A stretch of DNA of 63,948 nt, from positions 1-63,948 of IMG/VR virus record IMGVR_UViG_3300050343_000213; one strand, 5' to 3'. Under the pieces are notes generated by a model. It did no database searches. It was not told the DNA's origin and saw only the letters and a list, made by a program, of their open reading frames with translations. Shown one piece after another: positions 1 through 63,948 of this stretch. How positions within the stretch are numbered: the first letter of the stretch is position 1; each line of letters begins with the position of its first letter. This DNA is from a virus (taxonomy: Duplodnaviria > Caudoviricetes). The position numbers and the translations under genes were made by a program.

Positions 1-711
1 AGCATCACGTTTTATTTGTGAAATTCTTACATGAGCAGTGCTCACACTAATTCCAACTTGAGTGGCTATATCGTTTGCAGAATGCTTATCACAGTCTAAA
101 CCGTAACTTAGCCTCAATACATTATATTGTCTTTCGTCTAAATGCGTTCGCATTAAACCTAGCAAATAAGTATTTAATAAAGCTATGTTATATGGTTCGG
201 ATTTGTCTATTACTTGATAAGCTAAATTTTCATCATCATTAGGGCTAGCATCGATTGAAGAGAATACTGAATTAAAGAACATTGCAACAAGCTTTTCATC
301 TTTAGGATTCTTGCGTATTTCATTTAATTTATGTTCAGGTATTCTTATCTCACCTCTGTTCATATCAACGGCTCGTCTGATTGCTCCCTTAATTCGTTTA
401 GATAAAAACGATTTAAGTGTTTTTTCTTGGTCTTCAGATTTCAATAGTAATTCTCTGTCTAGTTTATTTACTGCGGCAATTAATGCATAATTACCATCCT
501 GTATTAAATCTAGTATAGACAGTATACCTGATGCTTGATTAGTTGTTGATTGTTTTCTCGCTATGTTTTCAACTAGCGGTAAGAAGTTTATTATTAGTTC
601 TTCATTAGTTAATTTAGTATAATCACCGTCAATTGGTTTATTTACTTCTTCAATTGCATCTTCAACTTCTTCTTTATATTTTAAATATATTGGTATGTTA
701 TATTTTTTCAT
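1..711 (-). CDS. Phage sigma70-family RNA polymerase sigma factor (3' end runs off window)
   Basis: Missing from the ORF track; translated by hand from ATG at 711. Region-2-like LIINFLPLVENIARK...DLIQDGNYALIAAVNK...FLSKRIKGAIRRAVD...IRIPEH and region-4 HTH LSYGLDCDKHSANDIATQVGIS...VRISQIKRDA. Confidence 0.85.
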   Translation of the reverse strand, partial: MKKYNIPIYLKYKEEVEDAIEEVNKPIDGDYTKLTNEELIINFLPLVENIARKQSTTNQASGILSILDLIQDGNYALIAAVNKLDRELLLKSEDQEKTLKSFLSKRIKGAIRRAVDMNRGEIRIPEHKLNEIRKNPKDEKLVAMFFNSVFSSIDASPNDDENLAYQVIDKSEPYNIALLNTYLLGLMRTHLDERQYNVLRLSYGLDCDKHSANDIATQVGISVSTAHVRISQIKRDA

Positions 712-1346
712 AGTTCATTATTAAGTAGTTCTTTTTCTGTTTTCAATTGATTGCCCATATTTCTGTGTATTGTTCTTGTGGTACAACTTAATAACTTGGC
801 TAGTTTACTTATTGTTATCTTTTGCTTTTCGTGATTGAGATCAAGCATACATTGGTATATGTCGTCTTCTGAAACTTTTTTACCTTTACCAATTAGTTTA
901 CCTACTATGCTTAGCTTCTGTGATAATGTTAAACCTGTACCGTGTTTGAATATTACTTTACGTATTCGATTACGAGGAGGTGTATCACCGATGCCAAGCA
1001 CTTCATTAATCATATTGTCAAGTATTTTTTGTTTCATAAAGAATGTAACAAAACCGTTTTCTTTGTCTGCAATAAAATTAAATATGGACCGCATATCATC
1101 ATCAAGTGAAACATCATCTCCTTCGATGCCATCTGCATTTAAATAGTATAAAACTAAAAAATGCCACTTTAATGATTTATATGTAGTTATCTTTGCTTTA
1201 CTGCGAAATAGATTGTAGCATTGGAACGTACCTTCCGCGTAGTAATCATATAGATTAGTTGATTCGGTTGGCAGATCTGAGATAGGGTTACGGTAATATA
1301 TAACTTGCCTATCGTTCAGCCACTTTAAGTTTCTATCTTGTGACAT
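708..1346 (-). CDS. DNA-binding protein with C-terminal helix-turn-helix
   Basis: C-terminal KITISKLAKLLSCTTRTIHRNM is HTH-like; stop overlaps the sigma start (ATGA). Confidence 0.6.
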   Translation of the reverse strand: MSQDRNLKWLNDRQVIYYRNPISDLPTESTNLYDYYAEGTFQCYNLFRSKAKITTYKSLKWHFLVLYYLNADGIEGDDVSLDDDMRSIFNFIADKENGFVTFFMKQKILDNMINEVLGIGDTPPRNRIRKVIFKHGTGLTLSQKLSIVGKLIGKGKKVSEDDIYQCMLDLNHEKQKITISKLAKLLSCTTRTIHRNMGNQLKTEKELLNNEL

Positions 1347-1384
1347 TAGCTTATTACTAATTATTATTTATTAGCTTTCGTCGC
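1340..1384. promoter_or_regulatory. Palindromic site copy 1, overlapping the HTH gene start codon
   Basis: GTGACATTAGCT-N21-AGCTTTCGTCGC; related copies at 7951 and 8504. Confidence 0.55.
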
Positions 1385-1469
1385 TCTTCTCGGCTTTTGA
1401 AATTTCTTTATTTTGTTTGCAATGTTAAAAACATTTGCATTTATTAAATGCTTTGCATTTTTTGTTGTT

Positions 1470-1820
1470 TTACTCATTTAATTCAATTTTAATGTTATTC
1501 CATTTTCCCATAGTGCCAACGTTAACAAGAAAGTCAATACGTTTAGTAAAACGTTTATTCATTCTGTCTTGTACGGTCCAGTCACCATCAAATTCTCTAC
1601 TTATTCCTTCTATGCAGACGCTCGCTCCAAACGTGTAACCCAACTTTTCAAGGTCTCGAGAAACCGCAATCCATCTGTGCCCAGCAGGGTTATCAGGATT
1701 AATATGTTTCATTGAGGCAGTGACGAATGGAGTGCTGTCTGTCTGTTCAATTACCGCATGGTAAACCGTAGCGGTCACTAACTCCCCGAGGAATAGTGTT
1801 AAAATTATAAGCTGTTTCAT
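1470..1820 (-). CDS. Secreted 3D-domain/RlpA-like protein (putative peptidoglycan lytic)
   Basis: N-terminal hydrophobic signal; VTATVY...QTDSTPFVTAS...IAVSRDL...VQDRMNKRF...IDFLV pattern. Confidence 0.65.
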   Translation of the reverse strand: MKQLIILTLFLGELVTATVYHAVIEQTDSTPFVTASMKHINPDNPAGHRWIAVSRDLEKLGYTFGASVCIEGISREFDGDWTVQDRMNKRFTKRIDFLVNVGTMGKWNNIKIELNE

Positions 1821-2277
1821 TCTTATTTATTATTTTTGCTTTTTCTATTATGTAATACGTCCAATACCCGTGTATAGCATTTGACCGTTTGAACTCGTCA
1901 GGCATACACTGTGGTGGTTGCTCAAACTTGTTACCAAGTGGCATACCTACAGGACAGTTTTTCAATACATCAAAACATTTTTCAATACTTAAATGTCGTT
2001 TGTTATATCGTTTAGTGTACTCATTACCGAGTGCTAGCATGTGTTCAAATAACCAATAGTACTGTGCACTTGTTTCACGGCACCATATACTTGAAGGGTG
2101 GTTGTAATGTGCTTTTTTATATGGTATATAAGAAGCATCATAATCTCGCTCTTCTGCATAATGATGATGGGCCGTACAGAGCATTTGGGCGCTCTCTAAG
2201 ATCATTTTAACTTTGTGTTTGTCATAAACATAACTCGCTGCTAAATGAGGGTCGTCGTGTAAATAAAATATATTCAT
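1747..2277 (-). CDS. Pyrimidine-dimer DNA glycosylase (DenV-like) family protein
   Basis: MNIFYL...DKHKVKMILESAQMLCTAH...HYNHPSSIW...EYTKRYNKRH...PPQCMPD motif set. Confidence 0.7.
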   Translation of the reverse strand: MNIFYLHDDPHLAASYVYDKHKVKMILESAQMLCTAHHHYAEERDYDASYIPYKKAHYNHPSSIWCRETSAQYYWLFEHMLALGNEYTKRYNKRHLSIEKCFDVLKNCPVGMPLGNKFEQPPQCMPDEFKRSNAIHGYWTYYIIEKAKIINKNETAYNFNTIPRGVSDRYGLPCGN

Positions 2278-2473
2278 GCTTTATTAACTCTATTATAGTG
2301 TGTGTCTAATAATATGTTAGCAACTTCTATGCTTATCATATTTTCGTTGTATAATTGCCATATAACTTTACTCATAATTGTATATTTCTTCAAGTTCACA
2401 TATTAACATTTCATCTATTTCTTCTATAGAAAACCTATAAAAGTTTGGGTGTGTGTATGCTTTAGTCCAAGGG

Positions 2474-3328
2474 TTATTCATAATTTCTAATGGTTTTAAA
2501 TAGTGGGTGTCTGTAACTACCGTACTGAGTACGTTCGAAATAAGTAAACGTAGCTCGTTTGCCTATGTAGTCATGAATATTGTTAAGTATATTAGCTAAA
2601 TCTTTGTAGTTGTAGCCTTTACCTGGAGGACAACCAAATTTTATGCCATCATCATCTTGCATTAAGAACTTGCCAAGAGTACCTTCACGTTTGCCTTTGC
2701 CAGTTTCATAACCTACAATTGTAGCCTCGGTGTCGTTAAAGTCTTTAAATTTTTGTAAGTTGTAAGATCGTTTTTGCTGATAAGGTTTATCTAGACGTAG
2801 TATAGAGCCTTCGTAACCGTTATTTAGATTATACTGATGTCTTAATTGTGCAGAGTCTTTAGAATTAACTAGAGTAGTTTCTACATATTTAATACAGTAG
2901 TTGTACATATCAGAACAAGCTAGTTGATCAGACCTGTAACTGTAAGGCTTATCCATAACTGTTTCTATATAGTCATAGCAGTGAAACTGTATTAGTCTTT
3001 CAGCTTCAGCTTTATCAGCATCAGTTGGTTTTTGTTTTCTAACTAATGATATAATCTTTTCGAAGTCATCTTTAAGATCATGGTTGTATAATTCACCGTC
3101 GAGCACGACATCTACATTAGCATAGTCAAAGAAAAATTTGTTTAACGATAGTTTAATGTGTTCAAGATTGTGAAATTCTTTACCTGTACGTGAGAAACAT
3201 CTAATGTTTTCTTTGTCGTCGACGTATATAACACACCTTACGCCGTCAAGCTTGGGTTGAATGTATACTTTCTCGGACCAGTCGACAGGTTTTTTGTCTA
3301 CTTTGTATGCGAGCATTGGTTTTATCAT
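2474..3328 (-). CDS. lig: ATP-dependent DNA ligase
   Basis: Motif I QPKLDGVRC, LDGELY, GYEGSILR, LQKFK, C-terminal YRHPLFK. Confidence 0.92.
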   Translation of the reverse strand: MIKPMLAYKVDKKPVDWSEKVYIQPKLDGVRCVIYVDDKENIRCFSRTGKEFHNLEHIKLSLNKFFFDYANVDVVLDGELYNHDLKDDFEKIISLVRKQKPTDADKAEAERLIQFHCYDYIETVMDKPYSYRSDQLACSDMYNYCIKYVETTLVNSKDSAQLRHQYNLNNGYEGSILRLDKPYQQKRSYNLQKFKDFNDTEATIVGYETGKGKREGTLGKFLMQDDDGIKFGCPPGKGYNYKDLANILNNIHDYIGKRATFTYFERTQYGSYRHPLFKTIRNYE

Positions 3329-3582
3329 AATTCTTTTTTTATTTTATTTATTCTTTTTTTAATTAATGCGGCTTGTTCGTATTCTTCGTTAGCCTCGTAT
3401 TCTTTCATTACACCAGTCAAACTTTCTATTTCTTCAAGTAATAAATCATTTGTGCTGTAATACTTAGATTCCTGTTGTCGTACGACATCAAGCCCGTAAG
3501 TTGCTGTTTCAGGATTTATAAACTCATTGTATAAATCGGTACGTATTCTGCGGTATAGCATTTTGTATTCGTCGTCTGTCAT
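3325..3582 (-). CDS. Small protein with C-terminal UvrB/UvrC-like coiled-coil motif
   Basis: EEYEQAALIKKRI resembles the UVR motif. Confidence 0.5.
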   Translation of the reverse strand: MTDDEYKMLYRRIRTDLYNEFINPETATYGLDVVRQQESKYYSTNDLLLEEIESLTGVMKEYEANEEYEQAALIKKRINKIKKEL

Positions 3583-3589
3583 ATATTAT

Positions 3590-3622
3590 TATTATACATT
3601 TGCGTTCGTGTTTATTCTGTGT
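3590..3622 (-). promoter_or_regulatory. Early-arm promoter-like repeat 1
   Basis: Plus strand TATTATAC-atttgcg-TTCGTGTTTATTCTGTGT, i.e. ACGAA-N7-GTATAATA on minus, just upstream of a start codon. Confidence 0.75.
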
Positions 3623-3998
3623 CGTTTAATTCTTTTTCAGATTCAATTTTGTCTTGTACTATTATATATTGTTCATGAAGTAAATCATCGATATATAATT
3701 CGTCGTAAATTTCTTCATCAACAAATATATCAAGACCGTCTTTAACACAACTTATAATTTCATCAACTAATCCATTAGCATAGTAATAAACATTTTCAGG
3801 GTTAAAACCATAATCGTCGTTTGCATGAGCCCAATATACTGTATAAGAGTCTGCAGTATATACAGATTCAAAAATATAGTCACAAGTATTAGTTCCCATA
3901 TAATCGGTTGTTATTTTAGAGTTGTAATAATCTAATATCCAAGTCTTTGCTTCTTCGGGTGTGACATCGTGCATGTCTTCTTTATATATTTTTTCCAT
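3612..3998 (-). CDS. Acidic hypothetical protein
   Basis: 128-aa ORF tightly packed in the minus-strand operon. Confidence 0.6.
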   Translation of the reverse strand: MEKIYKEDMHDVTPEEAKTWILDYYNSKITTDYMGTNTCDYIFESVYTADSYTVYWAHANDDYGFNPENVYYYANGLVDEIISCVKDGLDIFVDEEIYDELYIDDLLHEQYIIVQDKIESEKELNDTE

Positions 3999-3999
3999 A

Positions 4000-4248
4000 T
4001 TAATCTAGTAATACCATATAGGCTTTAGGGTTATTTGTTCTGAACCATGACAAACCGTCTTGCCAGTTTTTAATTACAGAATCATTTAAATTTGTTGAGG
4101 GTATCATTGCGCACCCCATAACAAAGTCGTACATACTTAATTCTAAGTTGTTAAGTTCGTAGCTTTCGCCAGAGAATGGATTTGTTACACTATCGCCTTG
4201 ATTGTATACGGTTCCATTAAACCATTTAGGTAATTTATTTTCTTTCAT
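4000..4248 (-). CDS. Hypothetical phage protein
   Basis: 82-aa ORF, coupled to neighbours. Confidence 0.6.
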   Translation of the reverse strand: MKENKLPKWFNGTVYNQGDSVTNPFSGESYELNNLELSMYDFVMGCAMIPSTNLNDSVIKNWQDGLSWFRTNNPKAYMVLLD

Positions 4249-4727
4249 ATTAAATTTATTTTTTGCTTCATAGGTTTTATTTCTTTATTCCACTGTGTGT
4301 AGCCTGCATTAGGTTCTGCATATTTTTCTATTATTTTATTAGGACTACCTACAAATATATTTTTATTTGAGTAGTTATCCCAACAACTTATCCAAACATC
4401 AGGTTTGCCAACCCATATAATCCATGTATACTGGTGGTCAACTGATGTGACACTAGGATATAAATATTGACTGTTGTAGTGAAAGTCGTGTGCTAAGTGG
4501 CTTGCAATTCTAGAACCATCACCAAATTGAGTGAAGCCTTCATCTTTTTGCATGTAGTTTACCCAGTTAGCTAGCTCAACACCACGCCACGAAGGATAAC
4601 CATCATGGTGCATGTACATATTTACATAGCTATCGTCTTTAACCTGTTCAGGATTAACTGCGAAGCCTGCTTCAAATTGTTTTGCTTCTGATCGATTTAC
4701 GACCATTGTTACGTTTCTAGTACTCAT
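4245..4727 (-). CDS. Hypothetical phage protein (MSTR...YxHxDGYP type)
   Basis: MSTR start and YMHHDGYP motif recur in phage early proteins; function unknown. Confidence 0.6.
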   Translation of the reverse strand: MSTRNVTMVVNRSEAKQFEAGFAVNPEQVKDDSYVNMYMHHDGYPSWRGVELANWVNYMQKDEGFTQFGDGSRIASHLAHDFHYNSQYLYPSVTSVDHQYTWIIWVGKPDVWISCWDNYSNKNIFVGSPNKIIEKYAEPNAGYTQWNKEIKPMKQKINLI

Positions 4728-4728
4728 A

Positions 4729-4947
4729 TTATTTAATTAGGGATGATAAGTATAACCATACTTGTTTTTGTTTGTATAAACCGCTTAAAATACTTTCGTG
4801 CATTTCAACGGTGATACCGACTTTAGATAATGTTTTGTTATCTATGTTTTCCTGACAGTCTTTAATCTCATTTTCAAGGTGGCATAAGTTTGCAAAAACT
4901 TTACAGACTGCTCGCTCTTTCGTTTCTTTAAGGTGATCAACATTCAT
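4729..4947 (-). CDS. Hypothetical protein
   Basis: 72-aa ORF in operon. Confidence 0.5.
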   Translation of the reverse strand: MNVDHLKETKERAVCKVFANLCHLENEIKDCQENIDNKTLSKVGITVEMHESILSGLYKQKQVWLYLSSLIK

Positions 4948-5174
4948 TAGTCTTTAATTATTATATTGTCGCCGTATAGCACAGAATCTACTGATCTGTC
5001 GTAGAAGTCTGCCCACGTTTGTAGTTGCCTGACGTCGTCAACAGTTAATTGATACCACGCTGTGTGGCTCATTAGTCTGTATTTTAGTTGTTTAGCGGTG
5101 GCGTATTCCCTCGCATTTGCATTTAGATTTTTCTTTAATTCAGGAAATAATCTTTGGTAAAGTGATTTGCTCAT
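4947..5174 (-). CDS. Hypothetical protein
   Basis: 75-aa ORF directly downstream of promoter repeat 2. Confidence 0.55.
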   Translation of the reverse strand: MSKSLYQRLFPELKKNLNANAREYATAKQLKYRLMSHTAWYQLTVDDVRQLQTWADFYDRSVDSVLYGDNIIIKD

Positions 5175-5191
5175 AGTTTATTAATTTATTA

Positions 5192-5224
5192 TATTATACA
5201 ATTTAGTTCGTGTTTGTTCTGTGT
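5192..5224 (-). promoter_or_regulatory. Early-arm promoter-like repeat 2
   Basis: TATTATAC-aatttag-TTCGTGTTTGTTCTGTGT. Confidence 0.75.
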
Positions 5225-5379
5225 TAAACCATTTCTTCAATTACACCGATTAACTCGCTGATTATCAATACTATAGTTGCCGCTATTATGTCGAAAGGTA
5301 TTAGCACATACCCGCCAATTCTTACTGTACTCTTCAGAATTGACACATAAAAATGTTTCGTTGCATTTGGATATTTCAT
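5224..5379 (-). CDS. Small membrane protein (51 aa)
   Basis: Hand translation MKYPNATKHFYVSILKSTVRIGGYVLIPFDIIAATIVLIISELIGVIEEMV. Confidence 0.6.
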   Translation of the reverse strand: MKYPNATKHFYVSILKSTVRIGGYVLIPFDIIAATIVLIISELIGVIEEMV

Positions 5380-5382
5380 TAG

Positions 5383-5454
<72 letters not shown>

Positions 5455-5459
5455 TTTAG

Positions 5460-5541
5460 TGGAAGTGGGCGGAGTCGAACCGCCGTTTGAGATGTCGTGT
5501 ACCGCAATCAAGCGAACAGTCTCACTTACCATATCACTCCC
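5460..5541 (-). ncRNA. 82-nt tRNA-like RNA resembling an isolated tmRNA tRNA-like domain (Ala identity)
   Basis: Acceptor GGGAGTG/CACTTCC with G3-U70 and A73; T-arm GGCGG TTCGACT CCGCC; stemless D-loop ATATGGTAAG; irregular stem in place of an anticodon arm. Confidence 0.7.
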
Positions 5542-5545
5542 TATT

Positions 5546-5732
5546 GTAGCAGGCAATTCACCTATGTGTAAGTTAGTGTAGCGTCTGGAAATTCATCAAA
5601 CAATTATTAAGTGTAATACACTTCCGTCTTCTTTTGGGTAATTACTCCCTAGAATTCACATATACTTATAATTGGCTTCAAATCCTTCTTAGCTTCCTAT
5701 TTCTTACCTAATTAAGCTACTCGTCCTGCTAC
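5546..5732 (-). ncRNA. Candidate 187-nt structured RNA
   Basis: Perfect 8-bp terminal pairing GTAGCAGG/CCTGCTAC; internal TAGCTT/AAGCTA, CAATTAT/ATAATTG and AAGTGT/ACACTT; no credible ORF; ends 4 nt before the tRNA-like element. Confidence 0.45.
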
Positions 5733-5917
5733 TTTCTTCGCCAAGCTCGGTGAACTGAATCGCTCACTTCTTGACTCACTATCTGTATTGTGTTACCTGT
5801 TTTATGTGCTATTATAGGTACATAAGAATAGGTTTGGGTTGTTGAACAAGGCATACAAGTTCTATATCCTAATTTGATTCGTACTTCGTGTACTTTGTCG
5901 CCGCATTTACAATACAT
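5729..5917 (-). CDS. C4 zinc-finger protein (DksA/TraR-like finger)
   Basis: CKCGDKVHEVRIKLGYRTCMPC. Confidence 0.55.
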   Translation of the reverse strand: MYCKCGDKVHEVRIKLGYRTCMPCSTTQTYSYVPIIAHKTGNTIQIVSQEVSDSVHRAWRRK

Positions 5918-5944
5918 ATATTAATTTTTTATTTGTTACATTTA

Positions 5945-5977
5945 TATTATACGATCTCATTCGTATTTGTTTTGTAT
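5945..5977 (-). promoter_or_regulatory. Early-arm promoter-like repeat 3
   Basis: TATTATAC-gatctca-TTCGTATTTGTTTTGTAT. Confidence 0.75.
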
Positions 5978-6059
5978 CCATTGTTGAATACCTGAGTTGT
6001 ATCGTTCCCAATACTGTTGTTCCGCTGCAATTATCTGTGCTTGCAGTAATTTGTGGTGG

Positions 6060-6251
6060 CTAAACTTTCTCTTTTGTTTCTTCATATAATTTTCTTATTG
6101 CTAAGTTCATGACGTGTGAATGTATAGCGTTGTAGTTATCGCCTTCTGCTTCATATTCTGATAGTTGCCAGTCAACACTATCATACATTAATTCTTTGGT
6201 GACGTCTGCAATACCTTGTGCAATATCGTCTAATTCTTTCATTTTGCTCAT
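6060..6251 (-). CDS. Hypothetical protein
   Basis: 63-aa acidic ORF. Confidence 0.55.
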   Translation of the reverse strand: MSKMKELDDIAQGIADVTKELMYDSVDWQLSEYEAEGDNYNAIHSHVMNLAIRKLYEETKEKV

Positions 6252-6358
6252 ATTATATATTATTTAGTAATTCATCTTTGTCGAAACCTTGCTCTATTGC
6301 AAACTCTAGTGATCCTTCACCAAACTTTTCTTCGAACAATCGTTCTAATTCTTCTGTA

Positions 6359-6583
6359 TTATTCATTGTAATAAGGTTTTAAGTAGTTAGTGTTATAATT
6401 AATTGATTTTGCTACATTTTGTCTGAATTGCCACTCGTTTTTTCTGTATTCATAGCTTTGACACCATTTTTTCGTTGCAGTTACTTGTGGTATTGTACCG
6501 TATTTGGCTTCGTAGTCAAGACATTGCTGTAGTTTGGCTTGTATTAATTCAGGTTTATAGTCTTTAAATTTATTCATATTCAA
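6359..6583 (-). CDS. Hypothetical protein
   Basis: ORF directly downstream of promoter repeat 4; exact start uncertain. Confidence 0.55.
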   Translation of the reverse strand: MNMNKFKDYKPELIQAKLQQCLDYEAKYGTIPQVTATKKWCQSYEYRKNEWQFRQNVAKSINYNTNYLKPYYNE

Positions 6584-6586
6584 TTA

Positions 6587-6619
6587 TATTATACTTATTT
6601 GTTCGTGTTTAGTTTGTAA
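6587..6619 (-). promoter_or_regulatory. Early-arm promoter-like repeat 4
   Basis: TATTATAC-ttatttg-TTCGTGTTTAGTTTGTAA. Confidence 0.75.
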
Positions 6620-6894
6620 GTCACACCGGAGTTGTTATAGTTCCATATTGTAGTGTAACTAGGTTTTTTACGTTTACTGTAGTTGCTTTTTTGTTCAACT
6701 CGGTATCTTTTGTTACCCATACCACTGCAAGGTCCGTGTACTTTGGCCATCTCATAGTGAGAATGAGCTCGTTGTTTTCTTTTTGCTTTGGTAAATGCGA
6801 GGAGTTCTTTCATCGTCTTACATACATAGTAGGTTTTATTTGTCATAGTGTTCAAGTATTTCTTCGACTGCATTACTGAAGTCATGGTGATCAA
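6595..6894 (-). CDS. Basic hypothetical protein
   Basis: K/R-rich ORF; start uncertain. Confidence 0.45.
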   Translation of the reverse strand: MITMTSVMQSKKYLNTMTNKTYYVCKTMKELLAFTKAKRKQRAHSHYEMAKVHGPCSGMGNKRYRVEQKSNYSKRKKPSYTTIWNYNNSGVTYKLNTNK

Positions 6895-7092
6895 TTGTTT
6901 CGTCTCTTAACATTTTAGCATGGAAGTGCAGTTCGTTAAGTAATTCGCGTAGTGTTTTATCTAGTATCATAATGTAAACCCTCCGTTGTTAAGTAAGTTA
7001 GTTAAGTAGATTACTGTTCCGATAAAGATTGCAAGGTTGTACTTTTGTACCGTAGTCATTTCATTATTATTTTTCATATTATTAATTTATTA

Positions 7093-7125
7093 TATTATAC
7101 GTTAGTGTTCGTGTTTAGTTTGTGA
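7093..7125 (-). promoter_or_regulatory. Early-arm promoter-like repeat 5
   Basis: TATTATAC-gttagtg-TTCGTGTTTAGTTTGTGA. Confidence 0.75.
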
Positions 7126-7209
7126 GTCTCGATTATACCTAGTACATCTTCTCTAGTTAGTTTATCTTCCATTTGCATACCTATTGCCCAAGTAAGATCG
7201 TTTCCGTAA

Positions 7210-7431
7210 TTATCTGTATATATCATTGTATTCGTTTTCTATCATTCCTTGTTCTCTTTCACTCATTTCGTTGAAAGTATATTGTTCACCAAACATTTTT
7301 TTAGTTAATGTTTCTAATATTATATTATCTACAATTTCGTTTATTTTATCTTGTAGTTCGTCACCTTCATATTCATATTGTAAGTGAGAATAGTCTTGTA
7401 TTACTTCGTTATATATTTCTTCTCTATTCAT
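7210..7431 (-). CDS. Acidic hypothetical protein
   Basis: 73-aa E/D-rich ORF. Confidence 0.55.
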   Translation of the reverse strand: MNREEIYNEVIQDYSHLQYEYEGDELQDKINEIVDNIILETLTKKMFGEQYTFNEMSEREQGMIENEYNDIYR

Positions 7432-7603
7432 TTTATATTTCTTTAATTGATTTTATATTATTGTTTTTATAGTATTCTTTTACTTCTTCTATACTTTTAC
7501 TTTTCATATAGTATTTAAAGTTAGTTGGAATTCCTCTTTTATCCCAAGTGTTGTTAGAAATTATTTTAAACATTTTCATATTACTTATTTTTTATTACAC
7601 TTA

Positions 7604-7636
7604 TATTATACAATTAGATTCGTATTAGTTTAGTGA
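7604..7636 (-). promoter_or_regulatory. Early-arm promoter-like repeat 6
   Basis: TATTATAC-aattaga-TTCGTATTAGTTTAGTGA. Confidence 0.75.
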
Positions 7637-7793
7637 AATTCATTATAGATTTCTAATACTTTTCTTTGTTCTTCTTTAGTTAGGTTGAAGACATTTTTGT
7701 TAGGGTAAAGTTTATTAGAGATTCTAATTAAAGCTGAGTGATTATACATAGTTATTATATTTAAAAGTTATTGACAACACTTTGTTATCTTAG

Positions 7794-7834
7794 TTGACAC
7801 GGTGAGAATCGAACTCACAAAAACCGTTGTGTCA
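7794..7834 (-). ncRNA. 41-nt tRNA minihelix-like element (acceptor stem plus T-arm only)
   Basis: TGACACA ACGGTTTTT GTGAG TTCGATT CTCAC CGTGTCA A, followed by CTA like the two other tRNA-type elements. Confidence 0.55.
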
Positions 7835-7950
7835 TTTACTCATTCACATTTTTATACTTATAGAAACAAGTGGAACTTAAAGTAGGTAGTTTGTTTACAG
7901 TTGTTAATTTGTTTACAGATGTAACCCTTCACCTGTGTACCTGTAAAAGT

Positions 7951-7996
7951 GTGACATTAGGTACATAATGATTTAATAGTAGTTAGCTATTGTCAC
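7951..7996. promoter_or_regulatory. Palindromic site copy 2
   Basis: GTGACATTAGGT-N22-AGCTATTGTCAC. Confidence 0.6.
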
Positions 7997-8306
7997 TGTT
8001 TTCAAGTAGTTTAATTCTTTCGATTACTACATTTCGAACATTACTTGGCATGTCAGTTGATTGAGACCAGTAACCTCTCTTTAACCAGCAAGGTAGAATG
8101 TTTAGTTTAGGTAACATTACTTTAAGAACCTCATCGTGGTTGTAGGTGATTTGTTCATGTTTGTTATTGATGAACGTGATGATTTGATTTCTACCGTACC
8201 ATGACTTTCTTACAACAAAGTTATTGCGGTGAATTGGTGGGAAGATCTCAGTTAGTTGGTCAGTCGTTAGTTCGCTGATTGCATTGTTTAATTTTAATTT
8301 ATTCAT
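7983..8306 (-). CDS. Hypothetical protein, first gene of the early arm
   Basis: 107-aa ORF downstream of promoter repeat 7. Confidence 0.6.
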   Translation of the reverse strand: MNKLKLNNAISELTTDQLTEIFPPIHRNNFVVRKSWYGRNQIITFINNKHEQITYNHDEVLKVMLPKLNILPCWLKRGYWSQSTDMPSNVRNVVIERIKLLENSDNS

Positions 8307-8334
8307 ATCTATTATTATTTGTTTGTTACACTTA

Positions 8335-8367
8335 TATTATACGAAAGTATTCGTACTTGTTCCAGGA
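8335..8367 (-). promoter_or_regulatory. Early-arm promoter-like repeat 7
   Basis: TATTATAC-gaaagta-TTCGTACTTGTTCCAGGA. Confidence 0.7.
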
Positions 8368-8503
8368 TATACTACTAATGCTATACAACCTCAAAACCAA
8401 ATCGATAATAATATAATCGGTATGGGGGGTGGGTAAATATAAATGACTTTTATATAAAGGTTATAGAGTATATACGGTAGTGTTACACATACACCCAATA
8501 TAT

Positions 8504-8547
8504 GTGACGTTAGCTAATAAAGTATACTAGTAGCTACCTAATGTCTC
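8504..8547. promoter_or_regulatory. Palindromic site copy 3
   Basis: GTGACGTTAGCT-N20-ACCTAATGTCTC, in the divergent intergenic region. Confidence 0.6.
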
Positions 8548-8569
8548 ACTATTAACTTATTAGCATTGC

Positions 8570-8580
8570 AAGTGATAATA
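8570..8580 (+). promoter_or_regulatory. Candidate late promoter motif (GTRATWAYA)
   Basis: AAGTGATAATA; related intergenic copies at 14714, 30203, 45889 and 56005, each ahead of a plus-strand gene block. Confidence 0.45.
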
Positions 8581-8585
8581 TAGGT

Positions 8586-8816
8586 ATGGCACAAAAACTA
8601 TCACCTACAGCACGCAGAGCGAAAGCAGCGAGAGATAAACGCTACGCAATGAGTGAGTGGGGTAAATATAAAAAAAGAACAGCCCAAGCTAAGAAGTGTC
8701 CTAAGGGATACGACTATGACCACCGAACAAGTAAATGTATTAAATCTTCTAAAAATCGTGCTGGTGGAAAGAACGGTACCAAAAACGAAACAACAAGAAG
8801 GCGTTACGGCTTTTAA
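8586..8816 (+). CDS. Small basic protein, possible minimal HNH-like motif
   Basis: K/R-rich; GYDYDH...SKNRA. Confidence 0.5.
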   Translation: MAQKLSPTARRAKAARDKRYAMSEWGKYKKRTAQAKKCPKGYDYDHRTSKCIKSSKNRAGGKNGTKNETTRRRYGF

Positions 8817-8828
8817 AACAAACTCATA

Positions 8829-10793
8829 ATGGCAAAGATACACAATTACACTAATGACTCAGAGATAACAGCCTCTGATAAGGTCATAGGTTCATCGTAC
8901 GAAAACGGAATCTATATTACTAAAAACTATTCAATGGCTTCATTGGGTAGCTATTTCGCTGGTTTACTCAATCAGAACGGAAATGGATATGACTTAGCAG
9001 CTATATCCTCAAGCATTACAACAAACACAAACAGTATTGCTACAGCAAATCAATCCTTAACAACAAATACAACTAATATTGCGGCGAATTCTGCATTCTC
9101 TACAAACTTAGCATCGTCATTTGGCACAACCGACGCAACAGGAACAATAACTTCCTTAGCACAATCGTTTGCGGATCTAGTTCTAACAACTACCGCATCG
9201 GATAGGTTTGCCACATCTTCATATGCCACTAATTTAGCGGCTTCTGTGGGTACTTACAATGCAGACGGTACATTAAGCGCATTATCTGAGGCGTTTGCTA
9301 ACAGCGTGCTTACCACAACTACCGATGCAACATTTGCAACATCGACGTTTGTTAACAATTTAGGCTCTAGTTTTGGTACAGTTGCTTCTAATGGAGCAGT
9401 TACTATATCTGAAGCCTTTGCAAACGAGATATTAACTACAACAACTAATGCTGATTTCGCTTCAACATCATATGTTAACAATTTAGCAAGCAGTTTTGGT
9501 GCAATTGATTCAAGCGGTAACTTAACACTATCACAATCCTTTGCAAATACTGTAATGAATCTAGAAAATTCAACAAATTATGCTTCTGCAGCTTCAGTTA
9601 CTAGCTTAGGGACTACAGTTGGACAAAATACATCAGCGATACAGATCAATCAAACTTCATTAAACGGTGTGCAATCAAAATATGGGGTTACATTAGACAC
9701 AAATGGGGCTGTAACTGGTTTTCAAATTATAAGTGGAGCAAATGCACAAAGCGATTTTATAGTAACAGCTGACAATTTCAAAATATACAGCTCAAATGGC
9801 CAATTAAGTCCATTTAGTGTTGTAACAGATGGATCCACAAGTAAAGTACAAATAAACGGTAGCTTAAATGTATCCGATACGGTAGTAATTCAAGGTGCTG
9901 GTGATTTTACAAGTGGTGATGGAAGTATAAATGATATAAACGGCAGACCTACAGCTTTACTTATGAAAGCGGGTGCAGTTGCAAACGATGCAGGTTCAGT
10001 TTGTTTAGAAATGCAATCGGCACAAAGATGGCACCACGTTATAAAAACGACTGGCGGAACAGATGGACAAGGTAATTTTGATCTTAATGCAGAATACAGG
10101 CTGGGTAGATCACTTGTGGCGGGCAATGAAGGAGATAACTACTCTAAAATAATGATGAAGCTGAACGGCGCAGGATTAATAATACCAAATCAATCTGCCA
10201 ATAGTGTAACGCCCTCTGCAGATTATGCGAGTGGTATGAACATTATATTTAATGAGAATAGCGGTAGCAGAACGGCTGACTCAGGCAGGTTGCATGTAAG
10301 TGAATACTATAAAACGTTCTTTTTGGATATTCCATCAAATCCTTTAACTACAGGGGCTTTTGCGGATATAACTTTTGCAATTAGAAAATATGTTCCCGCT
10401 GTGGTTGGCCCACCGGCTGTTGATGCTTATGAAACTAAAGTTGCTTGGATAGATAATTCAGATAATAGCTGGAATGTGGTTGGCCATGTTAATGCGGGCG
10501 CATTTAATAGCACATCAGATTACAGATTAAAAGAAGATTTTAAATCATTTAATGGTTTAAACATACTTAATAATATAAATGTATACGATTTTAAATGGAA
10601 AGATGTAGATGGAATCGAGGGTAAAAGAGCTTACGGCGTAAAAGCACACGAATTACAAGAGCAAATGCCTTCAGCGGTAACCGGCGAACACGATGGAAAT
10701 AAAATGCAAAAAGTAGATTATTCTAAATTAGTTCCTATATTAATAAAATCTATACAAGAATTAAAAGCTGAAATAGAAATACTAAAAGGTTAA
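8829..10793 (+). CDS. Tail fibre/spike 1 with C-terminal intramolecular chaperone (peptidase S74-like)
   Basis: 41-42 aa repeats, YGVTLDTNGAVTGF...FIVTADNFKI segment, C-terminal TSDYRLKE...GVKAHELQ...VDYSKLVPILIKSIQEL. Confidence 0.85.
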   Translation: MAKIHNYTNDSEITASDKVIGSSYENGIYITKNYSMASLGSYFAGLLNQNGNGYDLAAISSSITTNTNSIATANQSLTTNTTNIAANSAFSTNLASSFGTTDATGTITSLAQSFADLVLTTTASDRFATSSYATNLAASVGTYNADGTLSALSEAFANSVLTTTTDATFATSTFVNNLGSSFGTVASNGAVTISEAFANEILTTTTNADFASTSYVNNLASSFGAIDSSGNLTLSQSFANTVMNLENSTNYASAASVTSLGTTVGQNTSAIQINQTSLNGVQSKYGVTLDTNGAVTGFQIISGANAQSDFIVTADNFKIYSSNGQLSPFSVVTDGSTSKVQINGSLNVSDTVVIQGAGDFTSGDGSINDINGRPTALLMKAGAVANDAGSVCLEMQSAQRWHHVIKTTGGTDGQGNFDLNAEYRLGRSLVAGNEGDNYSKIMMKLNGAGLIIPNQSANSVTPSADYASGMNIIFNENSGSRTADSGRLHVSEYYKTFFLDIPSNPLTTGAFADITFAIRKYVPAVVGPPAVDAYETKVAWIDNSDNSWNVVGHVNAGAFNSTSDYRLKEDFKSFNGLNILNNINVYDFKWKDVDGIEGKRAYGVKAHELQEQMPSAVTGEHDGNKMQKVDYSKLVPILIKSIQELKAEIEILKG

Positions 10794-10795
10794 TA

Positions 10796-13700
10796 ATGGC
10801 AAGAGTACAATCCTATACTAAAGACGCTTCAATAAATGAAAAAGATAAACTATTGGGTTCTTCTTTTATATCAACATCGAGTGGAGCAGACGTGTTTGAA
10901 ACGGGTAATTTTACCATAGGTGATCTTGCGCGATTTTTTGCAAACTATAATGAATCAGAGGGCACTGTATATAATTTAGCTACGTTTGATCAATCTATTT
11001 CAACCAACGCCACTAATATTGGCAACAATACAACGTATTCAACTAATTTAGCTGGTAATTTTGGAACGTTTGATGCAAACGGTAATTTAGTTACTCTTTC
11101 TGAAGCATTCGCTAATCAAGTGTTCACCACTACAACAAATGCAGATTTTGCTTCAGCTAGTTATACAACCAACTTAGCTAGTAGTTTTGGTACTTTCGAT
11201 GCTAATGGTAATCTTACCGCTTTATCAGAAGCTTTTGCTAATAGTGTAATGAGTACAACAACATCTCAGGATGCTGCTTCAGCAACAGCTTTAACTAACT
11301 TAACTGCAATAGTAAACAATAATACAGCTAGCATAACAACTAATGCAACAGATATAACAACAGTTACAGCATCAGCTACAAGTAATGCAACTGATATAAC
11401 AACTAATGAAGGTAATATTACAACAGTGACTACAGCCGCTGCTGCCAATGCTACTGATATAGCTACATTAACATCTAACTTAGCAACCGCTAATGCTAGC
11501 ATTAATCAAAATTCAACTAGTATAACAACATTAGATTCATCTGTAACGAGCAATACAACTAATATAAGTGGGAATGGTTCTAGTATAATTAGTAATTCAA
11601 ATGATATAACCGCAAATGCGACGGCTATAACCACTCTTACTAATAATCTTTCTACAGCCAATACAAGCATCCAACAGAATGCAAGTGATGTTACTAGTTT
11701 AACAAGCAATGTTACAACTAACACTACGAACATATCAAACAACGATACCGATATAACAACAGCCAACACTGGTATATCAACAAATGCAACCGCTATATCA
11801 ACTTTAGTTAATGATTTAGCTACTGCAAATACGGCAATTACTCAAAACGCATCTGACGTTACCACACTTGATACATCTGTAACTACTAACACAACAGATA
11901 TAACTACAGCTAATACAAATATAACTACAGCTAATACAAACATTTCAACAAATGCAGCTGCAATAACTACATTAACCAATAACTTAGCTACTACTGACAC
12001 AAATGTAACGCAAAATGCAACAGATGTAACCACTTTAGAGACTGATGTAACTACGGCAAATACCAATATTGCTACTAACGGTACAAACATTGCCACGGCA
12101 AACACGAACATAGCTACTAATGCGTCGGATATTACAACGCTAACTAATAACTTAGCCACCACTGATACTAACGTTACTCAAAATGCTACAGATGTTACAT
12201 CTCTAACAACTAATGTTACAACTAATACAAGTGATATAAGTGACAACGAATCAGATATTACAACAGCCAACACTAATATAGCTACAAATGCTACTGCAAT
12301 AACCACATTAACAAATAATCTTGCCACAGCTAATACAGCTATAACACAGAATGCGACAAATCATACAAGTTTATCAACTGATGTTACAACTAATGAGACT
12401 GCAATAACTGCAAATGGCACAGCGATAACAACAGCTAATACTAATATCGCAACCAATGCCACCAATATTACCTCACTTACAAATGACCTAACAACAGCCG
12501 AAGCGGATATAACTCAAAATGCTACAGACGTTACTTCATTGACAACAACAGTAGGCACTAACACAACTGGGCTTGGTACCGCGAATACAAACATTGCGAC
12601 TAATGCCACTAGCATTTCTACATTAGATACCGCTATAACAAATGCAAACACTAATATAGCTGCTAATGCAACCGATATAGTAACCCTTGATACAACAAGT
12701 ACAAACAACGGGACTAATATTACAGCTAACGCTACCGCAATTACTAATTTAAGCACAACTGTTGGGACTAACACAACTAGTATAACTACTAATGCAACAT
12801 CTATTAATGGCATCGAGGGTAAGTACGGGGTTACAATAGATAGTAATGGAGCATTAACTGGGTTTGGTTTAATTGGTGGTGGTGGTGCGAGTATATTTAA
12901 GATTAACGCTAATGACTTTAAAATATATAACTCAGGTGGTGATTTAAATCCATTTAGTGTTTCAGGCAGTAAAGTACAAATCAATGGAGATTTAAATGTA
13001 ACTGGTACAGCTTTAATACAAGGAGCTTTTGGTAGTGGCGATTTTATAGCTTGTAGATTTAAAAACACAGATACAACTAATGCATATGGAGCTGGTATAT
13101 CATTAAATTCATCAAGTGATTATCATCACAGAATATTAATGACAGGTGGAACTACGACTAATGCGGGTGGATCCAATTATTTTGATTTAAATGCTAGTTA
13201 TCAATTAGGACAAGACGGTCAGTATTCAAAACAAATAATGAAATTAAATGGTGCTGGTTTAATAATACCAAATCAATCAGCGAACGGGGTCACAGCTTCG
13301 GCTAATTATTCTGGTGGTATGAATATTATATTCAACGAGAATAGCGGTTCTAGAACAGCAGTGTCTGGAAGATTACACGTTAATGAGTATATGAAAACAT
13401 TCTTTTTAGACGTCCCTGAAGCTCCAAGAACAGATGGGGATTATCCAGGTATGTCATTTGTAATAAGAAAATTTGTTACAGCTTCGCCCACAAACTACGA
13501 TTCAAAAATGCTTTGGGTGAAATCATCTACAAACAGTTTGCACGTTAAAGGTGATATAGTGGCTTCTGAAACATCTGATAAAAGATTAAAAGATAATATA
13601 AAGCCAATACAAAACGCTTGTGAAAAAATAAATAAAATTGGTGGGTATGAGTTTGATTGGAACGATAAACAGGAGTTGTACGAAGGACATGATGTGGGTG

Positions 13701-13852
13701 TTATAGCTCAAGAAATTGAAGCTGTACTGCCTGAGGTGGTTGAAACAAGGGAAGACGGTTATAAAGCAGTTGATTACAAGAAAATAGTACCACTTCTTAT
13801 ACAAGCAATAAAAGAACAACAAAAACAAATAGACGAACTAAAAAAACAATAA
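10796..13852 (+). CDS. Long coiled-coil tail fibre 2 with C-terminal intramolecular chaperone
   Basis: Paralog of fibre 1; long T/N/A heptad shaft; TSDKRLKDNI...GVIAQEIE...VDYKKIVPLLIQAIKE. Confidence 0.85.
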   Translation: MARVQSYTKDASINEKDKLLGSSFISTSSGADVFETGNFTIGDLARFFANYNESEGTVYNLATFDQSISTNATNIGNNTTYSTNLAGNFGTFDANGNLVTLSEAFANQVFTTTTNADFASASYTTNLASSFGTFDANGNLTALSEAFANSVMSTTTSQDAASATALTNLTAIVNNNTASITTNATDITTVTASATSNATDITTNEGNITTVTTAAAANATDIATLTSNLATANASINQNSTSITTLDSSVTSNTTNISGNGSSIISNSNDITANATAITTLTNNLSTANTSIQQNASDVTSLTSNVTTNTTNISNNDTDITTANTGISTNATAISTLVNDLATANTAITQNASDVTTLDTSVTTNTTDITTANTNITTANTNISTNAAAITTLTNNLATTDTNVTQNATDVTTLETDVTTANTNIATNGTNIATANTNIATNASDITTLTNNLATTDTNVTQNATDVTSLTTNVTTNTSDISDNESDITTANTNIATNATAITTLTNNLATANTAITQNATNHTSLSTDVTTNETAITANGTAITTANTNIATNATNITSLTNDLTTAEADITQNATDVTSLTTTVGTNTTGLGTANTNIATNATSISTLDTAITNANTNIAANATDIVTLDTTSTNNGTNITANATAITNLSTTVGTNTTSITTNATSINGIEGKYGVTIDSNGALTGFGLIGGGGASIFKINANDFKIYNSGGDLNPFSVSGSKVQINGDLNVTGTALIQGAFGSGDFIACRFKNTDTTNAYGAGISLNSSSDYHHRILMTGGTTTNAGGSNYFDLNASYQLGQDGQYSKQIMKLNGAGLIIPNQSANGVTASANYSGGMNIIFNENSGSRTAVSGRLHVNEYMKTFFLDVPEAPRTDGDYPGMSFVIRKFVTASPTNYDSKMLWVKSSTNSLHVKGDIVASETSDKRLKDNIKPIQNACEKINKIGGYEFDWNDKQELYEGHDVGVIAQEIEAVLPEVVETREDGYKAVDYKKIVPLLIQAIKEQQKQIDELKKQ
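11477..12652 (+). repeat. Seven degenerate 168-nt (56-aa, 8-heptad) tandem units in fibre 2
   Basis: The N/D-L-A/S/T landmark recurs at 11477, 11645, 11813, 11981, 12149, 12317 and 12485. Confidence 0.85.
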
Positions 13853-13853
13853 T

Positions 13854-14201
13854 ATGGCAATAACTTACAATTGGGACTGTAAAACACTATTAGTGTATAC
13901 TAGCCACACGGATTTTAATACATCGCCTTTGACCAAAAGCAATGTTGCTTATGCTGTTATATGGACATTAACCGGCACGAATGATGATGGGGTGATGGCT
14001 AGCATAGTTAGAAAAACAGATTTACCAATAAACGACTTATCTAGTTTTGAAGAAAAAGATAATTTAACCAATGAAATAGTTAAAACTTGGGTATTTAAAA
14101 TAATAGGACCAGATGCTAAAACAGCTTTTGAATCTGAAGTATCTAAGGCGGTTGCAGAAAAAATTGAACCAACTGAAATAACAGTTGTATTAGAATCATA
14201 A
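13854..14201 (+). CDS. Fibre-associated small protein (MAITYNW type)
   Basis: Paralogous to 29846..30184; both follow fibre genes. Confidence 0.6.
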   Translation: MAITYNWDCKTLLVYTSHTDFNTSPLTKSNVAYAVIWTLTGTNDDGVMASIVRKTDLPINDLSSFEEKDNLTNEIVKTWVFKIIGPDAKTAFESEVSKAVAEKIEPTEITVVLES

Positions 14202-14699
14202 ATGGCATTACAAAGCAGCGGCTCTATATCAATTAGCCAAATAAAAGCGGAGTTAAGTAACTCTAGCAGTTCTCTTAGAACTTTATCGGCAGCTGCAAGC
14301 AAAAGTGCGCCAGATGGCATGCAAGAATTTTATGGCTATAGTGGAGCACCTAGTTATAATTATAATAGCAATATGCAGGTTGGACAAGGCCAGTATTATT
14401 CTAGCACTGCTTTTGGGTACGCTAACAATTCTGCTATTCATGTTTTTGGTACATTTGGATTTTTATACCCTGCTACATTTAATTCTGTTTCATTTGAAGG
14501 TTTATATTGGCAAAATAATAAAATATACTTTTATTTTGCTATAAGCAAACCGACTTGGAACACTTTAATTATAGGGGGAACTAATTTCGGTAGTTCCTCA
14601 GGTTGGACTAGTGTACACTCTAAGCTTTGGACTTACTCAACAAGTACTAATCCATTTGGTATTAGCGGTGCATCTACTAACGTTAGCGCTATATATTAA
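14202..14699 (+). CDS. Putative fibre-tip adhesin or virion protein
   Basis: N-terminal MALQSSGSISISQIKAEL...SLRTLS...MQEFYGY attachment-type motif; aromatic/Gly-rich C-terminus. Confidence 0.55.
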   Translation: MALQSSGSISISQIKAELSNSSSSLRTLSAAASKSAPDGMQEFYGYSGAPSYNYNSNMQVGQGQYYSSTAFGYANNSAIHVFGTFGFLYPATFNSVSFEGLYWQNNKIYFYFAISKPTWNTLIIGGTNFGSSSGWTSVHSKLWTYSTSTNPFGISGASTNVSAIY

Positions 14700-14743
14700 A
14701 ACACCTAACAACCACGTGATTATAGTATTAATAACCAAAACCA

Positions 14744-15040
14744 ATGACTTATTTTTACAAAACCTATTCCTGGGGGAACAACAGTACTCAAGGAATATCC
14801 GAAGAAACCAGAACTCTTTGGGAGCACATCGCTAAAAAAGAAAACTGGCGAATTGTTCAACTACCTAATGGATTTTTCCAAGCCGAATACAAAGATCTAA
14901 GTGAAGAAGAAAAATGGATCGATGTTACAAGGCGTGAAACTTTAGAAAGCTGTGAGGCAGCGATTGATGGAAGCATTAGTCATTACTCTAAAAAGCTTGA
15001 ATTTTTAAAAGGACCTAAAGTCGTGAAAACATTCAAATAA
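14744..15040 (+). CDS. Hypothetical phage protein
   Basis: 98-aa ORF upstream of groEL (NWRIVQLPNGFFQAE...DVTRRETLE). Confidence 0.65.
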   Translation: MTYFYKTYSWGNNSTQGISEETRTLWEHIAKKENWRIVQLPNGFFQAEYKDLSEEEKWIDVTRRETLESCEAAIDGSISHYSKKLEFLKGPKVVKTFK

Positions 15041-15063
15041 CCACTTACAATAAATTTAATTAA

Positions 15064-16631
15064 ATGGAATATAATAACCCAAGTGAGATAGTAAAAGATT
15101 TATCCTTCGGGGTAAATGCAAGAACAAAAATAATGACAGGTGTTGAAAAATTAACTCAAGCAGTTAAATCAACCCTTGGTGCTTCTGGTAAATGTGTAAT
15201 TTACGAGGACGCTCTCGGAAGGCCGGGGTAATAACAAAAGACGGAGTAACCGTTGCGGAAAGCGTAGTCTTAATTGACCCGGTCGAAAATATGGGAGCAA
15301 CCTTAATAAAGGAAGCAGCTAAAAACACAGTGAAAGAAGCAGGTGACGGTACCACTACGGCAACCGTCCTTGCTCATTCATTATTAAATTTAGCAACAAA
15401 AAAAGAAGATTTTACAAATAATATAAGAAACATAAAAAACGGTATTGAAAATGGTTTACAAAAAGTAAATCATTACTTAGATGAAGCTGCGGTTGAAGTC
15501 GAAGGTGATATGTTAGAAAATGTAAGTAGTATTAGCTGTAACAACGATAAAGAACTCGGCAAGATAATATCGCAAGCCTATTCGAAAGTGGGTAAAGACG
15601 GCGTCGTCTTAATGGAAGAGTCTGAGACCGAAAAAACAAATGTTGAATTTGTTGAAGGCACACAGATAGAGTGCGGACTCAAATCGCCATACTTTGTAAC
15701 CGACAAGGATAAAGGAAAAGCAGAACTAGAAAAACCGTACGTAATGATAGTTTCTTCTCCAATCCCAAACATTCGTAAGATTCAGAATGTACTAGAGTTT
15801 GTTATAAAAGAAAAAAGAAGTTTGCTTATCGTAGCGACCGTAGAACAGCAGCCATTAGCAGCATTGCTAGCAAATAAAGTTAAAGGCAATATAAAAGTCA
15901 ATGTAATTGATCTCCCTGGATTCGGACCTACCAAGCAAGACACAACTGAAGATCTTGCGATACTTACCGGTGCTAAAGTCATAAACGAAGAGTTAGGTGA
16001 TGATTTAGATTTAATTGGGCCTGATATATTAGGGGAAGCAATTAAAGCCGTTACAGATGATAAAAACACTGTATTAACAATCAAAGATCAAGGTACTGTA
16101 TTAAGCGAAAGAATAGAGTTAGTTGAAAGCAAAGTTAAAGATGAAAAAAATCCATTCTTTAAGAAAAGACTACAACAAAGACTAGCGATGTTAAATGGAT
16201 ATGTAGCTATTGTGAAAGTAGGTGCTAATTCAAAAGTAGAGTTAAAAGAAAAGAAAGATAGGGTTGAAGATGCAATATATGCAACTAAAGCGGCATTACA
16301 AGAAGGTATTGTTCCAGGAGGTGGTGTAGCTTTGCTGGATGCATCGTATAGCATAATTCCTGCGGATGAAGGCGAATCAATTCTTCTTGAAGCAATAAAA
16401 TCACCTTACGCCACAATACTTGAGAATGCAAACTTAGAATATAAAGAGTCTGGCAAGTCGGGTAAAGGAATAAATGTAATCAATGGCAAAACTGTTGATA
16501 TGATTAAAGAAGGTGTTATAGATCCAGTGCTAGTTACTAAAACAGCCCTGAAGAATGCAGTTAGTGTTGTTAATACTATTTTCTCTGCAGATTGTGTAAT
16601 TAATAATGTTAGGATACATGAAAGCAATTAA
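15064..16631 (+). CDS. groEL: Chaperonin GroEL (one frameshift near 15225)
   Basis: Frame 1 MEYNNPSEIVKDLSFG...AVKSTLGASGKCVIYEDALGRP continues in another frame as VITKDGVTVA...AGDGTTTATVLA...GIVPGGGVAL; the shift lies in a GGGG run. Confidence 0.92.
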
Positions 16632-16875
16632 TTACTACGTCGTCATAGAGAAGATAAAAGAAGCGCCAAAGAAAGTTGGTGGCTTAGAACTAACTGAAGA
16701 TCAAAACAAAGATGTTAGATATTTAAAAGGCAAAGTAATATCTGCTGGTAATTTAGTAGAAGGCCTTAATAAAGATGATATAGTTCATTATGATAAAGTA
16801 GCCGGTCACGGTATTGAATGGAAAGATCAACTGTATTATGTATTGAAACTTGGTGACATAGTACTTGTGGAATGA
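16618..16875 (+). CDS. groES: Co-chaperonin GroES
   Basis: MKAINYYVVIE...GGLELT...GKVISAG...DDIVHY; overlaps the groEL end. Confidence 0.85.
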   Translation: MKAINYYVVIEKIKEAPKKVGGLELTEDQNKDVRYLKGKVISAGNLVEGLNKDDIVHYDKVAGHGIEWKDQLYYVLKLGDIVLVE

Positions 16876-17312
16876 GAATAAGTACAGATGACATAAAAGA
16901 TTTAAATTTATTAAAATATTACAGGCTCATTCGTAAATGGGCCTGTAAAACTTATAATATAAAGGATGCTGATCTTGAATTACTAATCTATTTAGATTGC
17001 AAAGATCGATTTACACGTAATGAATTTATTGATGGTGTGTACACCTACAGTTGGGATAAAGACAGATGGGAAAGATTAAGAAGAGATGGTTGGATCGATG
17101 TTTGGAGAGCACGAAAAGGTAAATTACAAAAATACACAATATACAAAACAAGTTTTAAATGTAAGCAATTAATTAAACGAGTATATCGTATAATGCTTGC
17201 AGAAGAAGACTTGCCAACAGGAACAAGAAGTAAATTTTTTAATAACAGATCGTATACAGATAAAGTTTATAATAAAGCTATAGACGATATGATCAAAGAT
17301 AAAAACAGATAA
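16872..17312 (+). CDS. Hypothetical protein, possible winged-helix
   Basis: 146 aa; DLELLIYLD...WERLRRDGWIDVWR. Confidence 0.55.
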   Translation: MRISTDDIKDLNLLKYYRLIRKWACKTYNIKDADLELLIYLDCKDRFTRNEFIDGVYTYSWDKDRWERLRRDGWIDVWRARKGKLQKYTIYKTSFKCKQLIKRVYRIMLAEEDLPTGTRSKFFNNRSYTDKVYNKAIDDMIKDKNR

Positions 17313-17314
17313 TT

Positions 17315-17416
17315 ATGCCAAAAGTAGGAAACAAAAAATTCGCTTACACAGCGATAGGTAAAGCAGCAGCAAAAAAAGCAGCAGCAGCTAAAAAGAAAAA
17401 GAAAAAGAAAAAATAG
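17315..17416 (+). CDS. 33-aa Lys/Ala-rich peptide
   Basis: MPKVGNKKFAYTAIGKAAAKKAAAAKKKKKKKK; fills the gap between flanking genes exactly. Confidence 0.55.
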   Translation: MPKVGNKKFAYTAIGKAAAKKAAAAKKKKKKKK

Positions 17417-17418
17417 TT

Positions 17419-17706
17419 ATGCCTAGTAAAAAAGCACCCTCAAAGAAAAAATCTAAAGGCTATTATACTAAAGTCAATAAGAAAGGCGGCACTGGTTCAA
17501 AAGCTGGTGGTGGTATGTCTAAAAAAGGCGTAGCTAAATACAGAAGAGATAATCCTGGTAGTAAACTTAAAACAGCGGTTACAACACCTCCATCTAAATT
17601 AAAGAAAGGAAGTAAAGCTGCAAAAAGACGTAAATCATTTTGTGCAAGATCAAAAGGCTGGAAGTCTGAAAGAGGTTTGGCTGCTAGAAGAAAATGGAAT
17701 TGTTAA
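17419..17706 (+). CDS. Small basic phage protein
   Basis: RRKSFCARSKG...AARRKWNC. Confidence 0.7.
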   Translation: MPSKKAPSKKKSKGYYTKVNKKGGTGSKAGGGMSKKGVAKYRRDNPGSKLKTAVTTPPSKLKKGSKAAKRRKSFCARSKGWKSERGLAARRKWNC

Positions 17707-17707
17707 T

Positions 17708-17869
17708 ATGAAAAGTAGAGGATTAGGTGATTCAATAGAGAAGTTCACAAGAAAAACAGGAATTAAAGGTTTAGTGGATAAGGTATCCCAAGGCTTAAAC
17801 ATCCCATGCGGTTGCGAGGGAAGACAAAAAGCTATGAACACTATATTCCCTTACAAATATAAAAAATAA
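17708..17869 (+). CDS. Small basic protein with CGC motif
   Basis: MKSRGLGDSIEKFT...IPCGCEGRQKAMN. Confidence 0.65.
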   Translation: MKSRGLGDSIEKFTRKTGIKGLVDKVSQGLNIPCGCEGRQKAMNTIFPYKYKK

Positions 17870-17874
17870 ATATT

Positions 17875-18549
17875 ATGTCTTACAAACAAGAAATGGGTAG
17901 CAAAGAAATATATTCTGACGGTACCTTTAATAAAAAAACAGTAGATTTAATTAACTCTTCGGCATTAGCCCCTGATCCCAACACAGACCCGACAATAGCT
18001 TTCTGGTCCAGGTACTTTTGAAAATGCAGGGTATACGCAGGGAATGCAAGGTAACCTCAATGGAATACTCTCGGCACGTTAACTGAGTTAGAACGACACC
18101 AGCACCCCTAGCTACACTGTACCGGGGTAATCTGGAAGTAGAGACTTTAAATCTGCTATTTGGTGCGGCTAGATCAGGTGGATTAAAAGCAATTTGAATT
18201 TGGTGGAAAAGATAACCTATAATACAATATTTAAGCACAGATCCTGATTTTGCGCAAGGAAAAACTGGTAATGAAGGGACAGAGCGGTTCCACTACTAGT
18301 TATACAGGAAAATTTACTTCTCCAGGAACTCCTGATACGCCGGAAGTGAGGGTTGATGCTTTCAGCAATTTAGGAAGAAGAGGACAAGTGAGAGGAATTA
18401 AAACCGGCACGGCAATGGAGAAAAGAAACACAATGAAAGCCGCAAGGAATGAAGCAAAAAGTATTAAAGGTAAAAACATTTTTGAAACATTAAAACTAAG
18501 AAAAGAGCACACAAAAAATGCTAGGATTGCGGCTAAAACTAAACTATGA
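17875..18549 (+). CDS. Probable single gene broken by several indels
   Basis: Good start MSYKQEMG at 17875 and basic C-terminal ORF 18250..18549; no continuous frame in between. Confidence 0.35.
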
Positions 18550-18747
18550 CAAACGACAGAGCGTCTCAAATTAAAGAGGTAAACAGCCAAAGACAAAAAC
18601 AAAACGAACAAGGTGTTAATCATAGACTTGGTAAAAAGAACAGAGTTGTTAAGACAGAAGGAGTAAAGGGATCACCAGTTCGACACCAGCTAAATCTCAA
18701 GTTTCGTATCATTTGATGAGTTTATTAAAAATAAAAAAAATAGCTAA

Positions 18748-19209
18748 ATGAGTAAACCAAAAAAGAAATTTGCAGAAACTACAGTAGGTAAACTATTGTT
18801 CGGCGCAGCTTCATTGGTTAACCCTACGTTAGGTAATCTAATTAGCGGTGCATCAACACCAGCAGAGGCTATAGCAGCAATAGGTAAATCTGATGTAAGT
18901 AGTGATGAAAAAATAAAATTACAACAACTTATATTTGAACAACAAAATAAAGAGATGGAAGCGGTCACTTCAAGATGGCAAGCTGATTCAATATCAGATT
19001 CATGGCTTTCGAAAAACGTACGCCCACTAGTTTTAGTGTGGTGTATTGTTATATTTTCTTTAGCAGGAATACTAGACAGTGTTGAATCGATACCATTTCA
19101 TATAGGAGTTACATGGAACGATACATTCGAAAAAGTTATGATGGCAGTTGTATTAGCTTATTTCGGTGGACGAAGTAGTGAAAAGGTTACAAGTATATTT
19201 AAAAAATAA
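18748..19209 (+). CDS. Holin (3TM-holin-like)
   Basis: RWQADSISDSWLSKNVRPLVL plus hydrophobic helices and AYFGGRSSEK. Confidence 0.7.
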   Translation: MSKPKKKFAETTVGKLLFGAASLVNPTLGNLISGASTPAEAIAAIGKSDVSSDEKIKLQQLIFEQQNKEMEAVTSRWQADSISDSWLSKNVRPLVLVWCIVIFSLAGILDSVESIPFHIGVTWNDTFEKVMMAVVLAYFGGRSSEKVTSIFKK

Positions 19210-19212
19210 TCA

Positions 19213-19929
19213 ATGGCAAGAATAACCTCTTATGCTTTAGATACAACACCGGATAAGAACGATAAGGTTATCGGTTCTGATGCTGGAGGCGAAACAAGAA
19301 ACTTTTCATTTGAGGGTATATCTAATTTCTTTAATACATCGGGATTAATTAATCTTAATGGTATTGTAAATAAATTTATTCCAGAAAATTCAAATTTAGC
19401 TTCGGGTTTTTTTAAATTACCTAACGGTGGAACTGGTATTGCTTTTAGTTCAATAACCTCACTAAAGGTTTCAATAAATAATTTAGATAATTTAAATATA
19501 ACAGAATTTTATAATCATCTTGTGGATCAAGGTTTAAAAATATCTAATGTAGATAATATAAGCGAGTTTGGCCATTATGCTTTTTTAAGTGCTGTTCAAG
19601 CGGATCCTGCTGATAATTTTTTAACTTTTAATTTAAGTTATTTAAGCGGTAACGGTACTCTTAGAGATAATAAATATTATATATTTAATTTAGATAATTC
19701 TGGTAGAACAGATAAAAACTTTACATCACCAAATATAAATTTTTCAGCTAATGTTGCTAAAACAATAACACACAGTTTAGGAAAATTTCCATCAGTAACA
19801 ACAGTTGATTCCGCAGGCTCTCATATTGTTGGAGATATTCAACATGTGGACTCGAACGGTAATTCTTCAAATAATCATTTCACTATAACATTTAAAGCCT
19901 CTTTTCAAGGCAAAGTATACGCAAACTAA
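19213..19929 (+). CDS. Virion protein sharing its N-terminal motif with fibres 1 and 2
   Basis: MARITSY...DKVIGSD N-terminus; C-terminal ITHSLGKFPSVT domain. Confidence 0.65.
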   Translation: MARITSYALDTTPDKNDKVIGSDAGGETRNFSFEGISNFFNTSGLINLNGIVNKFIPENSNLASGFFKLPNGGTGIAFSSITSLKVSINNLDNLNITEFYNHLVDQGLKISNVDNISEFGHYAFLSAVQADPADNFLTFNLSYLSGNGTLRDNKYYIFNLDNSGRTDKNFTSPNINFSANVAKTITHSLGKFPSVTTVDSAGSHIVGDIQHVDSNGNSSNNHFTITFKASFQGKVYAN

Positions 19930-19935
19930 TAAACT

Positions 19936-20904
19936 ATGGCACTTTCATATTTAACAGACATTAATTTAAACAAAAACGAATTACAGAATGCAGTAATTCA
20001 GAAAGTAGGTACCGACCCTTCTTCAGGATTAACCGCAGGTTGGTTAATTTATAACACAGCATCTAATCAATTAAAAGTATATGATGGAAGTGATTGGGCA
20101 AATGTTGGTGGTGATATAACTAGAGTCAATATTACAGCGGGGACTGGACTATCTGGTACTCTTGATACACAATCTGGTGCACATACACAAACAATTGATT
20201 TAGCTAATACAGCTGTAACTGCTGGTTCATACGGTTCGGCAACTGCAATACCAACTTTTACGGTAGACGCACAGGGTAGATTAACAGCAGCTGGGACAGT
20301 TAGTATAACAACATCACTTACTATTGATAGTGATTCCGCATCAGAAGACGTTTCTTTAGCGGATGATGATCTTAAAATTGTAGGTACTGCAAATGAAATA
20401 GAAACAGCAGTAACTAAATCTGGTACAGACGTTTCATTAACAATAGGTCTTCCAGACGATGTAACAATCGGAAACGATTTAACAGTACTCGGAGATTTAC
20501 AAGTTACAGGAACAACAACAACTAATAATGTAGAAACCGTAAGTACATCAAATGGTATTATATTTGAAGGCACTGTTGCGGATGCCCACGAGGGTACTTT
20601 ATTAGCTGGCGCATTAACAGCCGACGTTACATATACATTACCAGATAAAACGGGTACTGTAGCTATGACAAGCGATATTACTGATAGGTTTTATGCTACA
20701 TCTATAGGTGACGGATCTGCTACTTCTTACGCTGTGACACATAATTTAGGTTCACAAGATGTAATTGTACAATTATACGATGCTAGTTCGTTAGACACTG
20801 TATTCGCTGATGTAGTTAGAACATCAACTTCAGTTGTCACAATTGATTTCAACTCTGCACCAACTGCAAACGATATTAGAGTACTGGTTACAAAAATAGG
20901 TTAA
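19936..20904 (+). CDS. Tail/virion structural protein
   Basis: VTAGSYGSATAIPTFTVDAQGRLTAA and VTHNLGSQDVIVQLYD motifs. Confidence 0.7.
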   Translation: MALSYLTDINLNKNELQNAVIQKVGTDPSSGLTAGWLIYNTASNQLKVYDGSDWANVGGDITRVNITAGTGLSGTLDTQSGAHTQTIDLANTAVTAGSYGSATAIPTFTVDAQGRLTAAGTVSITTSLTIDSDSASEDVSLADDDLKIVGTANEIETAVTKSGTDVSLTIGLPDDVTIGNDLTVLGDLQVTGTTTTNNVETVSTSNGIIFEGTVADAHEGTLLAGALTADVTYTLPDKTGTVAMTSDITDRFYATSIGDGSATSYAVTHNLGSQDVIVQLYDASSLDTVFADVVRTSTSVVTIDFNSAPTANDIRVLVTKIG

Positions 20905-20915
20905 TATAATTTAAT

Positions 20916-23900
20916 ATGGCAAAACGTTTTCTTAGTAACATAAGGATTAACGACGCATATACATTTCCCGCGTCAGACGGAACAAACAATCAAGTTATTA
21001 AAACAGATGGTTCCGGTAATTTATCCTTTGGTCAACTAGCCGCTGACTCTGCTTCTGTAATGTATAAAGATACATTCACGGGTGATGGCAGCACAAGCGT
21101 TTTTAGCTTAGCTAACGCATTAAATGATGAAGTTCAATCTAATATATACATAGACGGTGTTTATCAATCTAAGAGTACTTATTCAGTCTCTGGTACAGCT
21201 ATAACATTTTCCACTGCACCTCTAAGTGGTCACGAGATAGAGGTTATATCTACAACGGGTATAAACAGTGGTCCAACAGCAATCTATACAGATACATTCA
21301 CAGCTAACGGATCAGCAACAGCATTCACATTAGGACAAACCGTTCACAGCGAGAACCAAACTATAGTATTTTTAAATGGTGTATACCAATTTAAGGGTAC
21401 TTATACTTTAAGTGGTACTACATTAACTTTAGATACTGCACCTTCAAATGGTGTATCTATAGAGGTTATGAGTATAGGTTCTGCATATTCAGGTGGTGAT
21501 ATATTATACGATCACGATTTTACATCTGCTGGTTTAATGACAAGCAATGGTTCGGGTGTGTATAGCATTACAGCAAACAACTCTGCAAACTGGAATACAG
21601 CATACGGATGGGGAGATCATTCTACTCAAAGCTACGCAACTCAAAGTTATGTAGGAACTCAAATATCAAATCTAGTTGACAGTTCTCCAGCAACATTAGA
21701 TACTTTAAATGAACTTGCGGCAGCATTAGGCGACGATCCTAACTTTGCTACAACTACTGCGAATAGCATTGGATTAAAAGCGCCATTAGCCTCACCGTCA
21801 TTTACGGGTGATGCAACTTTTTCTGGTAGTGTAACAACAGACAAAATAATTATAGATGGTGCATCAAATAGTAATGTATCTCAATTTGCATTAACACGAA
21901 CAGATTTTTCTTGGGGTATATTTAATGAAACTAATTTAAGGTTTTATGTACAAAGTGGAAATACAACTACTCCAAATGGACAAGTTTTAGAAATAGCAAC
22001 AAATGGCAATGCAACTTTTTCAGGAAGTATAACATCAACAGGTTTAAATGTAAATGCAGGAACTTATCACAAAGTTATAGCAACATTCCCTGCAACTTAT
22101 ACAACTAATTTACAGATAGGACAACAATTTAATGTAAATAATGATGCTTTAACCGATACAGTAACTTTTGCTCATACAGGAACAGAGGCAGCATCAGATT
22201 TTATTTTTACAGTAGCAGGTAATGAAAAATTAAAAATACAAGGTAATGGAAACGCAACTTTTTCAGGACAAGTTTCTGTTGGAAATTACGCTATACCTTC
22301 AGACCATCAATTTCAAATAGCACATTTAGGGCAAAGTTATGCAAGATTTGCTTTAACTAATTCGCAAACAGGAAATGGTAGTTCAGATGGATTAATATTC
22401 CAAATGGAAAATCTTAATAGCATTATTAAAAACCAAGAAAATGGTTCTTTAGGGTTTGGTACTAATGGAAGAGAAACTGATATATTAATAGACAGTTCTG
22501 GTCAAGTGGGAATTGGGTAACTACCAGAAAGTCCTCAACTGTTGGAGACACGAAAGCAATACAAATTTCAACAGGTGGCGCTTTATCAAGCGTATAATGG
22601 AGCTTATCTAATAATAGATATTTGGACGGAAATGATGGAGCTGGATTGCATCACAAGCAGCAGCAATTATTCGGTATCAACTTCAACAGGAGAATTGCTT
22701 TATGAATGCTCCTTCTGGAACGGCTGATACAGAAATAATGCGAATTCCTCTTGATGGAAGTGTTACGTATTACGTTCGAGCACGTTGACGGGGCCAAGGT
22801 CGTTGAACTTTGTTATCTGGTACAAATGCTACAAATTACTGACATAAAGGCCAACAAGCAGGCACTACTGGAGTTTCTGGATTAAGAATACGTTTTAGCT
22901 AGTCAAGGTGCAAGCTGATTTTCAATTTATTCCTCAAGTAGGTCAGGGTCCAAGACTTAACATGGTTCAACTACGGTGGTAATTCCATTTTGATCAATGG
23001 AGGCAGCGTCGGGATCGGGACGACTTCACCTAATGATAAACTTGAAGTTAGCGGTGGTAATATTAGAATATATAGCACTAATAACGCAAACCACTTAATA
23101 ATAAAAAACAATGCAACTGGGACTAGCGGTACTTTTGAAGAAAGAATAAAATTTTTAGGATGGAATGATAATGAGAACGCATCTATTATAGCTAAAGGTA
23201 ACGCATATTTTGGGAGCCCTGTTAATATTTTAGCTTTTAGTGTTTCTGCTTCAGAAAAAATGGCTATTAATCACTCTGGAAATGTTGCAATAAGTGGAGC
23301 TGGAATACAAATAGATAGACCAGATGTTGCGGGAGGAAAACCTTATGTTTTTTGGAAATCTGGAGGAACAACCCAAGCCTCTATTTACGGTGCTTCAGGC
23401 AGTAGTAAGGGATTAAGATTTTTCTTAGAGGGCGGAATTGCTGATTTTAATAATAATATTAAAGCAAGCGGTGTTTATTTAGGTGGTAGCGGAAGTGCTA
23501 ATCTTTTAGATGACTACGAAGAAGGAACTTGGACACCGGTTATTCAACACAATAATGGTACAGGCAATGTTCCTCTTACTATAGCTTCCGCTAGGTATGT
23601 TAAAGTTGGGGATTTAGTTTATATTTCAGCATGGATAGATGCATTTAACACCGGGGGAGGTGGTCATGCCGGGACCGGCGCTTACTATGGAATCAGAGGT
23701 ATGCCTTTTATTCCAGAAAATTACGGTGTTTGGGAATTAGCTTATGCTAGCAGCGGTGTAACCTCGTATGGTGGCTATTCTTCGGCTGCGAGTTTATACT
23801 TTATGCACAATGGCACTAATGGACAACGATCTGCAAATCACGTCAATGGGGCTGGGGTTAATGCTTGGGGAGCAAGTCAACATTTTATGATGAATTGCAC

Positions 23901-23916
23901 ATATAGAGTACAATAA
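20916..23916 (+). CDS. Modular tail fibre 3 (frame broken across about 22520-22990)
   Basis: ORFs 20916..22520 and 22990..23916 carry the same GIG module architecture; LDDYEEGTWTP tip domain; the gap reads as degraded fibre sequence. Confidence 0.75.
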
Positions 23917-23931
23917 AATAAATATTTAAAA

Positions 23932-24177
23932 ATGAGTTTAGAAAAAAAAAGAATCCAAGACAAAATTGAAATAGTTACCGAATTTAAACATATTCAAATA
24001 AGATATTCAGATCAAATAATTGAAGACGGTAATGTTATATCAAGTTCTTACCATAGAGACACTGTTCCCTGTGGCGAAGATGCAAAGGCTATCGAACACA
24101 ATGTAAAAGCTTTAGCTGATATATACTGGACAGACGAAATAAAAACGGCATACCAAGCAAGTTTAGAAATAGAATAA
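23932..24177 (+). CDS. Fibre assembly chaperone-like protein
   Basis: DKIEIV...HIQIR...IIEDG...SYHR type protein that typically follows LDDYEEGTWTP fibres. Confidence 0.6.
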   Translation: MSLEKKRIQDKIEIVTEFKHIQIRYSDQIIEDGNVISSSYHRDTVPCGEDAKAIEHNVKALADIYWTDEIKTAYQASLEIE

Positions 24178-24178
24178 T

Positions 24179-26734
24179 ATGGCACAAACTAAAGTAAAAC
24201 TTATATCAGACGGTGTAATAGTCCAGAGTAATTTACATGCTAGCCACGGTATAACTACCGCACATATTGGTGAGGGTAGCAATTTGTATTACACAGATGC
24301 TAGAGTAGGTTCTTACTTATCTACAAATAGTTTTGCTACAGAAAGCTATGTGGGTACACAGATAACTAATTTAGTTGATTCGTCACCTTCAGCTCTTAAT
24401 ACACTTAATGAGTTAGCTGCAGCTCTTGGGGATGATGCAAACTTTAGCACAACAGTTACAAATAGTATTGCTTTAAAAGCTCCAATAGCTTCACCAACGT
24501 TTACGGGATTTGCAAAAGCGCCATACGTAAGAGCTACATCTGAGGGTGACATAGCTCTAGGTGGTATATCGGGTATATCAAGAATTCAAAGTAATGCTAG
24601 TAATGATATAAGATTTTTAAATAGTTCAAATCAGGACTTATTAACTTTAGTAGCAAGCACTAGGGCAGCAACTTTTGCAGGAAATGTAACTGTTAATGGA
24701 GGTCAAATATTAACACCAAGTGGAGTTAATCTTGCGTTAAATCCTAATACAGGAATTGTTTCTGTTGGAGGTGTTATACAAGCTTCAGGAACAGGAAATA
24801 ATACTTTTGCAGGGACTGGAACTTTTACTGATGCAATAACAGCAAATGGTTCATATCCTGGTTTAGTTCTTAATAGTACTTCTCATACAAGATTTGCTAT
24901 TACAAATAGATATTCTTCAAATTATGTAACCTTTGATATGACACCACAAGGAGGTTCAACACTTGAAGCATTAACTTTAAAAAATAATGGAAATCTAGGA
25001 ATCGGAACTGCTACGCCTCAAACAACACTTGAAGTTAAAGGCGCGGCATCAGCATTAAATGCACATTTTGGTCAAGGAACAAATAACAGTTCTGGGGTCT
25101 TTGGAGGTATAAGTTTAGGTTATTCTGAAGCAAATACTTCTTATAGAAAAGTTGGTATCGTAGCACAGACTAAGGGTGATAATTCAGCAAGACAGGACTT
25201 GCACTTTTTGGTGGATACAGTAAATGACCAAAACAGTGCTGGAGTTGGAGATAGTAAAATGCATATTCAATATAATACTGGCGATGTAATTATTAATAAT
25301 AAATTAGGAATCGGAACAACTGCTCCTAGTGAAACACTTCAGGTTAATGGTAATATTAGAGTAGCTGGTGTGGGTAATGCCATAGGGTTTGATACAACTG
25401 GTGCAAATTTAAGTAATGGAATAAAAACAATTAATGATTACGAAACTGTAATTTATAATGGCAGAGGTTCAGCTGGACATGCAGTTATAGGTAATTCAAA
25501 TATTAGATTAGGATTTGGAGCAAATTATACTGCCTCTCAAGCTAGTTTATTTATAACATCTACAGGAAACGTCGGAATCGGAACGAGTTCGCCTAGTTAT
25601 AAATTAGAAGTAAATGGAGGAACCGCGTTAGTTGGAGGAGGATTTTACGTTTCTAGTGACCAAAGTGTTAGTACAAACTTTACATATACTTTTAGAGATG
25701 CAGTAGGTATTAATAACCCTAATTCAATTTCAGCTACTGCTAACGCAGGCTATACCATGTGTGTTGGGAGGAGCCACGATAGTGGCAGCGGTGTTTCTGG
25801 TTCTATTTCAGCTGTTGGCACTATTAGAGCTTCAGCTTTTACAACTGGTATAAACACAACCGCTGGCATTGGAGGTTCTAATGGAGATGTAAATGCGGCG
25901 GAGATTGGTCCTGGTTATTTAAATCTATCAAGAGATGATACTGCCGGAGCACAACAAATTCGTTTTGAAAAAAATGGGGCATTACATTCATATATTGAAA
26001 CTACAACAAGTGGGTTAAATATAGGAAATGCAAATGTATATTTAGCAAAATCAACTAACCAAGGGCAACTATTCTTTGGAACTGCTGATAATCAATATGA
26101 AATATTTGGTGGTGGAAACTGGGGTTATATGGGTTATAATACAAGTGGTTACCATAGATTTTTTGGTAGTGGTACTGAAAGAATGAGGATTACAAACGCT
26201 GGCCTCGTTGGGATCGGGGAGAATTCACCTGTAGCTCAGCTGGATGTTCAATTGCACCATGGCACTGGAGCATTTAATAAAGATTGTGGAGCGAGAATAG
26301 GTAGAATACAATACGCTTGGCATACGGGTCAATACTACGCTAATAACAGCTATTCTTATGTACATTATAAAACAAATCTTTGGATGGGTGGATCACACAC
26401 TAATTCATCAGGTTATTCAGGAAATACTCATTATATAATGGGAGGTTTTTATATAAAAAGTTATAAATATGGTTCATTAAGAGGTGATGGCACTGTACAG
26501 TTTCATAATTGGAGTGGTGGTTTCGCGGGTCTTACCGTTCAAAATTCCGGTAACTGGACTAATTTTGTACAAAGTCCTTATACATCAAGTGATGGTTTTT
26601 GTGTTATTGTATTAGCGCATAATTATTACTCTACGCCAAATATTGATTTTCATCAAAGCTTTACCGCTTACCCTTGGAGAAATGTTCAAGTTACAGCTTC
26701 ATCACAGAGCAATAGCACAACAGGAGTATATTAA
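24179..26734 (+). CDS. Modular tail fibre 4
   Basis: LVDSSPSALNTLNELAAALGDD segment and four GIG modules. Confidence 0.85.
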   Translation: MAQTKVKLISDGVIVQSNLHASHGITTAHIGEGSNLYYTDARVGSYLSTNSFATESYVGTQITNLVDSSPSALNTLNELAAALGDDANFSTTVTNSIALKAPIASPTFTGFAKAPYVRATSEGDIALGGISGISRIQSNASNDIRFLNSSNQDLLTLVASTRAATFAGNVTVNGGQILTPSGVNLALNPNTGIVSVGGVIQASGTGNNTFAGTGTFTDAITANGSYPGLVLNSTSHTRFAITNRYSSNYVTFDMTPQGGSTLEALTLKNNGNLGIGTATPQTTLEVKGAASALNAHFGQGTNNSSGVFGGISLGYSEANTSYRKVGIVAQTKGDNSARQDLHFLVDTVNDQNSAGVGDSKMHIQYNTGDVIINNKLGIGTTAPSETLQVNGNIRVAGVGNAIGFDTTGANLSNGIKTINDYETVIYNGRGSAGHAVIGNSNIRLGFGANYTASQASLFITSTGNVGIGTSSPSYKLEVNGGTALVGGGFYVSSDQSVSTNFTYTFRDAVGINNPNSISATANAGYTMCVGRSHDSGSGVSGSISAVGTIRASAFTTGINTTAGIGGSNGDVNAAEIGPGYLNLSRDDTAGAQQIRFEKNGALHSYIETTTSGLNIGNANVYLAKSTNQGQLFFGTADNQYEIFGGGNWGYMGYNTSGYHRFFGSGTERMRITNAGLVGIGENSPVAQLDVQLHHGTGAFNKDCGARIGRIQYAWHTGQYYANNSYSYVHYKTNLWMGGSHTNSSGYSGNTHYIMGGFYIKSYKYGSLRGDGTVQFHNWSGGFAGLTVQNSGNWTNFVQSPYTSSDGFCVIVLAHNYYSTPNIDFHQSFTAYPWRNVQVTASSQSNSTTGVY

Positions 26735-26745
26735 AAATAAAAATT

Positions 26746-26850
26746 ATGGATATTAACGAAATACCTTTTCCCGCAGTTCAAGAAGGAGATAGAGTGCTAC
26801 ACGAAGATGTATTCTATGTATATACTAACGGAACTTTTATAAAAGAATAA
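26746..26850 (+). CDS. 34-aa peptide between fibre genes
   Basis: MDINEIPFPAVQEGDRVLHEDVFYVYTNGTFIKE; fills the intergenic gap. Confidence 0.45.
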   Translation: MDINEIPFPAVQEGDRVLHEDVFYVYTNGTFIKE

Positions 26851-26851
26851 T

Positions 26852-29815
26852 ATGGCAAATACTAAAGTAACAGGTGATTTAATAGCGAGCTCAACGATAG
26901 CTACAGGCAACATAGCGGATAACGCAGTTACTAGCGATAAAATAAGTGGTATTACAACAGCTCATATTACTGAGGGTGCTAACTTGTATTATACAGATGC
27001 TAGAGCAGATGCTAGAGCGGCGTTATTAGTTGATTCAGCGCCTAGTACTTTAAATACATTAAACGAATTAGCTGCAGCATTGGGCGATGACCCAAATTTT
27101 GCTACAACAGTTACAAATAGTATTGCAACTAAAATGCCTATAGCCGGTGGAACTTTTACGGGAAATATAACAGGAGTTGGAGCATCGCTTATTGGCACAG
27201 CGGCATCAGGCACTGCATTAGTCACAATAGAAAACAATAGTGGTTCAACTGCTACATCTTATGGTTTGTTAGTTATAGGTGGTGGAAATAGTTCAAATGG
27301 TCGAACGTTTGAAGTTAGAGATGCTTCTGGAAATACTGATTTAATTGTAAAAGGAAACGGCAAAATAGGAATTGGAACGGCTTCGCCTGAAGAAAAATTA
27401 CATATTGTAAATGCTGCAAATGCAAGTGTAGATAATTTTATGCTTGAATTACAAAATACAACAACTGTAGCTGATTCAAGGTCAGGAATATTATTTTCCA
27501 CTAATAGTGGCACGGGGTCAAGTAGGGCAGGGTGCGCAATACAAGGTTCAAATAATGGAATTGATGGGACTGGTCATTTACTTTTTGGTAGTGTTAACAG
27601 TAATACTTTTTCAGAAAAAATGCGTATTACAAGTGCGGGGGATATACAATTTACTGGCAATAGTCATACACCATATATTCAACTTGTTAATAGTGGTAGA
27701 ACTGCAGGAAATCCTGGTTATACTTTTAATAACGATACAAATACAGGAATGTTTCAACCTGCTGGAGTTTATGACACTATCGCTTTTTCAACAGGTGGTT
27801 CAGAAAGAATCCGCATAGACAGTTCTGGATTAACTACAATAAAAAGAACTGGTATAACAGGAGTTGCTAAAGCTGATATGACTTTACAAATAGGTTATGA
27901 AGGTAATAATGGTCAAAATAACTTAATTGGTTTTGGATATAATGCACAAACTAATATTCCTGCATATATTGGATATACTACAACAAGTGGTAGTGGAAGT
28001 ACAAAAGGAGATTTAGTTTTTGGAACAAGAAGTGTAACTACAAATACTGCTCCATTAGAAAGAATCCGTATAGAAAACACAGGTGTAATGAAGTTCGCCA
28101 ACACTGCCACAAGCACTGGAGATGTTGGTACTATTGCTCACTACACAAATAATTATATGTACATTAGGGGCGGAACTGGAGGTTTAGCTATTGGAGATGA
28201 TGGTTTTGATACGAATATTTATCTTAATAATAATAGTAGCATACAATTACAAACAGCTGGCTCAGAAAGAATGCGTTGGCTTGCGGATGGTCAATTTTGG
28301 ATTAAACTATTATCAACAACGAGCGGTCGTGAAGCGTCTATGGCTAATGATAATGATAAATTACAAATATTTGGTTCTAGACACGGGGGCACAGGAAAAT
28401 ATGTTTCTATATGGTCAGATGGAGCAAATGAAAATACTAGGTTTTATCCTACTAAAACTGTTTTTTATAAAGACGTCGGGATCGGGGTGACTTCGCCTTC
28501 ATCAAAGCTGCAAATACAAGCAAATCAACACGCAACTAACCCTGGTGCTAAAAATTATACTGGATCTGCAATAAATGCTGATGGAGGAGATATAGCAACT
28601 GGAAAATTATTCTTGCAAGGTTATCAAAATACAGCAAATGACTTGTGTGGGTTTAATAATGAAGCAGACAGAGTTGTATTATATAATTACACAGATGCTA
28701 GATATTTGCAGGTTTGGAATCATGCTGGTGATACTTTTATACCTAATGGCAACGTCGGGATCGGAACGGCAGACCCAGATCATAAATTGGAAGTTGTTGG
28801 TAGTCTTGCATTAAGAAATAGTAATAGTCGCTTATATTTTGGTACTAACAATGGAACCGATAGAAGAGCTTTAGAAGGTAGCATTGACGGTGCATTATTG
28901 CAAGTTGGAGAAAGCTACAATAATACTAGAATTTATGGAGTAGCACAAGTTATGGGTGCAACTTTAGCTGTAGGTGATAGTACTGCATTTAACACATATC
29001 AAGGAATAAGTGCTTACGGATCAAACCCATCTTTAGCTCTAAGGGCCAGCGGCTCTAGTAGTTGGTGCTGGACAGAATATAGAACAAATGGTAACACTAA
29101 TAATTTTAGTATGGGTGTTAATCAATCTGTACCTTATTGGGGTGTAAAAAATGGGGCAGGGTTGGATAACCCAGTTTTAAAGGTTAAAAATGTAGGAGGA
29201 GTTACACAAACTGATAAGCATGAGAATGGCCTTTACTCTGATTCAAATCAACCACCTGCTGTTTATTTAGGTAAATCTGGAAATGTAATGGGCACTGGTG
29301 GTATATATAGACTTGGATCTGTTGTATCCTCCTCTACCACTAATGCAACTAATATTCCTGTTGTGACAACGTATTCATCAGGGCACTGGGGAGCGCAACC
29401 TACTTTTTTTCTAGAGTTTGTGGTAACCTATTACAGATCAAGTTACGTAAAATATTGGTGCCAGCATACTGTTAGTGGTACTACTATAGAACCAATGCAT
29501 GGCCCTTTTGGCGGACAAATGACTAGTAGCCCATTAACCGTAACTGTAACTCAATTATGTACTAATTGTAATGGTGGTCAACCTGTATATAAAGCTGTTT
29601 GGAAATGGACAAATTATGGAACGTATTTAAGAACTACACCAACTATATCAATACAGTATGGAGCAGGCTCTACTAGAATATATACAGACGGAACATCAAC
29701 AGAGTCTTTAATAGACACGCTGCATGGTGGTTCAGGCAGCCCAGGGGCGGGCATTTTACTGCATGGAATAAATGATGCACAAGCCGCGGGTGGAGACATA
29801 GTAACATATAATTAA
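26852..29815 (+). CDS. Modular tail fibre 5
   Basis: LVDSAPSTLNTLNELAAALGDD segment; GIG and ERMRI modules. Confidence 0.85.
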   Translation: MANTKVTGDLIASSTIATGNIADNAVTSDKISGITTAHITEGANLYYTDARADARAALLVDSAPSTLNTLNELAAALGDDPNFATTVTNSIATKMPIAGGTFTGNITGVGASLIGTAASGTALVTIENNSGSTATSYGLLVIGGGNSSNGRTFEVRDASGNTDLIVKGNGKIGIGTASPEEKLHIVNAANASVDNFMLELQNTTTVADSRSGILFSTNSGTGSSRAGCAIQGSNNGIDGTGHLLFGSVNSNTFSEKMRITSAGDIQFTGNSHTPYIQLVNSGRTAGNPGYTFNNDTNTGMFQPAGVYDTIAFSTGGSERIRIDSSGLTTIKRTGITGVAKADMTLQIGYEGNNGQNNLIGFGYNAQTNIPAYIGYTTTSGSGSTKGDLVFGTRSVTTNTAPLERIRIENTGVMKFANTATSTGDVGTIAHYTNNYMYIRGGTGGLAIGDDGFDTNIYLNNNSSIQLQTAGSERMRWLADGQFWIKLLSTTSGREASMANDNDKLQIFGSRHGGTGKYVSIWSDGANENTRFYPTKTVFYKDVGIGVTSPSSKLQIQANQHATNPGAKNYTGSAINADGGDIATGKLFLQGYQNTANDLCGFNNEADRVVLYNYTDARYLQVWNHAGDTFIPNGNVGIGTADPDHKLEVVGSLALRNSNSRLYFGTNNGTDRRALEGSIDGALLQVGESYNNTRIYGVAQVMGATLAVGDSTAFNTYQGISAYGSNPSLALRASGSSSWCWTEYRTNGNTNNFSMGVNQSVPYWGVKNGAGLDNPVLKVKNVGGVTQTDKHENGLYSDSNQPPAVYLGKSGNVMGTGGIYRLGSVVSSSTTNATNIPVVTTYSSGHWGAQPTFFLEFVVTYYRSSYVKYWCQHTVSGTTIEPMHGPFGGQMTSSPLTVTVTQLCTNCNGGQPVYKAVWKWTNYGTYLRTTPTISIQYGAGSTRIYTDGTSTESLIDTLHGGSGSPGAGILLHGINDAQAAGGDIVTYN

Positions 29816-29845
29816 AAATAAATAAATAAAAAAAACAAACAAACA

Positions 29846-30184
29846 ATGGCAAAAACTTACACATGGGATATTAATGCTTTAGACGTTAAGATTTCACACG
29901 ATGATAACGATAACGTTATCACTACAATCCACTGGGTGTTAAACGCTACAGAGGGGACAGACCCCGTGTACAATGCTAGCAGTATAGGTACGCAAAGCTT
30001 AGTATACAACGCGGATTCTTTTACGGCTTACAATAGCGTAACAAAAGAAAATGTTATAGCGTGGCTAGAGTCATCTTTAGATGTAGAGGCTTTAAAGGCT
30101 GGATTGGACGAAAACATAGAGTTGCAAAAAACTCCTGTTGATAATACTTTTCACAATCCATTTCCAGAAGAACAACCGGCATAA
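29846..30184 (+). CDS. Fibre-associated small protein (MAKTYTW type)
   Basis: Paralog of 13854..14201. Confidence 0.6.
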   Translation: MAKTYTWDINALDVKISHDDNDNVITTIHWVLNATEGTDPVYNASSIGTQSLVYNADSFTAYNSVTKENVIAWLESSLDVEALKAGLDENIELQKTPVDNTFHNPFPEEQPA

Positions 30185-30259
30185 TTAGAAATTAAGTAAA
30201 ACAAGTGATAATAAATTATAACCCAAACAATTAAATTAAATTTTAAAAAATTAAAGATT

Positions 30260-30517
30260 ATGGAAAACCAAGTAAACAAAATTACACCTGAACAATTAGA
30301 AGAATTACAGGGATTTGTAGGCAAGCTTAACAATGCTGCTTCACAAATAGGTAACTTAGAATTAAAGAAACACCAGCTTAACCACGCTGCAGCAGAAGTT
30401 CAACAAGATTTGAATAAGTTGCAGGCTAAGCTAGAAGAGAAGTACGGTAAAATACAAATTAATATTGAAGACGGATCGTACGAGCCAATCAAAGAAGAAG
30501 ATGAGTCTAGTTCGTAA
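30260..30517 (+). CDS. Coiled-coil hypothetical protein
   Basis: Heptad-rich; ends LEEKYGKIQINIEDGSY. Confidence 0.65.
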   Translation: MENQVNKITPEQLEELQGFVGKLNNAASQIGNLELKKHQLNHAAAEVQQDLNKLQAKLEEKYGKIQINIEDGSYEPIKEEDESSS

Positions 30518-30719
30518 AATAAGTATAGGTAGAGACTATAAGAACGACGCTATGCATTATGCGGTAGGCCAAGAAGTATATGGTGGCCACACAATATGCG
30601 ACATAGTAGAAGGTGACGATAAGTTTTCTATTTATATTAAAAAAAAGAACGAAGTATTACCGTGGAAAGATTTTAATAAAAACATGGCAATAGCCGTGGA
30701 ATACAATTTAGAATATTAA
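30501..30719 (+). CDS. Hypothetical phage protein
   Basis: MSLVRKISIGRDYKNDAMHYAVGQ; ATG at 30501 preferred. Confidence 0.65.
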   Translation: MSLVRKISIGRDYKNDAMHYAVGQEVYGGHTICDIVEGDDKFSIYIKKKNEVLPWKDFNKNMAIAVEYNLEY

Positions 30720-31312
30720 TGCAAAGTTTATTTGATTTTATTATAAAACCAAAAAACGAAAGATACGATAATAAAAAATATATAGATGGTCAAGAGCTTT
30801 TAGTTAATACTGAAATCTCTGATCATCGATATGTTAGTCGTACTGGAATTGTTTTAAACGTACCTAAGTCTGAAGATAACGAAATACAAATTGGTGATGA
30901 AGTTATATTACATCACAATGTATTCAGAAGATGGTACAATCAATACGGCGTGGAAAAAAATTCACGTGGCTATTATAAAGATGATCTTTATTTTGTTAAA
31001 GCAGATCAAATATACTTATACAAAAGAGATAACAAATGGAACGCCCCTAAAGGCTTCTGTTTTGTTAAGCCAATCAAATCTACTGATATATTAAATAACG
31101 AGAAAGAACAAGCCCTAAGGGGCATTATAAAGCACGTTGATAACGACATTAGCGGTTTAATAGAAAAAGAAGATTTAGTTGGGTTTACACCTAGTAGCGA
31201 ATACGAATTTATTGTAGAAGGCGAAAGAATGTATAGAGTATTAACCAATTCAATATCTATTAAATATGAACGTCAAGGAAACGAAAAAGAATATAATCCA
31301 AGCTGGACATGA
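30719..31312 (+). CDS. GroES-like protein (probably two tandem domains)
   Basis: FIIKP...GIVLNVP...IQIGDEVIL, then FCFVKP...GIIKH...IEKEDLVGF...FIVEGERMY. Confidence 0.5.
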   Translation: MQSLFDFIIKPKNERYDNKKYIDGQELLVNTEISDHRYVSRTGIVLNVPKSEDNEIQIGDEVILHHNVFRRWYNQYGVEKNSRGYYKDDLYFVKADQIYLYKRDNKWNAPKGFCFVKPIKSTDILNNEKEQALRGIIKHVDNDISGLIEKEDLVGFTPSSEYEFIVEGERMYRVLTNSISIKYERQGNEKEYNPSWT

Positions 31313-31541
31313 AGCAGTCAAAGAACTTATTAAAGTTGCTAAAGAACCTATTGTTGAAACTGATGATGACATCTCAGCCGATAGACTCAAGAACGCTGCA
31401 GCCACTAAAAAGCTCGCAATATTCGATGCATTTGAGATCTTAGGTAGAATCGAAGAGGAAAATGATATACTTAATAACAAACCTAAAAAAGAAGCTGAAG
31501 CAGAAGTATTCAGTGGGTTTGCAGAAAGGAGGTCTAAATAA
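31266..31541 (+). CDS. Putative terminase small subunit
   Basis: Helical 91-aa ORF immediately upstream of and coupled to TerL; positional call. Confidence 0.45.
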   Translation: MNVKETKKNIIQAGHEAVKELIKVAKEPIVETDDDISADRLKNAAATKKLAIFDAFEILGRIEEENDILNNKPKKEAEAEVFSGFAERRSK

Positions 31542-33748
31542 TGTACAAGCAGAGTTTATATAAGGTTATAGAGCCTATTAAAATAACTACTATTAAAAGA
31601 TTAAACAAATCTAAAAAGTGGAAGTACGGATACAACGAAGAACATGACGTTGTTGTTATATCTAAGACAGGTCAGATAGGGGAAGTGTATAGCATACAGA
31701 ATTTAAAAATAGCATTGCCAAAAGAAACAAACGTTGATAATCAGAATGACGTATGGACTCCACACGAGTATCCTAAAGAACTTAAAGCAATCAAGAGTAT
31801 ATTTGATTGGAAAGATTATCCGAATGAATTTAAACAGAAGTGGCATGGATACATTGATAAAGAATTTACTAAGCGAGATGAAGGGCATTGGTTCAAGAGT
31901 AAAGGGGTTTCTACTTATATTACTGGCACTCACTATATGTACTTGCAGTGGACCAAGATTGATGTTGGGCAACCAGATTTTAGGGAAGCAAACAGATTAT
32001 TCTTTATTCACTGGGAAGCTTGCAAAGCAGATAAAAGATGCTACGGAATGTGCTATCTTAAAAACAGACGTTCAGGATTTTCATTTATGGCATCCGGAGA
32101 GACCGTTAACTTGGCTACAGCATCATCTGATTCAAGATACGGTATATTATCAAAGTCAGGTGCAGATGCAAAAAAAATGTTTACAGATAAAGTTGTACCA
32201 ATATCAATTAACTACCCGTTCTTTTTCAGACCCATACAAGATGGTATGGACAGACCGAAAACAGAACTTGCATACAGAGTACCAGCTTCAAAGTTTACTC
32301 GTAAAAGATTTGAGTCTAAAGACAAAACTCAAGAGATAGCTGGATTAGATACAACTATTGACTGGAAAAATACAGGAGACAACAGTTATGATGGTGAAAA
32401 ACTTGCACTACTAGTACATGATGAAGCAGGCAAATGGGAACGTCCAGAAAACATTCTTAACAACTGGCGTGTTACAAAAACCACGCTTAGATTAGGTTCA
32501 AGAATAATTGGTAAGTGTATGATGGGCTCAACATCAAACGCTTTAGATAAAGGAGGGGAGAATTTTAAAAAACTATATAATAATTCAGATGTTACGAAAC
32601 GGAATAAAAATGGACAGACTCGTTCGGGATTATATTCTTTGTTCATACCTATGGAATGGAATTTCGAAGGATTCATCGATTCTTATGGAATACCTGTCTT
32701 TAACACACCGAAAGAGCCTATTGCCAACAACCAGGGAGATAATATCGACGTCGGGGTTATTGAACATTGGGAGAATGAAGTAGATGGTTTAAAGGGAGAT
32801 CAAGATGGTTTAAATGAATTTTATAGACAGTTTCCCCGTACAGAGGAACATGCATTCAGAGACGAGGCTAAGAACAGTATATTTAACTTAGCTAAGATAT
32901 ACGAACAAATTGATTTTAATGATGATATAACAACAGAAGCTAATGTTACAACAGGAAGCTTCTCTTGGCAAAATGGTATTAAAGATACTAAAGTACAATT
33001 CACACCTAATCCAAATGGAAGATTTAAAGTAAGTTGGGTACCGAGTATTACATTACAAAATAACATCATTAATAAAAATGGTATTAAATATCCAGGCAAT
33101 GAACATATGGGTGCATTTGGTTGTGACAGTTATGATATATCAGGGACAACAGATGGTAAAGGATCTAAAGGTGCATTGCACGGATTAACAAAGTTTAGTA
33201 TGGAGGATGCTCCTCCTAATAGATTTTTTTTAGAATATGTAGCTAGACCGCAAACAGCAGAGATGTTTTTTGAAGATGTTTTAATGTCATTAGTATTTTA
33301 CGGAATGCCAATACTTGCTGAAAACAATAAACCTAGGTTACTATATTATTTAAGAAGAAGAGGATACAGGGGATATTCTATGAATAGGCCCGATAGATTG
33401 TGGAATAAATTATCGGTTACTGAAAAAGAAATTGGTGGTATACCGAATTCAAGTGAAGACATTAGACAAGCACACGCGGCAGCTATTGAAACTTATATAA
33501 ATACTCATGTAGGTGTATTGTCAGATGGCAACTATGGTGATCTGTATTTTAATAATACATTAAATGATTGGGCTAAGTTTGATATAAATAAAAGAACGAA
33601 GTTTGATGCAGCTATTAGTTCAGGATTAGCTGTTATGGCATGTAATAAAAATAAGTACAGACCGAGTGCAGAAATACAAAAACAAAAAGTTAACATTAAC
33701 TTTTCAAGATACGAAAACAAAGGAATTACATCAAAAATAATTAATTAA
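31541..33748 (+). CDS. terL: Terminase large subunit
   Basis: Walker A-like KNRRSGFS, Walker B LLVHDEAGKW, nuclease FGCDSYD and FDAAISSG. Confidence 0.88.
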   Translation: MYKQSLYKVIEPIKITTIKRLNKSKKWKYGYNEEHDVVVISKTGQIGEVYSIQNLKIALPKETNVDNQNDVWTPHEYPKELKAIKSIFDWKDYPNEFKQKWHGYIDKEFTKRDEGHWFKSKGVSTYITGTHYMYLQWTKIDVGQPDFREANRLFFIHWEACKADKRCYGMCYLKNRRSGFSFMASGETVNLATASSDSRYGILSKSGADAKKMFTDKVVPISINYPFFFRPIQDGMDRPKTELAYRVPASKFTRKRFESKDKTQEIAGLDTTIDWKNTGDNSYDGEKLALLVHDEAGKWERPENILNNWRVTKTTLRLGSRIIGKCMMGSTSNALDKGGENFKKLYNNSDVTKRNKNGQTRSGLYSLFIPMEWNFEGFIDSYGIPVFNTPKEPIANNQGDNIDVGVIEHWENEVDGLKGDQDGLNEFYRQFPRTEEHAFRDEAKNSIFNLAKIYEQIDFNDDITTEANVTTGSFSWQNGIKDTKVQFTPNPNGRFKVSWVPSITLQNNIINKNGIKYPGNEHMGAFGCDSYDISGTTDGKGSKGALHGLTKFSMEDAPPNRFFLEYVARPQTAEMFFEDVLMSLVFYGMPILAENNKPRLLYYLRRRGYRGYSMNRPDRLWNKLSVTEKEIGGIPNSSEDIRQAHAAAIETYINTHVGVLSDGNYGDLYFNNTLNDWAKFDINKRTKFDAAISSGLAVMACNKNKYRPSAEIQKQKVNINFSRYENKGITSKIIN

Positions 33749-33749
33749 T

Positions 33750-36173
33750 ATGGCTGAGTCAGTTATAAAAAGTTACTTCCCAAGCCAAACGGCTAGCGAC
33801 GATGAAAAATTAGGATTGGATTACGGTCTTAATGTTGCTAGAGCTATTCAAAATGAGTGGTTTAAAAAAGATAGAGGATCAAACAGATTCTTCGTTAATC
33901 AAAACAATTACCACAAATTAAGATTATATGCTAGAGGGGAGCAAAGTATACAAAAATATAAAGATGAATTATCTATTAACGGTGATTTATCTTATTTAAA
34001 TTTAGATTGGAAGCCAGTACCAATAATTCCAAAGTTTGTTGATATTGTAGTAAACGGTATCGCAGAAAGAACTTACGATATAAAAGCACATTCTCAAGAT
34101 CAAAATGGTGTTAACAAGAGAACACAATATATGGAGGGTATTCTTGCTGACATGAGAACTAAAGAATTTGGTAATTATGTTCAAGAACAATTTGGCCTTA
34201 ATGTATTTAATAACGATCCTGCTACGTTACCAGATAATGAAGATGAGTTGCAGCTACACATGCAACTTAATTACAAGCAAGCAGTTGAAATAGCAGAAGA
34301 GCAAGCGATACAAACTATACTTAATCAAAATCAATACGAATTAATAAAGAAAAGATTTTTTTATGATTTAACCGTTTTAGGTATTGGTTGTGTTAAAACA
34401 TTGTTTACGCCGTCAGAAGGTATTGTAGTTGATTACGTTGACCCTGCTAATATAGTTTATTCTTATACTGAATCACCTTATTTCGATGACATATATTACG
34501 TTGGTGAAGTTAAGACTATAACTATAAGTGAATTAAAGAAACAATTTCCTAATTTAACTAATGAGGAATTAAAAGCAATAACAGAGCAGGGTAATCAAGA
34601 TTATAGTATTTATAATAAATATAACAGCCAACAACAAAATCAAGATAATAATTCAGTACAAGTTATGTATTTTAATTACAAAACTTACATGAACGAAGTT
34701 TATAAAGTTAAAGAAGTATCTACTGGGGCTGAAAAAATTATTAAAAAAACAGATGCTTTTAATCCACCCGCAGACAGTAACCTAAGGTTTGAAAGAATAG
34801 CTAAGAACATAGAAGTATTATACGAAGGTGTTTTTATACCCGGATCTAATAAATTATTAAAATGGGAACTTGCGGACAATATGCTCCGTGAAAAAAGCGA
34901 TGTTAATAAAGTTAAACTTAACTATTCTATTGTAGCACCTAGAATGTATAATGGTAAAATTGAATCTTTAGTTAGTAGAGTTACAGGCTTTGCTGATATG
35001 ATACAATTAACACATTTAAAAATACAACAAGTATTATCAAGAATGGTTCCTGATGGTGTTTATTTAGATGCCGATGGTTTAGCTGAAATTGATTTAGGTA
35101 ACGGTACAAATTATAATCCTCAAGAAGCATTAAATATGTTTTTTCAAACAGGATCTGTAATTGGTAGATCATTTACGTCTGAAGGAGACATGAATCCTGG
35201 TAAAATACCTATTCAGGAAATAAGTAATAATGGAGGTGCTAATAAATTAGCTCAATTAATCAGTACATATAATTATTATATGCAAATGGTTAGAGACGCT
35301 ACTGGATTAAATGAAGCAAGAGATGGAAGCACACCTGATAAAAATGCTTTAGTTGGTGTTCAAAAGCTTGCGGCTGCAAATTCAAATACAGCAACAAGAC
35401 ACATATTACAGAGTGGTTTATTTTTAACAGCTGAACTTGCTGAAAAAATATCATTAAGAATATCAGATGTTATAGAATATTCACCAACAAGAAACGCATT
35501 TATACAAAGTATAGGTGCACATAATGTGGCTACGTTAGAGGAAATGTCAGAATTACATTTATATGATTTTGGTATATACTTAGAATTAGCACCTGATGAA
35601 GAAGAAAAACAATTACTTGAAAACAATATACAAGTTGCTATTGCCCAAAACAATATAGAACTTGAAGATGCTATTGATATTAGAGAAATTAAAAATACTA
35701 AATTAGCAAATCAAGTACTTAAGTTAAGAAGAAAGAAAAAGCTTGAAAGAGATCAAAAGGCTCAACAACAAAACATACAAGCACAGTCTCAAGCTAATGC
35801 CCAAGCGCAACAAGTTGCAGCTCAAGCAGAGGTACAAAAACAACAAGCTTTAACACAAACTCAAATACAATTAGCACAAGCTAAATCACAATTTGAAATG
35901 CAAAGAATGCAAGGAGAAGTTGAAATGAAAAAACAACTTATGCAATTAGAATTTCAAATGAATATGCAATTACAGCAAATGACCATGCAAGCTAAGGATG
36001 CGGAAATGAATGCAAAAGAAGACAGAAAAGACGATCGAACAAAAATACAAGCTAGTCAACAAAGCGAGCTCATAGAGCAGCGAAACAGTAAAACACCTCC
36101 TAAAAAATTCGAATCCAGTGGAAACGATATATTAAGCGGTGATTTTGGCTTAGGTGCGTTTGAACCTAAGTAA
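33750..36173 (+). CDS. Portal protein
   Basis: Follows TerL; PIIPKFVDIVVNG, ATGLNEARDG, Q-rich C-terminal coiled coil. Confidence 0.82.
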   Translation: MAESVIKSYFPSQTASDDEKLGLDYGLNVARAIQNEWFKKDRGSNRFFVNQNNYHKLRLYARGEQSIQKYKDELSINGDLSYLNLDWKPVPIIPKFVDIVVNGIAERTYDIKAHSQDQNGVNKRTQYMEGILADMRTKEFGNYVQEQFGLNVFNNDPATLPDNEDELQLHMQLNYKQAVEIAEEQAIQTILNQNQYELIKKRFFYDLTVLGIGCVKTLFTPSEGIVVDYVDPANIVYSYTESPYFDDIYYVGEVKTITISELKKQFPNLTNEELKAITEQGNQDYSIYNKYNSQQQNQDNNSVQVMYFNYKTYMNEVYKVKEVSTGAEKIIKKTDAFNPPADSNLRFERIAKNIEVLYEGVFIPGSNKLLKWELADNMLREKSDVNKVKLNYSIVAPRMYNGKIESLVSRVTGFADMIQLTHLKIQQVLSRMVPDGVYLDADGLAEIDLGNGTNYNPQEALNMFFQTGSVIGRSFTSEGDMNPGKIPIQEISNNGGANKLAQLISTYNYYMQMVRDATGLNEARDGSTPDKNALVGVQKLAAANSNTATRHILQSGLFLTAELAEKISLRISDVIEYSPTRNAFIQSIGAHNVATLEEMSELHLYDFGIYLELAPDEEEKQLLENNIQVAIAQNNIELEDAIDIREIKNTKLANQVLKLRRKKKLERDQKAQQQNIQAQSQANAQAQQVAAQAEVQKQQALTQTQIQLAQAKSQFEMQRMQGEVEMKKQLMQLEFQMNMQLQQMTMQAKDAEMNAKEDRKDDRTKIQASQQSELIEQRNSKTPPKKFESSGNDILSGDFGLGAFEPK

Positions 36174-36204
36174 TATATAATGTATAATCATATAATATTT
36201 TATC

Positions 36205-37398
36205 ATGTCAAAAAAAATGGAAGCTAAAGCCGTAGAAGCTGAAGAGTTGTCTACAGCTGAAAGAGAGCAAAAAGTACAAGAAAATGCGGGAGTCAAGATT
36301 GACGACGGTGTTTACAAGGTGGATTTATCAAAACCACCAACAACAGAAGTTGAACCAGAACCAGAGGCGGTTGTAGAAGAACCCGTGGAGGAAGAGGTTA
36401 AAGAGGAACCAGTATTAGAAGAAAGTACTGAAGAACCAAAACAGGAAACTGAGGAGGTTGAAGAAGTAATATTAGAAGAGATAACAGAAGAGCCAGAGGC
36501 TGAGAAGCAAGAAGATGAAATTGTTGAACCTGAAGTAAAAAAAGAGGAGGCAATAAAAGAAGAGAAGCAGGATTATCCAGAAAACATCGAAGAGCTTGTC
36601 AAGTTCATGAATGAAACTGGAGGAACTTTGGAAGATTATGTTAAATTAAATAAAGACTACGCAGGTTATGAAGACATGTCTTTGTTAAGAGAATATTACG
36701 AAAAGGCAAAACCACATTTAACATCTGATGAAATAAGTTTTTTAATTGAAGACAAATTTTCATTTGATGAAGAAATTGATGAGCCTAAAGATATTAAAAG
36801 AAGAAAATTAGCGTTTAAAGAAGAGGTGGCAGCAGCCAAAAATCATCTTGAAGGACAAAAAGCTAATTATTATAAAGAAATTAAAGCTGGATCTAAGTTA
36901 ACACAAGACCAGCAAAAAGCGGTAGACTTTTTTAACAGATACAATGAGGAGTCTGAGGAATCGCAAAAAATAACACAGCACCAAAGAGCTGTATTTAACA
37001 ATAAGACTGACAATCTTTTTAACAATCAATTCAAAGGTTTTGAATATAAGGTTGGTGACAAGAAGTACAGATTTAATGTTAAGAATGTGAATGAGATTAA
37101 AAAATCCCAAAGTGATATTTCAAATTTTACTAAGAAGTTCTTAAACAAAAATAATGAAATGAGCGATGCAAGTGGTTATCATAAATCTTTATTTACAGCA
37201 ATGAATGCAGACGCAATTGCAAATCATTTTTACGAACAAGGCAAAACTGACGCTATTAAAGAATCAGTTAAGTCTGCTAAGAATATCAATATGGATCCGA
37301 GGTCGGGTCACAAAACTATTGAGTCTGGCGGAATAAAAGCGAAAGTAGTTGGCGGTTTGGATTCAAAAAACCTTAAATTAAAACTTAAAAATTATTAA
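36205..37398 (+). CDS. Capsid scaffolding protein
   Basis: Very acidic E/P-rich N-terminus; lies between portal and capsid genes. Confidence 0.65.
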   Translation: MSKKMEAKAVEAEELSTAEREQKVQENAGVKIDDGVYKVDLSKPPTTEVEPEPEAVVEEPVEEEVKEEPVLEESTEEPKQETEEVEEVILEEITEEPEAEKQEDEIVEPEVKKEEAIKEEKQDYPENIEELVKFMNETGGTLEDYVKLNKDYAGYEDMSLLREYYEKAKPHLTSDEISFLIEDKFSFDEEIDEPKDIKRRKLAFKEEVAAAKNHLEGQKANYYKEIKAGSKLTQDQQKAVDFFNRYNEESEESQKITQHQRAVFNNKTDNLFNNQFKGFEYKVGDKKYRFNVKNVNEIKKSQSDISNFTKKFLNKNNEMSDASGYHKSLFTAMNADAIANHFYEQGKTDAIKESVKSAKNINMDPRSGHKTIESGGIKAKVVGGLDSKNLKLKLKNY

Positions 37399-37401
37399 AA
37401 A

Positions 37402-38832
37402 ATGGCAACAAACGTTTCATTTGCTGGCCCAGCGGCTGGCAGTATAATTAGCCCAAGTGCACAAAAACAAACACTTGCATCTAATTATTTAAATTTCCAC
37501 GGTTCAGGTGGAGCAAATTGGTCACAACAATATTTACCTGAATTGTATGAACAAGAAGTAGAAAGATATGGAAATAGAACTATATCTTCTTTCTTAAGAA
37601 TGGTAAGTGCAGAAATGCCTATGGCTTCTGATCAAGTTATTTGGTCTGAACAAGGTAGATTACACTTATCTTACAATGGTTCAATAAACCCTGCAAATGG
37701 AATTATTGACACTATCACAGGAATTGACTCTGGGACTGCAGAGGCTCACGCTGTAAGAAAAGGAGCAACTGTAGTAGCTTCTATTGGATCTGACGTATTC
37801 AAAGCGTACGTAACAGCTGGTATCGAAGCATCAACGTCTTCTTTAACTATCAAGCCTTACGGTGGTGCGAATGTAGAGGATATAGGATCTATCGGTTCTA
37901 CTGATAATCAAGCAATTAAATTTTTCGTATACGGTTCTGAATACGGAAAAGGATCTGCAAGTATGACTGACGCTGTTGAGCCAACTTTCAAGTCTTTTAC
38001 TAATAAGCCACTTATTATTAAAGATCACTACGAAGTTAATGGTTCTGACACAGCTCAGATCGGATGGGTAGAAGTATCTGGAGAGTCTGGACAAAACGGA
38101 TTCTTATGGTATTTAAAAGCAGAAGGTGACACAAGAGTAAGATATGAAGATTACTTAGAAATGGTAATGATTGAAGCTGAGAAAAAAGATGGTGGAGACG
38201 CTGCAGTACCAGATGGTTCTGAAGGGTTATTTTCTGCAATCTCTTCAAGAGGTATCGTAGCAAGTAATCAATTTGACTCAGCTACACCAGCTGCTGATAA
38301 ACTTCCTGAATTTGACTTATTATTAAAAGAATTAGACAAACAAGGATCAATTGAAGAAAACATGTTATTCTTAGATAGAGATGCAAATCTTTACTTCGAT
38401 GATATGCTAGCAGGATTAAACCCGAATATTTCAGGTGGTTTATCATTTGGAGTTTTTGAAAACTCTCAAGATATGGCACTTAATTTAGGTTTCTCTGGAT
38501 TTAGAAGAGGTTCTTATGACTTCTACAAAACTGACTGGAAATATCTTAATGATAAATCTACAAGAGGTTTAGTAGGTGGTATAAGCGGACTTTTAGTTCC
38601 AGCTGGTACATCTTCAGTGTATGACCAACAATTAGGTAAAAATGTTAGAAGACCTTTCTTACACGTAAGATATAGAGCTTCTGAGACTGATGACAGAAGA
38701 ATGAAATCTTGGATTACTGGTTCAGTAGGCGGTGCGCAGACTACTGGTGATGACAAAATGGAAGTTCACTATTTATCAGAAAGATGTTTAGTAGCACAAG
38801 CAACGAATAATTTTGTGTTATTTAACTCTTAA
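37402..38832 (+). CDS. Major capsid protein
   Basis: Position, size, strongly biased codons, downstream hairpin; QQYLPELYEQEVERYGNR, LGFSGFRRGSYDFYKTDWKYLND. Confidence 0.82.
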   Translation: MATNVSFAGPAAGSIISPSAQKQTLASNYLNFHGSGGANWSQQYLPELYEQEVERYGNRTISSFLRMVSAEMPMASDQVIWSEQGRLHLSYNGSINPANGIIDTITGIDSGTAEAHAVRKGATVVASIGSDVFKAYVTAGIEASTSSLTIKPYGGANVEDIGSIGSTDNQAIKFFVYGSEYGKGSASMTDAVEPTFKSFTNKPLIIKDHYEVNGSDTAQIGWVEVSGESGQNGFLWYLKAEGDTRVRYEDYLEMVMIEAEKKDGGDAAVPDGSEGLFSAISSRGIVASNQFDSATPAADKLPEFDLLLKELDKQGSIEENMLFLDRDANLYFDDMLAGLNPNISGGLSFGVFENSQDMALNLGFSGFRRGSYDFYKTDWKYLNDKSTRGLVGGISGLLVPAGTSSVYDQQLGKNVRRPFLHVRYRASETDDRRMKSWITGSVGGAQTTGDDKMEVHYLSERCLVAQATNNFVLFNS

Positions 38833-38840
38833 TACTTAAC

Positions 38841-38881
38841 GTAATTTTTACCCTCGTTGTTCTGACGGGGGTAATCATTAC
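38841..38881 (+). terminator. Hairpin after the major capsid gene
   Basis: TTACCCTCGT-TGTTCTG-ACGGGGGTAA extended by GTAAT/ATTAC. Confidence 0.6.
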
Positions 38882-38908
38882 TCTATTAATTTTTTATTAT
38901 ATTATATC

Positions 38909-39703
38909 ATGGCAAAAAAAGAAAAGGAAGCGGTAGCAGTAGCAGAACCGCAAATAAAAGAAGTTAAAACTTCTAAAACCCCAAAATGGGAAATAAAAGA
39001 TAGGGTTTACGAATTAACGTCAAAAAAAACACCTATTGTATTCATATTAAAAAGTAGAGGATTACTTTGGTTTGATAAAGAACTAGGGTACGAAAGAGAA
39101 ATTAAATATTGTGAAAATCAAAAGACAGTATTTTTAGATGAAATGAAAGGACCAGAAAGATTAAGTCACATTATATTTAGAGACGGAAGGCTTTTTGTAC
39201 CAAAAGAAAAAACAACTTTACAGAAGTTTCTTTCTAATTTTCATCCGGATAACGGGAAAAGATTCATAGAACATAACCCGGTTCAAATAGCAGAAGATGA
39301 CATTAGTTATCTTGAAACTGAAATTGAAGCTTTAAATTTAGCACAACAAATTGATATTGATCAAACAGAAGCAATACTTAGAACAGAATTAGGTAATAAA
39401 GTATCTACAATGACTTCTAAGGAACTTAAAAGAGATTTATTATTATTTGCTAGGAGAAATCCAGAGCTATTCTTAGAGTTGGTTAAAGACGAAAACATAA
39501 GTATAAGAAATGTTGGTATAAAATCAGTTGAAATGGGTATTGTTAAACTTTCAAGTGATCAAAGAACATTTAAATGGGCATCGAATGACAGAAAACTTAT
39601 AACAGTTCCTTTTGATGAAAATCCATATTCAGCTTTAGCAGCATATTTCAAAACCGATGAAGGTGTTGAAGTATATCAAACTATTGAAAAGAAATTAAAG
39701 TAA
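38909..39703 (+). CDS. Conserved-type hypothetical protein downstream of MCP
   Basis: 264-aa ORF in the structural module. Confidence 0.6.
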   Translation: MAKKEKEAVAVAEPQIKEVKTSKTPKWEIKDRVYELTSKKTPIVFILKSRGLLWFDKELGYEREIKYCENQKTVFLDEMKGPERLSHIIFRDGRLFVPKEKTTLQKFLSNFHPDNGKRFIEHNPVQIAEDDISYLETEIEALNLAQQIDIDQTEAILRTELGNKVSTMTSKELKRDLLLFARRNPELFLELVKDENISIRNVGIKSVEMGIVKLSSDQRTFKWASNDRKLITVPFDENPYSALAAYFKTDEGVEVYQTIEKKLK

Positions 39704-39710
39704 GCAATTG

Positions 39711-39745
39711 TAGGTAAGGGCCTACTATTGTGGGCCTTTAACCTA
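39711..39745 (+). terminator. Intergenic hairpin
   Basis: TAGGT-AAGGGCCTAC-TATT-GTGGGCCTTT-AACCTA. Confidence 0.6.
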
Positions 39746-39758
39746 TAATAAAAATAAA

Positions 39759-40451
39759 ATGAGTGTAAACATAAATACTGTATACCAAGCGGTGTTAGCT
39801 GTGACTAACAAAGAACAACGAGGTTATATAACGCCTCAGGAATTTAATTATCTTGCGAATCAAGCTCAATTAGATATATTTGAGCAATATTTTTATGATG
39901 TAAATCAGTTCAGTAGACTTCCTGGTAACAGCACAGAATATTCTGATATGGTAGACATATTAGATGAAAAAATAAGTTTATTTGAAAAAACTTCACAAGC
40001 CATAACTGGCGGAATAACTTTACCTAGCGATCTATATAGGTTAGGCAGTGTTATATTTAATAACGCTGAAGCATCACAAGTTAAACAAAAGGATTGGATA
40101 TATATAAAATCCACACCTTTAAATCAACCAACAAACGATTTTCCTATTTTCATTAAAGATGAAAGCGGAGTTAAAATTTACGGTAAAGACGCAAGCGGTA
40201 ATGTAGAACAAAAGACATCAGGTGTTACTTGTAACTATATAAAACAACCTGTAGTTGTATCTTGGGCCTATAATTCTGTAACTGGAACTTACGATGCTAG
40301 TAATTCAATTAATTTCGAATTACACCCTTCTGAAGAAACCGAACTTATAATTAAAATATTAGGTTTAGCTGGTATAATACTTAAAGATAATTCTTTATAC
40401 GGTATTGCTAGTGGCGAAGACGTAAAGAACACTCAACAAGAAAAATCATAA
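39759..40451 (+). CDS. Putative head-tail adaptor/ring protein
   Basis: NKEQRGYITPQEFN...AQLDIFEQYF; position. Confidence 0.55.
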   Translation: MSVNINTVYQAVLAVTNKEQRGYITPQEFNYLANQAQLDIFEQYFYDVNQFSRLPGNSTEYSDMVDILDEKISLFEKTSQAITGGITLPSDLYRLGSVIFNNAEASQVKQKDWIYIKSTPLNQPTNDFPIFIKDESGVKIYGKDASGNVEQKTSGVTCNYIKQPVVVSWAYNSVTGTYDASNSINFELHPSEETELIIKILGLAGIILKDNSLYGIASGEDVKNTQQEKS

Positions 40452-40454
40452 TAA

Positions 40455-41321
40455 ATGGGGCTACTTAATCAATCACAACAACAATATCACGAAGGCGGAG
40501 ATTTCGGAGGCTATCAATTTGTAACGCTAAAAGACATTATAAACAACTTTATGTTGTCTTATGTGGGCGAAGATAAAATTATAGCTAAGATAAAAAGAAC
40601 CAACGTAGCTTTCTATGCACAAAGAGCATTGCAAGAGCTTAGTTATGATACATTAAAATCTGAAAAATCTAGGGAAATAGACATTCCACCTACATTAGTG
40701 ATGGCGTTACCGCAAGACTACGTTAATTACGTTAAAGTAAGTTGGGTTGATGTGAACGGTGCTGAGCACGTTTTAATTCCAGCATCACAAACAAGTAATC
40801 CAGAGGCTATTATACAAGATGATCAATATAATTTTACATTTGATTCGGAGGGTAACTTATTAAAAGCCAATGAATCTGAAACATGGAAAAAATTTAAAGG
40901 TCAAAATACAGGGTCTGATGCTGTTAATGATTTTTATTTAACAGAAACTCTTGACGGCAAAAGATACGGATCTAGTCCTGAAAATATGAATTCAAACGGA
41001 TCTTTTTATATTGATCCTATAAAATCAAGAATACACTTCTCCGGTAACTTAACAGATAAAACTGTAACTTTAAAATATATAACAGATGGTTTGGCTACTG
41101 ATGCTGAAATGAAAATACATAAACTAGCTGAAGAAGCGATGTACAAATGTATAGCATATTATATTTTAGAAACTAAAATAAACACGCCAGAGTATCTAGT
41201 AATGAGATACAGAAAAGATAAGTTTGCTTCAGTTAGAAAAGCAAAACTAAGATTATCAAATATTAAACTTAGTGAACTCTCACAAGCTTTAAGAGGTAAA
41301 TCCAAACAGATAAAACACTAG
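40455..41321 (+). CDS. Putative tail ring/tubular protein
   Basis: LPQDYVNYVKVSW; position before the large tail protein. Confidence 0.55.
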   Translation: MGLLNQSQQQYHEGGDFGGYQFVTLKDIINNFMLSYVGEDKIIAKIKRTNVAFYAQRALQELSYDTLKSEKSREIDIPPTLVMALPQDYVNYVKVSWVDVNGAEHVLIPASQTSNPEAIIQDDQYNFTFDSEGNLLKANESETWKKFKGQNTGSDAVNDFYLTETLDGKRYGSSPENMNSNGSFYIDPIKSRIHFSGNLTDKTVTLKYITDGLATDAEMKIHKLAEEAMYKCIAYYILETKINTPEYLVMRYRKDKFASVRKAKLRLSNIKLSELSQALRGKSKQIKH

Positions 41322-41324
41322 AAT

Positions 41325-44300
41325 ATGCCTGAAATTAAAAACGCTTTCCTCAAGGGCAAAATGAATAAAGACCTTGACGAAAGATTAGTTCCTAATGGTG
41401 AATATAGAGATGCATTAAACGTAGACGTTGATTATTCAAGTAATAGTGACGTGGGGGCGTTAAAAAACATTTTAGGTAATACATTAATTGATTCAATCAA
41501 TGTAGCAGCAGCAACATGTATTGGTAGTGTAGCAGACACTGAAAATAATAAAATATACTGGTTAATAGCATCAGCTGTTAAAGATATAATAGCAGAATAT
41601 GACCAAGCAACTGGAGCTGTAAGTCCTGTTATAGTTGATTTTGGGTTTGTATTAAATTTCAATGTCTCAAATCTAGTTACAGGAATAAATATATTAGATG
41701 AAACGTTATATTTTACAGATGATTTAAACGAGCCTAAACAAGTTGATATAGCGTATTGGAAAACGCAAACAGCTGACTTTAATACAGGGACAACAGGTTT
41801 ATTAGAAGAAAGAATAACTGTTATTAAAAAATCTCCACTGCAAGCTCCAACATTAGATATGAATAGTTCTACTAGGGGCGGTAACGGTACACAAGGCAAT
41901 ACACAAGTAACCGTAGATTTAAATTTAGCAGATACTGGTGGTCAGGTTACAGTATTGTATGCACCACTAGATTCCGGAGATGATGTAGTTGGTACGTTTT
42001 CATTAGCACCAAATTACAAACCAGGAGATATAATCGTATTAAAACATATTTTTACCGACGCAGCTAGCAATGAAGAAAGCAGTTTAGAGGCTAGATTGTT
42101 GTTAAAATCAACATATGTAGCGCAAGCAACATTTTTTCAAGCTGAATTATTAACTGTAAGTGAGCTTGTTCCTGGCGCTATTGTACAATGGGAGGTATTA
42201 CTAGAAGAAGATGAACCTTTGTTTGAACTAAAGTTTCCTTTGTTTTCGTATAGATACAAATATACCAATGGCCAATACAGTTGTTTTGCACCTTTCTCAA
42301 AAGCGGCATTTTTACCAGATTCTAGTAAAGTTGGAGATGATTTTGAATACGATTCAAAAAATGGTTATAATGTAGGTATGACAAATACATTAAGACAACT
42401 AGAATTGCAGGATTTAAACCATAACATTGGAATAGATGTTGAGGAAGTCGATGTATTGTATAAAGATTCTTTAAACAGTAATGTTTATATTGTTGATACT
42501 ATTAAAAAAGTCAATGGTTCTTTAGCGACTACATTTGAGATTAAAGATGAACAAATATTTAAAACAGTTGAAGCAAATCAATTGTTAAGATTATTTGATA
42601 GTGTGCCTAAAAAAGCTAAATCACAGGAAATATCAGCAAATAGAATTATATACGGTAATTATACACATCAATTTGATTTACCAAATAACAATCCTTTGTT
42701 TGATATAAAACTTAAAAACAGATACAACCCTAGCGACACTACATACACGGAAGACAAGAAAGAAATGTTATCTATTAAATCTAATAGAACATATCAAATG
42801 GGTGTGGTTTATATAGACAAGTATGGAAGACAAACTCCAATACTAACAGATAAATCTGGTATTATTAAAGTTCCTTTCAATCAAGCTAAAAATAAAACTC
42901 AATTTGAAGTTAGTGTTACTAACGGACTAACAAGTGGTTTTGAAAACTATAAATATTTTATAAAAGAAATATCTTCAACAACCTACAACTTGTGTGCAGA
43001 TAGTTTTTATCAAGATGATGAAGGGGCAATATACATATCTTTCCCATCATCTGAAATAAATAAAGTAAAAGAAGACGATATATTATTGTTAAAAAAGAAA
43101 GCTGGTAATAACTTAAGTGAAGACGGAAGTAAATTTAAAGTTTTAGATAAACTTAGTGTAGTGCCTGATTTCTTGGCCAAACCACTAAGACCAGAATATG
43201 TTCCAGAATATTTTAATTTTGGAAGACAATTTAATAGAGATAGTGGATATGCAGCACAGCCTTCAAACAGCGAAAGGGATGGTGGATATATGGGTACAAA
43301 TGCATCACAATCTGGTGGTAAAGCTTGGTTTTTAGAGCCAGGATCAACACCTGTTCCAAACCATAACTCTATTATAATAAGAGACATGTTCAACGTTGGT
43401 GACACGCAAATAGCAGATGCTGACTCACAATATACCGCCGCATTTAATGGTATTTCATCTGAAGCTAAAGACGCTATGAGACCAGGCTCTAAAATAAGAT
43501 GGAATGTCGGAGGTGCACAAACAAAAATTTATACTATAAAATCATTTCAAATTGGTACAGGACCGACCAGTACATCACATGATGATGCTGAAGTAACTTT
43601 TGAAGAAGAGTTTGGACAAGATGTTTTAGTATTATACGATGAACAAGATTACGAAGATAATCCTAGAATTGCTGTTTTAGCACAGGGTATAACGATAGAA
43701 ACTTTAAATACTAAAGATGAAAGTGGTAAAGCTGAATACGCTGGTAAGTTTTTTATAAAATTACAGGCACAAACAAATTTACTAAATGAATTAGTTGACA
43801 CAACAAACACTGACCAATTAGTCGCAAGATCAACAGTTAGATTTGATGGATATGACGATGGTAACTTTAACAACGCTGAAAGTAATAGTTACAGACAGTT
43901 TTTTATTGCATATGGAGGTAAAGCAGGAACAGATTCATCACAATTGTCTTCTTTATCAAGACCACTTAATCAAGGTGGTTGGGCTCATTCAACAGCTGGT
44001 TTAAGTTTACCTGCAAACTGGGAAGATGAAGGTTATCATTTTGTTCTACAAACCGAAAGAAAACTAAACGATAACAATAGTAATTATGGTAGCCATCCTT
44101 TCATAAAAAATTTAAAAGAAGATAATTATATAAGATTTAGCGGTTTTAAATATAGTGGAACTACAAGGTGGTTTGATGAAAAATATTACAAAATAAAAAA
44201 GATATTAAGAAGAGATTACACTGGGAGTGGAGATGATAATAATAATAGATTGTTCTTTATAAAACTAGACCAAGCTTTAGATTATGATTTAACATTCCGT

Positions 44301-45887
44301 GATCAATCTAGCCAGCAAAGTACAACGGGTAGAGGATACTCGTATGCAACTGTTTTTGATTTTGATAGATATAAAGCTATAAATATAACTAACCCTCCTA
44401 TATTTGAGGTTGAGCCGAAGGATGATGTGGACATTGATATATATTATGAAACTCAAGAAGTTTTTCCAGTAAGCTCTATTACAACAGCTAAGAATTTACA
44501 GTACCATAACTGTTATAGTTTTGGTAATGGCGTAGAGTCATTTGTTATAAGAGACGATTACAATGCACCCGCTCTCGGTAAAGGGGTTAGGGTTTCAACT
44601 GTATTTGAAGACAATTATCAAGAAGAAACACTTAAGAGTGGTTTAATATATTCACAGATATACAACGGTAAAAGCTCTGTTAATAGATTAAATCAGTTTA
44701 TTATAGCTGATAAAATTACTAAAAATTTAAATCCTGAATACGGCAGCATACAAAAGCTTTACGGAAGAGACACGGATCTACTTGCATTTTGTGAAGACAA
44801 AATTATCAAGATATTAGCTAATAAAGACGCTGTATTCAACGCAGATGGTAATCCGCAGTTAATTGCAAGCAATAGAGTACTTGGTCAAGCTATTATACCA
44901 GCTACATTTGGCTCATACGGCATCTCTAAGAACCCTGAAAGTTTTGTAGAGTTTACTTATAGATCTTACTTTGTAGACAAAGCTAGAGGCTGCGTATTAA
45001 GACTGTCAGCAGACGGTATAACAGAGGTTTCAAACTACGGATTAAAAGATTACTTTAGAGATAATCTTTCTACACAAACAGGACACATATACGGTACTTA
45101 TGACTCTACAAAAGGTCAATATAATTTAAGTTTGCCCACATCCGTGAACACAACACTTTCATTTTCAGAAAGTATAAACGGATGGGTAAGTAGAAAAAGC
45201 TTTATACCAGAAAGCGGGTTAAGCTTAAACAATAAGTATTACACCTTCAATCAAGGACATTTATATGAGCACCACAACGGGGCTACAAATACTTTTTACG
45301 GAACTAAAACTGATTCAGAAGTTACTTTCTTATTAAACGAAGCACCTGCTAATGTTAAAAACTTCAGAACTCTGAATTATGAAGGAGATGAGGGATGGTA
45401 CTGTGATTCCATAATAACAAATAAACAAGATGGTCAAATATCAACGTTTATTGAAAAAGAAGGTAAATACTTTAATTATATATCGGGCATTGAGGAAAAT
45501 GAAAATACTGTAGATACTAAAGCTTTTAACGTTCAAGGATTAGGCTATTTAACATCTCAAGCGTTGTCGGGTAGTAATAAAGTGTATACTTTTAATTTTG
45601 AATTAAACAAAGAAATACAATTAAACGACAAACTTTATTATGTAGATTCTTCTAATATAAAGCAAGATTTAGGCAGTATAACCGCAATAGATAAAGTAAA
45701 TAAAACAATAACAGTTGTAGATGGCTTAGGTGTTCCGCAGAGTAACGCTTACATGTTCTTTGTTAAGAACGCTAAATTTAATACTTCTGGAGTTTTAGGT
45801 TATTATGCTACTGTAAAAATGAAAAACGAATCAACTACGCCAAAAGAGCTTTACTCTGTTGGTTCTGAAATTAGTATAAGTAGTTAA
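41325..45887 (+). CDS. Large tail stabilisation/nozzle-like protein with central insertion
   Basis: N-terminal GKMNKDLDERLVPNGEYRDALNV; C-terminal YGISKNPESF...YFVDKARGCVLRLSADGITEVS...KEGKYFNYI. Confidence 0.7.
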   Translation: MPEIKNAFLKGKMNKDLDERLVPNGEYRDALNVDVDYSSNSDVGALKNILGNTLIDSINVAAATCIGSVADTENNKIYWLIASAVKDIIAEYDQATGAVSPVIVDFGFVLNFNVSNLVTGINILDETLYFTDDLNEPKQVDIAYWKTQTADFNTGTTGLLEERITVIKKSPLQAPTLDMNSSTRGGNGTQGNTQVTVDLNLADTGGQVTVLYAPLDSGDDVVGTFSLAPNYKPGDIIVLKHIFTDAASNEESSLEARLLLKSTYVAQATFFQAELLTVSELVPGAIVQWEVLLEEDEPLFELKFPLFSYRYKYTNGQYSCFAPFSKAAFLPDSSKVGDDFEYDSKNGYNVGMTNTLRQLELQDLNHNIGIDVEEVDVLYKDSLNSNVYIVDTIKKVNGSLATTFEIKDEQIFKTVEANQLLRLFDSVPKKAKSQEISANRIIYGNYTHQFDLPNNNPLFDIKLKNRYNPSDTTYTEDKKEMLSIKSNRTYQMGVVYIDKYGRQTPILTDKSGIIKVPFNQAKNKTQFEVSVTNGLTSGFENYKYFIKEISSTTYNLCADSFYQDDEGAIYISFPSSEINKVKEDDILLLKKKAGNNLSEDGSKFKVLDKLSVVPDFLAKPLRPEYVPEYFNFGRQFNRDSGYAAQPSNSERDGGYMGTNASQSGGKAWFLEPGSTPVPNHNSIIIRDMFNVGDTQIADADSQYTAAFNGISSEAKDAMRPGSKIRWNVGGAQTKIYTIKSFQIGTGPTSTSHDDAEVTFEEEFGQDVLVLYDEQDYEDNPRIAVLAQGITIETLNTKDESGKAEYAGKFFIKLQAQTNLLNELVDTTNTDQLVARSTVRFDGYDDGNFNNAESNSYRQFFIAYGGKAGTDSSQLSSLSRPLNQGGWAHSTAGLSLPANWEDEGYHFVLQTERKLNDNNSNYGSHPFIKNLKEDNYIRFSGFKYSGTTRWFDEKYYKIKKILRRDYTGSGDDNNNRLFFIKLDQALDYDLTFRDQSSQQSTTGRGYSYATVFDFDRYKAINITNPPIFEVEPKDDVDIDIYYETQEVFPVSSITTAKNLQYHNCYSFGNGVESFVIRDDYNAPALGKGVRVSTVFEDNYQEETLKSGLIYSQIYNGKSSVNRLNQFIIADKITKNLNPEYGSIQKLYGRDTDLLAFCEDKIIKILANKDAVFNADGNPQLIASNRVLGQAIIPATFGSYGISKNPESFVEFTYRSYFVDKARGCVLRLSADGITEVSNYGLKDYFRDNLSTQTGHIYGTYDSTKGQYNLSLPTSVNTTLSFSESINGWVSRKSFIPESGLSLNNKYYTFNQGHLYEHHNGATNTFYGTKTDSEVTFLLNEAPANVKNFRTLNYEGDEGWYCDSIITNKQDGQISTFIEKEGKYFNYISGIEENENTVDTKAFNVQGLGYLTSQALSGSNKVYTFNFELNKEIQLNDKLYYVDSSNIKQDLGSITAIDKVNKTITVVDGLGVPQSNAYMFFVKNAKFNTSGVLGYYATVKMKNESTTPKELYSVGSEISISS

Positions 45888-45921
45888 CGTGTAATTATAA
45901 ATATAACAAAAACAATATAAT

Positions 45922-46578
45922 ATGGATCCAATAACAGCGGGGCTTGCGGTAAAAGGAGCTGCAAAGGCAGTAGGCGGTGTAGTTAAGACCGTCGGTTCAT
46001 TATTTGGCGGAGGTAAAAGAAGAAGAGAGCAAAGAGAAGCTAAAGCAGAGCTAGGTAGATATAAAGAAAAATATGACCAATTAGATACTTCCAACCCTTA
46101 CGCGAACATAACTAACCCTTACCAAAACTTAACAGTCAACACTCAGGCAGCTGATTTTGCAGCACAGCAAAATTCTCAAAATTCGGCTAATATAATGAGT
46201 GGATTAGCTGCTGCTGCAGGAGGTAGTGGTATTGCCGCATTAGCACAATCTATGGCAAATAGCCAAGCGCAGCAAACACAACAAGCTTCTGCTAGTATTG
46301 CACAGCAGGAATCTAAAAATCAAATTATGGCTGCTCAAGGTGAAAACCAAAGACAAATAGCTGTAGCAAAAGGTGAAGAGAAATCAAGACAAATGCAGGC
46401 GGATAAAGTAGGTACACAAATGGGCATGGCACAGTCAAGGGTAACTGCAGCAAATGAAGCTAGAGCCGCTGCAAAAGCTGATTTAGTTGGCGGTCTAAGT
46501 GATGCGGTTGGTGGAGCAGCACAAGCCTACGCAGGCACTGCTGCAGGCCAAGAGTTTCTAGAAGAACAAGTCGGATAA
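45922..46578 (+). CDS. Putative internal virion (ejection) protein
   Basis: A/G/Q-rich helical protein starting MDPITAGL. Confidence 0.55.
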   Translation: MDPITAGLAVKGAAKAVGGVVKTVGSLFGGGKRRREQREAKAELGRYKEKYDQLDTSNPYANITNPYQNLTVNTQAADFAAQQNSQNSANIMSGLAAAAGGSGIAALAQSMANSQAQQTQQASASIAQQESKNQIMAAQGENQRQIAVAKGEEKSRQMQADKVGTQMGMAQSRVTAANEARAAAKADLVGGLSDAVGGAAQAYAGTAAGQEFLEEQVG

Positions 46579-46589
46579 ACTAATATAAT

Positions 46590-47761
46590 ATGGCAACAAA
46601 AAAATCACAATCAATAAATTCTCAATTAATATCTGGAGCATATAAAGCAGCAAGATCTGGTGGTTATCAAAAATCAAATTTTAAATTAGATTTAGATGGC
46701 GTAGCAGATATGTTAACTGCGAAGGCGGCTGCAAATCAAAAATTACAAGAAGAAGCGGAAGAAATGTTAGATTTTCAACCAGCTCTTGGAAAGATTAGTG
46801 AAAACGATCAAGGGCCATTATTAAATTATTTTAGTGGGGTTAAAAATCAAATGGCTGATATTCATACAGAAATGCAGGGAGCAGATAAAGAAACTAGAAT
46901 TAGATTACAAGGTGAGTTGGCTAGGCTGAAGCAAACGGCGATTACAGCAAATGAATCTTTAACACAACGTTCTCAAATTTCAGAAGACTACGCAGAATCT
47001 GTAACCAACAATGAACTAACAGGAGCGATGGACCCCGTTAGAAGAGCTCAATTAAATAAAATACATATTGAAAAAGATTACGAGTTAATTTTAGAAAATG
47101 GTCAAACTTCTTATAAGCTACCAGACGGGAGTATATTAACAAATAAAGAAGCTAATGATTTTAAATTAAAAGCTTTTGATCAACAAAAGGCTATTACTGA
47201 ATTGTCTGACGATTTTTTTAAAGATGGTTATCAAAACAAACCTTTAGGGCCCGATGCATTAGATAGCCACCACTCAAAGTTTAATGAAAAATTTAACTAA
47301 AGACGCAATAGAATCTTTAAAATCTGATAAATTACTTAGGAGACCAAGATTGAGTAATTGATGAAAAAGAAGAATATGCTGCTATTAATTTAAAATACGG
47401 AACAAATTATAAGGTAGGGGACGAATTGCAAGAAGAGCATGAGCGATACGGCGTGGCGAACAATATAACAGGTCATTTGAAGAATGTGCATGCATCGGGT
47501 ATGAAGGATTATCAAGCTAAACAAAATCCAATCACCACAGGAAGCATGCCTATTGACGGTACACTTCCTTATATTGACACTAGAAATGCAGGGGCATTAA
47601 TATGGTATGAAGAATTTGGTGCTTACGGACCGGGTATAAAAAATCCAACTGGTGGTATGCCACTGGAAGACAAGGATTTGAAAAAAGATAGTAAATTATT
47701 AGTTAAAGATGCTCAAGCATTAAATAGTATGGCTGTTGGGTTATCTGCGCCATTCAAATAA
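46590..47761 (+). CDS. Putative internal virion protein (frame broken about 47280-47430)
   Basis: ORFs 46590..47300 and 47426..47761 with coding-like sequence between. Confidence 0.45.
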
Positions 47762-47767
47762 AATTTT

Positions 47768-50700
47768 ATGACTGATCCAAAATTAAAAGATCAATTACTG
47801 GAATTACAAAACCAAGTGGGTGCATTAGAGCCTATTGATAATTCTCAAGAAGCTATATTACTCAGAAGGCAATTAAAAAAAGTTGAAGCACAAATCTTAG
47901 CATCGGAAACAACTGAAACTCAGGAATTGGAAGAGGTTGAGGTTACAGGCGAAGCTTCTAAGGAAGTTAAAAAAGCCTTAAAAGGCGCGGAAGAGTTCAA
48001 GGCTATACCTGAAAATACAACTGCAGAGTCTGAAAAAACCAATATTGCTTTAAAAGAATTTAACTTAAAAAATATAGGGGGCTCACTGCAGCCGCAGCTA
48101 AGCTACACAGATGCTGAAGGCAATATTAAAGAAGGAAGGGAACAATACTTTCCTGTAAAAAAAGACGCTCAGGGTAATGAATTAAGTTGGCAAGGTTATT
48201 CTTGGCAAAGGGGTAAAGCTAAATTTAAAAATGATTATGATACTGACTTAAAGCTCGCTTTTGGAAGTGAGGAGAAAGCAAATAGATGGAAGGGTATGGT
48301 TGCTGCCGCTAAAACCGACGGAGTAACTTTAAATGAAGATAATATTGGTGCTTACTTTGATTTAACTAAAGTTTCTGAAGAAACAAAAAACGAGGTAGTT
48401 TCTGATGCTAAAAGAAAAAAGTCCGAAGTATTTTTAAGAGATTATGGGCCTAAGCAAAGAAATATAATAAAAAGAGAAACATTACAGGGCAGAGATTTAA
48501 AATCAGAAGAAAAAGATTTAACTAATCAATACGATGATTTTACAAAAGATTACGATGTTTTCTCGGAAACCAAAGGTATACTTGATAGCGATATTAAAAA
48601 TTACAATAAAGAAAGAGAGACCCTTGAAAATAAAATTAAAAATTATTCCGAAAATGAAAACCCCACTGTTAAAGAAATACAAGAAAAAAATGCTTTAATT
48701 AAAGAAATTAAAGATTTTGAATCAAAAGATTTATACAGTGAGTTAAATAAAAGATGGGAAGATCTTAATGGACAAAGAGCGGCTATTAATGAAAGGCTGC
48801 AATTGTTAAACGATAAATCTACTGAGCTAGGTGATTTAAACGTCATGTCTAGCGCATTATCTAAATCTTACGAGTTAGGTGATAGGTTTAGTTTAGCTAT
48901 GGAGGAGGCTTTCTTAGGGGCGCCTGCTATGTTGGGCGGATCTATACTAAAAGGTGTTGGAGATGTTGGTTTATTCTTTTCGTTAAAAGAAGGCTACTCT
49001 AAAGAAGCCTTTCAAGAGCACGCGACAAATGCTAAGTGGTACAGAGATTTAGTGGCTGCTAAAACAGCGGCCGTAGATTATAATCAAAGATTAGGAAATA
49101 TAAGAAAAAATACACTACCCGAAAGATTAAAAACAGGTGAAGGAAAAGGAAGTGATTATTGGGGAGAAATGCTTATGGATAATTCACCATCTATTTTAAC
49201 AGCGTTTGGCACTATGGGTTATACGGGTTTAGCAACAGCCGGGGCTTCTGGAATAGCAAGAGCTACAGCCGTAAAGCAAGCAACTAATTTGGCTACAGGC
49301 GCATTTTTTACTATGGAAGCTGGTGGACAAATGTCTGCTTTAGAGATTGCACAAAGAGATGCCCCTAAGATTATAGCTAGCCTAGAGATAGACCTTAAAA
49401 AAGCGAAAGGATCAACACAAAAGAACGAAATTTTAAAACAAATAGAAGATCAAAAAAATATAGCTAGTCTTTCTCAATGGCAAAAATCTTTAAACAGTGT
49501 AGCTTACGGAGGTATAGCATCGCTTGCAGAAAGATTTGGTACATTAAAATTTGTAAGTGATTTTAATAAATATTCTAAAGCAATAGGAAGAACAAAGCTT
49601 GAAAAATTTGTTAGCCCCTCAGTAGCTAGGGTTACTAGCAAAGGCTTAGGTGTTATAAGAGGTGTTGGAATTGGAGCTGGTATTGAACTTATAGAAGAGG
49701 GTCCAATAACTCAAGTAGGGCATAACTTTAGTGATATAGTTTTGCTTAATCAAAACAAAAGTTTGATAGAGGGTATTGACAAAGAATTTGTTAAAAGTAC
49801 TTTAGCCACGTCCTTAGCAATTTCAGGACCTAGCATGAGCCAAAATTTATATTCAGCATTTGCGAACGAAGTTAAGTTAAGAAGTGAGGCAAAAGAAGAA
49901 GGTAGATTCAGAGACGAACTTTTGTCAGTGGAAAAAGCTATGCAAGGCCTCGATAAAAGAACAAAACCTTACAGAGATCTTTGGAATAAAAAACAGCAAA
50001 TAATAGCTGGAGCCGCTGCTTTGAATAGCGATATAGTATTGAAAACAGAAAGAATGGACGTTAAGGATATTGAAACTGTTTTTAACAATGGAGCTAGGAT
50101 AAGAGAGTTAATATCCGAAGGAAAAGAGTTAGGTAGTGATTTAAATATAGATGATTACACTAAATCAAGATCTGAAGATATTCAAAAAGAAGCTCAAACT
50201 TTATTTGATGCTAACCAAAAAATATTAAACAAAGAGCAGGACGCTTTTGAAAAAATGTTTAAAGATGCGCCTAATAAAGTTGAATCTATAATAAACAAAA
50301 CTAGGTTTGAAAATACAAAATCTCTAGTTAGAGGTATGAAGGGCATTGATCTTGTTGAAATAAATGATCCTAAAAATTTAGAAGCTTTTATTAAAGAAAA
50401 TAACTTTACAGCTAAACAAGAAAAATCTATAAGAGATGGTTTTAACAACGCTTCTGCTATAAATATTGATAACAAAGCTGTTGTATTTAACATGAACGCC
50501 GATTTGGTTTTTCAAGCAATATCAGGGGTTGAAGCTAAAATAGCCTCTGTTTCAGTGCTTCATGAGGTTGGTCATATACAAACTAGAAAAGCTGGTATTA
50601 TTAAAGATAATAAATTAGCCAAAGAAGGATCTAAGTTGGTTGAGAACATTATGCTTGATATTAATAATCGTTTTTTAGCTGGCAAGCTATCTAAAGAAAA

Positions 50701-53700
50701 TTATAAAATTTTTGAAGATAGAATGCAACGATATAAAGAACAAAACGATGGGGAAATTGACGCAGATGAATTGTTGCAATTAGTTGGAGACTTTCAATTT
50801 TTAAATATATTACCAAGAAGTTCTTTTGCTGAAATACACAATGCAAAAACATTCGTTAATTTACTATTAAAGAAATTTAACGGAGATCATGCATCTTTCT
50901 TTGGTGTTGAAACAGCTAACGACGCTTACAATTTTGTAACAAGTTGGCAACAAAAAGCTATTGCCCAAGAAACTACGGGTGAAGAAGAAGACGAGCAAAT
51001 AAAAACTGTAAAACCCTCTTTATCTGAGGCGGCAATGGAAAAAAGCTTCACTGCTCTTAATGAAATAAAAACTAAAGAGGAATTTCTGTCCCCAAAAGGG
51101 CAAAGGGTAGTTAACACTGAGCTAAGAGCCATGGCACAGGTTAAGGCTAATAGATTTAATTTATCTTCTGAAGCCAAAGAGTCGTTAGCCTCGGAAATTT
51201 TTATAACAACGCTTGAAGACATAACAAGAAATCCTTATAATCCTAAAAATGAAAAAAGTCAGTTATCTGGTTATTTAAACAAAAGAGCGGGGTATTCTTT
51301 ACAAGACATACAAATTGCAGATTATAAATTGCCACCAAATCAAAGACAATTTTTTAGTAAAATCAGTAATAAAGAAGTTGAGGATTTTAAAACAACACTT
51401 TTAGATGCTCCAGCCCCAAGCACTAAATCTGAAGCTCCTAAATATAGAAAAATAAAAGACAGTAAAATATTTCCGCCAAATGTTATAAATAGTGTTAAAA
51501 ATAAACTTTTACAAACAGTAAGGGTTTTAAAATCTAGAATAGACGCTATAACAACTATAAACAAAAGTGTTAAACCTATTGTAGCTGAAATTAAAAAAGA
51601 AATGGGCAAACAGGGGGATATTGACATTAAGACATATATGGGCACTATGAAAACAGGCCTAAAGTCAAACTTTTTGAAAGCAAAAAAAGCTACCCTTGAA
51701 AATGCTCCTACAACATGGCTTGCCACAGCAATGCCTTTTGCAGTACAAAAGTCTGTAGGGGGAGTTTTTACTGACCAAGACATAAAAGATCCTATAACTG
51801 GCAAGGTTGTTGGAAAAGTTTTTAAACCAAATTACACTAGCGATTGGCAAGGAAAGAAAATAGATAGGGTTAAAAGCTCTACCGACGCAGCAGGCAATAC
51901 TTCGGGAAATCAATTTATACGAAGATTACCGAATGTAGATAAAAACGTATCTAACGAGCAGTACATGACATACATACTTGATAAGAACGGAAAGCTAATA
52001 GCGGGTAGAAAAGAATCTTGGTCAAAAATGACAGCTGAAGAAATGGCCTTTGAAATTTTTGAAGAAGATATAAATGATGCAAATAGCGAATTAACAAAAG
52101 CTTTTGAAAAAAATCAAAAAGCATTGAGCGTTACATTAGCTGATAACTATGTAGAAACTCTCCAAAAAGATATTGAGAGAGGTACAGTTAAAAGTTCCAT
52201 TGCGCCTGCGTTTATAGAAGGAACAAAGTATTTATTTAAACAATCGCTAAAAAAGGGAGTTGATGAAGTTATTGACGAGAATGGTAAGGCTTTAATAAAT
52301 TACGCCGATGGCAAACCTATAAATGAAGAAGCCGCTAGATATGTTAGAAGGGCTTTTGATAAAAGTTTAATACAAGATTTTAAAGTGTTAGCTTATTTAC
52401 AATCAGTGAAGTTTTCATCAAAAATTCCTAAAGACGTTATAAACAAGGTTGGGAAAGCATTAACTAAAAATAGTGATAAAATATTATTAGATAATTTTGC
52501 AAAAGACATGCGTGTTGTTGCTAACCTATTAGGGTCTGATATTACAGATATAATTGGATTTGATGGTCTTGGATTTTTTAATAGATTATTAGATTCTGCT
52601 GAAACTAAAAAAGATGACAATGGAAATATAATACCTGGTGCTAAAGGTAAATATTTTGATTTTCTTAATAAAACTAAAAACAATCAACCAAAAAGTAAAG
52701 ATTTACCAGACAATTTAGATTTATCGCTTGTAAGCCCTATCAATTCTAAGTTTGGCGTTATGGCAAAAGTCGCTAGAATTTTAGAATCACCGATTAAAGC
52801 TGAGAAAAAATTGCAAAAATATGAAAAATTTATTGGCGAAATTGATGCAGCTAATTTACACAATAAAATATTAGCAAAACATATAATAGGTAAACTTGTT
52901 GATGCCGTTAAAACAAATAAGATAAAACCAGAATCATTAATTTATATGCTCCAAGCCCAAACTAATGCAACTAAAGGGCTACGATCTTTGACTGGGTTTA
53001 AATATATAACATTTAAAGATGGACCTCAAGGTAATCAAAAGGGGGAACATTTAGCGGACAACGCCGGGACTATGTTTGAAATTGCTGAGCTTGCTTTTAC
53101 AGAAGACAGTGATTTAAAAACAAATAACGAAATAGATAACATTCTTGAATACCATGATCAATGGCTCGAAAATAGAGATTTATTAGATGTTATAGATATT
53201 TTTGGTAAAAATAATCCTTTTAAAGATTTAAGGATGATGCTCCTTACAGAAAGTCAGCTTAGAGATGTTTACACTCATGACGGTAAACTTGCTATTGAAT
53301 TAATTGCAGCAAGAGAAGAGGCTATTAAAATTAAAGTCAGAGCACAAAAAAAATTAGCTGCTAAACCTAAAAAAGAAGCTGTTGTTAAATCTTCTATCGC
53401 GCCTGATTTAAGTAAAGGTTTAAATGAAATGATAGCTAGACAAAAAGGTGTTAAGCCAGAAGCTGTGTATTCTAAAGTTGTAGCAAGAAAGAAAGGCGTT
53501 AACAAGGGAAAATATAAATTCTTTTTACCTTCTACAGCAGAAGATTTTAGAGGATTAACACAATACACTTTTGCTGGTAAGGGAAAACAAGGAGAAGCAG
53601 ATCAAAAGTTTTTTGAAGATAATTTAGTTAAACCTTATTTAAAAGGTATATCAGCTATGGAATCTCAAAAGCAGGCGCTTAAAAATGATTATTCCGGTTT

Positions 53701-55594
53701 ATTAAAATCATTTCCAAAAGTTAAAAAAATACTAAATAAAGAAATTGCAGAAACTGGATTTACAAACGATCAGGCTGTAAGAATTTATTTATATAATAAA
53801 TCTGGCTTTGAAGTTCCGGGTATATCCAAAAGAGATAAAAATGCTTTATTATCCGCTGTTAATAATTCTCCTGATCTTAAAGGCTTTGCAGACACACTAC
53901 AAATAATATCTCAAAGAGATCAATGGGTTGAACCATCTGAATTCTGGGACGTTGGAAGTGTTTTAAAAGATCTTAATGAGCTTTCAGAAAACGTTAGTAG
54001 GAAAGACTATCTTGAAGAATTTATAACCAATGCGGACCAAATTTTTAATGAAGACAATTTAAATAAAGTTGAAGCGTTGTATGGTTCAAGGCACAGAGAA
54101 GCTCTTGAGGATATTATAAGAAGAATGAAAAGTGGAAGCAATAGACCCGGTAATCCCGATAGATTAACTGGTGCTTGGCTTGACTGGGTTAATAATTCTG
54201 TAGGTACTATAATGTTCTTTAATAGAAGATCAGCTTTATTACAGATGTTATCGTTTACTAACTTCGTTAACTGGTCAGATAATAATCCGCTGATGGCTGC
54301 AAAAGCATTTGCAAATCAACCAGCGTACTGGTCAGCATGGGCAAAAATATTTAATTCAGATAAACTAAAGCAAAGAAGAGGTGGTTTAAAATCCGATGTA
54401 CAAGAGCAGGAGATAGCTAGCCAAGCTAAGAACGCTAAAGATAAATACAGTGCAGCTGTTTCTTATTTATTAAAAATTGGTTTTACACCAACACAAATAG
54501 CGGATAGTATGGCTATTGCAACAGGAGGTGCTACATTCCTAATAAATAGAACTAACACTTACGTTAAACAAGGCATGTCGAAAGCGGATGCTGAAGCAAA
54601 AGCGTTTGAAGACTTCAGTGCAATATCAGATGAGACACAACAGTCTGGGGATCCTATGTTAATATCTAAACAACAATCAAGTCATCTTGGTAGATTAATA
54701 TTAGCATTTCAAAATACACCAATGCAGTATACTCGATTAATGAAGAAGGCTGGTCAAGATTTAATTAATAGAAGGGGTGATGCTAAAACAAATATTAGTA
54801 AAATAATTTATTATGGATTTGTGCAGAATTTAATTTTTTCCACACTACAAAATGCATTGTTTGCATTACTCCCAGAGTTTGATCCAGATGATGAAGACGA
54901 AGAAAAATTCCAAAAAGTTATCAATACAAAACAAGAAAGAATTATGAATAGTATGGTTGATACTATATTAAGGGGTAGCGGGTTGGCTGGTGCCGTAGTG
55001 TCGACATTAAAAAATACTATCAACGAATATTATAGACAAGAGGAAAGAGGATCGTTTATGGCAGATCACACTTATACTTTATTGCAATTAGCAAATGTAT
55101 CTCCACCAATTGGCTCAAAACTTAGAAAAGTTTATGGCGCAATACAAACTAAAAAATTTGATACAGATGTTATAGATGCTAGAGGCGCTGCTCTTGATAG
55201 TCCTGCATACGAAGTTATTGGTAATTTATTATCAGCTGGTTTAAACATACCACTCGATAGGGCTATTTCAGAAATAAGAGGCATTACAGAGGCTTTAGAC
55301 GATAGAAACACTGCTTACCAAAGATTAGCTTTAGGTTTAGGATGGAGAACGTGGGATGTCAATGTTAAGAATGAGGAGCACGAATTAATAAAAACTACTG
55401 CTAAAAAGAAACGAAAAGAGGAAGGGAAAATTAGAGCCGCGGAAACAAGGAAAGAAAACAAAAAATTAAAAGGTGAAATTTTAATTAAATTAAGCAAAGA
55501 AAACCAAAAGGAATACAAAAAATATTTAGGATTATCTACAAAAGATAAGAATGCTTTTATAAGAGACGAAATAAAAAAACTAAAAAATAAATAA
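47768..55594 (+). CDS. Giant (2608 aa) putative injected virion protein with zincin-like HExxH motif
   Basis: SVLHEVGHIQT; hydrophobic G/A-rich segments; C-terminal ETQQSGDP...LILAFQNTPMQYTR. Confidence 0.65.
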   Translation: MTDPKLKDQLLELQNQVGALEPIDNSQEAILLRRQLKKVEAQILASETTETQELEEVEVTGEASKEVKKALKGAEEFKAIPENTTAESEKTNIALKEFNLKNIGGSLQPQLSYTDAEGNIKEGREQYFPVKKDAQGNELSWQGYSWQRGKAKFKNDYDTDLKLAFGSEEKANRWKGMVAAAKTDGVTLNEDNIGAYFDLTKVSEETKNEVVSDAKRKKSEVFLRDYGPKQRNIIKRETLQGRDLKSEEKDLTNQYDDFTKDYDVFSETKGILDSDIKNYNKERETLENKIKNYSENENPTVKEIQEKNALIKEIKDFESKDLYSELNKRWEDLNGQRAAINERLQLLNDKSTELGDLNVMSSALSKSYELGDRFSLAMEEAFLGAPAMLGGSILKGVGDVGLFFSLKEGYSKEAFQEHATNAKWYRDLVAAKTAAVDYNQRLGNIRKNTLPERLKTGEGKGSDYWGEMLMDNSPSILTAFGTMGYTGLATAGASGIARATAVKQATNLATGAFFTMEAGGQMSALEIAQRDAPKIIASLEIDLKKAKGSTQKNEILKQIEDQKNIASLSQWQKSLNSVAYGGIASLAERFGTLKFVSDFNKYSKAIGRTKLEKFVSPSVARVTSKGLGVIRGVGIGAGIELIEEGPITQVGHNFSDIVLLNQNKSLIEGIDKEFVKSTLATSLAISGPSMSQNLYSAFANEVKLRSEAKEEGRFRDELLSVEKAMQGLDKRTKPYRDLWNKKQQIIAGAAALNSDIVLKTERMDVKDIETVFNNGARIRELISEGKELGSDLNIDDYTKSRSEDIQKEAQTLFDANQKILNKEQDAFEKMFKDAPNKVESIINKTRFENTKSLVRGMKGIDLVEINDPKNLEAFIKENNFTAKQEKSIRDGFNNASAINIDNKAVVFNMNADLVFQAISGVEAKIASVSVLHEVGHIQTRKAGIIKDNKLAKEGSKLVENIMLDINNRFLAGKLSKENYKIFEDRMQRYKEQNDGEIDADELLQLVGDFQFLNILPRSSFAEIHNAKTFVNLLLKKFNGDHASFFGVETANDAYNFVTSWQQKAIAQETTGEEEDEQIKTVKPSLSEAAMEKSFTALNEIKTKEEFLSPKGQRVVNTELRAMAQVKANRFNLSSEAKESLASEIFITTLEDITRNPYNPKNEKSQLSGYLNKRAGYSLQDIQIADYKLPPNQRQFFSKISNKEVEDFKTTLLDAPAPSTKSEAPKYRKIKDSKIFPPNVINSVKNKLLQTVRVLKSRIDAITTINKSVKPIVAEIKKEMGKQGDIDIKTYMGTMKTGLKSNFLKAKKATLENAPTTWLATAMPFAVQKSVGGVFTDQDIKDPITGKVVGKVFKPNYTSDWQGKKIDRVKSSTDAAGNTSGNQFIRRLPNVDKNVSNEQYMTYILDKNGKLIAGRKESWSKMTAEEMAFEIFEEDINDANSELTKAFEKNQKALSVTLADNYVETLQKDIERGTVKSSIAPAFIEGTKYLFKQSLKKGVDEVIDENGKALINYADGKPINEEAARYVRRAFDKSLIQDFKVLAYLQSVKFSSKIPKDVINKVGKALTKNSDKILLDNFAKDMRVVANLLGSDITDIIGFDGLGFFNRLLDSAETKKDDNGNIIPGAKGKYFDFLNKTKNNQPKSKDLPDNLDLSLVSPINSKFGVMAKVARILESPIKAEKKLQKYEKFIGEIDAANLHNKILAKHIIGKLVDAVKTNKIKPESLIYMLQAQTNATKGLRSLTGFKYITFKDGPQGNQKGEHLADNAGTMFEIAELAFTEDSDLKTNNEIDNILEYHDQWLENRDLLDVIDIFGKNNPFKDLRMMLLTESQLRDVYTHDGKLAIELIAAREEAIKIKVRAQKKLAAKPKKEAVVKSSIAPDLSKGLNEMIARQKGVKPEAVYSKVVARKKGVNKGKYKFFLPSTAEDFRGLTQYTFAGKGKQGEADQKFFEDNLVKPYLKGISAMESQKQALKNDYSGLLKSFPKVKKILNKEIAETGFTNDQAVRIYLYNKSGFEVPGISKRDKNALLSAVNNSPDLKGFADTLQIISQRDQWVEPSEFWDVGSVLKDLNELSENVSRKDYLEEFITNADQIFNEDNLNKVEALYGSRHREALEDIIRRMKSGSNRPGNPDRLTGAWLDWVNNSVGTIMFFNRRSALLQMLSFTNFVNWSDNNPLMAAKAFANQPAYWSAWAKIFNSDKLKQRRGGLKSDVQEQEIASQAKNAKDKYSAAVSYLLKIGFTPTQIADSMAIATGGATFLINRTNTYVKQGMSKADAEAKAFEDFSAISDETQQSGDPMLISKQQSSHLGRLILAFQNTPMQYTRLMKKAGQDLINRRGDAKTNISKIIYYGFVQNLIFSTLQNALFALLPEFDPDDEDEEKFQKVINTKQERIMNSMVDTILRGSGLAGAVVSTLKNTINEYYRQEERGSFMADHTYTLLQLANVSPPIGSKLRKVYGAIQTKKFDTDVIDARGAALDSPAYEVIGNLLSAGLNIPLDRAISEIRGITEALDDRNTAYQRLALGLGWRTWDVNVKNEEHELIKTTAKKKRKEEGKIRAAETRKENKKLKGEILIKLSKENQKEYKKYLGLSTKDKNAFIRDEIKKLKNK

Positions 55595-55596
55595 TT

Positions 55597-55728
55597 ATGC
55601 CAAAAGATGCGTGTTACAAAAAAGTTAAAGCAAGATACAAAGTATTTCCATCCGCTTATGCAAGTGGAGCTATTGCAAAGTGCAGAAAGAAGGGCGCTAG
55701 CAATTGGGGAAACAAAAGTAAAAAGTAA
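55597..55728 (+). CDS. 43-aa basic protein
   Basis: MPKDACYKKVKARYKVFPSAYASGAIAKCRKKGASNWGNKSKK. Confidence 0.65.
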   Translation: MPKDACYKKVKARYKVFPSAYASGAIAKCRKKGASNWGNKSKK

Positions 55729-56006
55729 TGGCTGTTAGAAAAACAAAGAAAGGTGCTTCGTTAAAGCGCTGGTTTAAAGAGAAGTGGGTAGATGTTAGAA
55801 CAGGTAAACCTTGCGGTAGAACAAAAGGAGATGGAAGAGGTGTGCCTTATTGTAGGCCCAGTAAAAGAGTATCTGGTAAAACACCAAAAACATCTGGTGA
55901 AATGTCTTCATCTGAAAAAGCAAAAAAGATTAGAGAAAAGAAAAGCTTGGGCCAACCGAAAGGCAAGCCACGAAGAGTAAAAAACGTTAAAAGGAATAAA
56001 AAATAG
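55728..56006 (+). CDS. Small basic phage protein
   Basis: SLKRWFKEKWVDV...PCGR...PYCRPSKRVS. Confidence 0.7.
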   Translation: MAVRKTKKGASLKRWFKEKWVDVRTGKPCGRTKGDGRGVPYCRPSKRVSGKTPKTSGEMSSSEKAKKIREKKSLGQPKGKPRRVKNVKRNKK

Positions 56007-56040
56007 GTGATTACATATATTATAGAAACTTAAAACAATT

Positions 56041-56322
56041 ATGGCTCAAAAAATTTCAGAGAACACAGAAGTACAATTAGATTTAAAAACGATTGGAATG
56101 TTGGTTGCGGGCGCAGTGAGTTTAGCAGCCATGTATTTTACTTTGCAAAAAGATATAGATCTTGCAAAAGAATTACCTAAACCAGAGGTGAGTAGAACAG
56201 AATATGATTTAAAAGATGAACTGGTTAGAACTACTATTATGGATATTGACGAAAAAGTTCAAGATAATAGTGAAAAACTAGATAAAATCGACGACAAACT
56301 GTTCACAATTATAAACAAATAA
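56041..56322 (+). CDS. Single-TM coiled-coil protein (lysis module)
   Basis: TM IGMLVAGAVSLAAMYFTL followed by heptads. Confidence 0.55.
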   Translation: MAQKISENTEVQLDLKTIGMLVAGAVSLAAMYFTLQKDIDLAKELPKPEVSRTEYDLKDELVRTTIMDIDEKVQDNSEKLDKIDDKLFTIINK

Positions 56323-56323
56323 A

Positions 56324-56638
56324 ATGAAAAAGATTCTAATAATATTAAGTTTACTCTTTACAATTGCAGGATATTCACAATACGAAGTACTGCACATCAA
56401 TTCTTCTTGGAATTCAAGACATAACCTCGACCTTGCAGGTCTTAAGTATGCTAAGGTAAAATATTTAATACTAGAAGAACAAACACCTTCATTTAGGCAA
56501 CAAATAAAATCTGTTCCAACTATTTTAGTTTTACACAATGGTAAACCTAAAGGACAATGGAGTGGTGGTATAGCATTGAAGTTAAAGATAACAAAGGAAG
56601 ATATAGAAAACCATATCGAAAGATTAAAAGCTCAATAG
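56324..56638 (+). CDS. Secreted thioredoxin-fold-like protein lacking CxxC
   Basis: Signal peptide; VLHINSSWN...IKSVPTILVLHNGK. Confidence 0.55.
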   Translation: MKKILIILSLLFTIAGYSQYEVLHINSSWNSRHNLDLAGLKYAKVKYLILEEQTPSFRQQIKSVPTILVLHNGKPKGQWSGGIALKLKITKEDIENHIERLKAQ

Positions 56639-57104
56639 ATGAGTAAGATAAGCGAGCACATAACAAAGAAAGAAGCCATATTTAGTGCGACTGCATTAAG
56701 GAAAGGTATAGAGAATGAGCCTGGAGAATACGAATTACAGAATATGGAACTTATTGCTGAAAAAGTATTTGAACCATTAAGAAAAGCTGTAAATGGCCCA
56801 ATAAAAATTAATTCATTCTTTCGTTCAGAAGAATTGAATAAAGGCAATCGGTGGAAGTAGTAAGTCACAACATTGCCAAGGAAGAGCAATGGATTTAGAT
56901 GACACTTACGGTTACATGTCTAATAAAGATATGTACCATTACATAAAAGAAAATTTAGATTTCGATCAAATGATTTGGGAATTTGGAACCGAAGATAACC
57001 CTTCTTGGGTTCATGTAAGTTATGTAGATGCTGATTCTAATAGAAAGCGTTGTTTAGAAGCTTACAAAGACGAGAACAATAAAACAAAATATAAAATAAT
57101 ATAA
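56639..57104 (+). CDS. Endolysin, peptidase M15A-like (one frameshift near 56843)
   Basis: Removing one base gives INSFFRSEELNKAIGGSSKSQHCQGRAMDLD...WVHVSY. Confidence 0.85.
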
Positions 57105-57759
57105 TGAAATTATGGAAAACTGTCCTTTTTGTAACGGCCACTCTGGTTGTTGTTAGTTGCGGAATACAAAAAACACCACCTGCACCACTATCAGGTCCCT
57201 GGTTAGATGTTCCTTCTACTGTTAAGATAGATACATTATCTTATACAAGATTAAATTGGAAGATGAGAAATAGCTTTACATTTAGATGGAACTACGCTAA
57301 GTTTGCATCTAATCAGCCGTTCTCATTTTATTCTTCTGCATCGTTTGCTAGATTTTGGAATCCGTTTAATTCTTTTGATATGTATTGGAATAGACATAAT
57401 TTCTGGTACGATTGGGCTTTTGGTTACCCTTATTTTAATTATCAAATACCAAGATATTATATGTATGAACAGCCTCGTAATGTAGCTGTAATGAAAGGAA
57501 GGAGAATAGTATTAGAAAAGTAAGAGAAGATAAAGTTAATATAGTAGCTAATAGATTAAGAAACGAAGTAAAGCTAAATAACAATAGACAAGAAAGAACA
57601 TGGAATAATAAAAACAAATTTGTTCCAAGAGAAAATCCTAATAATAATTTTAATTCTAAAATTACTCCAAGAGAAAATCCAAGGCCAGATATAAGACCAA
57701 GTAGATCTTTAGTTAATTCAACTAAAATATCTATGAGAACTCAAGTTAAAAATAAATAA
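57104..57759 (+). CDS. Lipoprotein (frameshift near 57510 likely)
   Basis: Lipobox VVSC; aromatic middle; an N/R/P-rich tail continues in another frame to TAA at 57759. Confidence 0.5.
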
Positions 57760-57762
57760 AAA

Positions 57763-57785
57763 AAGGGGCCTTAAAAAAGCCCCTT
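57763..57785. terminator. Terminator between the convergent arms
   Basis: AAGGGGC...GCCCCTT stem with a long A run on the left (U-tract for the minus strand). Confidence 0.7.
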
Positions 57786-57790
57786 AAATT

Positions 57791-59512
57791 TTATCCATCA
57801 CACGCTAAGCAATTTTCATCCATTGCATTCTGTGCAATATCACCTCTAAGAACTGATTCAGTTCGCATATAATATAAGGTTTTAATACCTTTCTTCCACG
57901 CTTCATAATGAACCTTATTAATCCACTTAGGTTCTGCAACACTCGGGAATGCTAAATTTAAACTAACAGATTGATCTATATACTGTTGTCTTATTCCCGC
58001 TTGATTAACTAATTCTAGTTGATTAATTTCCTTAAACGTTTTAAATACTTCTTTCGCTGGTGTCTCCCACTTACCAAGCTTAATATCATCAAGCTCTTTA
58101 ACACCTTGTACGGAACCAGCATCTTTCATTATTTTGTTCCATACTTTATCAATATTAATTTTATATTTTTTTAATACTTTTAATAACGCAGGGTTCTTGC
58201 GAATGAAAGTACCCTTTGCACTTTGTTCCGTAAATACGTTTGCAGCCCAAGGTTCGATTCCAGGACTAACGTTGCCACTAAGCTTGCTGTTAGATACAGT
58301 AGGAGCAATAGCCCGCAAATGAGTATTCCTAAAACCTGAACCACGGCACCAAAGAGGCTCGCCAAATTCTTCCGCAAGAGCCATTGAAGCTCTCTCACTT
58401 TCAATTTTAATTTGTGAAAATATTTTTCTTGTTTCATATTGTGATAGTAATCCTTCAAACGGTAAACCTTGATCTTGCAAATAAGTATGCCAACCAAGTA
58501 CGCCTAATCCTAATGCTCTACCTTTTTCAGCAGATCTAACAGAATTATGAAAGCCAACTTTACCTTTGGATTTTTGTATAAATTCTTCTAATACACCATC
58601 TAAAAACCAGATGCTGTCATAAATAAGATTAGTGTTTTTCCACTCCTCATATTTAGCTAAATTCAAACTAGACAAGCAACAAACAAATGAATGTGATTCA
58701 TCTGTATGTAATGTAATTTCACTACATATATTTGTCATGTGAACTTTTAAACCATGCTTTCTGTATTGCTCTGGATTATTTTTGTTTGTATTTCCCTTAA
58801 ATAATATATAAGGTTCTCCAGTTGCTTTACGCTTTTGTAAAAGCTTTCCCCATTTTTTTCTTGCTTCAACATCTCCGCTTTCAACTCTTCGCATGAACTT
58901 GTCGCCGACCACAGCGCACTGGTGGAGGTTGAGCGACTGACGATTAACGTCTCCTTTAGGTTCTCTAATTTCAAGCCATTCTTCAAAGTCGGGATGCTCA
59001 ATATTGATATTAACTGATGCTGCTCCTCTTCGGACAGATCCTTGATTAGTGGCAAGTATTGTTGAATCGTATATCTTGCAAAAAGGCACCACGCCGTCAC
59101 TTGTTCCATTTCCATTAATTGTATCGCCAGCGGGTCTGATTTGATTTATACCAATGCCAACTCCACCGCCGTGCTTAGCGAGTAACATCATCTCTAAATT
59201 CTTGCTTCCAATATCATATATTGAATCAGCAACATCTATACCAAAGCATGATATAGGCAACCCTCGATCTGAACCAGTGTTTGATAACACAGGAGAGGCT
59301 AAACACAGCCAACCATTCCATATGTATTCAAAAAATGTTGGGGCAAGTTCTGGGCGTCCTAAACGCTTCGCTACAGTTTCGCATACACGATTATATGCGT
59401 CTCGTGGGGTTTCTTCTTTAATCAAATATCCTCCACCAATTGTTTTCTTATAAACATCGGTTTCACCCCAAGCAGGATAATCAATTCCTTTTTTCCAATT
59501 ATTGTTCCACAT
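57791..59512 (-). CDS. nrdA: Ribonucleotide reductase class I alpha subunit (no ATP cone)
   Basis: SPVLSN, PISCF, QGSVRRGA, TNICSEI, CCLSSLNL, AIAPTVSNS, KTLYY, terminal CLACDG. Confidence 0.95.
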   Translation of the reverse strand: MWNNNWKKGIDYPAWGETDVYKKTIGGGYLIKEETPRDAYNRVCETVAKRLGRPELAPTFFEYIWNGWLCLASPVLSNTGSDRGLPISCFGIDVADSIYDIGSKNLEMMLLAKHGGGVGIGINQIRPAGDTINGNGTSDGVVPFCKIYDSTILATNQGSVRRGAASVNINIEHPDFEEWLEIREPKGDVNRQSLNLHQCAVVGDKFMRRVESGDVEARKKWGKLLQKRKATGEPYILFKGNTNKNNPEQYRKHGLKVHMTNICSEITLHTDESHSFVCCLSSLNLAKYEEWKNTNLIYDSIWFLDGVLEEFIQKSKGKVGFHNSVRSAEKGRALGLGVLGWHTYLQDQGLPFEGLLSQYETRKIFSQIKIESERASMALAEEFGEPLWCRGSGFRNTHLRAIAPTVSNSKLSGNVSPGIEPWAANVFTEQSAKGTFIRKNPALLKVLKKYKINIDKVWNKIMKDAGSVQGVKELDDIKLGKWETPAKEVFKTFKEINQLELVNQAGIRQQYIDQSVSLNLAFPSVAEPKWINKVHYEAWKKGIKTLYYMRTESVLRGDIAQNAMDENCLACDG

Positions 59513-59705
59513 CTCTTTTTTCTAAATCTTTAAGTTCTTCAACAAGCCTATCCCACTCTTCTTGTCCAATATGTAATTGAAAAGAAGTAAGTGTACCTTG
59601 AGCTAACATTTTAATAGCATCTAAATCTTTTAATGCCCTTGTTAAAGCACCACCCAAGACTTCTACTTGTTCTTGTAATTGTTTAATATTCTTTTGTACT
59701 CCCAT
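59499..59705 (-). CDS. Hypothetical coiled-coil protein
   Basis: 68-aa ORF in operon. Confidence 0.55.
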   Translation of the reverse strand: MGVQKNIKQLQEQVEVLGGALTRALKDLDAIKMLAQGTLTSFQLHIGQEEWDRLVEELKDLEKRDVEQ

Positions 59706-59706
59706 A

Positions 59707-59958
59707 TTATATAATTAAATGTTTAATCCAGGCTATAAGCCCATTAATATTTAAAGCAACTAAATTCCATTGCTTACGAGATGCAGTCTGTACACCAACG
59801 CAAATAAAACCAACTATGTATAAAGTTGGCTCTATTGTCCATTGTGCTGCCACTAGAAAACCAGCTCCCATATAACCTATACGGGTAGCTAATCTTTCAC
59901 TAGGTTTTAGTTTTCTTTTTCTTTCTATTAAAAACCTTAGCAGTCTGTACTTTACCAT
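59707..59958 (-). CDS. Small multi-TM membrane protein
   Basis: Hydrophobic helices; KQWNLVALN. Confidence 0.6.
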   Translation of the reverse strand: MVKYRLLRFLIERKRKLKPSERLATRIGYMGAGFLVAAQWTIEPTLYIVGFICVGVQTASRKQWNLVALNINGLIAWIKHLII

Positions 59959-60929
59959 ACGTCTTCAAAATCTTCGCCTTCATTTGCTTTACTATAGTCA
60001 GTCGGCCTAATAGCGAAAAAATCAGTGTGAGTGTGACCCCCAGTAAGATGGTCGAACCAAGCCATTTTATCAATTGACTTTTGGTCATATTCGAATTTAA
60101 ACTTTCCTTCTTGTTTATAACCCAATTCTTGAAGTTTATCACCTGTTCGTTTTTTAATAAAGTGTTTAAGATCATATTCTGTTATTCCTTCAATATCACC
60201 CATTTCAAATAACTTACTTATGTAAGTCATTTCAGCATTATGCATTGTTAAAGCTGCATCGTATATATGCTCCTTGCATTCTTCTTTTAATCCTGGTATT
60301 TGAGAACACATGTGTCTAAATAATTGACAACCCATTTTAGAATGTAATGACTCATCTCTTACAGACCATTTCATTTGTTGTCCAATACCTTTAAGTAAGT
60401 TACGCATTTGAAAACTGTATAGCACAGCAAACGCAGAATACAAACTAACGCCTTCTGCAAAGGCTGAGAACGTGGCTAACGATTTACCTATACCCACAGG
60501 ATCATTACCTTCGTAAGCAACTAAGTTATCGAACCTAGCGGCTGTTGCGGGCTCATGTAAGAACGCTTCATAATCTTCTAAGCCTAATGTTTCATTCAAG
60601 TAACTATAAGCTACTGCGTGAATTGTTTCTTGGCTTCCGAACATCATAGACATTTGTTGTATTTCGTGTTTAGGAAACCAACCAACAACTTTTTGTGTCC
60701 AGTAATCTGACACAGCGCATTCAGTTTGAGCAAAGCCTAGCAAGATATTTCCTACTAGGTTTTTCTCTTTATCATTTAACTTTTCGTTCCAGTCTTTTAA
60801 ATCACCCGACATAGGAATTTCCGTATGCAACCAAAACGCTTGAGCCTGTTTAAGCCAGCCTTCTGTATAATATTCCGGGTATTCAAATGGTTTGTACGGG
60901 ATTCTTTCTGTAAATAAAGGTGCTTTCAT
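59952..60929 (-). CDS. nrdB: Ribonucleotide reductase class I beta subunit
   Basis: FWLHTEI, ETIHAVAYS, EGVSLYSAF, RDESLH, HTDFFA. Confidence 0.95.
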   Translation of the reverse strand: MKAPLFTERIPYKPFEYPEYYTEGWLKQAQAFWLHTEIPMSGDLKDWNEKLNDKEKNLVGNILLGFAQTECAVSDYWTQKVVGWFPKHEIQQMSMMFGSQETIHAVAYSYLNETLGLEDYEAFLHEPATAARFDNLVAYEGNDPVGIGKSLATFSAFAEGVSLYSAFAVLYSFQMRNLLKGIGQQMKWSVRDESLHSKMGCQLFRHMCSQIPGLKEECKEHIYDAALTMHNAEMTYISKLFEMGDIEGITEYDLKHFIKKRTGDKLQELGYKQEGKFKFEYDQKSIDKMAWFDHLTGGHTHTDFFAIRPTDYSKANEGEDFEDVW

Positions 60930-60930
60930 A

Positions 60931-61086
60931 TTAATTTTTTATTTCTATTGCTATATCTACAAACGGCAGATAAAATACGTGTTGTGTGTGTGTTGGGCCT
61001 TCATAAGTTCTAGCTCCAAATAATACTCCTGGATACGTGCCTAAGGCCATGCTCCAAGTTCCAGATGGTTCTTCATTTTCATCCAT
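60931..61086 (-). CDS. Small hypothetical protein (51 aa)
   Basis: MDENEEPSGTWSMALGTYPGVLFGARTY...VFYLPFVDIAIEIKN. Confidence 0.55.
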   Translation of the reverse strand: MDENEEPSGTWSMALGTYPGVLFGARTYEGPTHTQHVFYLPFVDIAIEIKN

Positions 61087-61252
61087 AACATTTTATATTA
61101 TATTGTTCATGTATCATTATAAGATCTTTCCATTTTAAATAGCCTCTCTTGTTTACAGACCATTTAATATACGTGTCTATTTTACGTTCTTTATATTTCG
61201 TTCGAGCTAAATGCTTTCCGGAAATTTTATTAGTTCTATTACCTGATCGCAT
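61079..61252 (-). CDS. Small basic hypothetical protein (57 aa)
   Basis: ...HLARTKYKERKIDTYIKWSVNKRGYLKWKDLIMIHEQY; start uncertain. Confidence 0.45.
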   Translation of the reverse strand: MRSGNRTNKISGKHLARTKYKERKIDTYIKWSVNKRGYLKWKDLIMIHEQYNIKCYG

Positions 61253-61734
61253 TCTTTTTGATTTTGTGGTTTATATAAAGTATAGCCTGGGAATTGTTTA
61301 GTCATTAAGTGTTTAAACAACTTCCATCGTATCGGAAAAGACTCATTTGGTCTACCTTTTGTTTCTATTATAAAGTTATCGCCAATAAAGTCTGGTGTAT
61401 ATTTAATCGGTAGTATTCTTTTACAACCTCTATTCTTAAATATTCCTTTGCTATTAGCTTGCCTTTCGTATACTTTGTTTTCAAAATGAAAACCATTAAT
61501 TAAAACAAAAGTTTCGCCTTCGTATTTAGTTCTTATATTAGCCACTTTAAGAGCTTTGTACATATATTTTTCTAAACCAGAAGCGAATTGGATCCCGTCA
61601 TAAATAACTTTCTTAGCTACAACGGGACCTCTTTTTCTTTTATATACTCTTTTCTTTCTCATATGTTTCTTTAGCTTTTTGTAAATACAAAACAGCATCC
61701 ATAAGTTCTTCTTGTAAATGATTAAGCCAATCAA
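61207..61734 (-). CDS. Endonuclease, T7 endonuclease I-like (Holliday junction resolvase)
   Basis: FASGLE...YTPDF...IIETKG PD-(D/E)xK motif; true start probably MRKKR near 61662. Confidence 0.8.
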   Translation of the reverse strand: MIGLIIYKKNLWMLFCIYKKLKKHMRKKRVYKRKRGPVVAKKVIYDGIQFASGLEKYMYKALKVANIRTKYEGETFVLINGFHFENKVYERQANSKGIFKNRGCKRILPIKYTPDFIGDNFIIETKGRPNESFPIRWKLFKHLMTKQFPGYTLYKPQNQKECDQVIELIKFPESI

Positions 61735-61867
61735 CTACTTTAGAAGGATCATCGTCAAGTGTAATGCCATATTTTTTATAGCCTACATCTGATCGTTGTT
61801 TGAATTTGTCTACGACTCTTTCAACAACAGGATCTCTGAATTTACACTTACAGCTCATCTTTGACAA
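61640..61867 (-). CDS. Small dNTP-pyrophosphatase-like helical protein
   Basis: RSDVGYKKYG...WLNHLQEELMDAVLY. Confidence 0.55.
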   Translation of the reverse strand: MSKMSCKCKFRDPVVERVVDKFKQRSDVGYKKYGITLDDDPSKVVDWLNHLQEELMDAVLYLQKAKETYEKEKSI

Positions 61868-62642
61868 ATGTTCCGTTAATCATTTTACCAGTTCTAGCAT
61901 TGATAACTTTGTAAGCGTCAGCAATACATTCTTCAATGGTAACACCTTTTAAATGTGCCAGGTTAGTTAACACTACAACTATATCGCCAATAGCATCAAT
62001 AACTTCTGGTTGATCTTCTTTAAGCAATGCTTTAGCTAACTCACCAGCTTCTTCTTGAAGCTTAACATATTGAGTCATAGGATCACCCTTTTCATATAAG
62101 CCTCTGTCTTCAGCCCACTTTCTAATTTTCTTAAACATCATTAATTCTTTCTTTGGCATTGTTAAACCGCCAATTGTATTTAATGGTGCGAAGTGTTTTT
62201 TAACTGCTTCAAAATAGTTTGATAAGGATTTGTTGTACACATAGCTTCTTTCGCTATTAAACATAGATGTTTGTACATTTTTCATGATCCATGTAATAGA
62301 GTCTGCGTTTATATTAAACTCACCATGATCTGTTTTCCAGCGCATTCCTAAACTATCGTTTAGTCTTCCCTTAAGTTTATTCACTGGACAAGGGAATGTT
62401 GTTGTTTGTTCGGTTACGTTTACTTTCATTTTAAATAAATTTTTATAAGGTTTAATATCTACTTTATAGCCATAAGACGTTTGAAGTTCTAGTTCTTTCT
62501 TTGATATATAATCTATATCGTCAGACTGATCTAAAACTTCGTATTCAGTAGGCTTATAACCCTGCGTTAGCGTAACTCTTTTATTAAGATCACGTGTAAC
62601 GCCGATTTTTTTACCCGGAATATGATATAAATAATACATCAT
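61848..62642 (-). CDS. mazG: MazG-like pyrophosphohydrolase with a long N-terminal extension
   Basis: C-terminal KLQEEAGELAKA...DAIGDIVVVL; N-terminal YYLYHIPGKKIGVT. Confidence 0.75.
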   Translation of the reverse strand: MMYYLYHIPGKKIGVTRDLNKRVTLTQGYKPTEYEVLDQSDDIDYISKKELELQTSYGYKVDIKPYKNLFKMKVNVTEQTTTFPCPVNKLKGRLNDSLGMRWKTDHGEFNINADSITWIMKNVQTSMFNSERSYVYNKSLSNYFEAVKKHFAPLNTIGGLTMPKKELMMFKKIRKWAEDRGLYEKGDPMTQYVKLQEEAGELAKALLKEDQPEVIDAIGDIVVVLTNLAHLKGVTIEECIADAYKVINARTGKMINGTFVKDEL

Positions 62643-63487
62643 TTGCCAACATTTAATTTTGCTGGTATTGCAGGCAGCGGGTTATAATTAGATATTGTTA
62701 TTAATTCTTTACTCGGTATATACAATTCGCCATCAACAATATCAATACCCTTTTGTAAATTCAATTCAGGTAAATCATTTGTTTCTCTTCTGTATGCATA
62801 ACAATTTGCTGCATCAATATGGTTTTTATATATATGACAATCACCCAACTGAGCTATTAATTTACCAGGAGTATATTCTGTTTCTTTACATAACAACTCT
62901 AATAATAAACCGTACATAGCTATATCGTAAGGTAAGCCTAAGAATACATCAGCAGATCTTTGTATCCACATTAAATCCATTTTACCATTGTTGATATAAA
63001 CTTGAAAAGCGTAATGACAAGGAGGCAAGGCCATATGTTTTAATTGGCCAACATTCCAAGCATTAACCATTAATCTTCTCGAGCTAGGATTCTCTTTTAT
63101 ATTCTTAACTAAATTCAATAACTGATCTTCATACCTTGTGTAGTAGCCATCAGTTATTTTCCAGTTACGCCATTGTGCGCCATAAACAGGGCCTAATGTT
63201 CCGTCTGTTCTGCCTGATCTTTTATAATCAGCATCCCAATAAGTTACATTATTATCCTGTAAGTATTTCATATCTGTTTTGCCATGTAATATCCACAGTA
63301 ATTCTGTTCTTGCAGAATTGAAATACATCTTCTTGTTTGTTAATAGAGGAAAGCCTAAGGCCATATCGTGAGTAAGTTGTCTACCAAATACAGATTTAGT
63401 TCCTACTCCTGTTCTATCATCTTTATCAACACCTGATCCTAATATGCCAGACACTAATCCCCTATATTCATTTTCTATATTTATCAT
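62639..63487 (-). CDS. thyA: Thymidylate synthase
   Basis: DRTGVGT, LGPVYGAQWR, MALPPCH, QRSADVFLGLPYDI, GDCHIYKNH. Confidence 0.93.
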   Translation of the reverse strand: MINIENEYRGLVSGILGSGVDKDDRTGVGTKSVFGRQLTHDMALGFPLLTNKKMYFNSARTELLWILHGKTDMKYLQDNNVTYWDADYKRSGRTDGTLGPVYGAQWRNWKITDGYYTRYEDQLLNLVKNIKENPSSRRLMVNAWNVGQLKHMALPPCHYAFQVYINNGKMDLMWIQRSADVFLGLPYDIAMYGLLLELLCKETEYTPGKLIAQLGDCHIYKNHIDAANCYAYRRETNDLPELNLQKGIDIVDGELYIPSKELITISNYNPLPAIPAKLNVGK

Positions 63488-63743
63488 AATAATATTTACA
63501 CATTTTATAGTATTCTACCCAAAGGGTTTCTTTATCATATACATAGGGAGCAAAGTTACATTTCTCTCCTTTAACATATGAGCCTAAGTTTATACATATC
63601 TTCCATTGACCATCTTGCGGTGTAGCCCAAGGTGATATTCTTATGTTGTTTCGTGTACAATATAATTTCCACTCTTGTTCTTCCGGGCTTGGTAAGTATG
63701 GCGGAAGGTTATTTGGTTTTCTTCTTTTGTATAAGCTTTTCAT
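63468..63743 (-). CDS. Hypothetical protein
   Basis: 91-aa ORF coupled to neighbours. Confidence 0.6.
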   Translation of the reverse strand: MKSLYKRRKPNNLPPYLPSPEEQEWKLYCTRNNIRISPWATPQDGQWKICINLGSYVKGEKCNFAPYVYDKETLWVEYYKMCKYYYDKYRK

Positions 63744-63948
63744 AAATCCCAGGGCATAGGTTCATTTTCGTGTATAGCAAGTTGATGTGGTATAAAACAA
63801 CCAGATCTAGGCTCCCAAGTAAAATGTGCTTCAGCACCATTCTCTCCAAGGTTTTGGAATTTTACTTTAAGAACTTTTGCTTTAACAGTTTTATTTTCAT
63901 AATCCCTGTGAACTAATATACCGTGATAAGATGCATCATACCATTCGC
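63740..63948 (-). CDS. C-terminus of a DnaB/T7 gp4-like replicative helicase (partial)
   Basis: EWYDASYHGILVHRDYENKTVKAKVLKVKFQNLGENGAEAHFTW. Confidence 0.7.
   Translation of the reverse strand, partial: EWYDASYHGILVHRDYENKTVKAKVLKVKFQNLGENGAEAHFTWEPRSGCFIPHQLAIHENEPMPWDL

What the first reader, a model, noticed from the sequence alone, without database searches (positions are those of the whole stretch)
5460..5541. Stand-alone tmRNA-like alanine acceptor RNA with no mRNA-like domain
Seen (minus): GGGAGTG ATATGGTAAG TGAGA C TGT T CG [15-nt loop] CG ACA TCTCA AAC GGCGG TTCGACT CCGCC CACTTCC A. It has a 7-bp acceptor with G3-U70 and A73, a canonical T-arm, a D-loop with GG but no D-stem, a 3-nt linker (AAC; GAC in tmRNA) and a bulged helix instead of an anticodon arm. 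Known: G3-U70 is the AlaRS identity element, and this layout is the SmpB-binding tRNA-like domain of tmRNA, whose helix 2 normally leads to pseudoknots and a tag ORF. Here that part is reduced to a small loop. Inference: a phage mini-tmRNA that sequesters SmpB, rescues ribosomes without tagging, or decoys anti-phage tRNA nucleases. tRNA scanners would probably miss it or call it a pseudogene.
Basis: partly seen in the sequence, partly recalled or inferred. Interest (0 to 1): 0.78.

Follow-up and report, generated by a model that had tools for sequence, protein, structure and literature searches.

The report
Phage mini-tmRNA without a tag
A marine phage carries an 82-base RNA gene that keeps only the alanine-accepting, tRNA-like end of the bacterial ribosome-rescue RNA (tmRNA); it belongs to a large, so far undescribed family of such genes in related uncultured phages, a kind known until now from one mycobacteriophage and some organelles.

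Summary
There is a 7-bp acceptor stem with G3-U70 and A73, a 10-nt D-loop with GG but no D stem, a closed helix 2, an AAC linker and a canonical T arm. The element lies 5 nt upstream of a tRNA-Met. ARAGORN and Rfam at gathering score do not call it.

It is not a one-off. Exact and degenerate pattern scans of IMG/VR gave 123 copies (104 distinct). G3-U70 is kept in 104 of 104, while the neighbouring pair 4:69 takes all four Watson-Crick forms. Two T-stem pairs and all five helix-2 pairs covary. The helix tip is hypervariable: elements are 68-185 nt long and the inserts fall into 53 clusters.

The window is a complete 64-kb phage. Its terminase matches only phages of Flavobacteriia, apart from one uncultured record.

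The kind is already known. Mycobacteriophage DS6A has a "TLD only" tmRNA, and a similar molecule is reported to inhibit tmRNA in E. coli, perhaps by titrating SmpB. Mitochondria and some plastids have CDS-less tmRNAs.

Most likely this is an alanine-charged mini-tmRNA that uses host AlaRS and SmpB and acts on trans-translation without tagging. That function is inferred, not shown. I rate it a new variant of a known kind, of moderate to high interest.

The parts
5460..5541 (-). Whole mini-tmRNA gene (82 nt, tRNA-like domain plus closed helix 2, no tag frame, CCA not encoded)
   Evidence: Sequence. Fold. RF00023 aligns it globally at 27.5 bits. Own covariance model R1 scores it 76.9 bits, which is by construction. 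Identical copies lie in L002, L004 and L020.
5535..5541 (-). Acceptor stem, 5' strand GGGAGUG (G3 at 5539)
   Evidence: Pairs with 5461-5467. All 7 pairs are kept in 67 of 67 aligned relatives. Pair 4:69 covaries (CG 42, AU 25). G3-U70 is kept in 66 of 67 and in 104 of 104 of the pattern-defined set.
5525..5534 (-). D-loop analogue AUAUGGUAAG (10 nt, no D stem, conserved GG)
   Evidence: G12 and G13 are invariant in 67 of 67. The length is the same as the 10-nt D-loop of the Rfam tmRNA consensus (alignment).
5488..5524 (-). Helix 2 (UGAGA 5520-5524 with UCUCA 5488-5492) closing a 27-nt irregular hairpin (5493-5519)
   Evidence: All 5 helix-2 pairs change on both sides, with 4 to 6 pair types each; 82% of cells pair in a fixed register; 0 of 500 shuffles reach the covariation score. 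With register shifts allowed, at least 3 consecutive pairs form in 104 of 104.
5485..5487 (-). Linker AAC (GAC in canonical tmRNA)
   Evidence: A56 is invariant, and A55 and C57 are at least 90% conserved, in 67 relatives. Bacteroidota tmRNAs read GGAC at this place.
5468..5484 (-). T arm GGCGG-UUCGACU-CCGCC
   Evidence: 100% of cells pair. Two of the five pairs covary between subfamilies: GC/CG and CG/AU. The same 25-nt 3' end occurs in full-length tmRNAs (L007, L014, L044).
5460..5467 (-). Acceptor 3' strand CACUUCC (U70 at 5463) and discriminator A73 (5460)
   Evidence: The discriminator was fixed as A by the scan pattern, so its constancy is not independent evidence.
5455..5459 (-). 5-nt spacer CUAAA between the mini-tmRNA and tRNA-Met
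   Evidence: The trailer begins CUA in all copies, but this was required by the pattern. The tRNA-Met is followed by the same ACUAA.
5382..5454 (-). tRNA-Met (CAU), immediately downstream on the same strand; probably in the same precursor
   Evidence: ARAGORN. Rfam tRNA model, 70.1 bits. A tRNA-Met with the same start directly follows 10 of the 123 copies.

Best explanation
This is a phage gene for a tag-less mini-tmRNA. It keeps the tRNA-like domain of tmRNA (acceptor stem with the alanine identity pair G3-U70, A73, a stem-less D-loop and a T arm). Helix 2 is closed by a hairpin where the pseudoknots and tag frame would be.

Shown here:
- the structure;
- its conservation and covariation in more than 100 relatives;
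- its restriction, in the collections searched, to uncultured phage contigs;
- its position among tRNA genes.

Inferred:
1. It is cut out of a multi-RNA precursor like a tRNA, with RNase P at the 5' end and CCA added afterwards, because CCA is not encoded.
2. Host AlaRS charges it with alanine.
3. It binds host SmpB, and probably EF-Tu. As Ala-RNA-SmpB it competes with host tmRNA at stalled ribosomes.
4. The result is either a block on tagging (SmpB titration, or a dead-end peptidyl transfer) or release of ribosomes without tagging the protein.
5. The helix-2 tip would point away from the ribosome, which would explain why it tolerates almost any insert.
For: Structure and scanners.

Rfam tmRNA model RF00023 aligns the element end to end:
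- window element, 27.5 bits;
- relatives, 41.5 and 38.1 bits;
- the published TLD-only tmRNA of phage DS6A, which has the same layout and length, 43.2 bits.

Family: 123 copies, 104 distinct.
- G3-U70 is kept in 104 of 104, although positions 69 and 70 were left free in the scan and G3 was not in the pattern.
- Pair 4:69 is CG 73, AU 25, GC 4, UA 2.
- This is the signature of selection on the AlaRS identity pair rather than on mere pairing.

Stems: acceptor and T stems pair in 100% of cells, with 3 covarying pairs. Helix 2 covaries at 5 of 5 pairs, and 0 of 500 shuffles reach the observed score.

Likeness to tmRNA rather than tRNA-Ala:
- The acceptor is the tmRNA type. Among 31 Bacteroidota tmRNAs read, 20 start GGGGGUG and 19 (16 + 3) end in CACCUCC.
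- Four distinct mini elements have exactly that stem. The others differ only at pair 4:69.
- A Bacteroidales tRNA-Ala has GGGGCAU/AUGCUCC.

Host side: the terminase matches 86 phages of Flavobacteriia and 1 uncultured record, out of 87 hits. tmRNA was found in 117 of 121 Bacteroidota genomes sampled. The phage has no SmpB of its own, so any SmpB must be the host's.

[quoted passage not shown] 2009).

Weak hint of a discrete RNA: in one RNA-library run, a 78-nt contig covers 5464-5541 with no differences and starts at the predicted G1.
Against: - No binding, charging or expression was tested. The RNA-library contig may come from DNA in the library, and it is one contig in one run.
- The RF00023 score does not separate the element from an ordinary tRNA-Ala, which scores 29 bits. 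The assignment rests on architecture and on the acceptor sequence.
- The 5' UCGAC and 3' GAC motifs that flank helix 2 in canonical tmRNAs are replaced by UAAG and AAC. If SmpB needs them, binding could be weak. That these motifs matter for SmpB is my recollection, not a call.
- If SmpB titration were the whole function, the strict G3-U70 conservation would be unexplained, since the cited experiment found inhibition 'whether or not chargeable'.
- Insert families are conserved across different acceptor types (12 of 53 clusters). This suggests the tip is not a neutral stuffer.
- The phage encodes no RF-1/ArfB-type or Pth-type hydrolase that could finish a tag-free rescue.
- One copy has A3-U70 (L019:79-158).
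Confidence: 0.55

Rival explanations
1. The tRNA-like domain is only a handle for processing, CCA addition, stability and perhaps charging. The functional part is the exchangeable RNA cassette in the helix-2 tip, for example a protein-binding aptamer, a decoy or an antisense module. On this view the element is a natural 'tRNA scaffold' for small phage RNAs.
For: - The inserts fall into 53 clusters among 104 distinct elements. Twelve clusters occur with more than one acceptor type, so inserts and handles reassort.
- Inner hairpins covary within an insert family: CCAC/GUGG in L003 against CCAU/AUGG in L008 and L056 (read).
- The same cassettes occur outside the handle. The insert of L028's element is homologous to window 5568-5707, where it sits in a different hairpin. 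The insert of L011 and L146 recurs as a free-standing hairpin in L019 and L021.
- That cassette region has the highest summed contig depth in the RNA-library run X16: 171-533, against about 26 beside it.
Against: - A mere handle would not need G3-U70 in 104 of 104 copies, or a conserved stem-less D-loop. An ordinary tRNA would serve.
- The shortest elements (68-70 nt) have tips of about 23 nt with little room for function.
- The window's own insert is a singleton cluster.
- No target or partner for any cassette was found.
- Depth summed over contigs is a poor measure of expression (tool note).
Confidence: 0.22
2. The RNA is a decoy or sponge for something other than trans-translation. It could be bait for a host anti-phage nuclease that cuts tRNA or tmRNA. 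It could instead be an alanyl donor for a non-ribosomal aminoacyl-transferase.
For: - It lies in a variable early-gene region of small unknown ORFs.
- It shows presence/absence polymorphism. One contig joins 5455 to 5544 and skips exactly the element. L034 carries a deletion that fuses its 5' half to the tRNA-Met.
- It sits beside phage tRNA genes. Such genes are reported elsewhere to counter tRNA-targeting defences; this is recalled, not from a call.
- Strict G3-U70 fits a need for alanyl charging.
Against: - No nuclease target loop such as an anticodon loop is present or conserved.
- No aminoacyl-transferase or other candidate partner was found among the 10 neighbouring ORFs scanned.
- The specific likeness to the tmRNA acceptor and D-loop, rather than to a tRNA, would be left unexplained.
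Confidence: 0.1
3. It is not a functional gene. It is a decayed ordinary tRNA, or a fragment of a host tmRNA gene picked up by the phage, such as an attachment-site remnant.
For: - Phages that integrate into ssrA carry 3' fragments of it (stated in the passage read).
- The 25-nt 3' end is identical to that of some full-length tmRNAs and of one ordinary tRNA (L058).
Against: - Both halves of the acceptor stem are present and pair in every copy.
- Three stems covary, and G3-U70 is invariant in 104 distinct sequences spread over 123 phage loci.
- The element aligns as a closed TLD, not as a decayed cloverleaf.
- Only 1 of 12 genome-collection hits is a mini element, and that one lies on a 903-bp contig.
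Confidence: 0.02

Closest known systems
TLD-only tmRNA of Mycobacterium phage DS6A (tmRNA Website entry; Hudson, Lau and Williams 2014; Nawrocki, Petrov and Williams 2025; Mao et al. 2009)
   Same: - It is phage-encoded and about 80 nt long.
- It has a 7-bp acceptor with G3-U70 and A73, a stem-less D-loop with GG, helix 2 closed by a small irregular hairpin, and a T arm with loop UUCGAUU.
- The trailer is CUA, with no encoded CCA, and there is no tag frame.
- It scores below the gathering cut-off but aligns globally on RF00023: 43.2 bits, against 27.5-41.5 bits in this family.
   Different: - There is no sequence relation beyond the TLD consensus.
- DS6A keeps the canonical UCGAC in the D-loop; the marine family has UAAG and an AAC linker.
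- DS6A infects an actinobacterium and is, in the papers read, a single case. This family has at least 123 copies in phages of the Flavobacteriia type.
- This family has several acceptor/T-stem subtypes, tandem copies and a hypervariable cassette-like tip.
Canonical one-piece tmRNA (Rfam RF00023), as in Bacteroidota
   Same: - The acceptor stem is the same or differs by one pair: GGGGGUG/CACCUCC against GGGNGUG/CACNUCC.
- It shares G3-U70, A73, a 10-nt D-loop with GG, the T-loop UUCGAnU, and helix 2 starting right after the D-loop.
   Different: - The mini element has no pseudoknots, no resume codon or tag frame and no helix 5. It is 68-185 nt long, against about 350-400 nt.
- The linker is AAC, not GAC.
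- It scores below the family cut-off.
CDS-less organellar tmRNAs (mitochondrial mt-tmRNA RF02544 of jakobids and oomycetes; about 65-bp plastid forms in Mallomonadaceae)
   Same: They are reduced to the tRNA-like domain with no tag frame. They are thought still to act with SmpB on stalled ribosomes (passage read).
   Different: They are the organelle's own reduced ssrA, not an extra gene carried by a virus beside an intact host tmRNA. No hypervariable inserts are reported for them. I did not compare their sequences: none was fetched.
tRNA-Ala
   Same: G3-U70, A73, a 7-bp acceptor and a T arm. It scores about the same on RF00023 (29 bits).
   Different: tRNA-Ala has a D stem, an anticodon arm and a different acceptor sequence, GGGGCAU/AUGCUCC in the Bacteroidales example. 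The element has neither arm, and neither ARAGORN nor the Rfam tRNA model calls it.

Membership tests
tmRNA, full form (RF00023) | 7-bp acceptor stem with G3-U70 and discriminator A73 | tested here: met
   G3-U70 is kept in 104 of 104 distinct relatives.
tmRNA, full form (RF00023) | T arm with tRNA-like T loop; D-loop with GG and no D stem | tested here: met
tmRNA, full form (RF00023) | Helix 2 joining the tRNA-like domain to the rest of the molecule | tested here: met
   5 of 5 pairs covary. Here the helix is closed by a hairpin.
tmRNA, full form (RF00023) | Pseudoknots and an mRNA-like domain with a resume codon, tag frame and stop | tested here: not met
   Only 27 nt lie between the helix-2 strands, and they fold as a hairpin. 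ARAGORN finds no tag peptide in the window or in any mini element, though it does in L014. Inserts fall into 53 unrelated clusters with no common frame. No formal coding-potential test was run.
tmRNA, full form (RF00023) | Score at or above Rfam's gathering cut-off (47 bits) | tested here: not met
   27.5 bits. The best relatives score 41.5 and 38.1 bits.
tmRNA, full form (RF00023) | Conserved UCGAC (5') and GAC (3') flanking helix 2 | tested here: not met
   The family has UAAG or UUAG and AAC. Bacteroidota tmRNAs have UUCGAC and GGAC.
TLD-only / CDS-less tmRNA (DS6A type) | tRNA-like domain of tmRNA type, helix 2 closed by a short hairpin, no tag frame, about 65-85 nt | tested here: met
   The window element is 82 nt. 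DS6A's element spans 83 nt (28478-28560), of which I folded 80, and it has the same helices.
TLD-only / CDS-less tmRNA (DS6A type) | Closer to tmRNA than to tRNA | tested here: inconclusive
   The acceptor sequence matches Bacteroidota tmRNAs and not the tRNA-Ala read. But RF00023 scores the element (27.5 bits) no higher than a tRNA-Ala (29 bits).
TLD-only / CDS-less tmRNA (DS6A type) | Binds SmpB and interferes with, or takes part in, trans-translation | not testable with these tools
   This needs biochemistry. The complex predictor here takes proteins only.
TLD-only / CDS-less tmRNA (DS6A type) | Charged with alanine by AlaRS | not testable with these tools
   Inferred from G3-U70 and A73 and from their strict conservation.
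Ordinary tRNA (RF00005) | Cloverleaf with D stem and anticodon arm; called by tRNA scanners | tested here: not met
   No D stem or anticodon arm is possible. Neither ARAGORN nor Rfam tRNA at its cut-off calls it.

The most novel reading that the evidence does not exclude
The conserved alanine-charged tmRNA-like domain is a delivery vehicle, and the helix-2 tip is a slot for exchangeable RNA cassettes. These phages would use AlaRS, SmpB and EF-Tu to carry dozens of alternative structured RNA modules to stalled ribosomes, or simply to stabilise and display them. The same modules are traded between different handles and other hairpins of the phage's non-coding RNA cluster. That would be a modular, recombining RNA system under arms-race-like diversification.
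Probability: 0.2. Interest if true: 0.85.

Novelty: new variant of a known kind. Interest (0 to 1): 0.62.

Why it matters
In the papers I read, phage-encoded TLD-only tmRNA appears as a single curiosity (DS6A). This result shows the same solution arose, or spread, on a large scale in marine phages of the Flavobacteriia type. There are at least 123 copies, in several subtypes.

Conservation of the alanine identity pair is very clean: G3-U70 in 104 of 104 copies, next to a freely covarying pair. That argues the RNA must be charged. If so, simple SmpB titration is not the whole story, and a real tag-free encounter with the ribosome becomes more likely.

The family therefore gives a natural, varied set of sequences for testing three things:
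- what a tmRNA without a message does on the ribosome;
- whether phages switch off or replace host trans-translation;
- what the hypervariable helix-2 cassettes are for.

There is also a practical point. Standard tRNA and tmRNA annotation misses this family.

Tried and rejected
- **Standard annotation.** ARAGORN and Rfam at gathering score give no call for the element. ARAGORN on 20 related loci gives no tmRNA call for any mini element.
- **GenBank phages.** blastn of the element against 50,697 records found only 29-31-nt T-arm matches in unrelated phages. megablast of 11 kb of the window found no match. blastn of the 2-kb surroundings matched only at and just around the tRNA-Met.
- **Cultured relatives.** Model R1 on 5 relatives (an uncultured podovirus record, Flavobacterium phage elemoE, Cellulophaga phi46:3 and phi38:1, Tenacibaculum Gundel_1) scored nothing above 17.9 bits.
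- **Phage-encoded partners.** No SmpB (PF01668), RF-1/ArfB-type domain (PF00472) or Pth (PF01195) is in the window. Ten neighbouring ORFs scanned against Pfam and PHROGs gave only a DNA ligase, a DNA-binding protein, weak sub-threshold Pfam matches (a pyrimidine-dimer glycosylase domain, an HTH) and unknowns.
- **Tag frame.** None is evident. The window's loop reads GCU UGA in one frame, but this is not conserved, and I treat it as chance. No formal test was run.
- **RNA libraries.** In 3 of the 4 runs laid (X15, X17, X19) no contig covers 5476-5645, the stretch that holds most of the element. This proves nothing.
- **Promoter and terminator scan.** One sigma-70-like site ends 2 nt before G1, which is too close to serve as the element's promoter. 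No terminator was found. Bacteroidota promoters are not covered by the scan.
- **Upstream non-coding stretch 5542-5728.** Its fold is not better than shuffles (z = -0.52).
- **Host assignment from the 25-nt 3' end.** This failed. The same 25-mer occurs in tmRNAs of Patescibacteria and Bacteroidales and in one ordinary tRNA.
- **Closed or unavailable sources.** Mao et al. 2009 is not held and is cited only through two later papers. Supplements are closed, so the tmRNA database tables of those papers, which might list further TLD-only phage entries, were not seen.
- **Literature searches for this family.** Searches found no paper on it in the held library.
Full report
**1. The observation**

- a 7-bp acceptor stem, GGGAGUG with CACUUCC, with G3 opposite U70, followed by discriminator A;
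- ten unpaired bases, AUAUGGUAAG, where a D arm would be;
- a 5-bp helix, UGAGA with UCUCA, closing a 27-nt irregular hairpin;
- the linker AAC;
- a T arm, GGCGG-UUCGACU-CCGCC.

The minimum-free-energy fold returns the same three helices: -28.0 kcal/mol, z = -2.28, and 4 of 200 shuffles fold as well. Five bases downstream lies a tRNA-Met(CAU) at 5382-5454.

That tRNA is the only gene ARAGORN calls in the window. It is also the only Rfam match at gathering score. Given a short stretch, the Rfam tmRNA model aligns the element from its first to its last position with the interior deleted. It scores 27.5 bits against a cut-off of 47, with E = 4.4e-10 for 97 bases.

This score does not tell the element from a tRNA. 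A normal tRNA-Ala in a Bacteroidales genome scores 29 bits on the same model.

**2. The genome and its likely host**

The window is a whole IMG/VR virus record of 63,948 bases, rated 100% complete by CheckV, with about 34% G+C. It encodes:

- a terminase, a portal and tail fibres;
- a GroEL-like chaperonin and a ribonucleotide reductase;
- a DNA ligase.

Its terminase matches 87 GenBank phage records. Of these, 86 are phages of Flavobacterium, Cellulophaga, Tenacibaculum or Maribacter, and 1 is an uncultured podovirus. The host is therefore most likely a member of the Flavobacteriia. This is an inference from relatives.

**3. A family, not a single case**

*First scans.* The 25-nt T arm plus acceptor 3' strand occurs exactly in 20 other viral contigs.

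- Eighteen of them hold elements of the same layout.
- Two (L007, L014) are full-length phage-contig tmRNAs.

The 17-nt 5' end occurs in 38 contigs, and 33 of these have the matching 3' part within 260 nt. A T-loop variant added more. Together this makes 38 copies, 28 of them distinct.

*Second subtype.* It has acceptor GGGCGUG/CACGUCC and T stem GCAGG/CCUGC. I first saw it as a tandem neighbour in L019. It occurs in 60 contigs, giving 53 distinct sequences.

*Degenerate scan.* A degenerate pattern left positions 69 and 70 and two T-stem pairs free. In all loci held, this pattern defines 123 elements with a pairing 5' strand, 104 of them distinct and 68-185 nt long. One further match failed my D-loop filter.

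*Other collections.*

- In the bacterial and archaeal genome collection, the first subtype's 25-mer, with one T-loop base left free, hit 12 contigs.
  - By position of the 5' end, 11 are full-length tmRNAs (Patescibacteria, Bacteroidales). One of them was confirmed at 137 bits.
  - The twelfth is a mini element on a 903-bp contig.
- No GenBank phage record matched beyond the T arm.
- Five cultured or near relatives scored at most 17.9 bits with my model.

**4. Conservation pattern**

I aligned 67 of the 81 distinct sequences of the first two subtypes. I left out 14 that are longer than about 110 nt or aberrant: L012, L025, L028, L130, L138, L137, L121, L148, L147, L112, L134, L136, L135 and L167.

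| Helix | Result |
|---|---|
| Acceptor | 100% of cells paired; pair 4:69 is CG in 42 and AU in 25; G3-U70 in 66, A-U in 1 |
| T stem | 100% of cells paired; two pairs change on both sides |
| Helix 2 | all five pairs change on both sides, with 4-6 pair types each; 82% of cells paired in one fixed register |

Zero of 500 shuffles reach the covariation score or the share of cells paired. Sliding the 3' partners by one to three columns drops pairing to 31-50%.

In the 104 distinct sequences of the degenerate scan:

- G3-U70 is kept in 104 of 104.
- Pair 4:69 is CG 73, AU 25, GC 4, UA 2.
- Helix 2 forms at least 3 consecutive pairs in 104 of 104 when a register shift is allowed (5 pairs in 68, 4 in 30, 3 in 6).

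*Ascertainment.* The scans fixed much of the 3' strand, the discriminator and the CUA trailer, so constancy there is by construction. G3, the whole 5' strand, positions 69 and 70, the D-loop and helix 2 were free.

*Reading.* A wobble pair held constant beside a pair that takes all four Watson-Crick forms shows selection on G3-U70 itself. G3-U70 is the established identity element for alanyl-tRNA synthetase.

**5. The variable tip**

Between the helix-2 strands the sequence is hypervariable. The 104 distinct elements fall into 53 insert clusters at 70% identity, and 28 of those are singletons. Twelve clusters occur with more than one acceptor type. Inserts and handles therefore reassort.

Inner hairpins covary within a cluster: CCAC/GUGG in L003 against CCAU/AUGG in L008 and L056.

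Some inserts also occur elsewhere:

- The 130-140-nt insert of L028's element is homologous to window 5568-5707, where it sits in a different hairpin just upstream of the mini-tmRNA.
- The insert of L011, L012 and L146 recurs as a free hairpin downstream in L019 and L021.

The window's own insert is a singleton cluster shared only with identical copies in L002, L004 and L020. By eye it is a diverged relative of the L017 type.

No tag frame is evident. The tips are short, folded and unrelated to one another, and ARAGORN reports a tag only for the real tmRNA in L014. I ran no formal coding test.

**6. Relation to tmRNA**

Bacteroidota tmRNAs were found in 117 of 121 genomes sampled. I read 31 of them:

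- 20 start GGGGGUG and 10 start GGGGAUG; one was read in the wrong orientation.
- A D-loop follows that ends in UUCGAC.
- Most end GGAC, a 5-bp T stem, UUCGAnU and CACCUCC-A (19 of 31) or CAUCUCC-A (10 of 31).

Four distinct mini elements have exactly GGGGGUG/CACCUCC. The rest differ only at pair 4:69. The tRNA-Ala of a Bacteroidales genome has a different acceptor, GGGGCAU/AUGCUCC. The D-loop has the same length, 10 nt, as the Rfam tmRNA consensus, with the same GG.

There are two differences from canonical tmRNA: the UCGAC of the D-loop and the G of the GAC linker are absent.

**7. What is already known**

Hudson, Lau and Williams (2014, PMC4131195; passages read) list 'Mycobacterium phage DS6A (TLD only)'. 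[quoted passage not shown] 2009.

Nawrocki, Petrov and Williams (2025, PMC11915505; passages read) repeat this. They add CDS-less tmRNAs of about 65 bp in Mallomonadaceae plastids and the tag-less mitochondrial tmRNAs. Mao et al. 2009 is not held, so I know it only through these two papers.

I located the DS6A element at 28478-28560 of JN698994, between gp33 and gp34. It is unannotated in the record and scores 43.2 bits on RF00023. It has the same parts in the same order and nearly the same length.

Four full-text searches found nothing on a marine or Flavobacteriia-phage family of this kind in the held library.

**8. Context and biogenesis**

The element lies in a minus-strand block of small ORFs of unknown function.

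Across the family, the base before G1 and the 45 nt upstream are very diverse, with 96 distinct flanks. The flank may be:

- the stop codon of a small ORF;
- the 3' end of another tRNA, 4-5 nt away;
- another mini-tmRNA;
- other conserved non-coding stretches.

A tRNA-Met with the same start follows directly in 10 of 123 copies. CCA is not encoded. This fits excision from a multi-gene precursor by the tRNA-processing enzymes, which is an inference.

The element is dispensable at the population level:

- In L034 a deletion joins its 5' half to the 3' half of the tRNA-Met.
- L012 has a small deletion in the D-loop/helix-2 junction.
- One contig of an RNA-library run joins 5455 to 5544, leaving out exactly the element.

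**9. Expression**

Twenty listed runs from 18 studies hold the 1-kb stretch or part of it. Six of them are metatranscriptome libraries. I laid the contigs of four of these.

In one run (X16), a 78-nt contig covers 5464-5541 without a difference and begins at the predicted first base. This is a weak hint of a discrete RNA. It is a single contig, the library may contain DNA, and contigs cannot show ends.

**10. How it most likely works**

*Shown:* the structure, its selection and its phage setting.

*Inferred:* the RNA is matured like a tRNA and alanylated by host AlaRS. It is bound by host SmpB, since the phage has none, and enters stalled ribosomes in competition with host tmRNA. Without a message it cannot add a tag or supply a stop codon.

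The outcome is one of two:

- inhibition of host trans-translation, as reported for the similar molecule in E. coli; or
- ribosome release without tagging, finished by host factors. The phage has no RF-1/ArfB-type or Pth-type gene.

The strict G3-U70 argues that charging matters. Pure SmpB titration would not require it.

The reassorting, partly conserved inserts argue that the tip may carry a function of its own. I keep that as the main rival and as the most novel reading.

**11. Verdict**

The structural interpretation is supported, and the function is untested. The kind is known (a TLD-only tmRNA in a phage). What is new is:

- a large marine family with several subtypes and tandem copies;
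- a clean signature of selection on the alanine identity pair;
- a cassette-like variable tip.

I rate it a new variant of a known kind, with interest about 0.6.

Noticed in passing
window 5568-5707 (minus): A cassette of about 140 nt sits inside a hairpin just upstream of the mini-tmRNA. It is homologous to the insert inside the mini-tmRNA of L028 (10368-10544). In the RNA-library run X16 it has the highest summed contig depth (171-533, against about 26 beside it). One contig skips it (joint 5567 to 5708). Its function is unknown, it has no Rfam match, and the fold of the whole stretch is not better than shuffles.
   Followed up: partly
window 5382-5454 (minus): By eye, the phage tRNA-Met has initiator-type features: A11-U24 and three G-C pairs at the bottom of the anticodon stem. 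Its first pair is U1-A72. It lacks an encoded CCA and is followed by the same ACUAA as the mini-tmRNA.
   Followed up: no
L019:79-158 and L019:162-257: Two mini-tmRNAs lie in tandem, 3 nt apart. The first is the only copy seen with A3-U70 instead of G3-U70. Its linker reads GGAC, where most copies have AAC. They score 38.1 and 41.5 bits on RF00023.
   Followed up: partly
L015:388-482 and L015:550-624: A second tandem case. The downstream copy has an intact 3' half but a degenerate 5' strand (40.8 bits on model R1).
   Followed up: no
L034:2004-2092: A chimera: the 5' half of a mini-tmRNA, with an L017-type insert, runs straight into the 3' half of the neighbouring tRNA-Met. It looks like a deletion between the two genes.
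   Followed up: no
L011:54-160, L012:987-1087, L146:9147-9253; also downstream of the elements in L019 and L021: A conserved module of about 40 nt, beginning GCACCU and holding UUGCAAUG, occurs either as the insert of a mini-tmRNA or as a free hairpin between the mini-tmRNA and the tRNA-Met.
   Followed up: no
for example L005, L009, L010, L017, L022, L028 (immediately 3' of the mini-tmRNA): A conserved stretch of about 90 nt, closed by a long stem (AGAGAGAUG ... CAUCUCUCU), lies between the mini-tmRNA and the tRNA-Met in many loci. It has no Rfam family at gathering score.
   Followed up: no
L007:2976-3364, L014:5516-5964, L055:2178-2548: Viral contigs with full tmRNA genes share the same 25-nt 3' end. 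Two are one-piece (RF00023, 77.2 and 62.2 bits; ARAGORN reports a 25-residue tag peptide for L014) and one is permuted (RF01850, 148 bits).
   Followed up: partly
JN698994 28478-28560 (L108:1501-1583): The published TLD-only tmRNA of mycobacteriophage DS6A carries no feature in the GenBank record. It lies between gp33 and gp34.
   Followed up: yes
window 15192-16631 (plus): The phage encodes a GroEL-like chaperonin (phrog_5725, E = 1e-120).
   Followed up: no
upstream flanks of many family members, for example L003, L132, L151, L187: A conserved motif of about 40 nt (AAUACUAGUUAACUACC.GUCC...CUGCUGCCUUAU) ends exactly at G1 of the mini-tmRNA in one group of loci. Other groups have other conserved flanks. 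It could be a processing signal, a promoter, or the end of another RNA.
   Followed up: no
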